DNA of 63,873 nt, counting the filler, from Lenisia limosa (lineage: Eukaryota > Protista > Breviatea), in assembly GCA_001655205.1 (NCBI GenBank). It is 9 parts of 9 records of this genome, joined end to end, with 100 filler letters (N's around TTAATTAATTAA, not from the genome) between each part and the next. Parts side by side here need not be neighbours in the genome. Positions count along the whole stretch, not along the records: positions 32,123 to 45,144 come from LPNZ01003229.1; 8 more parts are not named here. One strand, given 5' to 3'. The notes beneath the pieces were generated by a model. That model had not been told where the DNA came from and did no database searches. It saw nothing but the letters and a program-made list of their open reading frames with translations. Both the position numbers and the translations under genes were made by a program. Positions 1 through 63,873 of this stretch are shown in pieces (position 1 is the first letter of the stretch; each line of letters begins with the position of its first letter).

Positions 1-188
1 GACGTTTGGATATGTTTTAGATATTTTTTCACGTATCTTCGAGAGGGGTAGTGAGCGTCACGTGGGTGGTGTATTTCAAAGGCCAATTATCAAGATAACC
101 TATTTGGTTATTCCGTCTGCTTTAGTGTTTATTTCAAATACATGAGATTTTCCGATAACAAATCATGATTTTCTTTGACCTGTTTTAG

Positions 189-2378
189 AGGGTATTGAGG
201 TGCACGTGACGGGATCACTCCAGGTTGCGGTGAGCGGGATCACATAAATANNNNNNNNNNNNNNNNNNNNNNNNNNNNNNNNNNNNNNNNNNNNNNNNNN
301 NNNNNNNNNNNNNNNNNNNNNNNNNNNNNNNNNNNNNNNNNNNNNNNNNNNNNNNNNNNNNNNNNNNNNNNNNNNNNNNNNNNNNNNNNNNNNNNNNNNN
401 NNNNNNNNNNNNNNNNNNNNNNNNNNNNNNNNNNNNNNNNNNNNNNNNNNNNNNNNNNNNNNNNNNNNNNNNNNNNNNNNNNNNNNNNNNNNNNNNNNNN
501 NNNNNNNNNNNNNNNNNNNNNNNNNNNNNNNNNNNNNNNNAAGCTGCTAGTTTCGGAGAGTCAATGGACGAGGAGGATATGAACGAAGAGGAGGAGATTG
601 AGGAAGAGGTTGAGGAGGAGGTTGAACAGGAAGCCGCAGAAACCAAGAGTGGGTGAGGCTCTTTTTGTTTTGTTTTGAGAGGAAATTGAAACGAGTTTAT
701 GAAAGGCAAATTATTTTCCTTTGCACCACCAATCCATTTAGAACCCGCCGCTGCTGTTGCTGAGGAGAAGTCACCCTTCGTTTCCCCCGAGTCTCACCCC
801 GAGGTAAGCTCGAGCACGGGAAGGGTTTGTATATTGTGTTGGTTAGTAACCAAAACTCTTTACCTGTGTGAACCGATACTCCTCCTGTGTTAGCTGACCT
901 TTTAGATTAAGGAGATGATTGACAACATGGCTCAGGAGGACGCTGATATGGAGGAGGAGCTCTTTGAGGAGTTCGAGGAAGAGGAGGTGGGCGGTGAACC
1001 GACTTGAGCTTAAATAGTTACTTATTACATATTATGTCTGTAATTCATAGTAGTATGTTACATAGTCTATGGGAAAGCAAAGAGCTGGATGCACAAAGCA
1101 GTCAAGCGATTGATTGAGTGAATTATGGTTTATAACAACACAATCTGTTATAAACATGAATGCGTGGGTATAATATATTTTCAGTTCCAATTTCTGTTAA
1201 ACAACTTCTTTTGTTGATTGTTTTACTTCACCAGGTCGAAGATGACGAGGAACATGAAGTTGAGACCCCCGTCGTACCTGTTGTTGAGAAGAAGCATGAA
1301 AAGAAACAAGAAAAGAAACAAGAAAAGAAACAAGAAAAGAAACAGGAGAAGAAGCAAGAGAAGAAGCAAGATATCAAACAGGAAAAGAAGCCTGAGTTGA
1401 AGCGTGCACGTGAGGAGCCAACCCCCGCACCCAAGAAGGAGCAGAAGAAGCANNNNNNNNNNNNNNNNNNNNNNNNNNNNNNNNNNNNNNNNNNNNNNNN
1501 NNNNNNNNNNNNNNNNNNNNNNNNNNNNNNNNNNNNNNNNNNNNNNNNNNNNNNNNNNNNNNNNNNNNNNNNNNNNNNNNNNNNNNNNNNNNNNNNNNNN
1601 NNNNNNATTATAAGTTATCATGAAAGCAATTGTTAATAAATAATGCACCCTCATTCACAATTGCAGCTCTCCAAGGGCATCCAAGCCACAATCCTCCGTC
1701 CCGGAAGCGGCCCCATTGCCAAGGCTGGTCGTCGTGTCACTGTAGGCGCGGAGCGTTAGGTGTATTCACGATGGGTTGTCCTCAATTAACATACGACAGG
1801 TTCACTACAGAGGTACTCTCAAGAACGGAAAGCAGTTTGATGCTAACAAAAACTTCTCGTNNNNNNNNNNNNNNNNNNNNNNNNNNNNNNNNNNNNNNNN
1901 NNNNNNNNNNNNNNNNNNNNNNNNNNNNNNNNNNNNNNNNNNNNNNNNNNNNNNNNNNNNNNNNNNNNNNNNNNNNNNNNNNNNNNNNNTGGAGTTGTCA
2001 GTATGGGATCAATGGAACGTTTTGTCTCCTCACTATTGCTCCTTTACATTGAATCTCCTTTCACAGTAGGCTAAGCTTCACTTATAGTTCTACCTAAAGT
2101 GACAAAGTACAATATCACAATGCATTCACGCCGCAGGTTCAAGCTTGGAGCACGTGAGGTCATCACCGGTTGGGACATTGGTGTCCAGGGTATGGCTATC
2201 GGAGAGAAGAGGAAGCTCATTTGCCCTCCCCACACCGCGTAAGCAATATTATATTTCCATATCAAGTCCATAACCTGAAATACCCTTTGACCCTTTTAGT
2301 TACGGCAAGCAGAAGCTCCCCGGTATCCCAGCCAACTCTACCCTCATCTTTGAGGTTGAACTTGTTAAGATCCGCTAG
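189..2378 (+). CDS. Nucleoplasmin-like/acidic FKBP-type peptidyl-prolyl isomerase (FKBP39/Fpr3-4 family), spliced, 5' partial
   Basis: Stitched exons give EGIEVHVTG (end of NPL domain), Glu-rich tracts, (KKQE)n, then an FKBP domain: [15 protein letters not shown]|[76 protein letters not shown]. Stop at 2376-2378. Confidence 0.9.
1297..1372 (+). repeat. Coding 12-bp tandem repeat (AAGAAACAAGAA) encoding (KKQE)n
   Basis: About six tandem copies visible inside an FKBP exon. Confidence 0.9.
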
Positions 2379-2686
2379 ATTATTTTCTTTGTAATGCAGT
2401 TAAACATAAAGCCCGCTTTGGAATTCCAATTTAGTCAATCGATATAATTTGAGATTGTATCATTAGTACACTTCCACTGTGTTTGCTAGTCGTTTGATGC
2501 ATGGGTTGCTGTCGTCTTGAACTGATGCTGCCTGTTTGTTTTTTATTCCCGGGGTAATATACTGGTTTTTGGGTTATTGCCTGCATCATCGGCATTACTA
2601 AAAATACGAGAGGGGATGTGTTATAAAAAACAATAATACATTCCGAAAGGAAACCAAAAAAAGAAACAAAGAAACAAACCATAGCT

Positions 2687-4601
2687 TTACTCCTCCTTCT
2701 TCTTGTTCAAGAAGTCGGATGCGTCGTCATACTGGCCGTCGTCTTTGGAGAAAAAGTCCCTGATTGGGCTCAAGGGGTTCGGCAACGACGGGATGCGGTC
2801 AATGAGCGGTATGGTTCCGGACCTGCACAGTAAATCCCGTCTTAACGAAGTCTTAAATCTGGCCATTCTCCGGACCATGTTTGTATGAGTTGTGGTGTAA
2901 AACAGTTTTACCGCCTCAATCACTATTAGAGCCTCTATGAGTTTTACAGTTAATATTGTTTGATGTGGCATGAGCGAAAGAAAACAGCATATAGAGAGCA
3001 TATGTTTTCAAGAATATTCTTATGGCTGGGAGTTGGCGGTGTCTTCGCAAACTCATCAGTGACACCCCTTCAAAATTTCTAGTTTTCACTAAAGTGTAGA
3101 GAAGTACATATTACTAGAGGTGACCTGCTCGAAGGTACCCCACCCCCCCAGACCTAATCTGCCATTGTCTGTACAAGGAGTAGGCAGTCATTCCGGCGGT
3201 GGCCACAGCACCAGATACTAAGGCCGCCCGCGGGCCTGCTGCGGGGGAGAGGTGAAAAGGAGAATGCAACAGAGGGGAATGCAACCGGGGAGTGGCAGCA
3301 ACAAATAGGAAGTATGAAAGATGTAAATTCTGTTGGATGAGTGAACGCAACAGAAAACATCAAGAAGCTCAAAAAAAAAACAGTCAATTCTGCAGCACCA
3401 TCCCATTTCTCCTCGTGTCTCAAAAAGGGAAATGACTAAATGAGAGTTGCTCTAATGAAAGTATCCCGCTACCAACCCGGGCTTCTCCAAAGAGCAACAG
3501 AAAGACCGGCAGCAGCAATGTTGTTGTACATGTCATCCTTCTTCCTCATCATAGCCATCCCGATCTCAGCTCCTCCGTAGAGCATTGCTAAATTGTCAAG
3601 GCGTACTTCAGCGATATTCAATAAAGCTCGTAGATGAAAATAAAGCAACATCTAAAGAAGTGCTCAATCATACATATGTTCTCATTTCTTACCCATGCAT
3701 CCCAGAGAATTGCCCATTCTTGGTCCGGCCTTAGTGACACGATTCAGAATTGTGTTCAGACGAACCTTTGAGGGTCAATTACAACACATCATTCAAAAAC
3801 AGCAAAGTTGACCAACCCCAACTCTGAAGCCTCAAACTCCCCCCCCCCCCCNNNNNNNNNNNNNNNNNNNNNNNNNNNNNNNNNNNNNNNNNNNNNNNNN
3901 NNNNNNNNNNNNNNNNNNNNNNNNNNNNNNNNNNNNNNNNNNNNNNNNNNNNNNNNNNNNNNNACAGGCCACCACTGACAATGCCTACACGATAAAACAG
4001 CAGTATTCTTCGGGCCCCCCAGATAAGACAATGTGACACATTTATGGAGGAATGCCAATAACATTAAGAGTAAGTACCATATTTGCATTGAAACAGTTCA
4101 CCAGAAAATTAACCATTAAAAAAAATCCCATTTTTGCTTTTTCGAACACTTTTCACATTCCCCAAATTACTGAATATCAATGTTTCAATGTTTGCTTTTC
4201 GACTCTCTCCCAACCACAAAAAGAATATATGAACCCATAACTAACCAGTCAGATAAAGGTAGCCAGTGTTAAGAACAGTTCTTTGGCTAAAAGACCTCTT
4301 GCGATTGGCATCGTAGTCGTCCGCAAAAAGGTACTCGTCTTAAGCAGTTACATGGCAATCTCTCTCAAAAATAACTGTTAGCGATCAAGTTAATTCTAAA
4401 GGTAAGCAGAGGATTACCTGAGTTGACAGGAGGGTAGTACTCAATAAGCGGGTTGAGTGCTTCAGCGCCCTTGACAGGCTGTGCTTGGTGTGAAACTGCC
4501 TTTCCATCCTCATTATAAGGTCTAAAACAAGATTAGAAGGTTGTAGTGGGAGCAAACTCGAATGACTCCTCCTCAAAAGTGTGGCTGTCTTCCTTGTCCA
4601 T
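2687..4601 (-). CDS. TIM23: Mitochondrial inner membrane translocase subunit Tim23, spliced
   Basis: Exons: MDKEDSHTFEEESFE, EYLFADDY..NTGYLYLTG, KVRLNTILNRVTKAGPRMGNSLG, NLAMLYGGAEIGMAMMRKKDDMYNNIAAAGLSVALWRSPG. These match Tim23 motifs (LNxILN..GP..GN, R.k.D.yN). Confidence 0.88.
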
Positions 4602-4939
4602 CTTACTTATTTACTTTTATTTAATTTATAATTATATAATAATCAGAATAGTATATAAGAGGCAAAAAACAAAAATTCAAAATTTCAACAACTTTCAAAA
4701 GATCCTAATGATCGGTATCTTGCAGTTTTCCTCACAAAGAGGTCCCGATCCCTCCTCCTGTGACACCACCTCTCATTTTTTTTCGCCCCCTACAAGCCTT
4801 CAAGCAACGTGGCAGTGAGCTTCTATAGATATCTTACCATATATTGTTTTTAATATTGATATATATCACACAGCTTGATTTAAGGCGGATTTGATACATA
4901 TGTTCAGTTTCGCATTTTTGCACGATTTATCCTCCAGAA
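4602..4939. promoter_or_regulatory. Putative bidirectional promoter between TIM23 and the mitochondrial pyrophosphatase
   Basis: Start codons diverge at 4601 (-) and 4940 (+), 338 bp apart. Inferred from layout only. Confidence 0.55.
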
Positions 4940-6953
4940 ATGCTACTCCAAAAAGCAGTTCCCCGCCTGTCGAGAGGTCTTAGTAGAGGCATTGCCACGT
5001 TGACTACTGTGGGGGGATAAGCGGAGGATGAGTTTATAGGTTATGTGGTTTGATTAAGTAAGTAAATCTTCCCAGAAATCAAAGTTTTTTGGAACCGAAA
5101 TGTAGTGAGACATAGATCCGAAAAACTTCAAAATGACATAATATTGATAATTCAGTGGATAATCAATTTGATCAATGTGTACCCGCTTGCACAGGTAGAA
5201 TATAATATGATATATCAATAATTTTAAATCACAGTCAGAAAGAATTTAGAGAAGGTTATTGTTGATCTCAAGAATCCTGTCGTAAATATTAGGTCCCCAC
5301 AGACCACATATCATATCATATGATATGCATAACATGTAGAGTAATGAATGAAGCTAGGTTGGTCATCAAATACAAAGTATAATATTCCATCGCTACCATT
5401 GTTGTGGTCATTTCATTTCGTAGGTTCAACGTGGTCGTATTGGAGAGAAGTCCTTCCGAATGTTCTTCAACAACGACAAGGGCGAAACTGTGTCTCCATG
5501 GCACGATCTTCCCCTCTTGGACGCGGTTGACGAATTCAGAAGACCACAGGGACTTCATAAAACACCGCAGCAGGTTTGAATTGTGTTGCTACTCTTTTCT
5601 CTTCCTTCTTTTTAATGACATTTCAGATTGAGTTGGAAACAGTGGACTTTTCTTTGGAACCGAATGTCGTTAATTGCGTGGTTGAAATGCCAAGAGAGTT
5701 GGCATTTTGCTTTGTTCTTCTCATTTTTTGAACATTTTCAGCTCGTATGCGAAATTTGAGATTTCCTTGGAGGAGAAATTCAACCCGATTTTGCATGATA
5801 CCAAAAATGGAGAGCTGAGGTTAGTGATTAGATCAGTGTGTCATGATTGAACTGGTTATCGGCTAAATTCTTGTAGGTATATAGACCCCCCAGGTTACAA
5901 TGGAGTAATCGGCAATTATGGTAGTTTACCACAGACTTTTTCTTCTGCAGCTGTTTCAGATAAATTGAGTGGTTATAGAGGTACGAAGGATGAGTGGCTG
6001 TACGCTCTCCATAGTGTCTCCTTACGAGTTAATTTCATTTCTGCTATTCATATCATCATCTACTCAGGGGATAGTGACCCCATTGACTTCATTGAAATTG
6101 GCGGACCACGGCGAAACGTTGGAGAAATCTTCCCGGTACTTGGGGTTCTAATCTCACGTATTGTGTAACTCAACAGTTTCCCCTTGAGTCCTAATAAGTC
6201 TAGGCTCGTGTGATTGGTGCTCTTCCTCTTCTAGATGAATCTGAAATAGACTGGAAAGTCATTGTTGTTGCTGTGGGGTACGCCGGCACCGCTAATGTAC
6301 ATGGTGGGTGTATTAAAATTTATATCAATACCTCTTGTAATAATTACACAGTTTCATTAATATCTCCATTGCTTCGCTCCACTAATGGTTAGATCTGAAG
6401 TCATGTAATGCTGCGTTTGAATACACATCAAACACGGTAGGCAGCCGTGATTTACAATTTTTTTTACAGTACAATTTTCTGGGAGCTTGGTGATCATTAC
6501 AATAACAATGGGGATTTGGGAGAAGTTTACACTTTTGATCGAGAGGGTAGCCGAACAAAATGCGACTTTCACTGAGCAGGTTCGTAATTTCTTCGGTACG
6601 TATAAATGTAAAGCGAACCCCAAGGCAATTAACCTGTCCGGTCCTTTGCTTGACGCCGTGAGTCTTTTCGAATGTATTTTGGCTCTGATCTCTCAGAGCG
6701 ACGCAATGGCCATGCTTCGTGAGTATCACAGCACATGGAAATGCCTCGGGCGGGCCGAGTGCCCTCCTGAGGTTCCGCAACCTTTAAAGCCGATGGACGT
6801 TTACGACCCTTTTAGTCGCCCTGTCAATCGCCCACCTATCAACAGGTGGGAGGGGGGCAATAAAACTGTTTCAATTCAATAAGTTCACTGCATAGACCGT
6901 CAATATCTTGGAGTGAAGAGGCGGCAAATATCTGGCTTTCTTCAAATCAATAA
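4940..6953 (+). CDS. Family I inorganic pyrophosphatase with predicted mitochondrial presequence (PPA2-like), spliced
   Basis: First exon MLLQKAVPRLSRGLSRGIATLTT (Arg-rich, no acidic residues). Then VSPWHDLPL, VVEMPR, AKFEISLEEKFNPILHDTKNGELR, NYGSLPQT, GDSDPIDFIEIG, GALPLLDESEIDWKVIVV. Confidence 0.92.
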
Positions 6954-7102
6954 GGACACTTGTGTTTTGTGTAGTTGTATCATAATTATTCCTTGGAGAG
7001 GTAGCATCGTGATTAATGTAAATTTTGTACTTTTAGCCTGAGAATATTACAACACAATTACATTCACAGAAAAAACATATGATATACTAAATAAATAAAA
7101 AA

Positions 7103-9421
7103 CTAATCTTCATCAGAGTCCCATTCTGGGGCATTCTGAGATTTCGACAACTCCTCATCCAACCATCGACTGAAAGTCATGAGCAATTTCGAGTATAGCA
7201 ACAGGGGGAATAAAGTTAAAGAGGAAACAACCAGTAGGGACCAAAAAAAGGGCGGATAGCCAGGTGAATATGTTGAACCTCTTACTTATCTTCACCCTGT
7301 TGTTCATCGTCATCAAAGAGGGCTTTTCTCTTGTCAAAACCTGTTGCCGGTTGGGCTCTTCCAGGCTATAGAGTGAGGGCAAAGCAAGAACTACTCATTA
7401 GAACAAAAAAGGTACAAGGAAAATGGCAGTAAATGTTGAGAAGAATGATACCTTTTTTGACGGGGAAGAAGAGCAGGCAGGTCCGTTGCGATATGCAGGG
7501 CTTTTGGCCTTGACTGCTGACTGCGGCGCCATTTCATCCATCATTGACGATGTTCGTGGAGTCGTTAGTCTAAAACATGATTTGATGATATCAATACTGG
7601 ATAGGGAGGGGTACTCAGTTCAAAGCCACTCACCTATTCATCAGATAATCTTCATCATCATTTTGTCTGGAGAATGAAAGAATGAAAAGATGTACAAAAC
7701 GGGACAAGCAAGCAGCCTACAATTCTTGCTCTTCCATTTTCCACATGTTCCTTAAAGGAGCCACGTACATTTCTGTTGAATTAGTGTCAAACGAAGAAGA
7801 ACCCAGTAATGATTATCAAAGCAGGAGGCCTCACCATCTACCACCAGGTCTTTCTCTTCTTGCCCTTGGTCTTCTTCTTCAACCGCGCTATTCATTGGTG
7901 ATACCTTGCAAAGTTAATCTGCGATCATCTCAACATTATTTAATCAAAGCTCAGCATCACCTGAAATCACTCGTACAATGAAAAAAAAATATAGAGAAAA
8001 CAGTACGAATATCAAGCAATCTGCTTGACAATCCCATGTACACAACTTTCTGTTTGCCCCTTAGAATCCTACCATGGCTGCAGCAGGGGAAGTTGTTGGT
8101 CTGAGAATATTGGGTACGGAAGAAGGCTTTGTTGGGCCTTGGTGGTCTGAAAAATGACACAGAAATTTCGTGGTTACTGAGTGCTCTTTTAAGACGAATT
8201 TCGAGTCCACATACATTGCTTTGCTTGGGTAGTAGTGGGGGCAGCAGTAGCTGGTTTGACTGGCAAATCATTGGGGCTCTTGAACTCTGAACGGTGATGG
8301 TAAAGGAAAAAGTATTTCCATACCTTCACGTGGCGCATTTGACCGCTTTTCTACCTGAGTGATAGGGATTTTGCTTTGTTTGACCTGGGGTTTTGAGGGT
8401 ACCTAGAAAGGGTCAGATTAAAGCCCTTGTGCTTCCCAAAACCCGAAAAAAGAATACTGGAATTGTATCAACTTTTCTTTCTGACTATGAGGATTCACTC
8501 AATTAACTTCTGGCTTTGTAAAATCGATATCATAGGCGTTTAGGAGGCCACACCTAACAATGACTGTGCCAACCTTGTTGATAATGTGAGGGGCAGGAGA
8601 CGTTTGTGGACGGGTGCGGGGGGTGGTGGTCCTAGAACATAATTGATTGCAACAAACTCTATCTGAAACAGTGGATCAGACAACCAACCACGCATTGAGA
8701 GAATAAGTCTGTGCAAGTCCTCTTTTCTCTTCCTCTGTACGAAGCACTTTCTCCAATGCTGCCAAATCATCCTAAAAAATAATAATAATAAAAATAAAGG
8801 CTGGCATTTAGAGAGAAAGATAAATTGACAATGAAAAGACACAACTTGAGGGGGGGGGGGAGATGAAACCCTCAACAATCGCAGCGATATGATCAAGAAA
8901 TTGCCTGGCAAGTAATATAGAAAGCCTTCCTTCTTGAAGATGAGCTCACTGGTTTGCTGTTGTCCGCTTGCGCAGCTTGGAGAAGGATGTGTGCCAGGAA
9001 GTGCAGTGGCTGCTCAGGCTTGTACACAACAAGGGCGGTCGTCAGATCCTGAACCGTAAATCAGTACAAATAATAACACTTTCTATGTTGAGATGCTTTT
9101 AAAACAGGGGGAGTTACGCCAGGCTAAATACCATTGAGAAAGGAGGTCTGATTATATTCCAGTCAAATATCAACGCTCTGTCATCAAACGTATGTGATGT
9201 AACCTTAAATACTTGAATAACAGTCAAAAAGTGTTCTTATGTTATGAAGTGGATATTCTCCCTGCCTTCATGACAGGGCCAAACACAAGTAAAAGATCGA
9301 TGAGGCGGTTATGTAGTTAGACCAGTAACAAAGAAAAAGTGGCTTCGGTGCCTACCTGGAACACTTGCCTGATTTTATGCGAGTTGAGATACTCGCGAGC
9401 AGCCTCTTCGCGGCTTTGCAT
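7103..9421 (-). CDS. RIIa-type dimerisation/docking (D/D) domain protein with long low-complexity C-terminus, spliced
   Basis: MQSREEAAREYLNSHKIRQVFQ|DLTTALVVYKPEQPLHFLAHILL resembles the RIIa/EFCAB10-type D/D motif. Downstream exons are Pro/Ser/acidic and end ...PEWDSDED*. Middle exons are uncertain. Confidence 0.65.
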
Positions 9422-9832
9422 TGCGGTATTGAATGAAAATGAAGACCAACAACGAGTTACGAACTTACGGCCCTGATTATATAAACACTCAAACACTTAT
9501 ATACTTAGAACAGCACTTGCCCACTCTTTTCGTCAACGCAATTTTCGTGTTCGTTCGCTTTCAAAAAAAATATATTACGTTCTGTACCCAGTAAAAATAC
9601 AGTTCTGTCTTTTTTTTTGTGTGTGTGTATCTCTTGCAGTGTTTGGTGCAAATGATACGATGATGCAGCGATGATGCAGAATGATGCCATAAATCAGCCA
9701 TAGATAGCGTCCTGATAGCATCCCTGTAGCGTCCGTGTCACAAAGGTCAACGGGAAGTCATCATGATGATACCCCATCTGTCCCACAACCATACAGTTCT
9801 ATTGTACATTTCCTTGTTCCTTGAAAAGATAA

Positions 9833-10741
9833 TTACTTTGTAACCTGCACCACATCTTCGTCTTCCACCTAGAATGTTAAACACAACTTGTTCACTCCAG
9901 TCAAATACCACACCTATCAATTGTATGAATACAATGGAAATAAAACGCACTCAAGCTATCGTCTCCCAGCTTACATGGTGGTCCTTTCCGCATTTTTGGG
10001 GCACGTGCTTCGCTGAGGTCCCCTTGAAAGGTAAAAAAAAAACAACAGTTTGCCAATAGAAAACCGTTCCCCCCTCCCCTTTGAACTAAAAAAAAAAATG
10101 GACAGACGCTGAAATGATATCAATGAAAGGTAGTAGTACTGATGTTGTGCGCCATTTGATCCTCCACCTTACCCAGACAAGAGCATATTTCATTTCGTCA
10201 GCGAGGGTCCTGTGAATACGGTGACACTGAAAAGTCAGTTTCCCGATGTAGCAAATGACAATCACAAAAAGGAGAAACGACAAGCGTGGCCCAGGTAGCC
10301 AAAGAGAAAAATTATATTTGTACTGCCAATAGCTTCATTTCAGTAATACCAAACTTTGACAGAAGTAATATAAAATAATATGAGATGTATGTTATATACT
10401 ATATTATATATGATATCGACATATAATACTATCATATTAGGAATTGCAGTATTTACAGCGAACATACCACATCATGAATATTGGCACCTTTTCTCATGAC
10501 AATTGGCTCAGTGAAATCAGGCTGTTCTACAGAATCAAATCAGAATATAATAACACTGGACATATTTATTCATTTAGCTTCACTGCAAACCTCCTCGTCT
10601 TTTGGTGAACACTCGAACCAAATCCAAATACTGCCACATCTACAAATGCAATAAGAGGAAATGTAGTCCAATATTGAATCCACCCATCCCTTGCGCCCTA
10701 CTTTGTCAATGAGGAAGTCGAGGTTCAACTCCCAGGCGCTC
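9833..10741 (-). CDS. DRG2: Developmentally regulated GTP-binding protein (DRG family), C-terminal exons with TGS domain; 5' part missing at the spacer
   Basis: SAWELNLDFLIDK|MWQYLDLVRVFTKRRG|EQPDFTEPIVMRKGANIHDV|CHRIHRTLADEMKYALVW|GTSAKHVPQKCGKDHH|VEDEDVVQVTK*. The family is certain; DRG2 rather than DRG1 is a judgement. Confidence 0.85.
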
Positions 10742-10890
10742 CTGGGATGTGTTATTCCCAAGACGATAATAAGAGTGCTACATATGATATTATACAACAT
10801 ATGATATTAGACAACATATCACACCGTCCATATATCTGTGAATTTTCCTCTATCTGTGAAAACAAGCCAAAGAACATTTTCCTTGATAGA

Positions 10891-10990
10891 NNNNNNNNNN
10901 NNNNNNNNNNNNNNNNNNNNNNNNNNNNNNNNNNTTAATTAATTAANNNNNNNNNNNNNNNNNNNNNNNNNNNNNNNNNNNNNNNNNNNN
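10891..10990. other. Artificial contig-join spacer (44N-TTAATTAATTAA-44N)
   Basis: Six-frame stop linker inside Ns; genes on both sides are truncated. Confidence 0.95.
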
Positions 10991-11134
10991 ATATACATGT
11001 ATGTATACTATATAATATAGTATATATCATATATAGTATACATATATTTTGGGGGGCGGAGGGGGGAGTTTGTTCCAATACCCCCCTCCCTCCCCTAACA
11101 AAATAAAGTAAAATAAAAACTACCCCTCACCCAC

Positions 11135-13428
11135 CTGGAGAACACCGACAACCATGCCAGCAAAGTAGGGCGCCCAGTAGACACGGCCAAGGTAGGGACG
11201 CTCGATGTCGTGGCGGCCTGAGAGGTTAANNNNNNNNNNNNNNNNNNNNNNNNNNNNNNNNNNNNNNNNNNNNNNNNNNNNNNNNNNNNNNNNNNNNNNN
11301 NNNNNNNNNNNNNNNNNNNNNNNNNNNNNNNNNNNNNNNNNNNNNNNNNNNNNNNNNNNNNNNNNNNNNNNNNNNNNNNNNAAAAAAAGACGATAAATCT
11401 TCAAAAATAATCGATATTGTACCGAAACCGAAGTGACTAAGTGTTTTTTTTAAAAGCAGGTTTGTACCAGATTCACACGTAATCTTCACTGAGCCCCAAA
11501 TCCAAGAATTCTAGCCACCATTCAAATATGCATCAATAATTCCCCTACCTCTAACATCAACCCTCCTTATTTGTTTATGGTTCCCTATGTATTAATTGGT
11601 TTCACTCGATTTCTCAGGTTTATTATTTCTCTTGTTCAAACCTCCCCACCCAAAAGTGCCCCCCCCCCCTCACATGCGTCAAGGTCCTCATGATACTCCA
11701 CTACATAGACCTCCAAGAAGTACACGATGCTGGCGCACATCGCAGCCATTCCAAGGCAGACCACGCGATAGGGAAGGTTGAAATACTGTGTTGTTAATTT
11801 AATGAATTCTGTGTCCATTTTGAAATACTGTGTTGTTAATTTAATGAATTCTGTATCCATATTGAAATACTGTGTTAATGAATTTTGAATCCATTTTGAA
11901 ACACTGTGCTGTTAATTTAATGAGTTCTGAATATTTGTTTTCAAATGCCGTAAAGAAAAACAGCCCGGTAACGAACCTGGTCAATACCCGGGTTCAGACG
12001 GATGGAAACGGGAAGGCCAGCCGAAATGAAGCCGGCGAGGCTCGGAGCGAGGTAGCCAAAAACGAGGGCACCGACAAGGCTGCCGGCAAGGACGTACAGC
12101 GAGTTTTGGACCCCACTTCCGATCTGTGCAAGGACTGGAGAGTAAAACGAAGGAAATTTTGAAGAATATTGGCGTAAAGGTACTAATCACGAACGAATAA
12201 TCTGTAGCTCCAAACAAACAAACAAAAAAACAAGTAACACTAAAACTCGACAAAACCCAGGTGACAAAAACAAGCCCAAACCAATCTTTGTAAAGTCCCA
12301 TCACCGCTCGATCACCCCAAAACGGGGGTGAAAATAACATTATAAAAGAAAAAGAAGAAGCCCAAAATCAACTCTGCTAGCTTAGTATTTGGGAAGCACA
12401 GTTAGTTTGACAGAAATGTACAAACAGCACAGTTTGAAATTGTGCCAAAATTTGCATTCAGAAAAACTGACCATGCCTTTCCACAGACAGAGAAAACAAA
12501 TATGAATAATGAGAGGCGTGAAGGGAGTTCGTAGGAGCTTGAATACCAAAAGCGAAAAAATAATAATTCGGATAAATTCAGCCGAAAATATTCTATGATT
12601 CTCGGACCAACAACAGATCAGCTGAATCAATCTCCCCTTAATAACCCACAAAACAGGACCACCACACGCAGTCTCAAATATCAGCAGCGATGACGTCATG
12701 CAAACAACAGCACAAGAAGCTTTAAGGTGGCTTCAAGATAGCTTCAATATTATCTGTATTAAACCCCCATTACCAGTGCCGGGACAAGCACCACAGACAG
12801 CCATGCCAAGACCAAGAAGAGAAGCGCCAAGAACAGTGGCCGGTACGCCGCGGGAGTTGTTCAACTCTTCAACACGGACTTTCAAGGCCATGGGTCTCAG
12901 ACTGGATGAGTAAGGAATGTTCAAGAATGCCAATCCATGACACAGGCGTTTGGAGGCGTTTGGTATGGTATTGCCCGCTGCTAAGACGACTGAACTTGTG
13001 TGGTGTGATTAGATATCAAGAGGAGAGTGGAGAACTTGAGGAAGTGATGGAAAGAGTAGATCACTACCCTCCGATTGGGCGGGGAAGTCGCTGCATGCAG
13101 CCCCTTACATTTTAATTGAGTCAAACAAGGTAAAGACAACCATTGAGGAGGCGACAGCACTGAGGAACATCTTCAACATCGGGAAATCCGTGAAGTTGAA
13201 CTACTTCTGTGAATTTGGAGTATGTCAAGTTAGATTCGCTTTAATTTAAATATTAATCGATAAAAGCCCGCCCTTTGCTTCATTCGCCTCACCTGGTTCA
13301 TAATAACCTGAAAAGGTCAGAAAGCAGATCACAAAAGTTGAAGGAACCAACCTGAGGAGCATAAACAGATCCTTTTTGGAGAACAAATCCGAATATCAGA
13401 CCCATAATGGCAGATGCCACCACAATAT
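11135..13428 (-). CDS. YeeE/YedE (TsuA-like) sulfur-compound transporter family membrane protein, spliced, 3' truncated, start uncertain
   Basis: Exons: AIMGLIFGFVLQKGSVYAPQ|VIMNQ|FNFTDFPMLKMFLSAVASSM, LGASLLGLGMAVCGACPGT|VLAQIGSG..LAGSLVGALVFG, YWAPYFAGMVVGVLQ. GACPGT and FGFVLQKG are YeeE/YedE motifs. Confidence 0.8.
11778..11936. repeat. 42-bp minisatellite (~4 units) overlapping a splice acceptor of the YeeE gene
   Basis: Unit TTGAAATACTGTGTTGTTAATTTAATGAATTCTGTGTCCATT starts at 11778, 11820 and 11862 (shortened), with a fourth degenerate copy. Confidence 0.9.
12182..12380 (+). repeat. Dispersed repeat family B (A-rich, mosaic, up to ~300 bp), intronic copy
   Basis: GGCGTAAAGGTACTAATCACGAACGAATAATCTG..GGTGACAAAAACA is near-identical to 22808-22915. 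GCCCAAAATCAACTCTG recurs at 58160. Confidence 0.8.
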
Positions 13429-13792
13429 CTTTTGTGGGGAAATACATCCTATTACTTCGACAACAAAAAAACTCAAATACAACAACCTAATGCAAGATAA
13501 ACAAAGGAGAGGGCCAAAAAAAAGCGACAAATAAATAAGTAATTGCAAGTGTGCCTTAATGATACCCCACGTCTGTCTAGTATAAAAATATCATTTTTAA
13601 AAAATTCCGTTTGTTTTTCGCTTCTTATAACTTCAAGTACACTATAAAGACGGATATACCATATTTTAGTACATTAGATTGCTTTAAGTTTCACTGTTCT
13701 TCCTCTCTCAAGTTGTAGAAGGCTATACCTTTTGTAAGAAGACGTTTGTCAATGTAGCAATTAGAAAGAGCGGCAAATAGTTCAAAACAATC

Positions 13793-15930
13793 ATGGGAAA
13801 GCGAACCACAAATTTCAAAAAGTTGGTCATGTCCAGTGTAGCGTTCTTCATCTTTCAGGGCTAAAAAGGAGGATTCTACACCCAATGTCTCTGAACCGGT
13901 CACTCCTGCAGCTGTGGAGGACCTCCCTCCCCTCCCCTCCTCCCATGCCCCTCTCTCAAGGAAAGAAATGGAGCGCAAGGACATTGAAAAGCGCAAGCAG
14001 AAGTCTGACAGCAAGCGAAAAAGCTCGGAGCGTGTTGTTCTCCAAACCACTGAGGAGGTCAGTTGCCATGTTCAGCTTCGTTTTGTTCGGTTATTTTTGT
14101 TTCAAGGAAAGCTTTATCTCACCTCCAACAGCTAAATAATGAGCTTCTGAGGGAGAGAAGAGAGAAGAAGGAACAGGAGCGACTTGAACGGTTGGTGATG
14201 ACTATGGGTGTCTTCCTACTTTATGACGTTGTTTGGTTGTTTTGTTCTTTAGCAGAGTTGTATGGTATGCCAACCTTGTTTTATTTTTCTCCACATCGCC
14301 AGTCGTATCAATAGTTTTATAGTGTAGACAGCTTGCTGCAAACAAACTCCCTTTTGGCCTCTTTTCATAATATCATTCCTTTTTTTTGCAGATGACACCC
14401 CTCTTAATCTCATGTCTGCATTTTCAGATACCGTAATAAGTCTTGACTGATTTCCTAAAGGAAAATCGGATTCTCACGATCAAGTCGGACTACAAGCGAT
14501 GACATGATATGATATATACTACGATATTCATAGCATTTGTATTCTATTTGACCAAATACACCTTTCTTTTTTTTCTCAATTTTATATATCAACACTATCT
14601 CATACAAGCATAATAATACACCGTAATTATTAGAGCTGCTTCTGACTTGGGCTTCACTTTGGTCAGAAAAAGACCGGACAATTTCGATGGTTTTCGAGCA
14701 TTTATCTAGAAATTCAATCTTTTTATGCAATTATTACGCCTTTTTTACACACCCTTTTCTGCAGCGTCATGAAGAACCTTGAGATGCAGAAGAAAGAAGA
14801 AGAGGTATCCACCCCCGCCGAAGACGTGGAAGAGGTCTCTGTATGGGGGGGGGGGCAGTCTGTTTGGTATGTGCAATATTTTTGATCTAAACGATCATGC
14901 GTGCTCCCAACCGACATATTTGTTTTGGGCTTTCAACGAGTGATTGGATGCGGTGCTGNNNNNNNNNNNNNNNNNNNNNNNNNNNNNNNNNNNNNNNNNN
15001 NNNNNNNNNNNNNNNNNNNNCTAGCGTCGACGGACTTCAGCGAATGTCAGTCTCTTTGATATGGCAGCATCCTCAACTAACTCCGTTGCAAAGAAACGTG
15101 GGGGGACTTGAAACCTAGGGGAGGGGGGTGAGTAATAACCTTGATGATAGGAACTCTATTTCAGGCAATTTAATTTCAAATTTTCACAACAATTTTCTTC
15201 ACAAAATTAATTACACTGAGCCCTTGCTAAAATCAACATTAGAGCAGTCCCAGTTTGTGTCTATGATAGTTCACCAAAAATATCACGTAACTTGACAGTT
15301 TTCATGCAACCCTCCCCCTCTCACGTTTTCAGCCGTTATGAACCGACCATCGCCTATCACGCCATCATCCACACGCTCAACGCCAAAGTCGTTCTCGCTT
15401 GCCTGGAAGTCCGTAACCGATGACACCGTGCAGATCACAGAGAAAATGGAGGAATCCGTGACGATCACGTGGGGTGGACGGCTTTGAACAGATACAACTT
15501 TATTTTTTTATTGTCATTGCTTTATATTTAACTTTATCATCAATTGCAATTCTCTTCGTTTTGCTCCCCGCCCCCCTCCCTGTGATGGGTGCTGCAGAAG
15601 TGACTGGCCTGGGCTTTGTTNNNNNNNNNNNNNNNNNNNNNNNNNNNNNNNNNNNNNNNNNNNNNNNNNNNNNNTAAATTTTCCATTATTCGGTTGGTGA
15701 TTAGTACCTTTACGCAAATATTCATCATCGAAATTTCCTTCGCTTTACCCCCCTCCCCCCAGATATGAAGAACGTTTGGCTTCAGCCGCAGCCTCGGCCT
15801 TGCGATTTGCCATTCAAACCCTGGTCAAGTCAGAGAACCCCCTCTACAACGCTGATAAGCCACCTTGCGTAAGCCTCTTGCCTTGGGTTTTTTTTATTAT
15901 TGCTATTCGAAGAAGTTTTTGTATTTATTA

Positions 15931-15966
<36 letters not shown>

Positions 15967-17076
15967 TTTTCATTTGACTGTTTCAGAAATCAACCTTCCC
16001 GATTTGTCTCATTGAGAAGGTGAGTGGGCGCTAAACTCAACTAAATGTCTCATACTCATTTGTAATAAAGATATCCCGAGCGACTGCGTGGAAAATAACC
16101 CAAAAGGTGAGATAAAAGAGAATCACTAGCATTTTATGCTATTACAGATATGTGTGTATTGAGTTGTAATTTGGCAATTAATTGTCAAACAATTTATAGC
16201 ACGGGGTCCTATTTACATATCATATACTTTATACTTTAATCCAACATATCTGAGAAGCGTGACTACGACTTCGGTCAGACAACATTAATAAAAATTTTTG
16301 CTTCTACATGTGATATGATTAGTCTAAGAGGACTAAAGAGAATGTAATAGCAGATTACGTTTTTTTTTTGTTTCTACATATGATATGATATATATTAGTA
16401 TTATTCTAGGAGTGCTAAAGATTATATAATAGCTACTGCATGAAACTGACGCTTTAGTTTTCAATTTTGTAATATTTACGATATTAGCCTGTGGAAGCAG
16501 CTGCACCTAGGAAGCCACAGAAATCATCCCCCATTGCCGCCCCCAGGTTTGCTTATCTGTGATAGCGTGATGGTGTGGACGCTTTCGGCCAGATACAAAG
16601 TTGTTTTTATTTCTCATCTATTCACCCAAAAACAGTATTTTACTCTCTCCTCTCTCTCTCTCTCTCTGTTTGATTTGAGGCTTTTTTTTTTCTTNNNNNN
16701 NNNNNNNNNNNNNNNNNNNNNNNNNNNNNNNNNNNNNNNNNNNNNNNNNNNNNNNNNNNNNNNNNNNNNNNNNNNNNNNNNNNNNNNNNNNNNNNNNNNN
16801 NNNNNNNNNNNNNNNNNNNNNNNNNNNNNNNNNNNNNNNNNNNNNNNNNNNNNNNNNNNNNNNNNNNNNNNNNNNNNNNNNNNNNNNNNNNNNNNNNNNN
16901 NNNNNNNNNNNNNNNNNNNTGTTTCATAAATTTTCCAATTTTACTCTCCCAGCGCACCCATTGCAATGGCACCTCGTATGGTGACTGTAGATCTTGCCAG
17001 TACTCCCGAGGACTGGGAAGAACACGTCATTGTTGAGGACGGATGGACTTCTTCGCTGCCTCCTTCGGGACTTATG
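13793..17076 (+). CDS. Hypothetical basic/coiled-coil protein, spliced, 3' truncated at the spacer
   Basis: Frame-consistent exons MGKRTTNFKK|AKKEDSTPNV..VVLQTTEE|LNNELLRERREKKEQERLER|..|YEERLASAAASALRFAIQTLVKSENP.. with canonical GT-AG. No family recognised. Confidence 0.55.
16563..16620 (+). repeat. Dispersed ~60-bp repeat family C (GTGGACGGC-TTCG-GCC hairpin plus T-rich tail)
   Basis: Shares GGTGTGGACG.YTTCGGCCAGATACAA..TTTTATTTCTCAT with copies at 15469, 19028, 21154, 24727, 51073 and 54413. Confidence 0.8.
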
Positions 17077-17107
17077 GTGCGGGTGGACCTGTATGTTAAT
17101 AAATATC

Positions 17108-17207
17108 NNNNNNNNNNNNNNNNNNNNNNNNNNNNNNNNNNNNNNNNNNNNTTAATTAATTAANNNNNNNNNNNNNNNNNNNNNNNNNNNNNNNNNNNNN
17201 NNNNNNN
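17108..17207. other. Artificial contig-join spacer
   Basis: 44N-TTAATTAATTAA-44N. Confidence 0.95.
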
Positions 17208-18794
17208 CTTCGAGCACGTGGGACGTCAGTGCCTTCATGTGACCCTATATTGTGAACCAAGTATCGCATATTTCTTGTATTGTTAGTCAGTTATTGTTGT
17301 GCGTGTTTCGAGTAAGTTATTTGTGTGACCCTGAGTGAGGCAACAGTGTATTGTGAGTAAAGGAAAAGAAGAAGAGGGAGGGGGTGCGTTGTGAGGTTAT
17401 ATTTCTATTGTGCGTAAGATATTAATGTGGTCTGTATTGTGAAGGGAGAGGAAGAGTTAATTGTAAGTAAGCTGCTGTGAATATTATGAGGAAGGTAGTG
17501 GATATTACTGTGAGGAAAGGAGGGGAAGAGCGTATTATGGGTAAGTTTGATATTAATGTAGTGTTGTGTATTGCGAGCGAGTTAGTTTCGTATTGATACT
17601 GTGATATAGTTAGTAGAGATTCCCTACGGTCCGAAAAAGACCTAAAATATCGATATTTTTCGAGGAAATATCGAGAAATTCAGTCTTTTTTGGGACCGTA
17701 GGGAAGCCTTAATTGTAAATAAGCTTGTAGTGAACAGTGACCAGGAGAGGTCTTGCCCGCTTTTACTTGGGAAATCACAGAGAAAATCGGTCAAAACATA
17801 TCCCGGTCACTGTATATCGCCAAAAAACACCACAATTATCACGAACCTCCTTCTGCAGGTTCGGCTTATTAGCAAGATTCTGGAGCATTTTGGCGACGGT
17901 GACAAGAGCCTTCTTTGCGGGCGTGCGCAGCGCATTTGCGTCAACTAGTCCGTAGGCGTTAGGGGTCACCACGGCCTGGGGGGTTATAAGGCGGGATGTA
18001 TGCTCAAAATATATAATATGATATGTAATATATCGATATTATATGTATTATACTAGTGAACAACATATGACTATGCCCACGGGGTTGATGTAGCGCAAAA
18101 GGAAAAACCCTCCAATTAGAGATGCGCAGTTCTCAGAAGTGGCCTCGGGGAACCGCCGCTGCATGCCCCCAAGGATTTCCGAGCAAATACTCCTGGGAAA
18201 ATTAGTGCAAATTAATTCTCCTGATCCTAAAATCAGAGCCAATACTCTGAGGGAAATATAGCATTTCATAGGTAGAAATCTAATCCTGAAATCAGAAGCA
18301 ATACTTCTGCGTACAACAATAACTAATGAGGCACTGGGGATTTTCAGAACGGCTATTAAAAAGATGAGAAGAAACCCCAGGGAAAGACGGGTGAAACTGG
18401 AGGAAGGAGCTTAAATAGTCGAAGGCAGGCAGGGAAGAAGTAGACTACTGAAAAACTTGAGAATCCCATATATTTACATGGGAATCCAATGTAATTATAT
18501 GGAAATCTGAAGAAATTCATGGGATTCAGAAATACTCCACAGGAATCCCAAGTCGATGCGCCGTAGTGAGCTAGGTATTTCACAAAATACTCCATATCCA
18601 CTAAGAAGAAGTTTATAAAATGAGAGTAGGAAGAAGTAAAGCTAAGTATTCATCATAAGAAGAAGTAAGCAAAACATCGAATCCCACTTTATTCCGAACG
18701 GCACTTCCGACAGTCCGGCAATGATGGCGTCAACAAACTCGGAAGTGAGTTTACGCAAGGTCTGCACGCGCACGTCGACTGTCGCCTTCACTTC
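17208..18794 (-). CDS. RasGAP domain protein, internal fragment
   Basis: TLRKLTSEFVDAIIAGLSEVPFGI|SICSEILGGMQRRFPEA..LIGGFFLLRYINP|AVVTPNAYGLV..KKALVTVAKMLQNLANKP..KE|GHMKAL carries the RasGAP FLR(F/Y)xxP and KxLQNLAN signatures. Confidence 0.88.
17614..17711. mobile_element. hAT-type MITE, subfamily B (TAGGGCTTCCCTACGGTCC)
   Basis: TIRs tagagattccctacggtcc / ggaccgtagggaagcctta around the TATCGA-rich core. Confidence 0.8.
17735..17812. mobile_element. Small Tc1/mariner-like MITE (CAGTGACC...GGTCACTG)
   Basis: Imperfect ~29-bp inverted termini followed by TA; a related copy lies at 25416-25484. Confidence 0.6.
18474..18568 (+). repeat. Dispersed repeat family D (~100 bp, ends TCCCAAGTCGATGCGCCRTAGTG)
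   Basis: Matches 45931-46029, plus a partial reverse copy near 31268-31320. Confidence 0.7.
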
Positions 18795-18894
18795 NNNNNN
18801 NNNNNNNNNNNNNNNNNNNNNNNNNNNNNNNNNNNNNNTTAATTAATTAANNNNNNNNNNNNNNNNNNNNNNNNNNNNNNNNNNNNNNNNNNNN
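18795..18894. other. Artificial contig-join spacer
   Basis: 44N-TTAATTAATTAA-44N. Confidence 0.95.
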
Positions 18895-19027
18895 AAAGTA
18901 CTCACCTTTTGCTCTCTCAATGAAAGTACTCACCTTTTGCTCTCTCAATGAAAGAGCGGTACCTTTTGTTCTCTCAACATGTGTGTGTATAAAATACATA
19001 TTATACTGTTATTCAATATCTCCTATA

Positions 19028-19086
19028 AGCGTGGTGTGGACGGCTTCGGCCATATATACAACCTTGTTTTTTACTTCTCATTGCTA
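19028..19086 (+). repeat. Repeat family C copy with a perfect GGC-TTCG-GCC hairpin
   Basis: AGCGTGGTGTGGACGGCTTCGGCCATATATACAACCTTG..TTCTCATTGCTA. Confidence 0.8.
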
Positions 19087-19214
19087 TAATATATATTTTT
19101 ACATTTAATAGTTTGAGGTGGCATTATGTATTCTTATATTTCCCTGGATTTATTTACTATATGTCTTGCTCTCGTTATTTGCACCCGATCCGAAAAGATT
19201 ATTTACACTGACAG

Positions 19215-20347
19215 GACGCCCAAGGACCCCTCGTCACACACCCGGTTCTTCACGACGACAATCGCCTAGTGTTGGGGGTGATATTCGGATGATGTGATGG
19301 TAGGGTTTCACTTCGGTTCGAAAAAGAAAAATATCGGTAGTTTTCGAGGATTTATCGAGAAATCCTGTCATAATTTGAACTGAAGTGAAGCCCTATGCGA
19401 TGGATCGGTTCGGCTCGATGTTTCCTTTTCCAACTTTCATCCTTATTTCCTATTTCTCGCAATATGCTCGCGGTCCTAAATTAGGTCATTAATTGTTATT
19501 TTGAGTTTTATAGCCGCAGAAACCAATTTTTAGCCCAGTTTTCATGAAGTATGAGTTCCTTTGATCATACCAATTGCATTGGACTTGTTCCTTAGATACA
19601 TTGCTCTGTTTATTTGTTCCAACATACCTATTGCGATTTGCTTGATCACGTGATCGATCCAGGTCCGAGCCGCCCATATTGACGCCCGAATACAGGACGC
19701 CCGGAAGCTGGTTGCCTCAACTTCAAAGTCCCCCCTGGATAAAAGCAATGCGGTAGGCGGCAGGGAAGAGAATGACTTAGGATGGTGCTAAGTTGTGCCC
19801 CTGTGTGCTACCCAATTGCTTAGCTAGCGGAGTTGATTCGTACGTACCCCCGTTGGAGTGATGGGATGTTTGCTTTGTTGTTATCAACCCTCGTGTATTG
19901 TGCCAGCAGAGTGAATTTTCGGCTTTTTTTGTTTCGTAATTTTTCAATTTTACGCCAGTTTCATCGAAGTTTCCTTCGTTTTACTCCACCCCTTNNNNNN
20001 NNNNNNNNNNNNNNNNNNNNNNNNNNNNNNNNNNNNNNNNNNNNNNNNNNNNNNNNNNNNNNNNNNNNNNNNNNNNNNNNNNNNNNNNNNNNNNNNNNNN
20101 NNNNNNNNNNNNNNNNNNNNNNNNNNNNNNNNNNNNNNNNNNNNNNNNNNNNNNNNNNNNNNNNNNNNNNNNNATGGTTAGGCTGGTCAACGCCAAATTC
20201 GGCCACGATCAAACAGATCATCAAGTAATAATTGGATTGGTAATATCATTGAAATGTTAGTTGTATTTCTTCACATTATGATACTAACGGCTGTAAATGT
20301 GTTTCTTATGTTCCAGGTATAATCTCCCGCCGCCATCAATGCGCTAA
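19215..20347 (+). CDS. 3' exons of an unidentified protein
   Basis: GC-richer blocks bounded by AG/GT: DAQGPLVTHPVLHDDNRL, VRAAHIDARIQDARKL, GWSTPNSATIKQII|KYNLPPPSMR*. Reading frames not independently confirmed. Confidence 0.35.
19301..19395. mobile_element. hAT-type MITE, subfamily A
   Basis: TIRs tagggtttcacttcgg / gaagtgaagcccta; 8-bp flanks TGTGATGG / TGCGATGG (7/8). Confidence 0.88.
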
Positions 20348-20486
20348 TAGGAACAAGGTATTTAATGTTTAGGTTGTATATTATGTAATACTTGTATTAT
20401 ATTCAGGGGTGCTGAAATCTCAATATGAATCTAAATATGAATTGAAAGTGCATTTCAAAAGATTCAAACAATGTATCAAAAAAAGA

Positions 20487-23400
20487 CTAGAAAGAGGAGA
20501 CGCGGACAATGTAACTGATCCGAACGCGGCGGCGGTCGTAGACCACAATCCTGGAGGGTGAAGGGATGGGGGATTGTGCGTGTGATTTTTTTATTTTTTT
20601 TCAAACAAAAAGGGCAAGGCCTAATTAACTACAACGCCACTCTTGTCCAATTACCCCACTCGTCCATTTCGAGATTAGGTACCGAGGGGCCTTGGCGTTT
20701 GGAGAGGTTGAAGGGCATTGGTACTCCATCAATGCTGGAAGCGTGAGAGAAGTGGAAATACTCCAGTGATGTCATCGAATGATTGCGACAACAAAGGTCT
20801 TCGCATCCACTGAACTATTGACTAAGAGAGTCTAATAGGAGTGTAAGGAATTATCGCGGACATTGGGTATCAGGAGGATATCTTACTCTCAACAACCTCC
20901 TCACTCAATTGTCTCGGTAGCTGTCAGTTCCCCGAAAGCATGGGTGGACTTGCTGGAGGACTCCAGAAACACCGAGTCTTTGGGAAGGTCTTCCTCCTAG
21001 CGAAGATTAAAGCGGGAGTCCAATTAATGGTTATTATAAGGAAATTCTCCTCCCCCATCTTAGTACTGTAACTTATATAAATAGGGATTCACAAACGCAC
21101 TATTGGGTGAATACTGCAGAAGTAATCACCCCTCCCCCCTTTCACTCTACATTTAGCAATGAGAAATAAAAAATAAGAATATATCTGGCCGAAGCCGTCN
21201 NNNNNNNNNNNNNNNNNNNNNNNNNNNNNNNACTCTGTGTACATAGCTTTTTTTTTTGTCGGTTTACTTTCAAAGTTACCAGTTCCATCATTTTCCCACC
21301 ATTTTACCTTGCATCCCCCAAGCATATCCCCATATCCTATCCACTCCTAATTAAATGTCTCTCATACATACTTTTAAATGTTGTTAGACGGTGTTTGGTG
21401 CTGTTTTCGGGAAATTTAGACCACCCCCTTACGCCAAAGTCAGTGGACACATAGGCATCATCAGTGAGGGACATGGTTCGGCCCAAAGCCGCCGTACACA
21501 GCAGAAGAAGGGCTGCGGTGCCTTCACGGCGCGCTGATGGGGGGTAGCTGCATGGTGAGGGGGAGTGAAAGTAGAACATTGAAACAAAAAAAGACCAAAG
21601 TCGCTTCTGCAGCACCGCATCCCATGTAAAATTGGAAAAATGAAACAAAAAGCCCAAAAATTGCTGCACATGAATGAATCAAACCAGTTGGTTATCTTAT
21701 AAGCCCGCACCAACCAATAGTCAAATGACTTTCTGATGGTGTTGGCCAGGTAGATTCCTTTACCGAATCTGAAGAGTAAGTCCGCTTGTGAATCTAGGTA
21801 AAATATTACAAATATTATCAGATACTATTAACATGATAGATATTGGGATAGCCTTGACCAAATATTCAGATATAGATTTCGGTATCAAAAAAGGCTCCCT
21901 TTAAGACTCGATATTCACCTTAAATTCTCCTCAACTCAATATTCTTCATCGAAATGTCCTTTTTTTCACCCCCCACAAACCTGCTGCCCGAATAAGGGGC
22001 CTCGGGGGGAGCAACACGAAGGCCTTGACTGAGAATACCGCACTGAACAGTTATTGTCGTTAGAGATTTGTTGTGAGAGTAATATGTTAGAGTATTGTTG
22101 TTGTTACACACACATACACACACACTCACTCACAAATGCGCGCACACACATGCACACCCACACACACAGAGACAGACAGACACACACACACACAGTGACA
22201 CTACCTATCTCCTCAAATTGTTTGATAGATTATTTCGAGTGAGCCCCCACAGAGTTAGCCAGATTCAACCCCCACTACAAACGCAAACACGAAGAGACTA
22301 ATGTCAAAAACAAGAAAAAGTTGACCATTGTTAGCCAGATTCAACCCCCCCACATAGTTAGCCAGGTTTGACCCGTGCCATAAGAGCTGTTCATTTGGTT
22401 CCTCCCAGCAAGTTGCACTCTCGTATTGAGCCTCTTCCTGAAACCTGAAATATGAGGCCGAAATGTCTTTTTGGCAGCCCCTGCCCCTTTATACTAATCC
22501 TTACTCCCTATCAACTCATCTTCCCCCCCCCCCCCCCCNNNNNNNNNNNNNNNNNNNNNNNNNNNNNNNNNNNNNNNNNNNNNNNNNNNNNNNNNNNNNN
22601 NNNNNNNNNNNNNNGAGCCTTTACTGCAAAAAATGCCCACCTTTTGACTCGGAAAACGTCCTTGACTTGAATGGGCACAAGGTTGTCAGTTTCGATGGCC
22701 TTGATGATTCCGAGGTAAGCGGCATTGTCGGTCTTCAACGCTTCTACTTCAATGTTCATATTCTAGGGAGGGGGGGTAAAATGAAGGAAATTTCCACGAA
22801 GAATAGTGGCGTAAAGATACTAATCACGAACCGAATAATCTGAAACTCCAAACAAACAAAAAACAAGCAGTAACAAACGCGAAAAAACTAGACAGGTGAC
22901 AAAAACACAAATAAAACGAGCCCGAGGGGGAGGGGGGAGTAAAATTAGAAAATGTATGAGACAAAAAAAGACCAAAATCAACAACACAAGGGTTGATCAC
23001 AACAAAAACAAACAAAGTCCAGGCCAAGAAAAGTGAGATGCCTCACTTTGTACAACCTAGATTATATTGTATTGAATGCAGTCTATCAATTAAAGATAAC
23101 TGCGAAAACTCTACCATACCCTGAATGCAGCGTCCATGGAGTTTTCTGCCTCCGTGTGGGGGGCTGAGACGAGAGCTTGGGCGGAGGATGTGTCAATGAG
23201 AGTCTGATCCGTTACAACAGGGAATGATAGTGTGAAAATCAGTTGTAACTGTAACACGTTAAAAGAACATGGAGGTAGGAGCCACCAACTTCGAGCATGT
23301 TCATCTTGTCGTTGACGGCTTTGGGAGTAGTGAGAAGAGGGGGACAACGGCTTCCAAAACTACGAAGTCAAATAATCGAAAGCTAGTACGCTCAAATATC

Positions 23401-26400
23401 AGAAACAGATACTCCCATCAACAACTGCGTTTATCGAGATGAGACATCAAGAAAATAGATTCTTTAGAACTCAAAATTAATTGATAAGAAACTTCACCAT
23501 TGTGGGACTCTTTATAGTGACCGTTTTGAATACAATGTCTGCCACAGTGTTTGTGAATACCCCCACATCCACCCAATCTTCAAATTGATTTCAGAATAAT
23601 ATTGGACAATGGCATTTATGACAATTTCTGCCTACTCGTGAGGGATCAGAGTGTAGAACATGTTGCAGAGGGACGCCAGAGCTGAAGGATTGAGAGCAAG
23701 TAAAATCTACCTTTAACATAAAAACTAAGGATACACAGAGGGCTTCAAAAAAGACTGAATTTCTCGATAAATCCTCAAATACTACCAGTCTTTTCAACAC
23801 AAGAGTTTTTGAATGTGAATTATAAATGTGGTATTAAGCCACAAATTGCTGTGGATCAAAATGATTTTTCTTCTCTTACATACGCGTTAAATACAGTGAG
23901 AATGAAATCAGTATCTTGACCTTACCTGTCTCTGTAGTGTATATATAAGGGTGGGTAGGTGGTGGTACCGAAAAGCTCCAATCCCTTCACTTTCATTTTA
24001 TTAACATGATAATTGTTTAAACCGACAAATAGAGACAGTAAACTGGTCTATCATGGGGCGGATTGATAGGGGAGAAGTGATTGGGGGGGGGGGGGNNNNN
24101 NNNNNNNNNNNNNNNNNNNNNNNNNNNNNNNNNNNNNNNNNNNNNNNNNNNNNNNNNNNNNNNNNNNNNNNNNNNNNNNNNNNNNNNNNNNNNNNNNNNN
24201 NNNNNNNNNNNNNNNNNNNNNNNNNNNNNNNNNNNNNNNNNNNNNNNNNNNNNNNNNNNNNNNNNNNNNNNNNNNNNNNNNNNNNNNNNNNNNNNNNNNN
24301 NNNNNNNNNNNNNNNNNNNNNNNNNNNNNNNNNNNNNNNNNNNNNNNNNNNNNNNNNNNNNNNNNNNNNNNNNNNNNNNNNTGAGAAACACAAGGATTGA
24401 AAAACAAACCATGCTGAGGATATTCCACAAAAACCCATACAAATAGTAATTTGGAGTACAAAAACGATTAAAAAAAAGACGGGGGAAACCGTCAATCGAG
24501 CATATCATGAGTAGGGCTTCACTTTGGTTCGAAAAAAGAATGATTTATCGATATATCCTCGAAAACTATCGATATTTTACCGATCTTTTTCCAACCGAAG
24601 TGAAGTCCTATAATCCCAACGCACCAACCTTGATAGCGTGCTGGCGGATAAGTTACCAAGAGGCATTTTTCTGACATCAAATTGCAGGTCTCTGAGTGTG
24701 TTCTGGATACGTCAGAATGGAATATATAGCAATGAGAAATAAAAAAGGTGTACCTGGCCGAATGGAATAGACAATACGGATAGGAGTAATAATATATCAT
24801 ATACTATACTATGCAGAAATGAGAAACGAAAAGGTGGGTATCTCACCATCACACCATCACAAAGAGATATTGAAAAAAGTGGGGCAATAATACACTAACC
24901 ATTAATTTAACCTATGTAACGTATTGTTTGCAATGTATTACAGTGGTGAGCGTGTAATAATTAGGGCTTCCCTACGGTCCGAAAAAGACCGGGAAAACAT
25001 CGATATTTATAGAGGATTTATCGAGAAAATCAGTCTTTTTTTGGGCCGTAGGGAAGTCCTAATAATAATAATTCTCAATGCGCACCGAAATAAGGTTGAT
25101 GTTCAAGATGAGCTTCATCAGACGCAAGAGGGGAGGGGGGAGAGTACTGGCAACCTCCTCAACTTCTTTGTTCTCCTGGAAGGTGGGTTATTGCTTCATT
25201 ATAAAAAAACCAAAGATTATTACTTATTTGCTGTCAGGTCAGTTTAATTCGTTTCCTCCTCGAAATTGTACGATTGTTATGCCCCCTCCTCGGGCTCACT
25301 GTGGATACAGACTCCGATTTTTTGCTCATTTCTTTGAAGTCAAGAACCACTGGCGAGTACATACCTATTGACTATTAGTAAGGCTTCACTTCGGTCCGAA
25401 AAATGTCGGTAAACGCAGTGACCGCGATAAGGCTTGACCTATTTTCCTTCATAGCAAATCGGTCAAGACTTATCCCGGTCACGGTATATCGATGATTTAC
25501 CGAGAAATTCATTCATTTTCTGGATCGGAGTGAGGCCAAGCACAATCGGTGATATAATCAAATAAATAATACACACAGCTGTATGCCCAATAGGCCAATA
25601 CCACCTTCGATGTGCGAGGCAATGCGGTCAGATGAATACGCAGTTCCAGTCTTTTGCTCATACCTTAACCATATTATGGCAACTTGCAAGACAACAAATG
25701 AACAAAGCCCAATGCAAATTTTCTTTTCAACAAAGAACTGCGAAAGGCAAGTACCCCTCCTCTTTTGGTTTAAAAAGAGCCAAGACCAACTTTTCCTTGT
25801 ACTCTTCAAGGTATCCGTCAACTCTTTTGGGACCGTGGGTGAAGGACACCATGTTTGGCTCACCTATTAGTAAGTGGAGTAATGTTTTAAATAGTCCTGA
25901 ATTATTCAGCACTAGGGCTTCCTTACGGTCCCAAAAAAGACAATTTCTCGATAAATACTCGATAAATATCGATATTATTCTACCAGTCTTTTTTGGACCG
26001 TAGGGAAGCCCTACTCAGCCAATCACATATTTATGATTATTACGTGAGCATATCACTTTTTGAGTCATTTTCACACATGTAAACTATCATTTTCCACGCT
26101 ATAATAAAATCACAAGTTTGCTTACTTCCCACACGTCCAGAGAGGAAGAGCATTCCATACACTCCATCACAAGTGAGAATGGCTCCCTGGTAGAACCTGG
26201 AGGGGATAAACGAAATATCTGAAAATGGGGGGGGGGGGGGGNNNNNNNNNNNNNNNNNNNNNNNNNNNNNNNNNNNNNNNNNNNNNNNNNNNNNNNNNNN
26301 NNNNNNNNNNNNNNNNNNNNNNGAACCATGTGAGTGATATGCCTCAATAAAACAAGATTATCCAAAAGAGATAGGTGGAAACCAGGCCAACTTATTGATA

Positions 26401-28153
26401 TTAGAAGAGCAGGACGACTGACAGAGCATAAACATGTATACGTCGTCTGCTGTGTGGTAGACCTCCCCTGCAATGTCAAGGAAGGGAGACTCCTTGCAAG
26501 TACTTGTTTACGAAATTATCGAACAAAGTTGACAATTAAAGCAGTTACAATACATGATATGTGAATACTTTGTTTCACTTAACACTTCGCATTATGCGCA
26601 GAATCCTTACTGGAAGGGAAGGTCATATTTCATCTCACCATTTGCTCTAGTAACTTGAAATGTATTGTTAAATACACACTATATACTGATATAATACTGT
26701 ATTTAAAGAAAACATTAGGCCAAAACCATCCAAAACATCAAATTTATGAAGGTTATGGGTTATTTCCCCAAAAATTGGATTGATACTATCTTATTGACGT
26801 AAGAGTCATGGTAACCCACATTTCTTGCTTTCTGTTTGTTTGAGTTTGGGGACAATCTCGTGGTAATCAATGCCATCGTCAATAACAGGACTGTGTAGCT
26901 CAAAGTTAATAACGGGGTTCTGAAGCTCGTAATCTTGCTCTCCTAGAAGGTCAGCTGGAAGACAAACAGAGCCTGGGGACCCTCGCACTTTATTGCTTTA
27001 ACTAACAAGCAGTAAGGTCCCAATATGACAGACTTCCATTTCACCGTCAAATCTTGGTTATGATTTGTGAAATATGTCATGTACATAATCATAATATAAT
27101 ACCAAATGTAAACACTTGCCTCCAAAACACTCCAGCATACCCGACAGTTCAACAGCAGAAGACCAGTATCCAAAATCTCCTCCAGATGTCCTAAAGTGGC
27201 ATGAATTGCATATTGAACATTAAAATGATCAATGAATACTACATTTGCTTATCTTCTAACACTGGTATTGTCCCTCACTCACGTATTGTCTTGGTAGTCT
27301 GAGAATTGCTCAAATGGCTCATCCTGATGAGCACTTTCTATAAATAATGATCAAAGAGTGTGGATCACGATGGCTGGTAATCGCTATTTATGTCCATATT
27401 TCACGTTAGGTACCAGATTACTTATTATTATTATTATTATGACTCATAATCAACTTCACTTTGAATCTGAGAATTTAAAAAAGGCTGGGCGAAATAGTTC
27501 ACAATCAGTTTTGTAAAGATATTACTAATAACAAGAACTCACTTCCGTAATGGTCTGGTCTGACAATGCTACAGCCACGGCAGCAACTGGTCCTATTACC
27601 GGCCTCGAAACAGAAAGAACATGTCCATTCCGCTGTCTGGGGGGGGGGGTGGTTAGATATAATATATCATATAATATCATATAGTATATAGCTAGTATAT
27701 CATATACTATATCAACACGGCTAAACTGTGATGTTATGAAGAACAGAGCTTCTAGTTTCATCATTCATCTATCATCCATATTAACGTTGTTCGGTGTTTT
27801 CGGGACAATATGAAATACAAACAAATAATCAAAACATTATCCAACGACTAGAGCTTCACTTTGGTTCAAAAACCGGTAAAATATCGATAGTTTTCGAGAA
27901 TTTATCGAGAAGTCTATTTTCGAACCGATGTGAAGCCCAACCTACGACTGACTAACGATATCAAAATGCCAAACTATCTGTCATTCAAGTCACCCACAGG
28001 ATTGGAAGGAGAGGCGTAAGACACTGAAGGGGTCATATCGAAGCTGTAAGACTGGGTGTCTTCGTTGGGCAGCGAAAATGACATTGTGGGGTCACTGTGA
28101 CCGGAGCTGACGGTGTCATTGTCAATGACGACTGGAGAAGAAAGCTCGTCCAT
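20487..28153 (-). CDS. Poly(ADP-ribose) polymerase: C4 Zn-finger-like, WGR, regulatory and catalytic domains; spliced
   Basis: WGR (VYMFMLCQS..NINK|FYQGAIL..SGRVG; YEQKTG). Regulatory domain (FDVRKMPLG; NMFYTLIPH|FGSRCPPLL). Catalytic domain LLWHG, GILSQGLRVAPPEAP..|FGKGIYLANTIRKSFDY, LLCTAALG, IDGVPMP..LEMD|EIVVYD. H-Y-E triad present. Start codon tentative. Confidence 0.9.
22107..22195. repeat. Interrupted (CA)n microsatellite in a PARP intron
   Basis: ACACACACATACACACACAC..GACAGACACACACACACA. Confidence 0.85.
22790..23030 (+). repeat. Repeat family B, most complete copy
   Basis: Contains both the GGCGTAAAG.TACTAATCACGAAC module and the CACAAGGGTTGAT.ACAACAAAAACAAACAAAGTCCAGGCC module. 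Confidence 0.8.
24512..24610. mobile_element. hAT-type MITE, subfamily A
   Basis: tagggcttcactttggttcg...ccgaagtgaagtccta; no clear TSD. Confidence 0.82.
24962..25061. mobile_element. hAT-type MITE, subfamily B
   Basis: tagggcttccctacggtcc...gggccgtagggaagtccta; flanks GTAATAAT / ATAATAAT. Confidence 0.88.
25379..25539. mobile_element. hAT-type MITE interrupted by a nested CAGTGACC element (25416-25484)
   Basis: Normal MITE left and right halves are separated by a ~69-bp palindromic insert related to 17735-17812. Confidence 0.7.
25913..26013. mobile_element. hAT-type MITE, subfamily B
   Basis: tagggcttccttacggtccc...ggaccgtagggaagcccta. Confidence 0.88.
27849..27940. mobile_element. hAT-type MITE, subfamily A
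   Basis: Flanks CCAACGAC / CCTACGAC (7/8). Confidence 0.88.
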
Positions 28154-28409
28154 TTTGGCCGCTTGCTTTTCTAACGAGTAAGAATAATATAAAGCTGCTA
28201 AAGACCATGCTAATATGTCTCAAGAAAATGTGACAAGAAATTCTGTCTGAAAAAGTAAAAAAAAACTCTCACTTTTTTCGGTTTTCGATTTGGGAGCCAC
28301 GGGCGGTGATACTAATCAGTTAGCATAGTTCTGTCTGTTGTTACAATTACTACTATACCACGAGGAATGGCAGAAAAGAAGCGTTTTATTCCAGTTAAAA
28401 AGAATCCGA

Positions 28410-30170
28410 CTATATCATATCAATAGAACACATCATTTTGCTCCATGCATTTGATGTATCATTATTATTCTTGCTCAAACCTATGGTGGGCGAAGGTGAT
28501 GAAGGTGTAACGCGTGTAGCGCTGCTTGATCCTGGGTCATAAAAAATAATCAATTTAAGAAGAAATTAATTTCAAAAAAAACAAAAAAAAAATCCCAGGG
28601 TACAAAAAATTAGAAAGAACAGAATCCAAAGGGAGAGCAACCNNNNNNNNNNNNNNNNNNNNNNNNNNNNNNNNNNNNNNNNNNNNNNNNNNNNNNNNNN
28701 NNNNNNNNNNNNNNNCCCTAATAACACAACAGGACCAAATATTCACAAAATATTTCCCAAAAGAACAGAGATTTTTATTTTTAATTCATTGTAACGCTTC
28801 TCTCACAATCTGCATACCTGAACTGGCACTGAAAGCTGGACTGGAAGGGCTGTTACCAGCCGACTTGGGTATATCTTTCGAAGACACATGCTCATTAGGA
28901 AGCCAGGAGAACCCGTCTTTCTTGTTGTGCTTCTTAGCTGAAAATACGATGTCAAGGAAATAAACGTGAAAAGATAAATTGCATAAACTAATGATACTTA
29001 GGCCCATGAAGTGAAGATTTAACCGTAATAGCAAGGGAAATAATTGACAAGGCAAACAAGAGAAATACACTCACTCCACAAACATCTTTTCCCCATTCGT
29101 GTTAACCCTCAATACGGGCAAGTTCCATTAGCTGTTCAAAGAATTGAGAAAAAGCCTTTCGTCAGGTCTTTTTATTGTCAAGGTGGGCCACGGGACACGG
29201 GCTCAGGGCTTTGGGGGAAGGATGGGTTTTGGTTGGAGGAAGGACTTTTATTTTTATCTGTTATTATATAATATTATCATTTAGACAAGAGAAGGGTTGG
29301 GAGGTTGGGAGCTGGGGTTGGAGGAAGGGTTTTAAATAACCAACTAACCTGGGGAAACATCCTGGTATGGTTAATGTGCTCAAAGCTTTCTGTTCTCCCA
29401 GTAAACCTTTAAAATAATACATAATGGTTACATCATATCTAATACAATTGTTGATCTTTGTCTTAGCTCTTGCTGCTGCTTGTGCTTCCCATCTTTCTGC
29501 TTTGTAAGAGGTTTTGGAAGCACCTTTAGTTGTTCACAGTAGTATTATCGTTTAAAATGGATTTTTTACCATAATTTCAGATCATTCCCTGATTCCCACC
29601 ATTCCAGCGCATCCCACAACCTGGTAAGAAAACCCAACTTGTTCATGTTCCGTTTCTTCTCTCCTTCCCCATTTGATTGTTATAGACCCGAGAAGAATGT
29701 AAGCAGCTTGGTTAAGTAAGGGACCTTTTGACACCTTTGGATAATGCAGATTCGCTCCACTTTGATTTTGTTATTTGAGAGGTCTTCTAACCGCTTAGAT
29801 TTATCAGCAGCAATCCTTGTTGAAATCAATGGTCTGGGGGAGCTTTATTTGCGGAAACTATTATGGCGTTTACTCTTTTAATGATACCACCTATTATTAT
29901 TTCTCATCTCTACATATTATATTTGCGGATTTTTACAACAGTGTTAAAGCGCAGGAGTGGTTGCGAACTTCTTGTACTTCTTTGAGTCGCTTAAAGCTCT
30001 AGCATTCAATAATAATCCCAAAACAATCCCAATAGTACTATCCAATCCTTTTTTAATTATTGTTCAACGGATACCACTTCGAACCATTGTTTACCTCTCC
30101 AGAATTGAAAGCCAGTCTAAACCGCCACCAGCGTAAGCAACCCTTTCCGAATATGCTGGAACTATCTTCT
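28410..30170 (-). CDS. 3' exons of an unidentified protein, 5' truncated
   Basis: Phase-consistent chain RFTGRTESFEHINHTRMFPQ|LMELARIE|AKKHNKKDGFSWLP..ASS|GSSSATRVTPSSPSPT..; upstream exons uncertain. Confidence 0.45.
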
Positions 30171-30619
30171 TTCTTTTTATATAACAAGAGAGAGAGAAAT
30201 GAAACATTTGGAAAAAAAAGAAATTATGGGCTTGTACAACCTTGCATGTTGCCCTTTGTTGTTCAGAACCCTTGAGGGGATGATGAGTGTTATCTTAATA
30301 CTCAACACCGTTGTGCTGCATCTGTCATAATCTAACCCTTCAAAGCACATATGACCTTCCATAAATATACACACTTTTTACTATTCTCATTTTGCTGCAT
30401 CAAAGAAATTGTATAAAATCTTTGAGGTTACCGTGCAATATATTACTCTCATCCTGTCTTTAATTTTTTGAGTTCCATATGTGGCTTTGGTTCGGAAAAT
30501 ACCGGTAAAATATCGATAATTTTTGAAGATTTATCGATAAAATCGGTCTTTTTTCGAACCGGTATGAAGCCCTAATTGTGGTGTACTGATTTATCGATCC
30601 AAAGGTTTGACAAGACATA

Positions 30620-30719
30620 NNNNNNNNNNNNNNNNNNNNNNNNNNNNNNNNNNNNNNNNNNNNTTAATTAATTAANNNNNNNNNNNNNNNNNNNNNNNNN
30701 NNNNNNNNNNNNNNNNNNN
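30620..30719. other. Artificial contig-join spacer
   Basis: 44N-TTAATTAATTAA-44N. Confidence 0.95.
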
Positions 30720-31026
30720 CCCCCCCCCCCTGTTTTCCTGACTTTTTTTTTTTAGTTCAAATCCGTCCTACCCAGCAACTTCGCACTCACCTCGACCGAT
30801 AACCGCTCCATGCATTCCCCTCCTGTGGGCTGGGTGTAAATCGTCGAAGATCTGCCATAAACACACTACTATGTTACACACGACGGGAGCATTGACTTGG
30901 GTTATAGAAAGTTAATAGGGAAGTGAACAGGGAAGTTATCAGGACGTTTATGGAAATGTTAATAAGGAGTTAATTGGACGTTTACAGAAAGTTAATACAG
31001 ATACATAGTGCAAAGCATGCACAGAG

Positions 31027-31125
31027 TAGGGCTTCACTTCGCTTCAAACAAAGACTGAATTTCTCGATAAATCCCCGAAACTATCGATAATTTACCGGTC
31101 TTTTTCGAACCGAAGGGAAGCTTTA
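31027..31125. mobile_element. hAT-type MITE, subfamily A
   Basis: tagggcttcacttcgcttc...ccgaagggaagcttta. Confidence 0.82.
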
Positions 31126-31145
31126 TGTATCTAGTATCCCATAGT

Positions 31146-31245
31146 AAGGGCTTCCCTTCGGTCTCAAAAAGACCGTTTAAATATCGATATTTATCGAGGA
31201 TTTGTTGATAAATTCAGTCTTTTTTGGGACCGTAGGGAAGCCCTA
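31146..31245. mobile_element. hAT-type MITE, subfamily B
   Basis: Flanks CCCATAGT / CCCATAAT (7/8). Confidence 0.88.
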
Positions 31246-31463
31246 CCCATAATGTCTCTAGAACCCCATAAATTTCTTCAGATTTTCATTGTTATCACAT
31301 GATCCCATAAGAATCCAAGTAGCGCTTCACTTCGGTACTAAAAACTCTGTAAAGTATCGATAGTTTTCGAGGATTTATCAAAAATTCAGTATCAACTTCC
31401 CAACTTCTTTATAAACGTCCAATTAACGTCCTATTCACTTCCTAGGTCGGAGCAGTCAAGATC

Positions 31464-31953
31464 ATGACACCTCGCAAGCCAAGAGCCCCTAAGGCCGCAG
31501 CAACTAAGTTGGTTTTTCCAGCTCTTTTATTTAGGACTGCCAAATACGGCAGGGACTGTCCTTATGAAGCTTCTCAAATATTGTCCCTACTTACCAAATC
31601 CGGCATATTGTTTGTCTTTACTTACCAAATAGGGCTGTTCGAGCCACCCCAGTCAAAAAGAAGGTCGTGAAGGCACCCACCCCGAAGGTGGGGAGGGGGG
31701 AATAAAACAAATAATAAATAATAATATTAATACTAATAATAATAAAAACAAGGGGAGTATTAATATTCAGAAACCGAAAGGAGCCAAAATTTGTTATAAT
31801 TAGGAAGGATATGCATTACCCATTTCAAATGATTTCACACTCCCCCGCAGGAAGAAACCCCGGAAGTTTCCGACTTTGAAGAGGTATCAGAAGATGATAA
31901 CGAGGTTTTGCCCACAAAGAAAAACCGCAGCTTGAAGAGGAAACGCTCCGATG
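31464..31953 (+). CDS. 5' exons of a Lys-rich, probably nuclear protein, truncated at the spacer
   Basis: MTPRKPRAPKAAATK|..AVRATPVKKKVVKAPTPK|KKPPEVSDFEEVSEDD..RSLKRKRSD. Confidence 0.5.
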
Positions 31954-32022
31954 GTTTGTTTCTCTCTTACCCCCACCCTTAATTGTATTATTTTTTGCAT
32001 ACAAATATCAATATTTCTCTCT

Positions 32023-32122
32023 NNNNNNNNNNNNNNNNNNNNNNNNNNNNNNNNNNNNNNNNNNNNTTAATTAATTAANNNNNNNNNNNNNNNNNNNNNN
32101 NNNNNNNNNNNNNNNNNNNNNN
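32023..32122. other. Artificial contig-join spacer
   Basis: 44N-TTAATTAATTAA-44N. Confidence 0.95.
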
Positions 32123-32158
32123 TATTTTGTAAAGTAGTTTAGCTTTTAAGTACCAAAT

Positions 32159-33508
32159 ATGGCCGATAACATTGATCTCACCAAGCTTCCCATTGAACAG
32201 CTCGACAAAGTCAGAAAACAGATGGAAAAGGTAATAGCATACTTCTGAGCGAGTCTGTCTTACGTAATTCAGGAAGTGCAGTTCCTTCAAACTTCCACCA
32301 ACCAACTCAGAGAAGCAGAGGTACGATCCCCCCTTCTTCAACTTATTTCAATAGATGAGGTTCCTTGCTTCAAAGAGAGCGATCACCAACCTTGGCAAAT
32401 GCTCTGCAGGTAAGAAGATCAAGCAACGCTATTCCTCTCTAATTTTTTCAATAGGTGATCAGACCATGGCACCACTGACTCCTTCTGTGAGCTAAGAGGT
32501 CTTTTTGTTGCACATTTAGTTATACCCTCTCCCCTCCGGAGGCTGGCTTGTTCTACTTGTTTGTGTTTGTGTGGACAATTTTTATTATGGATACGGGCAA
32601 CGTTTAGTTCGCATGATTTTAAACTTTTTTTTTTGTTTTCTATTCTTTTTCAGAGTTGTGGATTGTTGGTTTGTGATTATTACCTTTTGCCTTTGATTTC
32701 CTTCGTGCTACCCCCCCCCCCCATTCTTCATTGGCATTTGTTACTTTACACACTTTTTGAATCAAACTCTTCCTTTATTGTTATTTTAATGTTTTAGCTC
32801 TCTGAAATAGTTGTTGATTCTTTTTTTTTTCTTAACTGTATTCACATTCACAAACATATATTGTTTGTTTTTTTTCGGCTCAAGAATCGCATAAAATGTA
32901 TCTTACATCTTCAGCTCTACGTGCCATCAACACTGAAGGACCCTCAGCATGTGACAGTTGACATTGGAACAGGTTATTATGCCAAAATGGTAGGGAGAAA
33001 AGCAAAGGGAGTTGTATGATAAAGATTCAATCTTCGCAGCTTTTCATTTTAACACACCTAACAACCAGGATATCGAGTCTGCTGAAGGTTTCATGGATCG
33101 CAAAATTGCCAAAAGTGGGGGGAGGGGGTATGTCTGAAGTCGTGCAATTGATAATATTTTTGAACTGGGTGTTCATTTCAAACTGTTTGACAAGCAGGAT
33201 AGGATTATTATTGTAAATGCATAATAGTTATACTTTTAGTTAAGGAGAACAATGAGAAGGTTATTGAAGCACTTGATGCTAAGCAGAAGAACATAGAGGT
33301 GATTTGGGTTCTGCATTTATTATACTCTTTCTAAATCCTTTTGCCCCTGATTTGTTTTGTTTTTTCGATTTCTTATGGGCGAATATCTCAACCTTCTGGC
33401 GTTTGTTTTTTTTATATAACTGAATCTCTTTTTGAATCTGTATTGACTTCTGTTATCCTTCAGGTTCTCCAAATGGTAATCCAACGCAAGGTTCAGGCCT
33501 CAATGTAA
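32159..33508 (+). CDS. PFDN5: Prefoldin subunit 5 (alpha type), spliced
   Basis: MADNIDLTKLPIEQLDKVRKQMEK|EVQFLQTS..|GDQTMAPLTPS|LYVPSTLKDPQHVTVDIGTGYYAKM|DIESAEGFMDRKI..VLQMVIQRKVQASM*. Confidence 0.93.
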
Positions 33509-33779
33509 ATTATTCAGGTTATAGTTTGTGGTTCATATATGTTTCTTAAGTTTCTTCAATAAAGTTCGCGCCCTTGAAGTAAAAATGCAAATGCCAAGCA
33601 AATAACAGGGTATTGGGTTTCAAAAGCGTTATTGGGTGAAAGGGAGACATATCTGGAGCTGGAATTTGCGCTGGTGGTGGGGGGATCATTTCGGGGTACT
33701 CATCCGGGGTGCCAAGTTCTTTTTGCCGAGTAACCCACCGGCAATCGGTTGGCAATCTAGGGAGGATCGGAGGGCGCGC

Positions 33780-33825
33780 TTAAAATTGTGGGGGTGCGCC
33801 TTTAAAATTGTGGGGGTGCGCCTTT
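33780..33825. repeat. 22-bp direct repeat upstream of kinesin-2
   Basis: TTAAAATTGTGGGGGTGCGCCT twice in tandem. Confidence 0.85.
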
Positions 33826-33962
33826 AAGTGCCCTTTACATCAGAGTCGTGTCGCTGCCTTCCTTTTGCAAACTGATTATACTGATATCAATTAATAAATT
33901 AATAAGTAAGCTAGCTTTGTTTCTCAAACCAAAGCTGGGCTTTGCGCTCCCTCCCTTTGACA

Positions 33963-36900
33963 ATGCCCGCTGAAAATGTCAAGGTACGTCACCGTCTTCA
34001 CTGAGCTCCTTTCTTTTTCAAATGAAATTTCCGTGATCTAAATTTAACCATTATATATGAATAATGCTTCTTTTTTTTCTTTTCTGCTAGACAGCACATT
34101 AATTGGTCTTTTCCTCCTTGTCTGATTTGAGATCCCAAAACACTAGTTCAACTTTCCGCAGGTGTACGTTAGGTGTCGGCCAATGTCATCCACAGAAAAG
34201 AAGGCAAAATATGCAAAGTTGGAGGAAACTTGTTTCAAGAGTTTCTAAGATTGCTTTTTATCCAAAGCTGAAGCCTTTGCATCTTACTCCCTAGGATTGT
34301 GAAGATCAACATGCAATCCGGGCAAATATCTTTGATGAATCCCGAAGATGAATCCAAGCCACCTAAGAACTTCACCTTTGATTGTGTATTTGATGATAAG
34401 TTGGTGATAAAGCTTTTATGCGGAGAAAACAATAGAGTCAATCAAAGCTGGGCTCTAACACTTCAGTGTCACTCAACTTGATGTATACGACGCTTTAGCT
34501 CGCCCCATTGTTCGTGACACTCTTGGTGGTTACAATGGTGAATGGGCATGATTGGATTATTATTGGGCAATATATTGGTTGCAGAATAACTGTTTAGGTA
34601 CTATATTTGCCTACGGGCAAACAGGAACTGGTAAAACGTTTACTATGGAGGTTTGTTTTATTCTGTTTTTGTTGAGGGCGCAGTTTAAATCTCATTGTAT
34701 TTGCAGGGTGTCCATTCAAACCCAGTACTTCACGGTATTATTCCCAACGCATTCAATCATGTCTTTGCAGATGTTGAGAACAACTCCTCTGACAGGGTGA
34801 GAGAGTCTGCGTGTTGGTGCGTCATGAAGCGCCTTCTATACTCATAATCATATAGAACGTTTTTTTTTTATTATTTGATATCATATGCTCTTGTTACTCT
34901 CTTATCGTCAAGCAATACCTGGTCCGGGCGTCTTATCTGGAAATCTACAATGAAGAAGTGAGAGATCTTTTGTCAAAAACCTACACCAAAAAATTGCAGC
35001 TTCGCGAACACCCTGAAAGAGGTATGGTCCGTTATTGCAAACCAATTCAAGGGCACGGTGTTATTATCCTTGCAGTTTTAGGGCATTAAATCACTCTCAT
35101 CATCCAGGTATATTTGTACAGGATCTATCTTCTCATGTTGTGAAAAGCGTTGAGGAAATCGACAGATTGATGCAACAAGGAAAGAGCAATCGTGTTGTTG
35201 GAACCACCAAAATGAATCTTGAGTCATCCAGGTCCCATTCAATCTTTACCATCACCATCGAAACATCTGAGGTGAGAAACAATTCTACAGCCCCCCCCCC
35301 CCACTCCAGTCTGTAGTGGAATTGATACCTAATCTTACGAAATCATACTGACATGAATTATTTCCCCTTGTGTCACCTTGGTGGCTTCTACCAATAATGG
35401 TATTTATGTTTAAATCCACAAACCACACTTTTACTCATTGCTCCGTAGACAGGAACGGACGGCGAGGTTCATATTAAAATGGGCAAGTTGAACCTGGTAG
35501 ATTTAGCAGGGTCGGAGCGGCAAGGAAAGACTGGAGCTGAGGTGAGGGGCACCAGCGTTTCACAGATAGAATATTATGTTATCATATAGTTTGACCATAA
35601 AGTAGTATGTGTTTAATATATAAGGTAGAATATACGAATAATATGATCTGATAATTTTTTATTTGTGTGGCATTTCAAGAGGGGTATCTTTACCTCGGCC
35701 AGGGTCTCCGAGCCAAAGAGGGCATCAACATCAATCTGTCTCTTACCGCCCTGGGAAACGTTATTAGCGCGCTAGTTGATGGAAAGACTACTCATGTCCC
35801 TTACCGTGACTCTAAACTCACTCGCTTGCTTCAAGGTGGGAATCCTTCAGTAGTTATTTCTCCCATTTTGAGCTTTTCATCTTGGTATGTGTATCTTTTT
35901 GAATTCGACCAGTCACCCAGTTTAACCCTAACCAGACTCTCTCGGAGGAAACTCCAAAACTGCCATGGTTGCCAACATTGGTCCTGCAGACTATAACTTT
36001 GATGAAACTATTTCAACTCTTAGGTAGGGTGACCTTTTGTTATTTCTGTGGTTGTCTTTTTTTTTATTAAAACTTTGTTATAATAATATATCATATAGTA
36101 TCATATTGCAAATTGAAAAGAGACACATATTGTAACCCAACGTTTACCCTCTCAGGTACGCAAACAGAGCCAAGAACATCCAAAATAAAGCCAAGATTAA
36201 CGAAGATCCTAAAGACGCTCTCCTTCGTGAATATCAAGTGGGCCAAGTAATTCAAATAATAAGTTTCACCATGACTGTCTTTGTTAACTTAGAAAGAAAT
36301 AAATAAGAAAAAGTACACTAAAAGAAACCAAATCTAAAGGGACTTGAAAAAAAGGGGGGGTTCAATCTCCTTATACCTTTTAGGAAGAAATTGAAATCCT
36401 GAAGAAGCAGCTGGAAATGGCTGAGGCCGGCATTGACTGGACGCCTGAGGACGGAAGTGATGACGACGATGATGATGAGTCTGAAGAAGAAGGCTCTGAA
36501 GGTTGGAATGGGTATTTTGATTGTTACCACAGTATCTGGAACACGTTTTCTACTTTGTTAACATAACGTCACAATTACTCTCTATGTGGTTTGCTTATGA
36601 GAAGATTCGGGAAAATTTCCTTTACTCGCTTTCATTATATCAGATGATATGTTGTTTCCTGTGTGCTCATTGTATCCTCCCCAGAATCCGAAGAGGATGG
36701 TGAAGACACTTTGGTCATGGACAAGAAGGGAAGAATGGTCCGAAAAAGCGTGATAAAAAAACGCAAGGAGAAGAGGAAGAGGAAGAAGGTTGGTTTTCAA
36801 ATTCAATCACCCCTCCCCCCTCAACACAATTGCATTGAATGGTTGAGGTATTCCTATTTATCTCACATTTCCCACCCCCAGGAAACTGGATTAAGCAATT

Positions 36901-39900
36901 CAATGCGTTTTGAGATGAGTGCGGAAGCAGAGGCTCAGCATGAAAAAATGAAAGAGGAGGTAGTGTCTTGTTTTTATTGCATCACACTCGAATGGTATTT
37001 CTTCAATCATTCACCATCGTTAGATGGAGCGGCAGGAGAAGGAAAGGGATCTTGCTGAACACCAGTTATCACAAAAGGAGTCTGATGTTCTCAAAAGGAA
37101 ACAAGCAGCTGAGCGTATTGGGGGCGGAGGGGTCGAGAATACTGCCATGTTTGTTTATCAATCTTGTACTATTAGTAGTGTAACTAGTTTAGGTTTAAAA
37201 AGTGAACTGGCAGTTCTTCAAGGAAATCTCATCCAAGGTGGAGAGAGCATCATTGATAGGGTGAGGAGTAGGGCTTTACTTCGGTTCGAAAAATACCGAT
37301 AAAATATCGATAGTTTTTCGAAAAATTATCGAGAAATCCAGTCATTTTTCGAACCGAAGTGAAGCCCGAGTGAGGAGGCGCAATGGATGCAAACATTAAG
37401 TTAACTGCTGCATCTTTTATCTGTTTAATCTCCGACCAGAAAAACGTCGAATTTTCCACATCTCTCCCATTCCGCATCACCTATTATGATATTTATATAC
37501 TAGTGAATTTGTATTAATATATAGTTATTCTCTTTTATATAATAATACGAAATGCATATTTGATCCTTTAGGCCCAGCGACAAGAAGAGGAGATTCGCGA
37601 GAAGGAAGCGTTGTTGGCTGAAAAACTTGTTTGTGGAGAAACTGCCTTATCAGTATCTGTCAATTCATTCACGCCACCAGAGGGCGGAAAAGGCCATGGA
37701 GATGGAGCTTGTTGAGCAGCGTGACATTCAGTTCGATTTGGAGTCGCAATTCACGTCCATACAGGTAAGGAAGAATGTATTGTGTTCCCACTTGCTGTAA
37801 CGGGATAGTGCTTGTTGGGGGATATGCTGTCTGTGAGTTCACTCTTTTAGGAAGAAGCAGAAGTCAAGACCCGGAAATTGAGGAAGGTAGGTTCGAGGCC
37901 TTTCTCTCCATTTTCCTTTCTGTGTGGGGATAAAACTGGTTCTCAGGGGTAGGCCGCCAACAACGCTGTCTCCAGCGTTAATTATACATATCATATACAT
38001 TGAGTATGATATCTTGTAATGTATTCTTAATAAAATTTACCCCCTTCCCCACCGTTCCACTACCTTGATATTTAACCTCTCCTTTTCCCCCAAAAAGAGA
38101 TTCTTTTTGCTACCTCTCCTAACCTCCACCCTTTCAGCTTGTGGAGAAGCTTGATGCGGCAGGCTACGAAATTGAGGACTTGGTCTCTGAGTTTCAACGC
38201 GTGAGGAATGGAGTCTTAATAAATGAATCAAATTTCAATATTTTAAGTGTAAACTGCTTGCTTTTGGTTGGAGGTCTTGTTTTATTCATGAAGGAACGTG
38301 AAGACATGCATGATCAAATCCGAGACTTAGAAATGGATGTGGCTCTCAAAAAGGTATCAGGCGTCTGCGCGACACTGACTTAACAGGGGGTTGTTTACAT
38401 ATGGTATTGTGATCATTTGACTCTGCAGATGATCATTGAAGCATTCATTCCCCCACGTGACGTGGCGCTGGTGCAGGAACGCCTCATTTGGGAGGAAGAT
38501 TCTCAGGTACTTTGAAATTGTCATTTCTACTAATTTCTGTTTTTGTGACATGCTAGTAGATTCTTGCTATGGGTGCTTGACTTATGTCTTTAGAATTGGC
38601 AATATGCACCCCCACAGGATGTCAAAAAAGTTCAAATGTAAGGTCAAATATCTTCAACTCTTCATACTATAATATGTATTTCACACTAGTTTCTTGAACA
38701 TAAGTGAAGATATTGATGTGATAATTTCAGAACGTGGCTCGGATTTTTGTTCATTTTTTCTCATAATGGCGGATATTGAACTTGATTTACGCCAAAGCTT
38801 GGGGTCTTTCATTGAAGTAATGGGTAGATATGACAAAAAAGTTTTTCGTTTCAAAGAAGGCGTCTTAGAACAATTTTCTTAGAGCATCCGATGCAAATTC
38901 TGAATTGCCACCCTGCTTTAAGCATTTATCTCAACAGAGACCGGCCTGCCTCGGCACTCGGTTTGGTGTATCCTACTTCGTATGCCTCTTTAGAGGAGAT
39001 TGCACTCGGAAACCAGAACCCGCGTTTCATGGTTGGGCTACAATGCACAAGCGTCATATTGAAGATATCAAATTCTGCCTTCTGGTTTTCTTCGTTTTTT
39101 ACTTTGGTTCAGATCAACAACGTTCAACAGATGGAAGTTGAGCTGCCTGCTCCAACCACAAAGGATTACCATGGCCCTCATGTTTCCCAAAGGTTCCAAG
39201 TATGAAACCTTAATCATTCACTGACAGTTTTTTTTTGAATTGCATTTTTTAAAAACCCTTTCATCTATGTAGAGTGCCCTAGAGGATGCCTTAAGAGAAG
39301 AACCGGATAGTATGGTGGAAGTTAGGTGAGCTGGGTATAAAGAATAACAAAGGGGTTTCTTGAAGGCATGGATATTCAACATGTTTTATCCGTAAGTACA
39401 ATAATTGTAAATAATCCTCATATTGTAGTTCTGTGGAACAGACAACTGCTCCTTCAGTTGAAGGTCTCAGAAGAGCTCAAGATGGTATGGCGCCACCTTA
39501 TGCTTAACTTTGTTGTCGTATTAGATGTAGTATATACTAGTAGTAGAGCTTCCCTTTCGGTTTCAAAAAAGACTGAATTCTCGATAAATCCTCGTTAAAT
39601 ATCGATATTTCTTCAGTCTTTTGGAACCGAAAGTGAAGCTCTAACTAGTTGTACCTATGATGAGTTCTGAAATCCTTTCTTTACACACATAGCGCTCTTT
39701 GACGCACCAAAACGGCACTCCAGACCCTCAACTGCAGGACGGTAGGGGGGGGGGTATTTATGAAACAAAAAAAAAACCCAAATCATCTCTGTTGGCTGAC
39801 AACACACAAGGGTTGATAACAGCAAAACAAACAAAGCCCAAGCCAAAAGAGATGGGGTAAAGTATATATTTTGTCAAGTGATATCATATCCTTTTCATGG

Positions 39901-40232
39901 GTGCCTTTTGGCTAGCCTTCTTTTTGTAAGTTTAAAAACGCATTTATGACCACGTCACCACGGTCACCTTGTTAGTGTTTTGAATTTTGTAGTTAGTTGC
40001 GCGGTTAATCAATTATTAGAAGATTCATAAACAACGAATTAGTGTTTCCGTCACCTACTTGGCTTTTTCATAGATACACAATTATAGTATTTGTCGTCAA
40101 ATTCCTTCTTTCATCTCCCACAGAAGGAGACCTCCAAGTGCCGGCGGCAGAGCACCAGAGGCCGAGCCGGCTAAACCGGTACAGAACTTCCCGAGTTCCC
40201 GAGGCCTTGTGTCTCGGACTGGAAGGAAGTAA
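33963..40232 (+). CDS. Kinesin-2 motor subunit (KIF3/FLA8-FLA10 class, intraflagellar transport), spliced
   Basis: Motor domain: [72 protein letters not shown]|[36 protein letters not shown]3-type stalk and tail: [40 protein letters not shown]. Confidence 0.93.
37269..37369. mobile_element. hAT-type MITE at the 5' end of a kinesin-2 intron
   Basis: Perfect 8-bp TSD GTGAGGAG at 37261-37268 and 37370-37377. Confidence 0.92.
39544..39643. mobile_element. hAT-type MITE
   Basis: TIRs tagagctt / aagctcta; flanks ACTAGTAG / ACTAGTTG (7/8). Confidence 0.9.
39755..39845 (+). repeat. Repeat family B copy
   Basis: TTTATGAAACAAAAAAAAAACCCAAATCATCTCTGTTGGCTGACAACACACAAGGGTTGATAACAGC; cf. 51560 and 58140. 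Confidence 0.8.
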
Positions 40233-40765
40233 AACTAAATTTGGGGCTATTTTGTGTTTCTGATTTGATCTTCTCTTTTTGTTTTTGTTTTTTATTGATA
40301 TTTTTGTGTATTCAAATTCCAGAGTTTGCTGTTGTGGTGTGTCAGCTGTTCCACTCTGGGCAATTTCTGGGGGGGGGGGGATTNNNNNNNNNNNNNNNNN
40401 NNNNNNNNNNNNNNNNNNNNNNNNNNNNNNNNNNNNNNNNNNNNNNNNNNNNNNNNNNNNNNNNNNNNNNNNNNNNNNNNNTCAACAACTCAGCAACCCA
40501 GCCTGGAATACCTAAATTTGACTTAAATTTCAAGTCCCTCAAGCCGCATTTCGAAATTAGAATGATTTTAAATTGACTGAATCCCTGGAGTGCCACCACA
40601 AATCACAATCACCACAATCCTTCTCTTATATTGAGTGACACAAAGGAACTTAAATCTGTTTATAATTTCTAGAGTTAGCTTTCTGGTCAAGCAGTTGTTT
40701 TTTTTTGTAGAACGCCTTTTTCCATGTAATAACACTATCAATAAGAGTTACATCATGTTGTTTTA

Positions 40766-43700
40766 ATGGTAAGGTTATATTTGCATTTTTTTTGAGACGC
40801 GTCCTTTTGTTGACGTCAACTAGGGCTGCGGTAGCAGCAAGACGACATCACCACAAGCAACAGAACCAGTTGAAACAGTTCGTGAGCCGACCAACCCGCC
40901 TGGAGAAACAGGCAGTCCTCGCCCCTCGGGGCAGGGTTCGCCAAGCACGCCTCCTTCTATCCACAGTCCTTCTGAAGAGAAGATCAAGACTCCAAGTCAT
41001 AACGATATGCAAGCCCAGACTTCACAATCTGCTATGTCCCAAAGACATTCCTCGTCAAACGCTTCCCTCCCCTCAAGAAGATCACGAAACCCTAGCCAGA
41101 CCTCCCTCGATGCCCAAGCCAATTTGGGCGCTCCTAGTCCCGAGTTTGCCCTTCATCAGATGCCCTCATTTGCGTTCCCAGACTACCAAGATGGTGGGGA
41201 TACATTTCATGCTTTGTCTATTCCGTGAGCGTTTTTCTTCTCTTTTTTTTGCATTTTTTTCCATTCTTTTTGCTCACAGCTAATACATTTTGTTTAATGG
41301 AGCTTTAAGAGCCATCACTGCGTCTCATAATATTTCAGGTGCAAACGGAGACGTCTTCGAATGGTTCCACCATGAGACTGAAGTGGGGGTTGGGGTTTTG
41401 CTTTTTCTTCTTCTTTTGACTGAAGGGACTTTCACTTCCTAATAGCAGCCCAAGAAGCCTTTTTATTTGTTTTTATCATCATTGGCTTATTCGGCTTTAA
41501 CTTACGCGTTTGCCTATATGTACTTGATAAGATTTATTATTGATGTCTGCGGCTTCCAAAAGGCAACCTGGAGGAAAATTTCACCCTTCATATTATGGAA
41601 TATCATAGACAATGGATCTTCATGCTCCATTAAACATATTGTGTAATTTCACCCTGCAGCTCAAAGACTACAAGACTTACGTGGCCTCGAACGGCTTCCG
41701 ATACATTGTCGACGAGGACAAGCTGGAATGGGTAGCCTTCCCTGAAGATTGGCTTGTATGGGGGGAGGGGGAGCGATACACTCTCGTGTGTGGGTGTAGT
41801 ATGTATCTGCAGAGCTTCACTTCGGTTCGAAAAAGACTGCATTTCTCGATACTCCTCGGAAGCTATCGATATTCCACTGGTGTTTTTTTTTTTGATCCGA
41901 AGTGAAGCCCTAGGCCTTTCAATTAAAACAAGTCCATATCAGATTATTTTTTGGTTATAATCTTTGCAGCTTGAAGGCGTATTCCGCCCGGCGCCGGAGC
42001 TAATGATGGCAGAAGACAACAACTACGTTTTCGAGACCTTTGTCCTAACCGACGGCACTCTTTTGACGACACATCTCACGGATGAAGGAGTCCGCTATTA
42101 CTGCGATTGGGACACGTGGGCAAGTTGCGATTGCTTTCATCTGGTTATTCTTGGTTTCTTGACCTTTTTTATATATTTATTTTCTTTTTGTTACAAGTAC
42201 AGGCAAAACTGGACACCCATGCCTGAAGATTGGGAGGGACACGTGCTTGATGAAGAAAACGATGATGCTGTAAGAGGACCTCTTTCTGTTGTTATTGGGT
42301 ATTTTCTTTCTCTGGGAGAGTCTTCTTGAACTTGCAAGTTTTGTTCTTGGAATATGAAACATCCCTGACCTTCAGGTATCTCTTGGAGACAACCCTCGAA
42401 TCGGCTCTTTTGTTGATCCGAATAATGACAAAACCTATGTTGTATGAGGGGTGTAGGTTTTCAGGTGGGTTTTCTCTGTTGTTATAATAAACCCTTGTGT
42501 CAGCCAGCAGAGTTGATTTGAGTGTTTTTTTTGTTTCATAAATTTTCCTATTTTACCCCCCCCCCCCCNNNNNNNNNNNNNNNNNNNNNNNNNNNNNNNN
42601 NNNNNNNNNNNNNNNNNNNNNNNNNNNNNNNNNNNNNNNNNNACGTATGTGGCTGAAGAAGTGGTTGAAGTCAAATACTTCTGTGATGAGGACGAAGGAG
42701 AATGGCTCCCATTCCCCAAGTAAGTAGGGGCTATCCACAAGAGAGGGGCCTTTTTAGGCATTCGTGAGTCTGATACACCAGGGAATGGATGACGGAGGAA
42801 GAGTTGATCCAAAGAAAGGGTGCAGCAGCCATTCTTGGAGATGAAGTTGCTGATCGAGCAGAAATGGTGAGTTTGGAAGAAGACGATTGATTTGGTTCTG
42901 CTGGGGTGCTATATGATGAAGTATACTAGCCCAATTCACTCCAACAGGTCCAAAGCCTTCGAGATAAGGTACACACACTCGAGAAAGTAGTCTCAACGTT
43001 CAACGAATATAATGTGGTAAGTAAGTAAGTCACTGCCATAAAGGGAGGGACTGTGCCATACCCAGCATAATACAAGCAAACTATTCTCAATGCTAGGGCT
43101 TCCAAACGGTCCCAAAAGACCTCAATTCTCATGTGTCCATTTTAACCCTCCCCCCAGGACCAGATGAAACATGATTTGGAGGCGCTGCGTGAGCGCGAAA
43201 AGAAGCTGTATGGTGAAAACGCGAGCCTTGAACGACAACTCATTGATGTGGGGGGAGGGTGGATAAATCCTCGAAAACTATCGATATTTTACCGGTATTT
43301 TTCGAACCGAAGTGAAGCCCAAGGGATACTATCATTTATTCTCCTTCCTTTTTGTTTCAAAGCACCATTTGACATGACAGACCCGGGCTGACTTGGAAAC
43401 CACGCGGCAAAGAGCCGAGGATATGGCAATGGAACTCGAAATTGGTGGGAATCTGGCAGTAAAGTCGTATTTCTAGCAGTAAAGTCGGATTTCTAACGTT
43501 CCAGCTGAGGAAACGGCTGCTAATGAGCGACAAATGGAAACTCGAATTAAACAGCTTGAAGAGGAAAACTCTAGACTTCGCGAATCAGGTGGTGATAAGT
43601 TCAAGGAGGTATGCTTGCGGTTTGCCGCCTAACGTGGTGTTGCACTTGGACCAGGCTGATCTCCCTAGGTCAGTAAGGCGAAAGACAAGCAGCTGGCTCA

Positions 43701-45036
43701 GGCTAAGGCGAAACTGGTATGTATATTTATTCTTAAGAAAATAGTCTCTATGGTGATACACTAAGAGAAATTCAAATAACAACTAATTCCTTCTGAAAAA
43801 TGCACTTTACCTCTTGCCTTAGGTTGCACTCCACATGAGACTAAAGAAGTCCTCAACCGAATCTGATAATCTCTCGGCCACTTTCAAGTCTCGTCTTCAG
43901 ACCCTCTCTGAGCAAGTCAGCCAAATGAGCCCGATATTACCTTTTGCCGTGTTTCATACATGTAACTACTCCAGTAATAAAAATCCATCCCTTACGATTA
44001 ACAACTTAAATAAACCATCTTGGGGGGGGGGGGGNNNNNNNNNNNNNNNNNNNNNNNNNNNNNNNNNNNNNNNNNNNNNNNNNNNNNNNNNNNNNNNNNN
44101 NNNNNNNNNNNNNNNNNNNNNNNNNNNNNNNNNNNNNNNNNNNNNNNNNNNNNNNNNNNNNNNNNNNNNNNNNNNNNNNNNNNNNNNTTAATGGTATCCC
44201 TATGTATTTATTTGTTTCCCAGATTTTTAATGTATATTATGTCTCTTGTTCCAAAAAAAAGTTTACAGTTTAGTTTCTGGAGTGGCACAGCTCCAAAAGG
44301 CAGTGGCTAAAATGGCCTCAACCTACAACCATGAGCTGGATGAGTACAAGGCAAGATATCGCAAGGAAAGGTGGGAAACGAAGAAGGGAAATCTCTTGTC
44401 CTCCTCATACTTCGTATGTCTTCTACTTCTCTTCTTCTATGATTTAGGGCTTCCCTACAAAAATCATTATTTATCGAAAATTTATCGAGATATTTGGTCT
44501 TTTGTGGGACCGTCAGGAAGCCCTCATGATCATTGTTTCTCAGCTTCTGATATTTCAGTCTTCAGCGCAAGGATCTATTCAACAAAATCCAGGAGCTTCG
44601 AGGAAATATCCGTATGCTTGGTTTTCCTGATGTTGAAAATGGTACTGGCGATCTTACCCCCCCCCCCCCCNNNNNNNNNNNNNNNNNNNNNNNNNNNNNN
44701 NNNNNNNNNNNNNNNNNNNNNNNNNNNNNNNNNNNNNNNNNNNNNNNNNNNNNACCCAAACATGCAACTTGCAGTCTCCACACGTGATGAAGACCAAGAA
44801 GTTGTCATTAAGTATGCTAGTAAAGTCCTTTTTCGGGACTTAGAAAGATGATAATCTATCTGGAACTGATATGCGATACGATTCATGATATACGACTTTT
44901 AACGGAGGAAATAACTTCTATTGCTCTTTTTTTTTTGTGTTCAGTCCAGTTTATTGTTTTGATCACTCCAATCAGGCATGGTAAAACAACGAAGACTATT
45001 GAGTTTGATGGTGTTTTCGGTACTGCTGCTGGCCAG
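40766..45036 (+). CDS. Kinesin-14 (C-terminal motor) with N-terminal MGCGSSK motif, aromatic repeats and coiled coil; 3' truncated at the spacer
   Basis: ATG|gtaagg..tag|GGC TGC GGT AGC AGC AAG, then a long coiled coil, the kinesin-14 neck ARYRKESLQRKDLFNKIQELRGNIR, and the motor start KTIEFDGVFG. The link between N-terminus and motor rests on phase-consistent exon stitching across two N gaps. Confidence 0.8.
41810..41912. mobile_element. hAT-type MITE, subfamily A
   Basis: cagagcttcacttcggttcg...ccgaagtgaagcccta. Confidence 0.82.
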
Positions 45037-45144
45037 GTGAGGGGGGGGGGTATCTTATGATCGAAGTATTCTTTGAGTTTCACTTCGGTTAAAAAAAACC
45101 GGTAAAATATCGATAGTTTTCGAGAATTTATCGAGAAATTCGAC

Positions 45145-45244
45145 NNNNNNNNNNNNNNNNNNNNNNNNNNNNNNNNNNNNNNNNNNNNTTAATTAATTAA
45201 NNNNNNNNNNNNNNNNNNNNNNNNNNNNNNNNNNNNNNNNNNNN
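45145..45244. other. Artificial contig-join spacer
   Basis: 44N-TTAATTAATTAA-44N. Confidence 0.95.
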
Positions 45245-48200
45245 TAGCCTGGCAATCAGAGTACCCTGCGATTTGAACAGCGACCGCCATTGAGAGTCAA
45301 AAGAGGACGTGCATGTGGACATAATGCATTGTGACCCTGTGAGGAGGGCAGCTGGGGGTGAGTGGGGATATTGTTTTGTGTATGTCTCTCTCTCTCTCTG
45401 TATGTGTGTGTGTGACTCCCACACAGCCTACATAATAAGGCAGTTTCTTTGTAGTTCGCTCCAGCGATTCCGAACAGAGCGAAGGGAAGAAAGACACAGA
45501 AGAAAATAATAAACTATGGGGTTAGAAACGAAGTTAGGGATCTGGTGCTAAAACGCACGAAGGTACATAGACTGACCGCGAAAAATCCGTATGTATTATG
45601 TACATGTATCTGAGTGTGAATATATCCCCCCTTAGATATGAAAATACCACCCACGCCGCCGGCGCCTACTTGGTGGACCAAATAGGGAATCAGGAAGGAG
45701 TTGGCAACAATGTAGAAGAAGATATAAAGCGCCAACATGTTCAGAATTTCGCCTAAAACAATGATCAGAAAAATAACATAACCGAAGAGACAATTTTAAG
45801 ACAGTAATTTCAACAGGCGGAATTGTCGAGTTAACTGTGTGTTAACTCGACAATTCCGAAGGCCGTGTAAGAGAAGTCAATACGGCGCACTGATTTAGTA
45901 TTCTTATGAACAAGTTAAAATTTCCAATAATTACATGGGAATCCCATGAAATTGGATGGAAATTGGAAGAAATTTAATTATGTGATTTCCAAATAATACA
46001 AGGGTATCCCAAGTCGATGCGCCATAGTGGTAGGAAGGCAGTATTACTACCGTTTCGCTTACCATTGGTATCACCGTGGCTGTTAAGTAAGCAGGAGAAG
46101 ACTTCGAGGGTTGAAAGGGAGAAGAGGCCTAGACCTAGCATTGCAGAAGACTGGAACAATTATGTAGAGATGAAAATAAAAAAGGTAGAACTCAGCCGAA
46201 GTATATCAGAAAAACAATCCTCAAAGGCCAGATTTCTCAATTATATGAAAGACCATCATACCTTTGACCCGAACCAGATCATGCGAGATTGCGACCAAAT
46301 CAGAAGCCCAACGGTGAGGATAACGGCAACAGCGTAGTAAACGCTGTCTGGAAATGGTAAGAAATAGAGGAGTAATTGATATCTAAAAATTGAATGAGAG
46401 AAGTAAATGCTGGAAATAGTATGGTTATTTGTTTATGAATTCCTATGTTCATTTAAAATTTATTTTAAATTGTTCAAAACCCAAACTACCTTGAGTCCCG
46501 TTGTTCGTGTAGAATCGGCCTACTCGGAACACAGCGTTCAGACTGAGGAAAACGAAAAAGGTGTGCTGGGAGAATAAAACGGAACATTTTAAAAAAACAC
46601 ACCCAGAAGAAAAAAAAATGATGGATAAAAAAACTTAAAAAAGCCCAGGCTATGAAGGGGGGGGGGGTGTAATTGCAGTCTTACAAACATATGATATAGT
46701 ATTATATACCCATATTTATAGTATACAATATAACTACATGCATATGTACATGTACATGTATTTAAACAAAAAAAAATGTATTATATATCGATATATGATA
46801 TACTAAACAAAAAGCAATGTGAAATAAAAAATAAGGATGTATTTGGATAATAATCATATATATTAATTCACCCAATCATTTGCCTTACAACTCTATGCAC
46901 ACAGCATGTATATAATATGCTGAGGCGCCTAAATCGTGTCGGTTTTGGGATATCGTGTCGGTTTTGATTTTTGCCCTACCACACAGCCTTCTATCTAAGT
47001 TATATCATACTTTTGAGTGTAAAAAAGCAAAAATCAAGAAAAAATAAGAGTTTTTTTTTTGAAAGTTCAGTCCACAGTTCAGTTCATTCCCTTTTCTCCA
47101 TTTTTTTTTCTCTTAACACCCCTCTTTTAAAATTTTGGATTTTTGACCATTTATTTTTTTGCTATTCTTGAAGATACAGCATAACTGTAGCATACCTTAT
47201 CGTCTGTTTGAACAGAGGATCAATTCTTGATCCAAAAAAATTGTGCCGCTTAATTGTGCCGCCAGCGGACCAAGGTGAGAGAATTAAAGTTTTTTTCGAA
47301 TTTGAAGCTAAAGAAGTGCTCTTGCAGCAATATTGTTTTATTTGTTCTAAACTACATGAAATTATGTAGTATTTATCTCAAAATGAGACGCAGTACTAGT
47401 CATTTAAGTGTGCTTTCTTATGCATTTTTCAATTCAATTCATACTTTAGACAGGAAATAGGTGCCTCAAATTTACGCTGTTTGAAAGATTTCTTTGGTAT
47501 GCGAAACAAAATCGTGTTTTTGTCATAATATTACAACTCATTTCAAATATGGAGAGCTTTTGTTCAAATTGAGACACAATATTTGTCATATAAGTGTGTT
47601 TTCCTCAATTCAATTGATACTTTAGGCAGAGTAGTTAACTCGGTGTCTCATTTCCGCTGTGCTGATAGTATCTTAAGTATGTGTGGAGCACTCTGTAATT
47701 TTGCCTAAAGTTTATATTATTTAGTGAATTTTATGAGTATTTAGATTGCTTTTATGAATAATCTTAATCTTCAGATCATGGTCAAAGTCTCAGCTGAAAG
47801 TTACTTCGGTGCAAAAAAGCCGGTTTTGGAAAATGGTTGGAATGTTCAAAACGATATTGAAAAGAATAAATTTATGAATTTGGCTTGCCAGGCATGGCAT
47901 GACAGAGATCCAATCAAATGGAGATCACTATCATCTTTTCTGCTGATGGACTCTGCGTCTGAATATTCATTCAAAATCCCTCATGCAACATTCAAGAAAT
48001 GTTATAACAGGTATGTTGCACAGGTTGAAGAATGCATAAAAGAGCAAAGGACTATTTCTGGGCGTTTCAAACTTATTGGTATTAATGCTGGAAGAGAACC
48101 TATGTATGTCCGAAAAATCAAAACAAGTTGTTATTGATGTGACAAAAGGATTAAAGCAGGTGAGCTGTTTTTTACTGTAATCATTATAGAACGGTCTTAA

Positions 48201-51200
48201 GCCCCACCTCTCTGTTATTTTAAGAAAAGTCAAAGAATCCGATATGCAAGGAAGAGGTTCATTAACATACATTCGAAAGCAATTAAAGAGTCTTATTGAT
48301 CCACCAAATTTAGATATAAACAGAAAAAAAGCAACACAGGTACTCTCAAAAAGGACAAAGAAGCAGTTAGAACTTATATGCTGGAGAAAACAAAGGAACT
48401 GATTATCACTCGATATGCCTCTGTTTTTCGACATTTGGCGGATGATAATCTGGAGTTAGGTTTGTTGTATCCTCCCAATTTCACTCCCGCAGCTGTTGAA
48501 GCGTTTAACACAGATTATGACTCTATGTATTCAAACTTTGTTACAGCTGCCAAAAAGTCTCTCGGTTTTGACACGAGCTACGAAGCGAAACTAAAAGCAG
48601 TAGGCATGTCATTGGTTAAATAACTTTAAGTGTTTAAAAGAGAAACTCTCTGTATCTCAAGCAAATCAATTAATTAGCGATTCTGTTGATCATCTGATCA
48701 ACTCGGTTAAGGATTTCCCTGTGGATAATAACAGAATTATGATGGTCGATGAAATAGCCTTCATGTGTGGGAAATGGAAAAATGTCAAAAATAAGCCTCT
48801 TGCTTCCGCAGTGTCTATTTCATCTCTATCTGGTCAGGTAGTTGGTTCTCCTATTATCGTTGGCAGTGACTACTGCCTGTCAAAAGCAGAGAAACGTGGT
48901 GCAGTTGTCTTCAATCCCCCTCCAATCCCCAGCTGCTTTGGTCTTAATCCAATTATGAAATCAATGATTGCTACTATCAATGCAACGGATCACTCTCCAC
49001 AGAATATGTTTCAACCTGACAATGAAACCATCGAAGAGGCAAGAAAATATGGAATGCACATAATTGGAGTCAATCTTAGTGGCTATTTTTCAACAGAAGC
49101 GTTCATGATGGGGATGCATCTGATGGGTAAAACATATAATTCATCTCCAAGTAGTCCAATTCTAGCAATTGGTGATAATGCTCGAATTCATGTCACTCCT
49201 CAAGTAAGACCTTCTATTCAATTCAACTATATTAGGTGAGATGCACACTCTTTCTTAGAGATGGTATAATATTGGCCACTGAGCCACCATTTACATCGCA
49301 TTTTCTTCAAGTAAGAGAACCATTTTTTGATATTATAGGTTGGTGATAGCTATTATCATGCCAAGGTGAATTCGAGGCAGCAGCAGGAGCTTGATAAGTT
49401 TTTGATGACGGATTCGAAAAAGTGAGATTTGGAGTCATTTTATGGTTTTAGAGACATGAAAGAACCCAAAATTCTTCAACTTGTTGCAAAATCGCTCCGA
49501 GAACCGTCTTTCAAAACTATTGAAGGCTCTCAATTGGATTGCGGCTACACTTTAAATGGATTCGATCCCAAACTTATTGACATTAATAAGTACAATCAAG
49601 GAACTCATTCATATATCCGAGCTCTGTTCAACTCAACTAACCTGAACGCTCCAACTGAAGCCCCGAATGTCTATCTTGCGGTACCTGCGGAACCAACGTT
49701 TTTAGACAAGCCTTCAATGTCGGACACCATTGAATTTAAGCAATCTCTGCAAATATTGGAAGGAGAAGATCTTTCCCCAGATCAGGCAATTGGTCTTCAG
49801 GCTAGAGCCAAACTCAAGAGCGACCCTCGTCTTGATCATTTGAATGCCAATGAACTTGCATACTTGGAAGGTTCAGCTGCTGCTTTGGCCGTAGCATCAC
49901 TGCGAGATTTCTCTATTTTTGAAAAGTTACCCCTGACTAAAGCAATATCCCCTGAGTACTCCGCAATACTGGATGACAATGTTAAATTTGTCTCAAATAT
50001 TGGTCCTGCATCGGACTTGGTACTTAAGCCCATCCAGTTCTTTGTTTTGGAAAAAGGAGAAAGAGCTGCAAAATTCTTGCTAGTTCTCCAATAATATGTA
50101 AACTATCCATATTCTTTGTCTATAATGTGAAAATAAACCAATTACTTTGTTTTTTTAACGAATTTGACCCATTAAATATTCCAAAAATTCAAAAATCAAA
50201 ACCGACACGATATCCCAAAACCGACACGATTTAGGCGCCTCATATATATAATATAATATATGAAGCTACAAAACGAAATAAAAATCCACCCCTCAAAAGC
50301 CCACGGGAGGTAAGGTCATCCCTTGGCTAACTCCAATTAAAATGGAACCCAGTTATACCATCCCAATGTCTCCATCTCCAGTAATCACCCCCAAACAATT
50401 GTAGGTTTTAGAGAGTAGAAACGATGTGTCAGGAAGTCGGCTTCAAGATGCTGATCTTGGAAAGGTCTGTATTCAGGTGATAACGGGAACAATTTATTGA
50501 ACAAAACTATTCGTTTTTGTGTTTGTGCTTCTCTTTCCCATTTAATTATGACAATGATGCCCAGGAAGGGGCTTCTTTTCAAATGATGATAACGGAGCTG
50601 GGCTCAAGTGATGAAGGTGTATTCAAGTATGACGGAGCTATTCAAACAAGTGACGATGGAGGGGCTATATTCAAGATGAAATTATTTAAGAACAAAAACG
50701 TTGGATGTAACGGAAAGACAATGGTAATGAAGAAAAAGTAGGCAAATCATTCCATCCTACATAAAACCAGCAGGCGGGATGGAAGCCAGCGACTCTTCCG
50801 ACTCATCCACGTCACCAACAGCAACAGACATGTCCATATGGTACTCTAAACGTGTTACAATATTAGAAAATGTTAGCTTAAATGCGATAATCAAATCTAT
50901 TTACAAATTATGGGGGGATGCCAAGAAAGAAAACAATTAGTTAAAAACGGTACATATTAGTCATAAAATATGATCAAATAAAACTAAAAAAAGTCTTCAA
51001 ACAAAGCTTCCATAATACGAAGTCAAATGATTGGGCGAATTACATTAATTCGATAATCTAATGTCTCTTATTAGCGATGGTGTGGACGGCTACGGTCAAA
51101 TACAACCTTTTTATTTCTCATTTTATTATATGACATGTAGCATACCACTGAGTGCAACAGGGAGAGCAAAGTCGTATTCATCTTCAACAATCTCAATATC

Positions 51201-54200
51201 TAAAGCAGTTAACAATACCAATGGTAATACCTAAAGCAGCTAACAATACCAATGGTAATACCTAACGCAGTTAACAATATCAATTGTAATACCTAAAGCA
51301 GTCAACAATACCAGTGGTATACCTGAAGCAGTTAACAATATCATTGGTTATACCTAAAGCAGTTAGCAATACCACTGGAGGGTTTGCATCTACTATCCTA
51401 AATGCAGTACCACCTGCATGACTCCCTAGATCTTCTTAAATATAGTTCCAAAGGTAGGGTAAAAAAAGAAGCCCTATAAACAATACCCACAAGAGGATAT
51501 TAAGGGGGGTAAAGACCAACTTATAATACACTGCAGATGTCGTCATTAAGGGGGATACATTTATGAAATAAAAAATGCCCAAAATCAAGTCTGTTGGCTG
51601 ACACGAGGGATGATAACAACAAAACAAATAAAAACCAGGCCAGTCGCTTCCGCAACACCGCATCCAATCACTCTGGGGGGGGGGGGGGNNNNNNNNNNNN
51701 NNNNNNNNNNNNNNNNNNNNNNNNNNNNNNNNNNNNNNNNNNNNNNNNNNNNNNNNNNNNNNNNNNNNNNNNNNTCGACTGGATGATTAGTTTTTTTGCT
51801 GTAAAAGCTCGGATACCACTAGGGCTTCACTTTGCCTCGAAAACTATCGATATATTATCAGTCTTTTTCGAACCTATGTGAAGCCCGGGCCATAACAGAC
51901 CTCTCCTCAACCTTGCCTCTCATACATTGTAACCACCACACCTCATCATTATCATCCCAACATCATGCTCTTAAATACAAAAACCGCGAAAATAGAACTC
52001 ACAATTAACCAAAATAACTGGTGAAACTAAGATCATAAAGATCCGGTGGTAAAACAGTAGACATGAAATACTCCGTTCTGTTCCAAAAAAGACAGGTAAA
52101 ATATCGATATTTAACGAGGATCAAGGGTAGGGGATAGTCCTTTTTCGGACAATAGAAGGCCTAGTTAGATCATGTGATTTATAGATATCGCTAGTGCTTC
52201 ACTTCGGTTCGGTTCGATCTCTGATCGATGGGGAGTGAAGCACTAGGTATCGCCCTCACCTAATTGTTGGGCGAATGGGCCTGGGCTGGAGAATCGTGGA
52301 TTCTCTGCGGGGGTGACAAATGAAATAAAAATAATTTCTACTGATTGACGGAGTCTATTATAAAGGGGATATGGTACTGAAAGAATATCTTGGTGTTTTC
52401 ATATCGTATCATATGATGACCTCAGCCTAAGTTTCAGCAAAACTAAAATTTGAAACATATTGACACTAACAACACTTAATAATCATGAGAAAAGAATAAG
52501 AAGAAGGAAAAGAAGAAGAAGTAGACCAAGAATAAGAAGACTACACCTCAAGGCTTACGGATTTGAAGTTGCTAGGGACGACTAAAGTGTCAGAATAAGT
52601 AACACAATATTATTAATTGTATACAGCGCCCGCGATAAGTCCTGATACGATTGACTAAAGATAAAGCTCACTATCCGTGTCAGGATTTATCACTGTTCTC
52701 CTATTTAGTATTCTTTTACCCCCCCCCCCTCTCCCCTCTCCCCAACGCCAAAGGNNNNNNNNNNNNNNNNNNNNNNNNNNNNNNNNNNNNNNNNNNNNNN
52801 NNNNNNNNNNNNNNNNNNNNNNNNNNNNNNNNNNNNNNNNNNNNNNNNNNNNNNNNNNNNNNTCCTGAACTCAAAAAAAGTACGACTCCATGCAATTGAC
52901 TATTAGAGGAAATTAATTGACAAAAATTGAAATTAACGTGTCTGAAATTAAGTTTACAATACAGTATGTCTCACTTCAAATTTTGTAAATAATTTTTCAA
53001 TTAATTGCACGGAGCCCTACAAAAAAGCTTACAATGTCACCAGAAGAAGGGACTTTAACCATTGCCGAAACAGGGACATTTCGATTGAGACTGTACAGCG
53101 AAATGTTTTTGACTTTATCTGGAGGTGGGGGTGACGAGATTTAACTTTTAGTTGTTTTAGAAAGATCATGCGGTTACTGTGCAATAGAAACAGATTGAAC
53201 TTGCACTCAAACAACACAAATAAATCTGAGAAGTAATCTACTTCAGCCGGAAAAAGATGAAAATTCGCGATAAATACCGATAATTATAATAACTTTTCGA
53301 GCCTGATTTCGAGTTTATTAGGTGTTGTAAAGGCTTGAACCACCGCTTACAAGGCAAAAGGGCGAATAATCTTGACAAGTTAAACGGGAGGGAGTTGTAG
53401 AAAGTAGAGGTGACAGTGCACTTGGTTTGGGGCTCTTGTTTTACTCTCGAGACCCTAAGTGATAAAAATGAAGACTATGTGTACTAAATCGATAAAAATA
53501 TAGTATGACCACTGTGTGCAATTTAGTTAAATCGATACAATAATGCAAATAACCTAATTAAAGTAAGACGTGGCAGATTATTTCACAGAAAATTAAAGAG
53601 AGCAACTCCCCAATAATTAACCTCACAATCATAACCCCCCCCCCCTACAATTCGGCAATTTCAGTAGGACAAGCGAAAGTGTACAATTGCGGATGTAGTG
53701 TCCCAACAACACCCACTGTTTGAGTAAGTTAATGCGAGGAATTTTGGAATTAAATTGATGGAAATTATTAAGTAATGCGAGGAATTTGGTAAGTAAATGC
53801 GAGGAATTTTGAAACTAAATGGGAGGAGTTCTGTAAGTAAATGTGAGGAATGCCAAAAAGGCTCCCAGTCTTCAACACCGGAAATCAAAAAGATACACGG
53901 CATTCTGTCCTTCGCAAAATGCGATGAATTTTGTAAGTAAATGTGATGAATCACAGTTTTTTTACCCCTTACCCACCGATTGCACTCGAGCAGTGAACTC
54001 CAATCTGGGGGAATAATGGGAAGCATGAAGAAAAATAATGAAAATAGAGCTTTTATGTTATATGAACGAAAAAATTAATTCATAAAAAACATAGCCCCAA
54101 AGAGGAAAATATCGAAGTATCGGTTTTAGAACTTTCCAATTAGATGACTAATAGGTCATGCGCGAAAAAGGCCGCTCAACTATCTTTACTATATCATATC

Positions 54201-57200
54201 ATATGTATTAATCCGGGATTAATCGAGAAATTCAGTCTTATTTTTAGGAATGACAACTAATCCCCAGACATGGAGGTTGGACCAGTGGTTCTCATTGCAG
54301 CACTCAATGAGCTTGTTAACTACCTAAATCATGAAAAATGTTTTCAAAAACAAACCTTACATACCCCCACATACCCCCACACCTTAATACCTCCAACACA
54401 ATAATTATATATTGCAATGAGATATAAACAATAAGTTTGTATCTGGCCGAAACCGTCCTCCACACCATCACGCTTATTAGAGAAAATGGATAATAGTATT
54501 ATATGAATTCACCCAATCATTTGCCTTACAACTCTGTGCACAAACATAATAACCCAATATTACCACACCCACCTCAAGGCAGAGAGCATAGAGAAATGAC
54601 TCTCTGTCAGGAGGGTGCCCAAACATAATGTTGAACCTGATTGGTAAGATGTAAGGCTTCCCTGTCCATATTCATATTTATCGAGGATTTATCGAGAAAT
54701 TCCGTCTTTTTTATGACCGTACCAAGGTAGAAGTTATAATATAATATAAAACATTATTTCATAAAAAATAGTTGAATCAGTGATAGGTGAGCTGATTTAG
54801 AATATTGAATATCAAAAAAAGAAGATTGATAATATTTTTGAGCAAAATCAAAGAAACACAAATCTCACATTGATCCTCCAGAAGGCTTGACAACAGCCAA
54901 TGGATAGCTCTGTACTACCTGTTGGGTTAGTATAAGAACGTAATTAATGTTTTTAGGAAAATTAATGTACAAATTTCAAAACTAAAGAGCTTAGATTAAG
55001 AACCTCTCTCCAATCAAAAGCATTAATAACCAGGCATTACTTGTAAGGCTTAGCTTCAGTTCCAAAAAGACCAGCAAATTATCGATAGTTTTCGAGGATT
55101 TATCGATAAATTCAGCCTTTTTTTGAACCCAAGTAAAGCCCTAACTACTAGCCACCTCCCACCAGTTCAAAAGCATCATAAATATCACTGATTGATTCGG
55201 CAAGGTGCGCAGCTTGGCGCTGCTGGGGAAATAAGAGGAAAAAATAATGCTTTGAATTTCACTTTGGTGAAAATCATCGATTTAAAGGCCCATCTGTATT
55301 GAATAATTTATTGTTAAATATTACGATCGGAGGGGGCTGTTGCTTTGAAATGGGGTAGATAACGCTTCGAATTTAGAGGGGGTACTCTGAGTCAACAGAG
55401 AAGCTGACTGCGTACAGTGCGTGTGGACAACTTACAATACTTAGTTTAGCAAAAGTTACAAAGAAATTTCAAACGAGTGGGAGTAAAGGAATAATGTTAT
55501 CATAATTAACAAAGGAGCAATGACACTTTAAAAAAATACAAAACTATTTCATAGATTTGAAATCTGATCAAGTTATTTCCAATAAAAACATTGGTCCTGA
55601 CTAGGGCTTCACTTCGGGTCAAGACTGTCTTGATAAATCCTCAAAAACTATCGATATTGTCCCTGGTTTTTTTCGAACCGAGGTGAAGATCTAGTCCTGA
55701 CAACAAAAAATACCTTTGGATCTTTATGATTGGTGTTTAATATAGGATTTCCAGAAAATATAAATTGATAATCAATATGCTTCAAATCGGTTCAAAACTA
55801 TCGACATTTTACCACCATTTTTTGAACCCAAGTGAAGCCCTAATAATCAAGCTGGCCTCCCTCCCTCTGTCTCACCTCGTCAGAAATTGGGCCTTTCATT
55901 TTCAACTAAATAGTCACATCTACAAACGAGAGTAGCATATCATTTGAAATACTGGAGAGGCACAAAGAAAGCTGCGTGGAATTCAAAAGATGGGGTGAAA
56001 TAGTATTATACAACAATCTAATATCTCAAAAAAGCTTGATCGTGTGTACTTCAATTGCCCATCTCTGCAAATAATGTATGAAATGTACTCATACAAGCTT
56101 AAGAAAACAAAAATGGAAAATAAAAGGTCTTAAAAACGATTTTACTGAGGATATCCAGTGGACTCGTTTTTAGTACCTCTCCACTTGGGTAATATATGTT
56201 ATCATGCCAAAATAGCCATTGTAGGAGGTGGGGGTGGGATCACCAGCTTGCTGGTGGTATAAACTTCTTATACCCATGGTTTAGCGTCAGGGGGTAAGAT
56301 AACAATATGCAGACCGTTTGCCAAAATATTTTAAGTTCTTTCCACCTCTATTGTTAACCAAACCTGAAACCTGCTGATTATGATGTCCACCATGTTGATT
56401 GAAATGATACTCAGATATTTCACTCGCTCCATGCCGAAGAGCTCAATCTAAAGCATTATGTCATGGGTGTATGGTGGTGATAATGACTTATTTTTATATT
56501 TAGATAATTATGCATAGTATATCATGTACATATCCCCTCACACTACCCAATTTGTAGTCAAGAATGAATATATTAAATAGAATTATTTCAGTAACTTATC
56601 CAACCTACATCATATATCCCCCCTCCCCCACATCCCATCTCCCATATCTAGAGCTTCACTTCGGTTTGACAAAAGACTGAATTTCTCGATATTTCTCCGA
56701 TAATTCTTCCATATTTTACAGATAGTTTTCGAACCGAAGTGAAGCCCTACCCATCCCCCATATCCCGTCCCCACCCCATTTTTAGTTACGCGGTTGTAGA
56801 CACTGAGTGGAATCATGGCCCCCGCCATAGACACGGATTTCGACATGTGAGACTGACTCTAAAAATATTAAAAACTAATGTGACGAACGTTATGATGGTA
56901 CCAAAGGATGATATGAAATAAACGGTATGATCAAAGAAAAAAAAGATAAAATAAATGAAAAGATGATATGATCCTTTTGACGGTATCAAAAATAAAGATG
57001 ATTTTAACCTTATGATGATGATATGGTGATATGGTGATAAAATGATATGATGACATGATGATGATAATGATGATGATGATGATGATATAATGATGTGAAC
57101 GGTAAGATGGAAGCAAAGACTCTGAAAATATCAACGAGTATGGTTTAAAAGATAATGATAAAAGTTATTATGACAGCATAAAAAGAAATCCTCCAACCAG

Positions 57201-59389
57201 TTTATTTTGAGTACTCTGGAGTTCTCTCAAACGTCTTCTCACGTAGGTTACGTAATACAGCAAAACAATGGTCACAACAAACTAGGGAGGGGTGGGGGGT
57301 TAAATTAGAAAACTGGTTCAATGAAAAATGTATCAAGAATAATCTCCACTACAAAAACTTTGCTGGCTAAACATTAAAATGCAAACGAGGGTAGGAAACA
57401 ACAAAACAAACGACACCCAGGCCAGTCGCTTCCCTATCTCTAGTTTCATTAAAGACTTTACTATACAGCTTCATTTTCGGTTCGAAAACATCAAAAAAAA
57501 ATCGATATTTATTTTTTGAGGATTAAGTCTTTTTAGTTTTTTTAGAACTGAGACCGAAGTTCCACTTTACTGTATACACGTCCCTCCAACCGAGAAACTT
57601 AGTACGAAGTAACCTGATGATTCTGACGACAATAGACAGAGAATGAACATCGGAACACACATGACCTGAATAAACATTAGGGGGGGGGGGNNNNNNNNNN
57701 NNNNNNNNNNNNNNNNNNNNNNNNNNNNNNNNNNNNNNNNNNNNNNNNNNNNNNNNNNNNNNNNNCTGATGGCTGACACGAGGGTTGTTATACAAACAAA
57801 GCCCAAGCCAGTCACTTCAAAATAAAAATTGGACTCAAACACATACTCTATACCCGAACAACCTCCCCCCCAGCGAAGCGTTAATTAAATCCTCTCCTAG
57901 TGAAACCTGAATTATACCTTGGGCTTCACTTCGGTTCGAGAAAATATCAATAGTTTTCGAGGATTTATCAAGAAATTCAGTCTTTTTTTTTTCAACCAAA
58001 GTAAAACATTCATTATAGCCCCTACCAGCAGAACCCTGACAGACACACTAGGCTCAAGATCGGTCAGACTTCCTGCTGCAACAAAAGCAACCATAAGGAT
58101 AATTAATATCAACCTGTGGGGGGGGGGGGTAAAATTGAAAAATTTATGAAACAAAAAAAAAGCCCAAAATCAACTCTGTTGGTTGACAACACACAAGGGT
58201 TGATAACAAGTAATATCCAATAAGTAGTGGATTATAGTAGCTTACGTAGTGAACGAGTCAGGAACTTCTGAAGCAAACATCCAAATTGCGAGAGACATAA
58301 ACTGTACCGGGTGTTAAACACGACAGAAAGAAGTCCCCATAGATTTGAAAAGAGATAAACTGAATTTCGTAATTATTGATGAGATGATCCTATCACCGAA
58401 TCAGTCAAAATGAAAAACGAGAATAGCGTATCGGAAAATTGTCAAAATGGAAGATATGAGTTAGGAAAATGATCCAAAAAGTGATATTCTGTATCATATA
58501 TTTATGTAAGCTTTTGATCAGTATACCATATTTAACGGAAACATTTTATATCATTGCACAAACTTAATTAACATCATTGTGCGAACTATCCCAAAATCTG
58601 AGTACAAAGTTAGCAAAGTAACGGATTATACAATTTTTTGTTAACGGCAAAGCACCAGGTTATACAATATTATGTAGACGGAAAAGCAACGGATTATACA
58701 CCTCATATGTATTTGTACAGTTCAAAAGTGAAGCCTTCATTAGGATATATAACGGTTAGCTGCCTATCATATTCCGACTGCTATACCATATATACAGTAA
58801 CCGCAACAAGTCTTGACCGATTTTACTGAAGAAAAATCCGATAACATCGATAAAGACTTACCATAGTCACTGTGTATGTGTAGCAAAATGAGGAAAGCAA
58901 TGAATGTAGTTATGAACAATAGCTGAGTCATTACCCTCCTCCTGCTCTTACCACTGTCCATTTTGCATACACCTTAGTACACGTTTGCCAAAAGTCTCTC
59001 ACCCTTCCACAGCATACATGAACAATCCACACGGTGAAGATAAGCGTTGGGGTGTAGCTCGAAGAAGGGAAGTTGCTGATCAGGCCCAAACCGACAAAGC
59101 AAAGTGCAGCAACGAGAGAAGGCGGTGATATGTTTTGCTGGAGCAGATTACAGTGGAATATTTCCAATCCTACATTGTCTGTTTCGACAAGCTCCATGGT
59201 GAAGAGAAGAGCCCATATGAAGAGGAACACCCTAAAGGAATCACTGGTCTTCGTGTAGATGACATGCGAAAGGTCGGAGTTCCTTTCATCATCGTTATTG
59301 ACAGCATTTGATGAAGTGTGGGAAGAGCCCCTGAAGGAGGACGTGCTCTCAGTGTCATTGAAATTCCACTGGCTGGTTGTGGAGACCAT
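45245..59389 (-). CDS. Transmembrane class III nucleotide cyclase-like protein (TM block, degenerate cyclase domain, second TM block), spliced, 3' truncated
   Basis: Hydrophobic exons near 59389-57540. Cyclase-fold motifs LAESISDIYDAFEL|VVQSYPLAVVKPSGGS|FNIMFGHP and IGVHCSSAI|VGVVGTLHPQLYTF. Second TM block opens PFQDQHLEADF..|HTFFVFLSLNAVFR..YYAVAVILTVGLLIW. Several exon joins are uncertain. Confidence 0.6.
45818..45858. other. Perfect 18-bp-stem inverted repeat
   Basis: CGGAATTGTCGAGTTAAC tgtgt GTTAACTCGACAATTCCG. Confidence 0.9.
45931..46029 (+). repeat. Repeat family D copy
   Basis: TTACATGGGAATCCCATG..ATCCCAAGTCGATGCGCCATAGTG; cf. 18474-18568. Confidence 0.7.
46921..50242 (+). mobile_element. 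Full-length pogo/Fot1-like DNA transposon (3.3 kb, perfect 53-bp TIRs) inside a cyclase-gene intron
   Basis: TIRs 46921-46973 and 50190-50242 are exact reverse complements, each with two ATCGTGTCGGTTTT direct repeats; they enclose a DDE_1-type transposase. Confidence 0.92.
47778..50094 (+). CDS. pogo-family (DDE_1) transposase, DD36D, intron-containing, two frame discontinuities in the N-terminal part
   Basis: RIMMVDE (D at 48748), SGYFSTEAF..PILAIGDNARIH (D at 49174), EPPFTSHFLQ|VGD (D at 49345). Introns at 48160-48189, 48600-48630, 49204-49235, 49311-49338 and 49422-49451 restore the frame. Confidence 0.82.
51200..51378 (-). repeat. 31-bp minisatellite (~5.5 units); each unit reads GT...TAAC...AG on the gene strand
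   Basis: Unit on the minus strand GTATTACCATTGGTATTGTTAACTGCTTTAG; plus-strand starts at 51200, 51231, 51262, 51293, 51323 and 51354. Confidence 0.9.
52192..52245. mobile_element. Internally deleted hAT-type MITE
   Basis: TIRs tagtgcttcact / agtgaagcacta; flanks GATATCGC / GGTATCGC (7/8). Confidence 0.88.
53724..53950. repeat. Degenerate ~21-bp tandem repeat (GTAAGTAAATGCGAGGAATTTTG) at the 3' end of a cyclase intron
   Basis: At least five imperfect units; the first abuts the acceptor at 53716-53717. Confidence 0.7.
55602..55693. mobile_element. hAT-type MITE with perfect TSD
   Basis: GTCCTGAC at 55594-55601 and 55694-55701. Confidence 0.92.
56649..56749. mobile_element. hAT-type MITE, subfamily A
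   Basis: Flanks CCCATATC / CCCATCCC (6/8). Confidence 0.85.
57000..57092. repeat. Degenerate (ATG)n microsatellite
   Basis: GATGACATGATGATGATAATGATGATGATGATGAT. Confidence 0.8.
57919..58011. mobile_element. hAT-type MITE, subfamily A
   Basis: Flanks ATTATACC / ATTATAGC (7/8). Confidence 0.85.
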
Positions 59390-59856
59390 TATCCAACAAA
59401 AATTTGATTTATGCCATAATTTGTTTAAGATTTAAAGACCATTTTGTTTTCTGTCTCTCTTTTCATGCCTTTTTGTTCATATACCATTTTACGGTGGCGG
59501 GGATTGTGTATTTTGGATGTTTGTGTGACGCCTTATTCTTTTTCCGCTTCTAGTGCACATTAAACATTACATAATTACACATTTGTTGACTGTAATTAGA
59601 GTGGAATGTGATAGAAAGATGGCCGAAACAACGGGGGTTGCGGTGACTGATCAGTGATGCTGACACGATTCCCTCCAGTAGGCTGTGGAGAGGATGGACT
59701 TGGTCTTAAATAGCATGATTGTTTTGGAGAGTTGTCCTGAAAGCTAATTCAAAACTGGAGTATTATTGAATTCATATAGAGTCTCATGGAAGAATATTTT
59801 GCCCTTTATATTTCTTCTGTCTTTCCTCGTTTCTTTAATAATTATGTCTTTGTTAG

Positions 59857-60884
59857 GGCTGTGGGACAGCTCTTTATAACATAACGTTAGCAATTCTAAT
59901 AATCCAGCCAAGGCCCATTTTAAGGGAGTCAGAAATCCCAAAACTGGCAAATGAGATCACTGATCTGTACGAATTTGGCACATTCGGATCCCCAATTGCC
60001 GATATTTCGTTTGCGCCTTTTGTGAAACCAAAGGTGAGCGGGAGGGGGGTCTCTCCTGTAAAGGAGTCATGACTTTCAGACTGCGTTCTTGCTTGAGAGG
60101 CTTTCAGCTATTATTCAACGCATGATGGGTCAACTGGTAGTATGTGTCATATTACTTATTGCTCTAATGATATGGAAGGACATTATTTATTCTATTGTAT
60201 AACCTCCAATGTTGGTCTCGAACACACTATATAATCGAACTTTATAATTTATTTATATTTTAGCTTGCTTTAGCAATAGCGGCGTCATTTTATAACTAGG
60301 GTTTTACTTCGAAATTATCGATAGTTTTCGAGGATTTATCGAAACATTCAGTCTTTTTCCGACCCAAAGTAAAGCATAAAAGCCGCGTCACTTCATAACC
60401 CAAAAATTTAGTCGCGAACGTATTACGTCATCAAACGTGCCGAATGGCTTTTGAGTTCCCTTGTCAACGACGGCGTTATTAAGAATTACGTCTTCTACGG
60501 CTCCATTATATCGGGGTGGGTGCTGTTGTCTGGCAGGTATTGTTTTGTGCCTATATCTCGGTAACGGTTGTGAAGCTTTAATATTATTTCCGGGTGGGAT
60601 TGCTTGCTTCTGTCATACATCATTTTCTGGCTGGGTTTTGTTACTGTGTATGTACAATTGAATGGGTGTTTCTTTGTGAGAGTCTCTTATGGCTCCATTT
60701 TTGACTGAATTTCGTGGTAAGTCTTCTATGAATAAATGTGTAATACCCATCTGTATAATTATTTCATTGTTGGAATTCAGAGTCTCAGTAACGTCTTAGG
60801 CTCTCAGACTCCACCAGTGATCTTGATGTTTGCATCAACTACGATATTACCAAACCAACCCAGTTTGGGAGATTGTCTTTTTAG
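59857..60884 (+). CDS. Possible Pol-beta-fold nucleotidyltransferase (TUTase/non-canonical poly(A) polymerase-like), fragment
   Basis: Exons ESEIPKLANEITDLYEFGTFGSP.., YVFYGSIISG and VSYGSILTEFR|DSTSDLDVCI resemble the hGS-x-DxD motif; gene ends unresolved. Confidence 0.4.
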
Positions 60885-60989
60885 AGCTTCACCTGCGATT
60901 CATGAATGAATAATGTGAAAATAAAGATATTTTTATTAAATTATCCTCCGCTGGAGTAATGGGAAACGTGCTACAGAAGCGACTAGTCT

Positions 60990-61089
60990 NNNNNNNNNNN
61001 NNNNNNNNNNNNNNNNNNNNNNNNNNNNNNNNNTTAATTAATTAANNNNNNNNNNNNNNNNNNNNNNNNNNNNNNNNNNNNNNNNNNNN
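60990..61089. other. Artificial contig-join spacer
   Basis: 44N-TTAATTAATTAA-44N. Confidence 0.95.
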
Positions 61090-61187
61090 GGCTTCCCTAC
61101 GGTCCGAAAAAGACCGTTAAAATATCGATATTTATCGAGGATTTATCGAAAAATTCAGTCTTTTTTGGGACCGCAAGGAAGTCTTAG
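61090..61187. mobile_element. hAT-type MITE, subfamily B (left end cut by the spacer)
   Basis: gcttccctacggtccg...gggaccgcaaggaagtctta. Confidence 0.85.
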
Positions 61188-62400
61188 TGATATCTTTCTT
61201 ACTGCCTTAATTCACCGCTCTTTCTTACCACCGTAGGAATGGCTCTTCCAGAGTCCGCAACATCGACGAAAACAGTCCGAGCATCTCGAAGGACAAAGAG
61301 AACTGGAGTGACTGTGGGGGGGGGGGGTTAGATNNNNNNNNNNNNNNNNNNNNNNNNNNNNNNNNNNNNNNNNNNNNNNNNNNNNNNNNNNNNNNNNNNN
61401 NNNNNNNNNNNNNNGCTTTGCTTCGGTTTGAAAAAAGACTGAATGTCTCGATAAATCTCCGAAAACTATCGATACTTTGCATATATAAACCTTAAATACA
61501 AATTACCACAGACACCAACAAGCTGGTTTCACTTTGATTTTTTGACATTACCATTTCGAGGCTCACCAGATAAGAGCAGCTAGTATCGAAATATTGTATT
61601 NNNNNNNNNNNNNNNNNNNNNNNACAGACCTTCAATTCACGCATTTATATATTGATAAGTACTCTTTTGTGTGATTATTGGCAACCTCTTATTGAAATAA
61701 AATGGTTGTTAACATTTAAAACTCTTTTTACCCTATAAGGGCAACCAGGTGGACTTGAGAGACGACAGACCCTCTCGTCAGGTTGGGTGGGGGCTATTAT
61801 TGTCTCATGTGAAGGGCTTTTTATAGGGGTTTTTTGGGCAAGAGAAATAATATACATTAGATTGTTTGGGCTTCAATCCCCCTTGTTAGTGTTCCCTTCC
61901 CTATATTATCATATATACAGTACATATCTTTCTCGCTGGATTGATGGGATGTGGTGTTGCAGAAGCGACTGGCCTGGTCTTTGTTTTGTTGTTCTCAACC
62001 CTCGTGTTGTCAACCAACTGAGTTGATATACACCTCATCATCCAACACATCATGTAGTACCCCTCTCCTCCTCCATCTCCTTATTTTGCAGTTAAGTCTC
62101 TATTGAAACTACGATCATAGAGATCCAGCGGTTGACTACTTCTCTCAACCAAACACACACATACACTCACACCACATGCACCCCCCAGGTAATATATCTA
62201 ACCACACAGACTATACACCTCCGAGATGATCCCTTCATTAACCGGTACTCGGATAGCGACGCCGAGGTCCGATCTGCCTCCACTGTCAGCAGCTCAACAG
62301 ACGAGGAAGTGAGTTTTGTTTTTATTTTTTTTGACAAGAGAAATAATAGCATTAGAAATTTAGGGGAAACAAAGAAATACATGGGGATACCATAACAAAT

Positions 62401-62500
62401 NNNNNNNNNNNNNNNNNNNNNNNNNNNNNNNNNNNNNNNNNNNNTTAATTAATTAANNNNNNNNNNNNNNNNNNNNNNNNNNNNNNNNNNNNNNNNNNNN
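62401..62500. other. Artificial contig-join spacer
   Basis: 44N-TTAATTAATTAA-44N. Confidence 0.95.
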
Positions 62501-62502
62501 GA

Positions 62503-63873
<1,371 letters not shown>

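Follow-up and report, generated by a model that had tools for sequence, protein, structure and literature searches.

A kinesin-14 gene of Lenisia limosa with an MGCGSSK start that fits an N-terminal acylation pattern

Motors usually reach membranes via adaptors or lipid-binding domains such as PH, PX and FERM. A locus of the breviate Lenisia limosa raises the question of whether a minus-end-type kinesin may be attached by fatty acids on its own N-terminus. We studied it in a window of 63,873 nucleotides (the whole stretch of DNA analysed, joined from nine records of this genome). Our favoured reading, held with modest confidence, is that the locus is one gene of approximately 31 exons. It encodes a kinesin-14 of approximately 880 residues with an MGCGSSK start and a C-terminal motor, which we propose is membrane-anchored by acylation.

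The start codon (ATG, 40766-40768, + strand) is followed directly by the splice donor GTAAGG. Intron 1 ends in CAACTAG, its final TAG finishing at 40823, and exon 2 reads GGC TGC GGT AGC AGC AAG from 40824, encoding G C G S S K. Chance alone would place ATGGT 0.32 times in 300 nt, which would leave a splice guess from sequence weak without an RNA contig. One such contig (record 2, 458 nt, polyA run X1) spans the junction. Its letters 76-449 were placed on 40823-41196, the start at 40823 reflecting that the G of the ATG can be aligned equally well to that position. In the bin 40634-40822 the depth of record 2 is 2.99, equal to 7.52 x 75/189, indicating that its first 75 letters all fall within this bin. 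The next bin upstream had a depth of 0. An exon 1 at 40694-40768 joined to 40824 fits these data, the placement of the first 75 letters being inferred from depth. Other donors for exon 1 than that at 40769 were rejected, as they are not preceded by the G seen by the aligner or would place letters in the zero-depth bin. The donor of exon 2 is GTGGGG at 41194, and the RNA piece has loose ends at 41196 and 41338. We also checked exon 2 in its other open frame (ORF 40792-41283, RAAVAARRHHH...), which was ruled out because splicing to exons 3 and 4 dictates the GCGSSK frame.

An in-frame stop (TAA) was found at 40742-40744, seven codons upstream of the ATG. Together with the polyA-RNA contig joining the leader of about 75 nt to exon 2, this indicates that MGCGSSK is the N-terminus predicted by the mRNA. 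The main protein could also start in another 5' exon or at the next in-frame ATG, which occurs only at 41007 (residue 63 of the model), owing to two upstream AUGs or to a transcription start downstream of exon 1. In line with such a start, the leader carries two tiny uORFs (ATG TAA at 40724 and ATG TTG TTT TAA at 40755-40766) and the main AUG has a T at position -3, whilst RNA support for the junction comes from a single low-depth contig (depth 7.5) of one small library. However, the ATG of the spliced mRNA is in frame with exon 2 and no stop intervenes, meaning that ribosomes scanning the leader would initiate at it, and the stop of the second uORF overlaps the main ATG (TAATG), favouring re-initiation there. 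The 61 codons before the internal Met are moreover open (chance P = 0.038) and rich in S, P and T, like the sequence after it. We thus consider a start other than MGCGSSK quite unlikely and kept MGCGSSK as the N-terminus of the model.

Features of the kinesin gene, in positions of the window unless L001 (the unmasked source contig) is named
Feature	Position	Strand	Content and evidence
Exon 1	40694-40768	+	Leader, 75 nt or longer, closing with the start ATG; its 75 letters positioned from depth; the 5' end marks where the RNA contig stops, not a mapped transcription start
Intron 1	40769-40823	+	55 nt, GTAAGG...CTAG, phase 0, directly after the ATG; sequence and RNA contig
Exon 2	40824-41193	+	GCGSSK, then an S/P/T/Q-rich linker of some 120 residues, predicted to be disordered; RNA piece 40823-41196
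Exons 3-9	41339-42866	+	Trp-rich repeat domain; RNA record 3 covers exons 3-8; splice sites and frame
Exons 3-9, individually	41339-41382, 41660-41755, 41970-42115, 42203-42269, 42376-42441, 42643-42719, 42782-42866	+	Exon 8-9 join predicted only
Exons 10-17	42948-44370	+	Heptad-like and charged, taken as coiled-coil stalk; RNA record 4
Exons 10-17, individually	42948-43016, 43158-43247, 43381-43444, 43505-43608, 43669-43716, 43823-43915, 61-nt exon within the N-run 44035-44187, 44274-44370	+	
Exon 18	44559-44611	+	Kinesin-14 neck, (S)LQRKDLFNKIQELRGNI; Pfam Microtub_bd E 1.1e-4; covered by RNA record 4
Motor start, exons 19-20	44671-45036	+	L001 reading, splice sites and RNA; the rest of the motor lies outside the piece, in L001 at 13060-15132

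Three RNA contigs, combined with strict arithmetic of the reading frame, traced 20 exons leading to a kinesin-14 neck, which reads RKDLFNKIQELRGNIRVYCRVR. Exons 1-20 share a single frame throughout and have GT-AG borders. The lengths of the three contigs match the exon model exactly. Records 2 and 3 overlap where exon 2 meets exon 3, with 13 loose letters on one side of the joint and 9 on the other, each reading the other's exon. Record 4 (716 nt) agrees letter for letter with the lengths of exons 10-17, counting the 61-nt exon that the N-run conceals and L001 reveals. The source contig L001 served to read exons hidden by N-runs and the motor beyond the end of the piece. Protein length was taken as the sum of exon lengths, and exons were searched one by one. 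From N- to C-terminus the model comprises MGCGSSK, a linker of about 120 residues predicted to be disordered, a Trp-rich repeat domain (approximately residues 125-300), about 240 residues taken from their sequence as a coiled-coil stalk, a kinesin-14 neck and the C-terminal motor.

The stretch 42713-43090, from the end of exon 8 to exon 10, has no RNA contig cover, and the link there is made by frame and splice sites. This gap would allow the MGCGSSK exon to be a separate short gene, with the kinesin beginning further downstream. Yet the joint shared by records 2 and 3 and the common frame and GT-AG borders of exons 1-20 argue against two genes, and the uncovered gap of about 380 nt contains two in-frame exons, with no room for a gene end and promoter. 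A separate gene is thus very improbable, and we treat the chain as one gene. The earlier note had claimed that a first exon ending in ATG splices to GCGSSK and that the same chain leads to a kinesin-14 neck and motor. Both claims were borne out, the first by the polyA-RNA contig, the frame and the upstream in-frame TAA, and the second by RNA contigs, frame, Pfam and PDB matches and L001.

The neck reads RKDLFNKIQELRGNI followed by RVYCRVRA and conforms to the kinesin-14 pattern ..N.[IV].[ED]L[KR]GNIRV[FY]CR[VI]R. directly N-terminal of strand beta-1. All 12 PDB matches to the neck were Ncd or Kar3 necks, at an E value of 0.13 for a query of just 22 residues. Exon 19 begins inside an N-run and ends at 44811, and L001 supplies RVYCRVRALNTRED and then PNMQLAVSTRDEDQEVVIK. 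Exon 20 (44976-45036) encodes HGKTTKTIEFDGVFGTAAGQ. Beyond the piece, eight motor exons in L001 matched PF00225 in order, covering positions 58-324 of 327 with E values of 1e-4 to 1e-13. The P-loop, switch I and switch II motifs were read directly in L001, confirming a kinesin motor of this family. The motor is complete, and its last exon is followed by 21 codons (VRNIVVGPAKSHALPPGLPKK) and then by a stop at L001 15130-15132. Approximately 545 residues precede the motor, which places it at the C-terminus as in kinesin-14. By its neck and C-terminal motor the protein is a kinesin-14, predicted to be minus-end-directed. Exon-wise PDB comparison of the core motor exons did not separate kinesin-14A, kinesin-14B or even kinesin-1, and KIFC3 was among the PDB matches to motor exons.

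We also searched for relatives of the tail. The Trp-rich domain contains three clear copies and one partial copy of the motif [YF]-x-x-D-[EW]-D-x-x-[EN]-W-x-x-[FM]-P-[EK]-[DE]-W in a repeat alignment. Pfam searches of eight tail exons (2-6 and 8-10) at E up to 10 matched no family, including MyTH4 or FERM. A HMMER search of 1.84 billion representative proteins with exons 5 and 6 (stop-free across 41970-42269) retrieved only the locus's own ORF call, P0001, and one other protein, P0002. The latter is the sole remote relative of the domain among these representatives. It starts with MGNGAMK, having Gly2 but failing the myristoylation pattern PS00008 at position 6. P0002 matched OCRE (PF17780) with an E value of 0.14 and 12.6 bits, against a cut-off of 24.7, and neither PF17780 nor a WW model matched the window's own exons. 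AlphaFold2 prediction of P0002 without an alignment gave an unusable model with a mean pLDDT of 41, and look-alikes of the domain in the ESM Atlas were all below 0.9 and uninformative. Word searches with P0001 and with the domain of P0002 each retrieved only the query itself, and neither of two scans of JGI metagenome contigs, with exon 2 and with the domain alignment A2 respectively, gave a match. Overall, no orthologue of the kinesin was found in the representative proteins or JGI metagenome contigs searched. That 1.8 billion representative proteins yielded just a single relative of the domain marks the source organism as poorly sampled.

The sequence MGCGSSKTTS matches PROSITE PS00008 (G-{EDRKHPFYW}-x(2)-[STAGCN]-{P}, applied as a regular expression), which is a loose pattern. 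Splicing of the ATG to GGC, from a one-codon first coding exon, puts Gly at position 2, and Cys3, Ser6 and Lys7 are present. MGCxxSK starts with Cys3, Ser6 and Lys7 also occur in Lyn, Yes, Hck and plant CBLs. As judged from these residues, MGCGSSK fits an N-myristoylation pattern and Cys3 is available for putative palmitoylation. No basic cluster was seen in the adjoining sequence near the N-terminus. As with genuinely dual-acylated proteins, a lasting hold on the membrane would therefore require the palmitate. Dual acylation at G2 and C3 is an established device for membrane and cilium targeting (PMC6678300).

By contrast, MGCGSSK may be the real N-terminus but a fortuitous or only partly used motif. 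The protein would then be unacylated, or myristoylated only, as a weak or regulated switch or for protein-protein contact, and the Trp-rich domain and linker would bind cargo or microtubules as in ordinary kinesin-14 tails. This reading draws on the looseness of PS00008, a motif of just seven residues, the absence of any orthologue from the databases searched and the failure at position 6 in P0002, the domain's only relative, whilst a separate, folded-looking tail domain could itself bind cargo. Against it, the combination of Gly2, Cys3, Ser6 and Lys7 is close to proven dual-acylated starts, and a rough residue-frequency estimate gives well below 1 in 1000 for a random N-terminus. The gene has also retained a dedicated first coding exon of just one codon, which brings Gly to position 2. 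We consider a fortuitous or partly used motif rather unlikely and continue to favour an acylated N-terminus.

If the motif is used, the initiator Met would be removed and Gly2 N-myristoylated during translation. The protein, at that stage bound to membrane only weakly, would next meet a membrane acyltransferase that S-palmitoylates Cys3, a sequence of events known from Src-family SH4 domains, G-alpha subunits, RP2 and calflagins. Each coiled-coil dimer would bear a pair of dual lipid anchors at the distal tip of its tail. Many non-processive motors in one membrane may work jointly, pulling that membrane (vesicle, organelle, or flagellar or cortical membrane) toward microtubule minus ends. Alternatively, membrane-held motors could hold and slide microtubules against that membrane. 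The Trp-rich domain probably contributes a protein partner or regulation.

At its fullest, this proposal would make the protein the first natural cytoskeletal motor covalently anchored to membrane by N-terminal myristate and palmitate. It would be a team-working, dynein-independent minus-end hauler of vesicles or of flagellar or cortical membrane, in a little-sampled flagellate lineage. We put this forward tentatively, as a possibility with the chances somewhat against it. If true, no link between motor and cargo could be simpler than this one, in which a kinesin's own fatty acids hold it in the bilayer. Such a kinesin would provide another route to minus-end membrane transport without dynein, and a natural counterpart to artificial experiments in which teams of lipid-tethered kinesin-14 became long-range transporters.

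The earlier note had also described a dual-acylation N-terminus and an architecture that it did not know to have been reported. For the first, the match to the consensus (PS00008, Cys3) stands and acylation itself is predicted from it. For the second, no description of an acylated kinesin was found in the literature searched, but direct membrane pulling by a kinesin-14 is known for KCBP (PMC5461021). The architecture is thus real, whilst direct membrane haulage by kinesin-14 has a precedent. Acylation, a seat in the flagellar membrane and the role of dynein-independent retrograde motor are putative.

The plus-end kinesin-3 motors KIF1A/Unc104 (PH domain) and KIF16B (PX domain) contact membrane lipids without an adaptor. 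They use folded lipid-binding domains, whereas this kinesin is minus-end-type with a putative covalent anchor. Kinesin-14A proteins (Drosophila Ncd, yeast Kar3 and human KIFC1/HSET) resemble this kinesin in having a C-terminal motor and a coiled-coil stalk, the latter predicted here, and the neck aligns residue for residue with that of Ncd (SLQRKDLFNKIQELRGNIR in the query versus NMERKELHNTVMDLRGNIRV in Ncd). The tails of these motors bind microtubules or partner proteins. By contrast, the tail described here has a dual-acylation motif at its start and includes an orphan Trp-rich domain without a Pfam family. Animal KIFC3 and KIFC2 (kinesin-14B) are minus-end-type, linked to Golgi, apical vesicles or endosomal organelles, and are thought to use adaptors. 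No similarity between the tails of these membrane-associated motors and that of this kinesin was detected by Pfam or HMMER, and the literature searched held nothing relevant on KIFC3 with myristoylation.

Plant KCBP attaches directly to bilayers and hauls liposomes, nuclei and chloroplasts toward minus ends (PMC5461021). In moss, its tail binds acidic-lipid liposomes and carries them to minus ends, and artificial lipid tethering of a kinesin-14 also gave motility (PMC5461021). The contact of KCBP with acidic lipids is non-covalent and made by a tail that contains FERM, whereas no MyTH4 or FERM was found here (exons 2-6 and 8-10) and the proposed link is covalent, through N-terminal fatty acids. 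In dual-acylated Src-family SH4 domains (Lck, Fyn, Lyn), G-alpha i/o, RP2, trypanosome calflagin/FCaBP and plant CBL1, the same M-G-C occupies positions 1-3, with a small residue at position 6 and often Lys at position 7. Myristate on Gly2 and palmitate on Cys3 target RP2 and FCaBP to the membrane of the cilium or flagellum (PMC6678300). None of these dual-acylated proteins is a cytoskeletal motor, whereas here the motif heads a kinesin of about 880 residues.

In the genomic sequence, the ATG at 40766-40768 (+ strand) is immediately followed by a GTAAGG donor. A 55-nt intron 1 closes with CAACTAG at 40823, and exon 2 opens at 40824 with GGC TGC GGT AGC AGC AAG ACG (G C G S S K T). As ATGGT is expected by chance 0.32 times per 300 nt of this DNA, joining the ATG to GCGSSK was a weak guess from sequence alone. 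Confirmation of the splice giving MGCGSSK came from X1, a polyA-RNA run of the study that also produced the DNA. Letters 76-449 of its record 2, a 458-nt RNA contig, were placed on 40823-41196. X1 depth was 2.99 for the bin 40634-40822, exactly 7.52 x 75/189, and zero in the bin immediately upstream of 40634, indicating that the initial 75 letters lie within 40634-40822, with a gap before exon 2. The aligned exon 2 piece begins one base early, at a G, and hence the RNA base preceding GGCTGC is a G. ATG/GTAAGG is the sole G-preceded GT donor that leaves all 75 letters within the bin, so exon 1 covers at least 40694-40768. The one soft spot of this check is that these leader letters were placed via depth arithmetic and not by direct read-out. 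The earlier note's claim of an ATG-ending first exon joined to GCGSSK was thus borne out.

Two frames are open across exon 2. Loose RNA ends at 41196 and 41338 resolved to a GTGGGG donor after 41193, joined to 41339; the 44-nt exon 3 continues into exon 4, whose sole open frame is LKDYKTYVASNGFRYIVDEDKLEWVAFPEDWL. Counting back from the exon 3/exon 4 frame makes 40824 codon position 1, and the RNA thereby picks the exon 2 frame. In this frame the genomic codon immediately 5' of 40824 is the acceptor TAG, the first downstream ATG is at 41007 and the spliced leader carries a TAA at 40742-40744. With the frame fixed, the leader stop and the late ATG make MGCGSSK the N-terminus predicted from the mRNA. 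The 61 codons from Gly2 to the internal Met are open (chance probability 0.038), with an S/P/T-rich make-up matching the downstream sequence. Some features qualify this start. The leader contains two minimal uORFs, ATG TAA at 40724 and ATG TTG TTT TAA at 40755, the latter with a stop overlapping the main AUG (TAATG), a layout associated with termination-reinitiation. The main AUG has a T at position -3.

The exon chain has GT-AG at every border and an unbroken frame. Record 3 (489 nt) consists of 13 nt of E2, E3-E7 and 56 nt of E8, whilst record 4 (716 nt) comprises 3 nt of E10, E11-E19 and ~6 nt of E20. At the E2/E3 joint, records 2 and 3 each extend into the other's exon. Only 42713-43090 (E8 end, E9, E10) lacks an RNA contig, and there the model is based on frame and splice sites. 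Of the first 20 donors (introns, 41194 to 44371), seven are GTGGG (GTGGGG, GTGGGA or GTGGGC), an unusual preference that might aid in placing the organism, and several precede G-runs.

Exons of the kinesin-14 gene within the window
Exon	Position	Strand
E1	to 40768	+
E2	40824-41193	+
E3	41339-41382	+
E4	41660-41755	+
E5	41970-42115	+
E6	42203-42269	+
E7	42376-42441	+
E8	42643-42719	+
E9	42782-42866	+
E10	42948-43016	+
E11	43158-43247	+
E12	43381-43444	+
E13	43505-43608	+
E14	43669-43716	+
E15	43823-43915	+
E16	61 nt within N-run 44035-44187	+
E17	44274-44370	+
E18	44559-44611	+
E19	97 nt, start within N-run 44671-44753, end 44811	+
E20	44976-45036	+

P0001, an ORF call from a large protein search, is a read-through of E5, intron 5 (87 nt, stop-free and in frame) and E6. 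Through it we located L001, the 19,224-nt contig NODE_674 of ENA assembly ERZ3820729, which is the window piece's sequence without N. L001 reveals the E8 acceptor, E16 (VVHLKTQLKDTVSTVSTMNE) and the E19 start, which gives a neck sequence of ...YKARYRKESLQRKDLFNKIQELRGNI/RVYCRVRALNTREDPNMQLAVSTRDEDQEVVIK. Record 4 includes both hidden exons at exactly their L001 lengths. The remaining motor lies downstream in nine further exons, the final one being VRNIVVGPAKSHALPPGLPKK, with its stop at positions 15130-15132 of L001. The N-runs at 40384-40481, 42569-42642, 44035-44187 and 44671-44753 each adjoin a poly-G or poly-C tract of 12-14 nt, and their lengths differ from the true sequence (~86, ~46, ~185 and ~42 nt, respectively). 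Coding sequence is masked by two of them (E16 in one, the beginning of E19 in the other), and the run at 42569-42642 stops exactly at exon 8's first base. Further 3', on the minus strand of L001 (15340-19224), ORF pieces with hydrophobic transporter-like stretches, e.g. GRILGGAFAGSITACQASVADV, are probably the next gene.

Summed exon lengths come to ~880 codons and place the neck at about residue 545; the motor is C-terminal. The motor exons contain GQ/TGAGKTYTM, NAHSSRSHS and LVDLAGSER and, exon by exon, match the Pfam kinesin motor domain PF00225 in order from positions 58 to 324 of 327. A 22-residue neck query matched Microtub_bd in Pfam (E 1.1e-4) and, in the whole PDB, the Ncd and Kar3 necks only. 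Taken singly, the motor exons resemble kinesin-1, KIFC3, Kar3 and KCBP to about the same degree and hence do not separate the kinesin-14 subfamily. Taken together, the RNA records, unbroken frame, L001 and the PF00225 and neck matches uphold the proposal of one exon chain from MGCGSSK to a kinesin-14 neck and motor.

Residues 2 to ~124 are S/P/T/Q-rich without a basic cluster, and no Pfam family matched this linker. Exons 3-9 encode an aromatic repeat with three clear copies (GFRYIVDEDKLEWVAFPEDW, GVRYYCDWDTQNWTPMPEDW and VKYFCDEDEGEWLPFPKEW) and a partial copy, GDVFEWFHHE; again no Pfam family was found. The charged, heptad-like sequence of exons 9-17 was taken as a putative stalk. Among 1.84 billion representative proteins, the repeat domain's only relative is P0002 (E 1.9e-4, 36% identity), a 325-aa hypothetical protein on a 4,044-nt contig of JGI metagenome 3300059473, starting MGNGAMKESKGSK. 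It has an EF-hand pair followed by the same repeats, with a weak OCRE-like signal. A hydrophobic insert between its two repeat halves aligns in position with the kinesin gene's intron 5; here the gene caller may have translated an unspliced intron. Used as queries in word searches, P0002 and P0001 each recovered nothing but themselves, two metagenome scans for tail relatives gave no match, and neither Atlas nor a single-sequence AlphaFold model gave a usable result.

Immediately upstream on the same strand (34300-40232, +) lies a KIF3-like kinesin-2 gene, its best PDB match being human KIF3B (E 5.5e-15, ~62% identity over 55 aa). A TAA near 40232 closes the last exon of this gene, ~460 nt 5' of kinesin-14 exon 1. 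With a kinesin-2 gene, the organism is probably ciliated or flagellated; the tandem of two motor genes may be chance. Short repeats occur in introns and intergenic DNA (39500-39877, 41768-41956, 42524-42568, 43262-43320 and 45113-45144). In the DNA run their summed contig depth is 3,000 to 100,000, compared with ~30 for unique sequence, and they give rise to numerous false joints. In appearance they resemble a miniature transposon family of very high copy number, with the recurring translated signature ..RFEKYR.. / ..SEALG..

The suggestion that the N-terminus is of dual-acylation type also held at the level of pattern: MGCGSSKTTS satisfies PS00008, the PROSITE N-myristoylation pattern, and Cys3, Ser6 and Lys7 are present. 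This make-up is like that of the proven myristoyl-plus-palmitoyl starts of Src-family kinases, G-alpha i/o and plant CBLs, and like the RP2 and FCaBP starts. The latter two are likewise proven N-termini of this kind (PMC6678300). We infer that, in the most likely order, Met would be removed and Gly2 myristoylated during translation, and Cys3 would be palmitoylated afterwards at a membrane to give a stable anchor. Each coiled-coil dimer would carry two such anchors, ~540 residues away from its motors. Lone kinesin-14 dimers would not be processive; bilayer-bound teams could move that bilayer. Once bound to liposomes containing acidic lipids, KCBP transports these to minus ends, and tethering His-tagged KCBP through a Ni-lipid has the same effect (PMC5461021). 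Given the motif make-up and this transport by bilayer-bound teams, a membrane-tethered minus-end motor, hauling membrane or holding microtubules against one, is plausible. This functional reading rests on seven residues of a single gene, and protein searches and metagenome scans found no orthologue that could show selection.

The architecture of a kinesin-14 with an MGCGSSK start is real and unusual. No description of an acylated kinesin was found in the full-text literature searched, which takes in only a minority of subscription journals. Lipid-binding kinesins are known, and these bind via PH and PX domains. KCBP already provides an example of a kinesin-14 that transports membrane directly (PMC5461021). 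Compared with KCBP and the PH/PX kinesins, a covalent anchor would be the new element.
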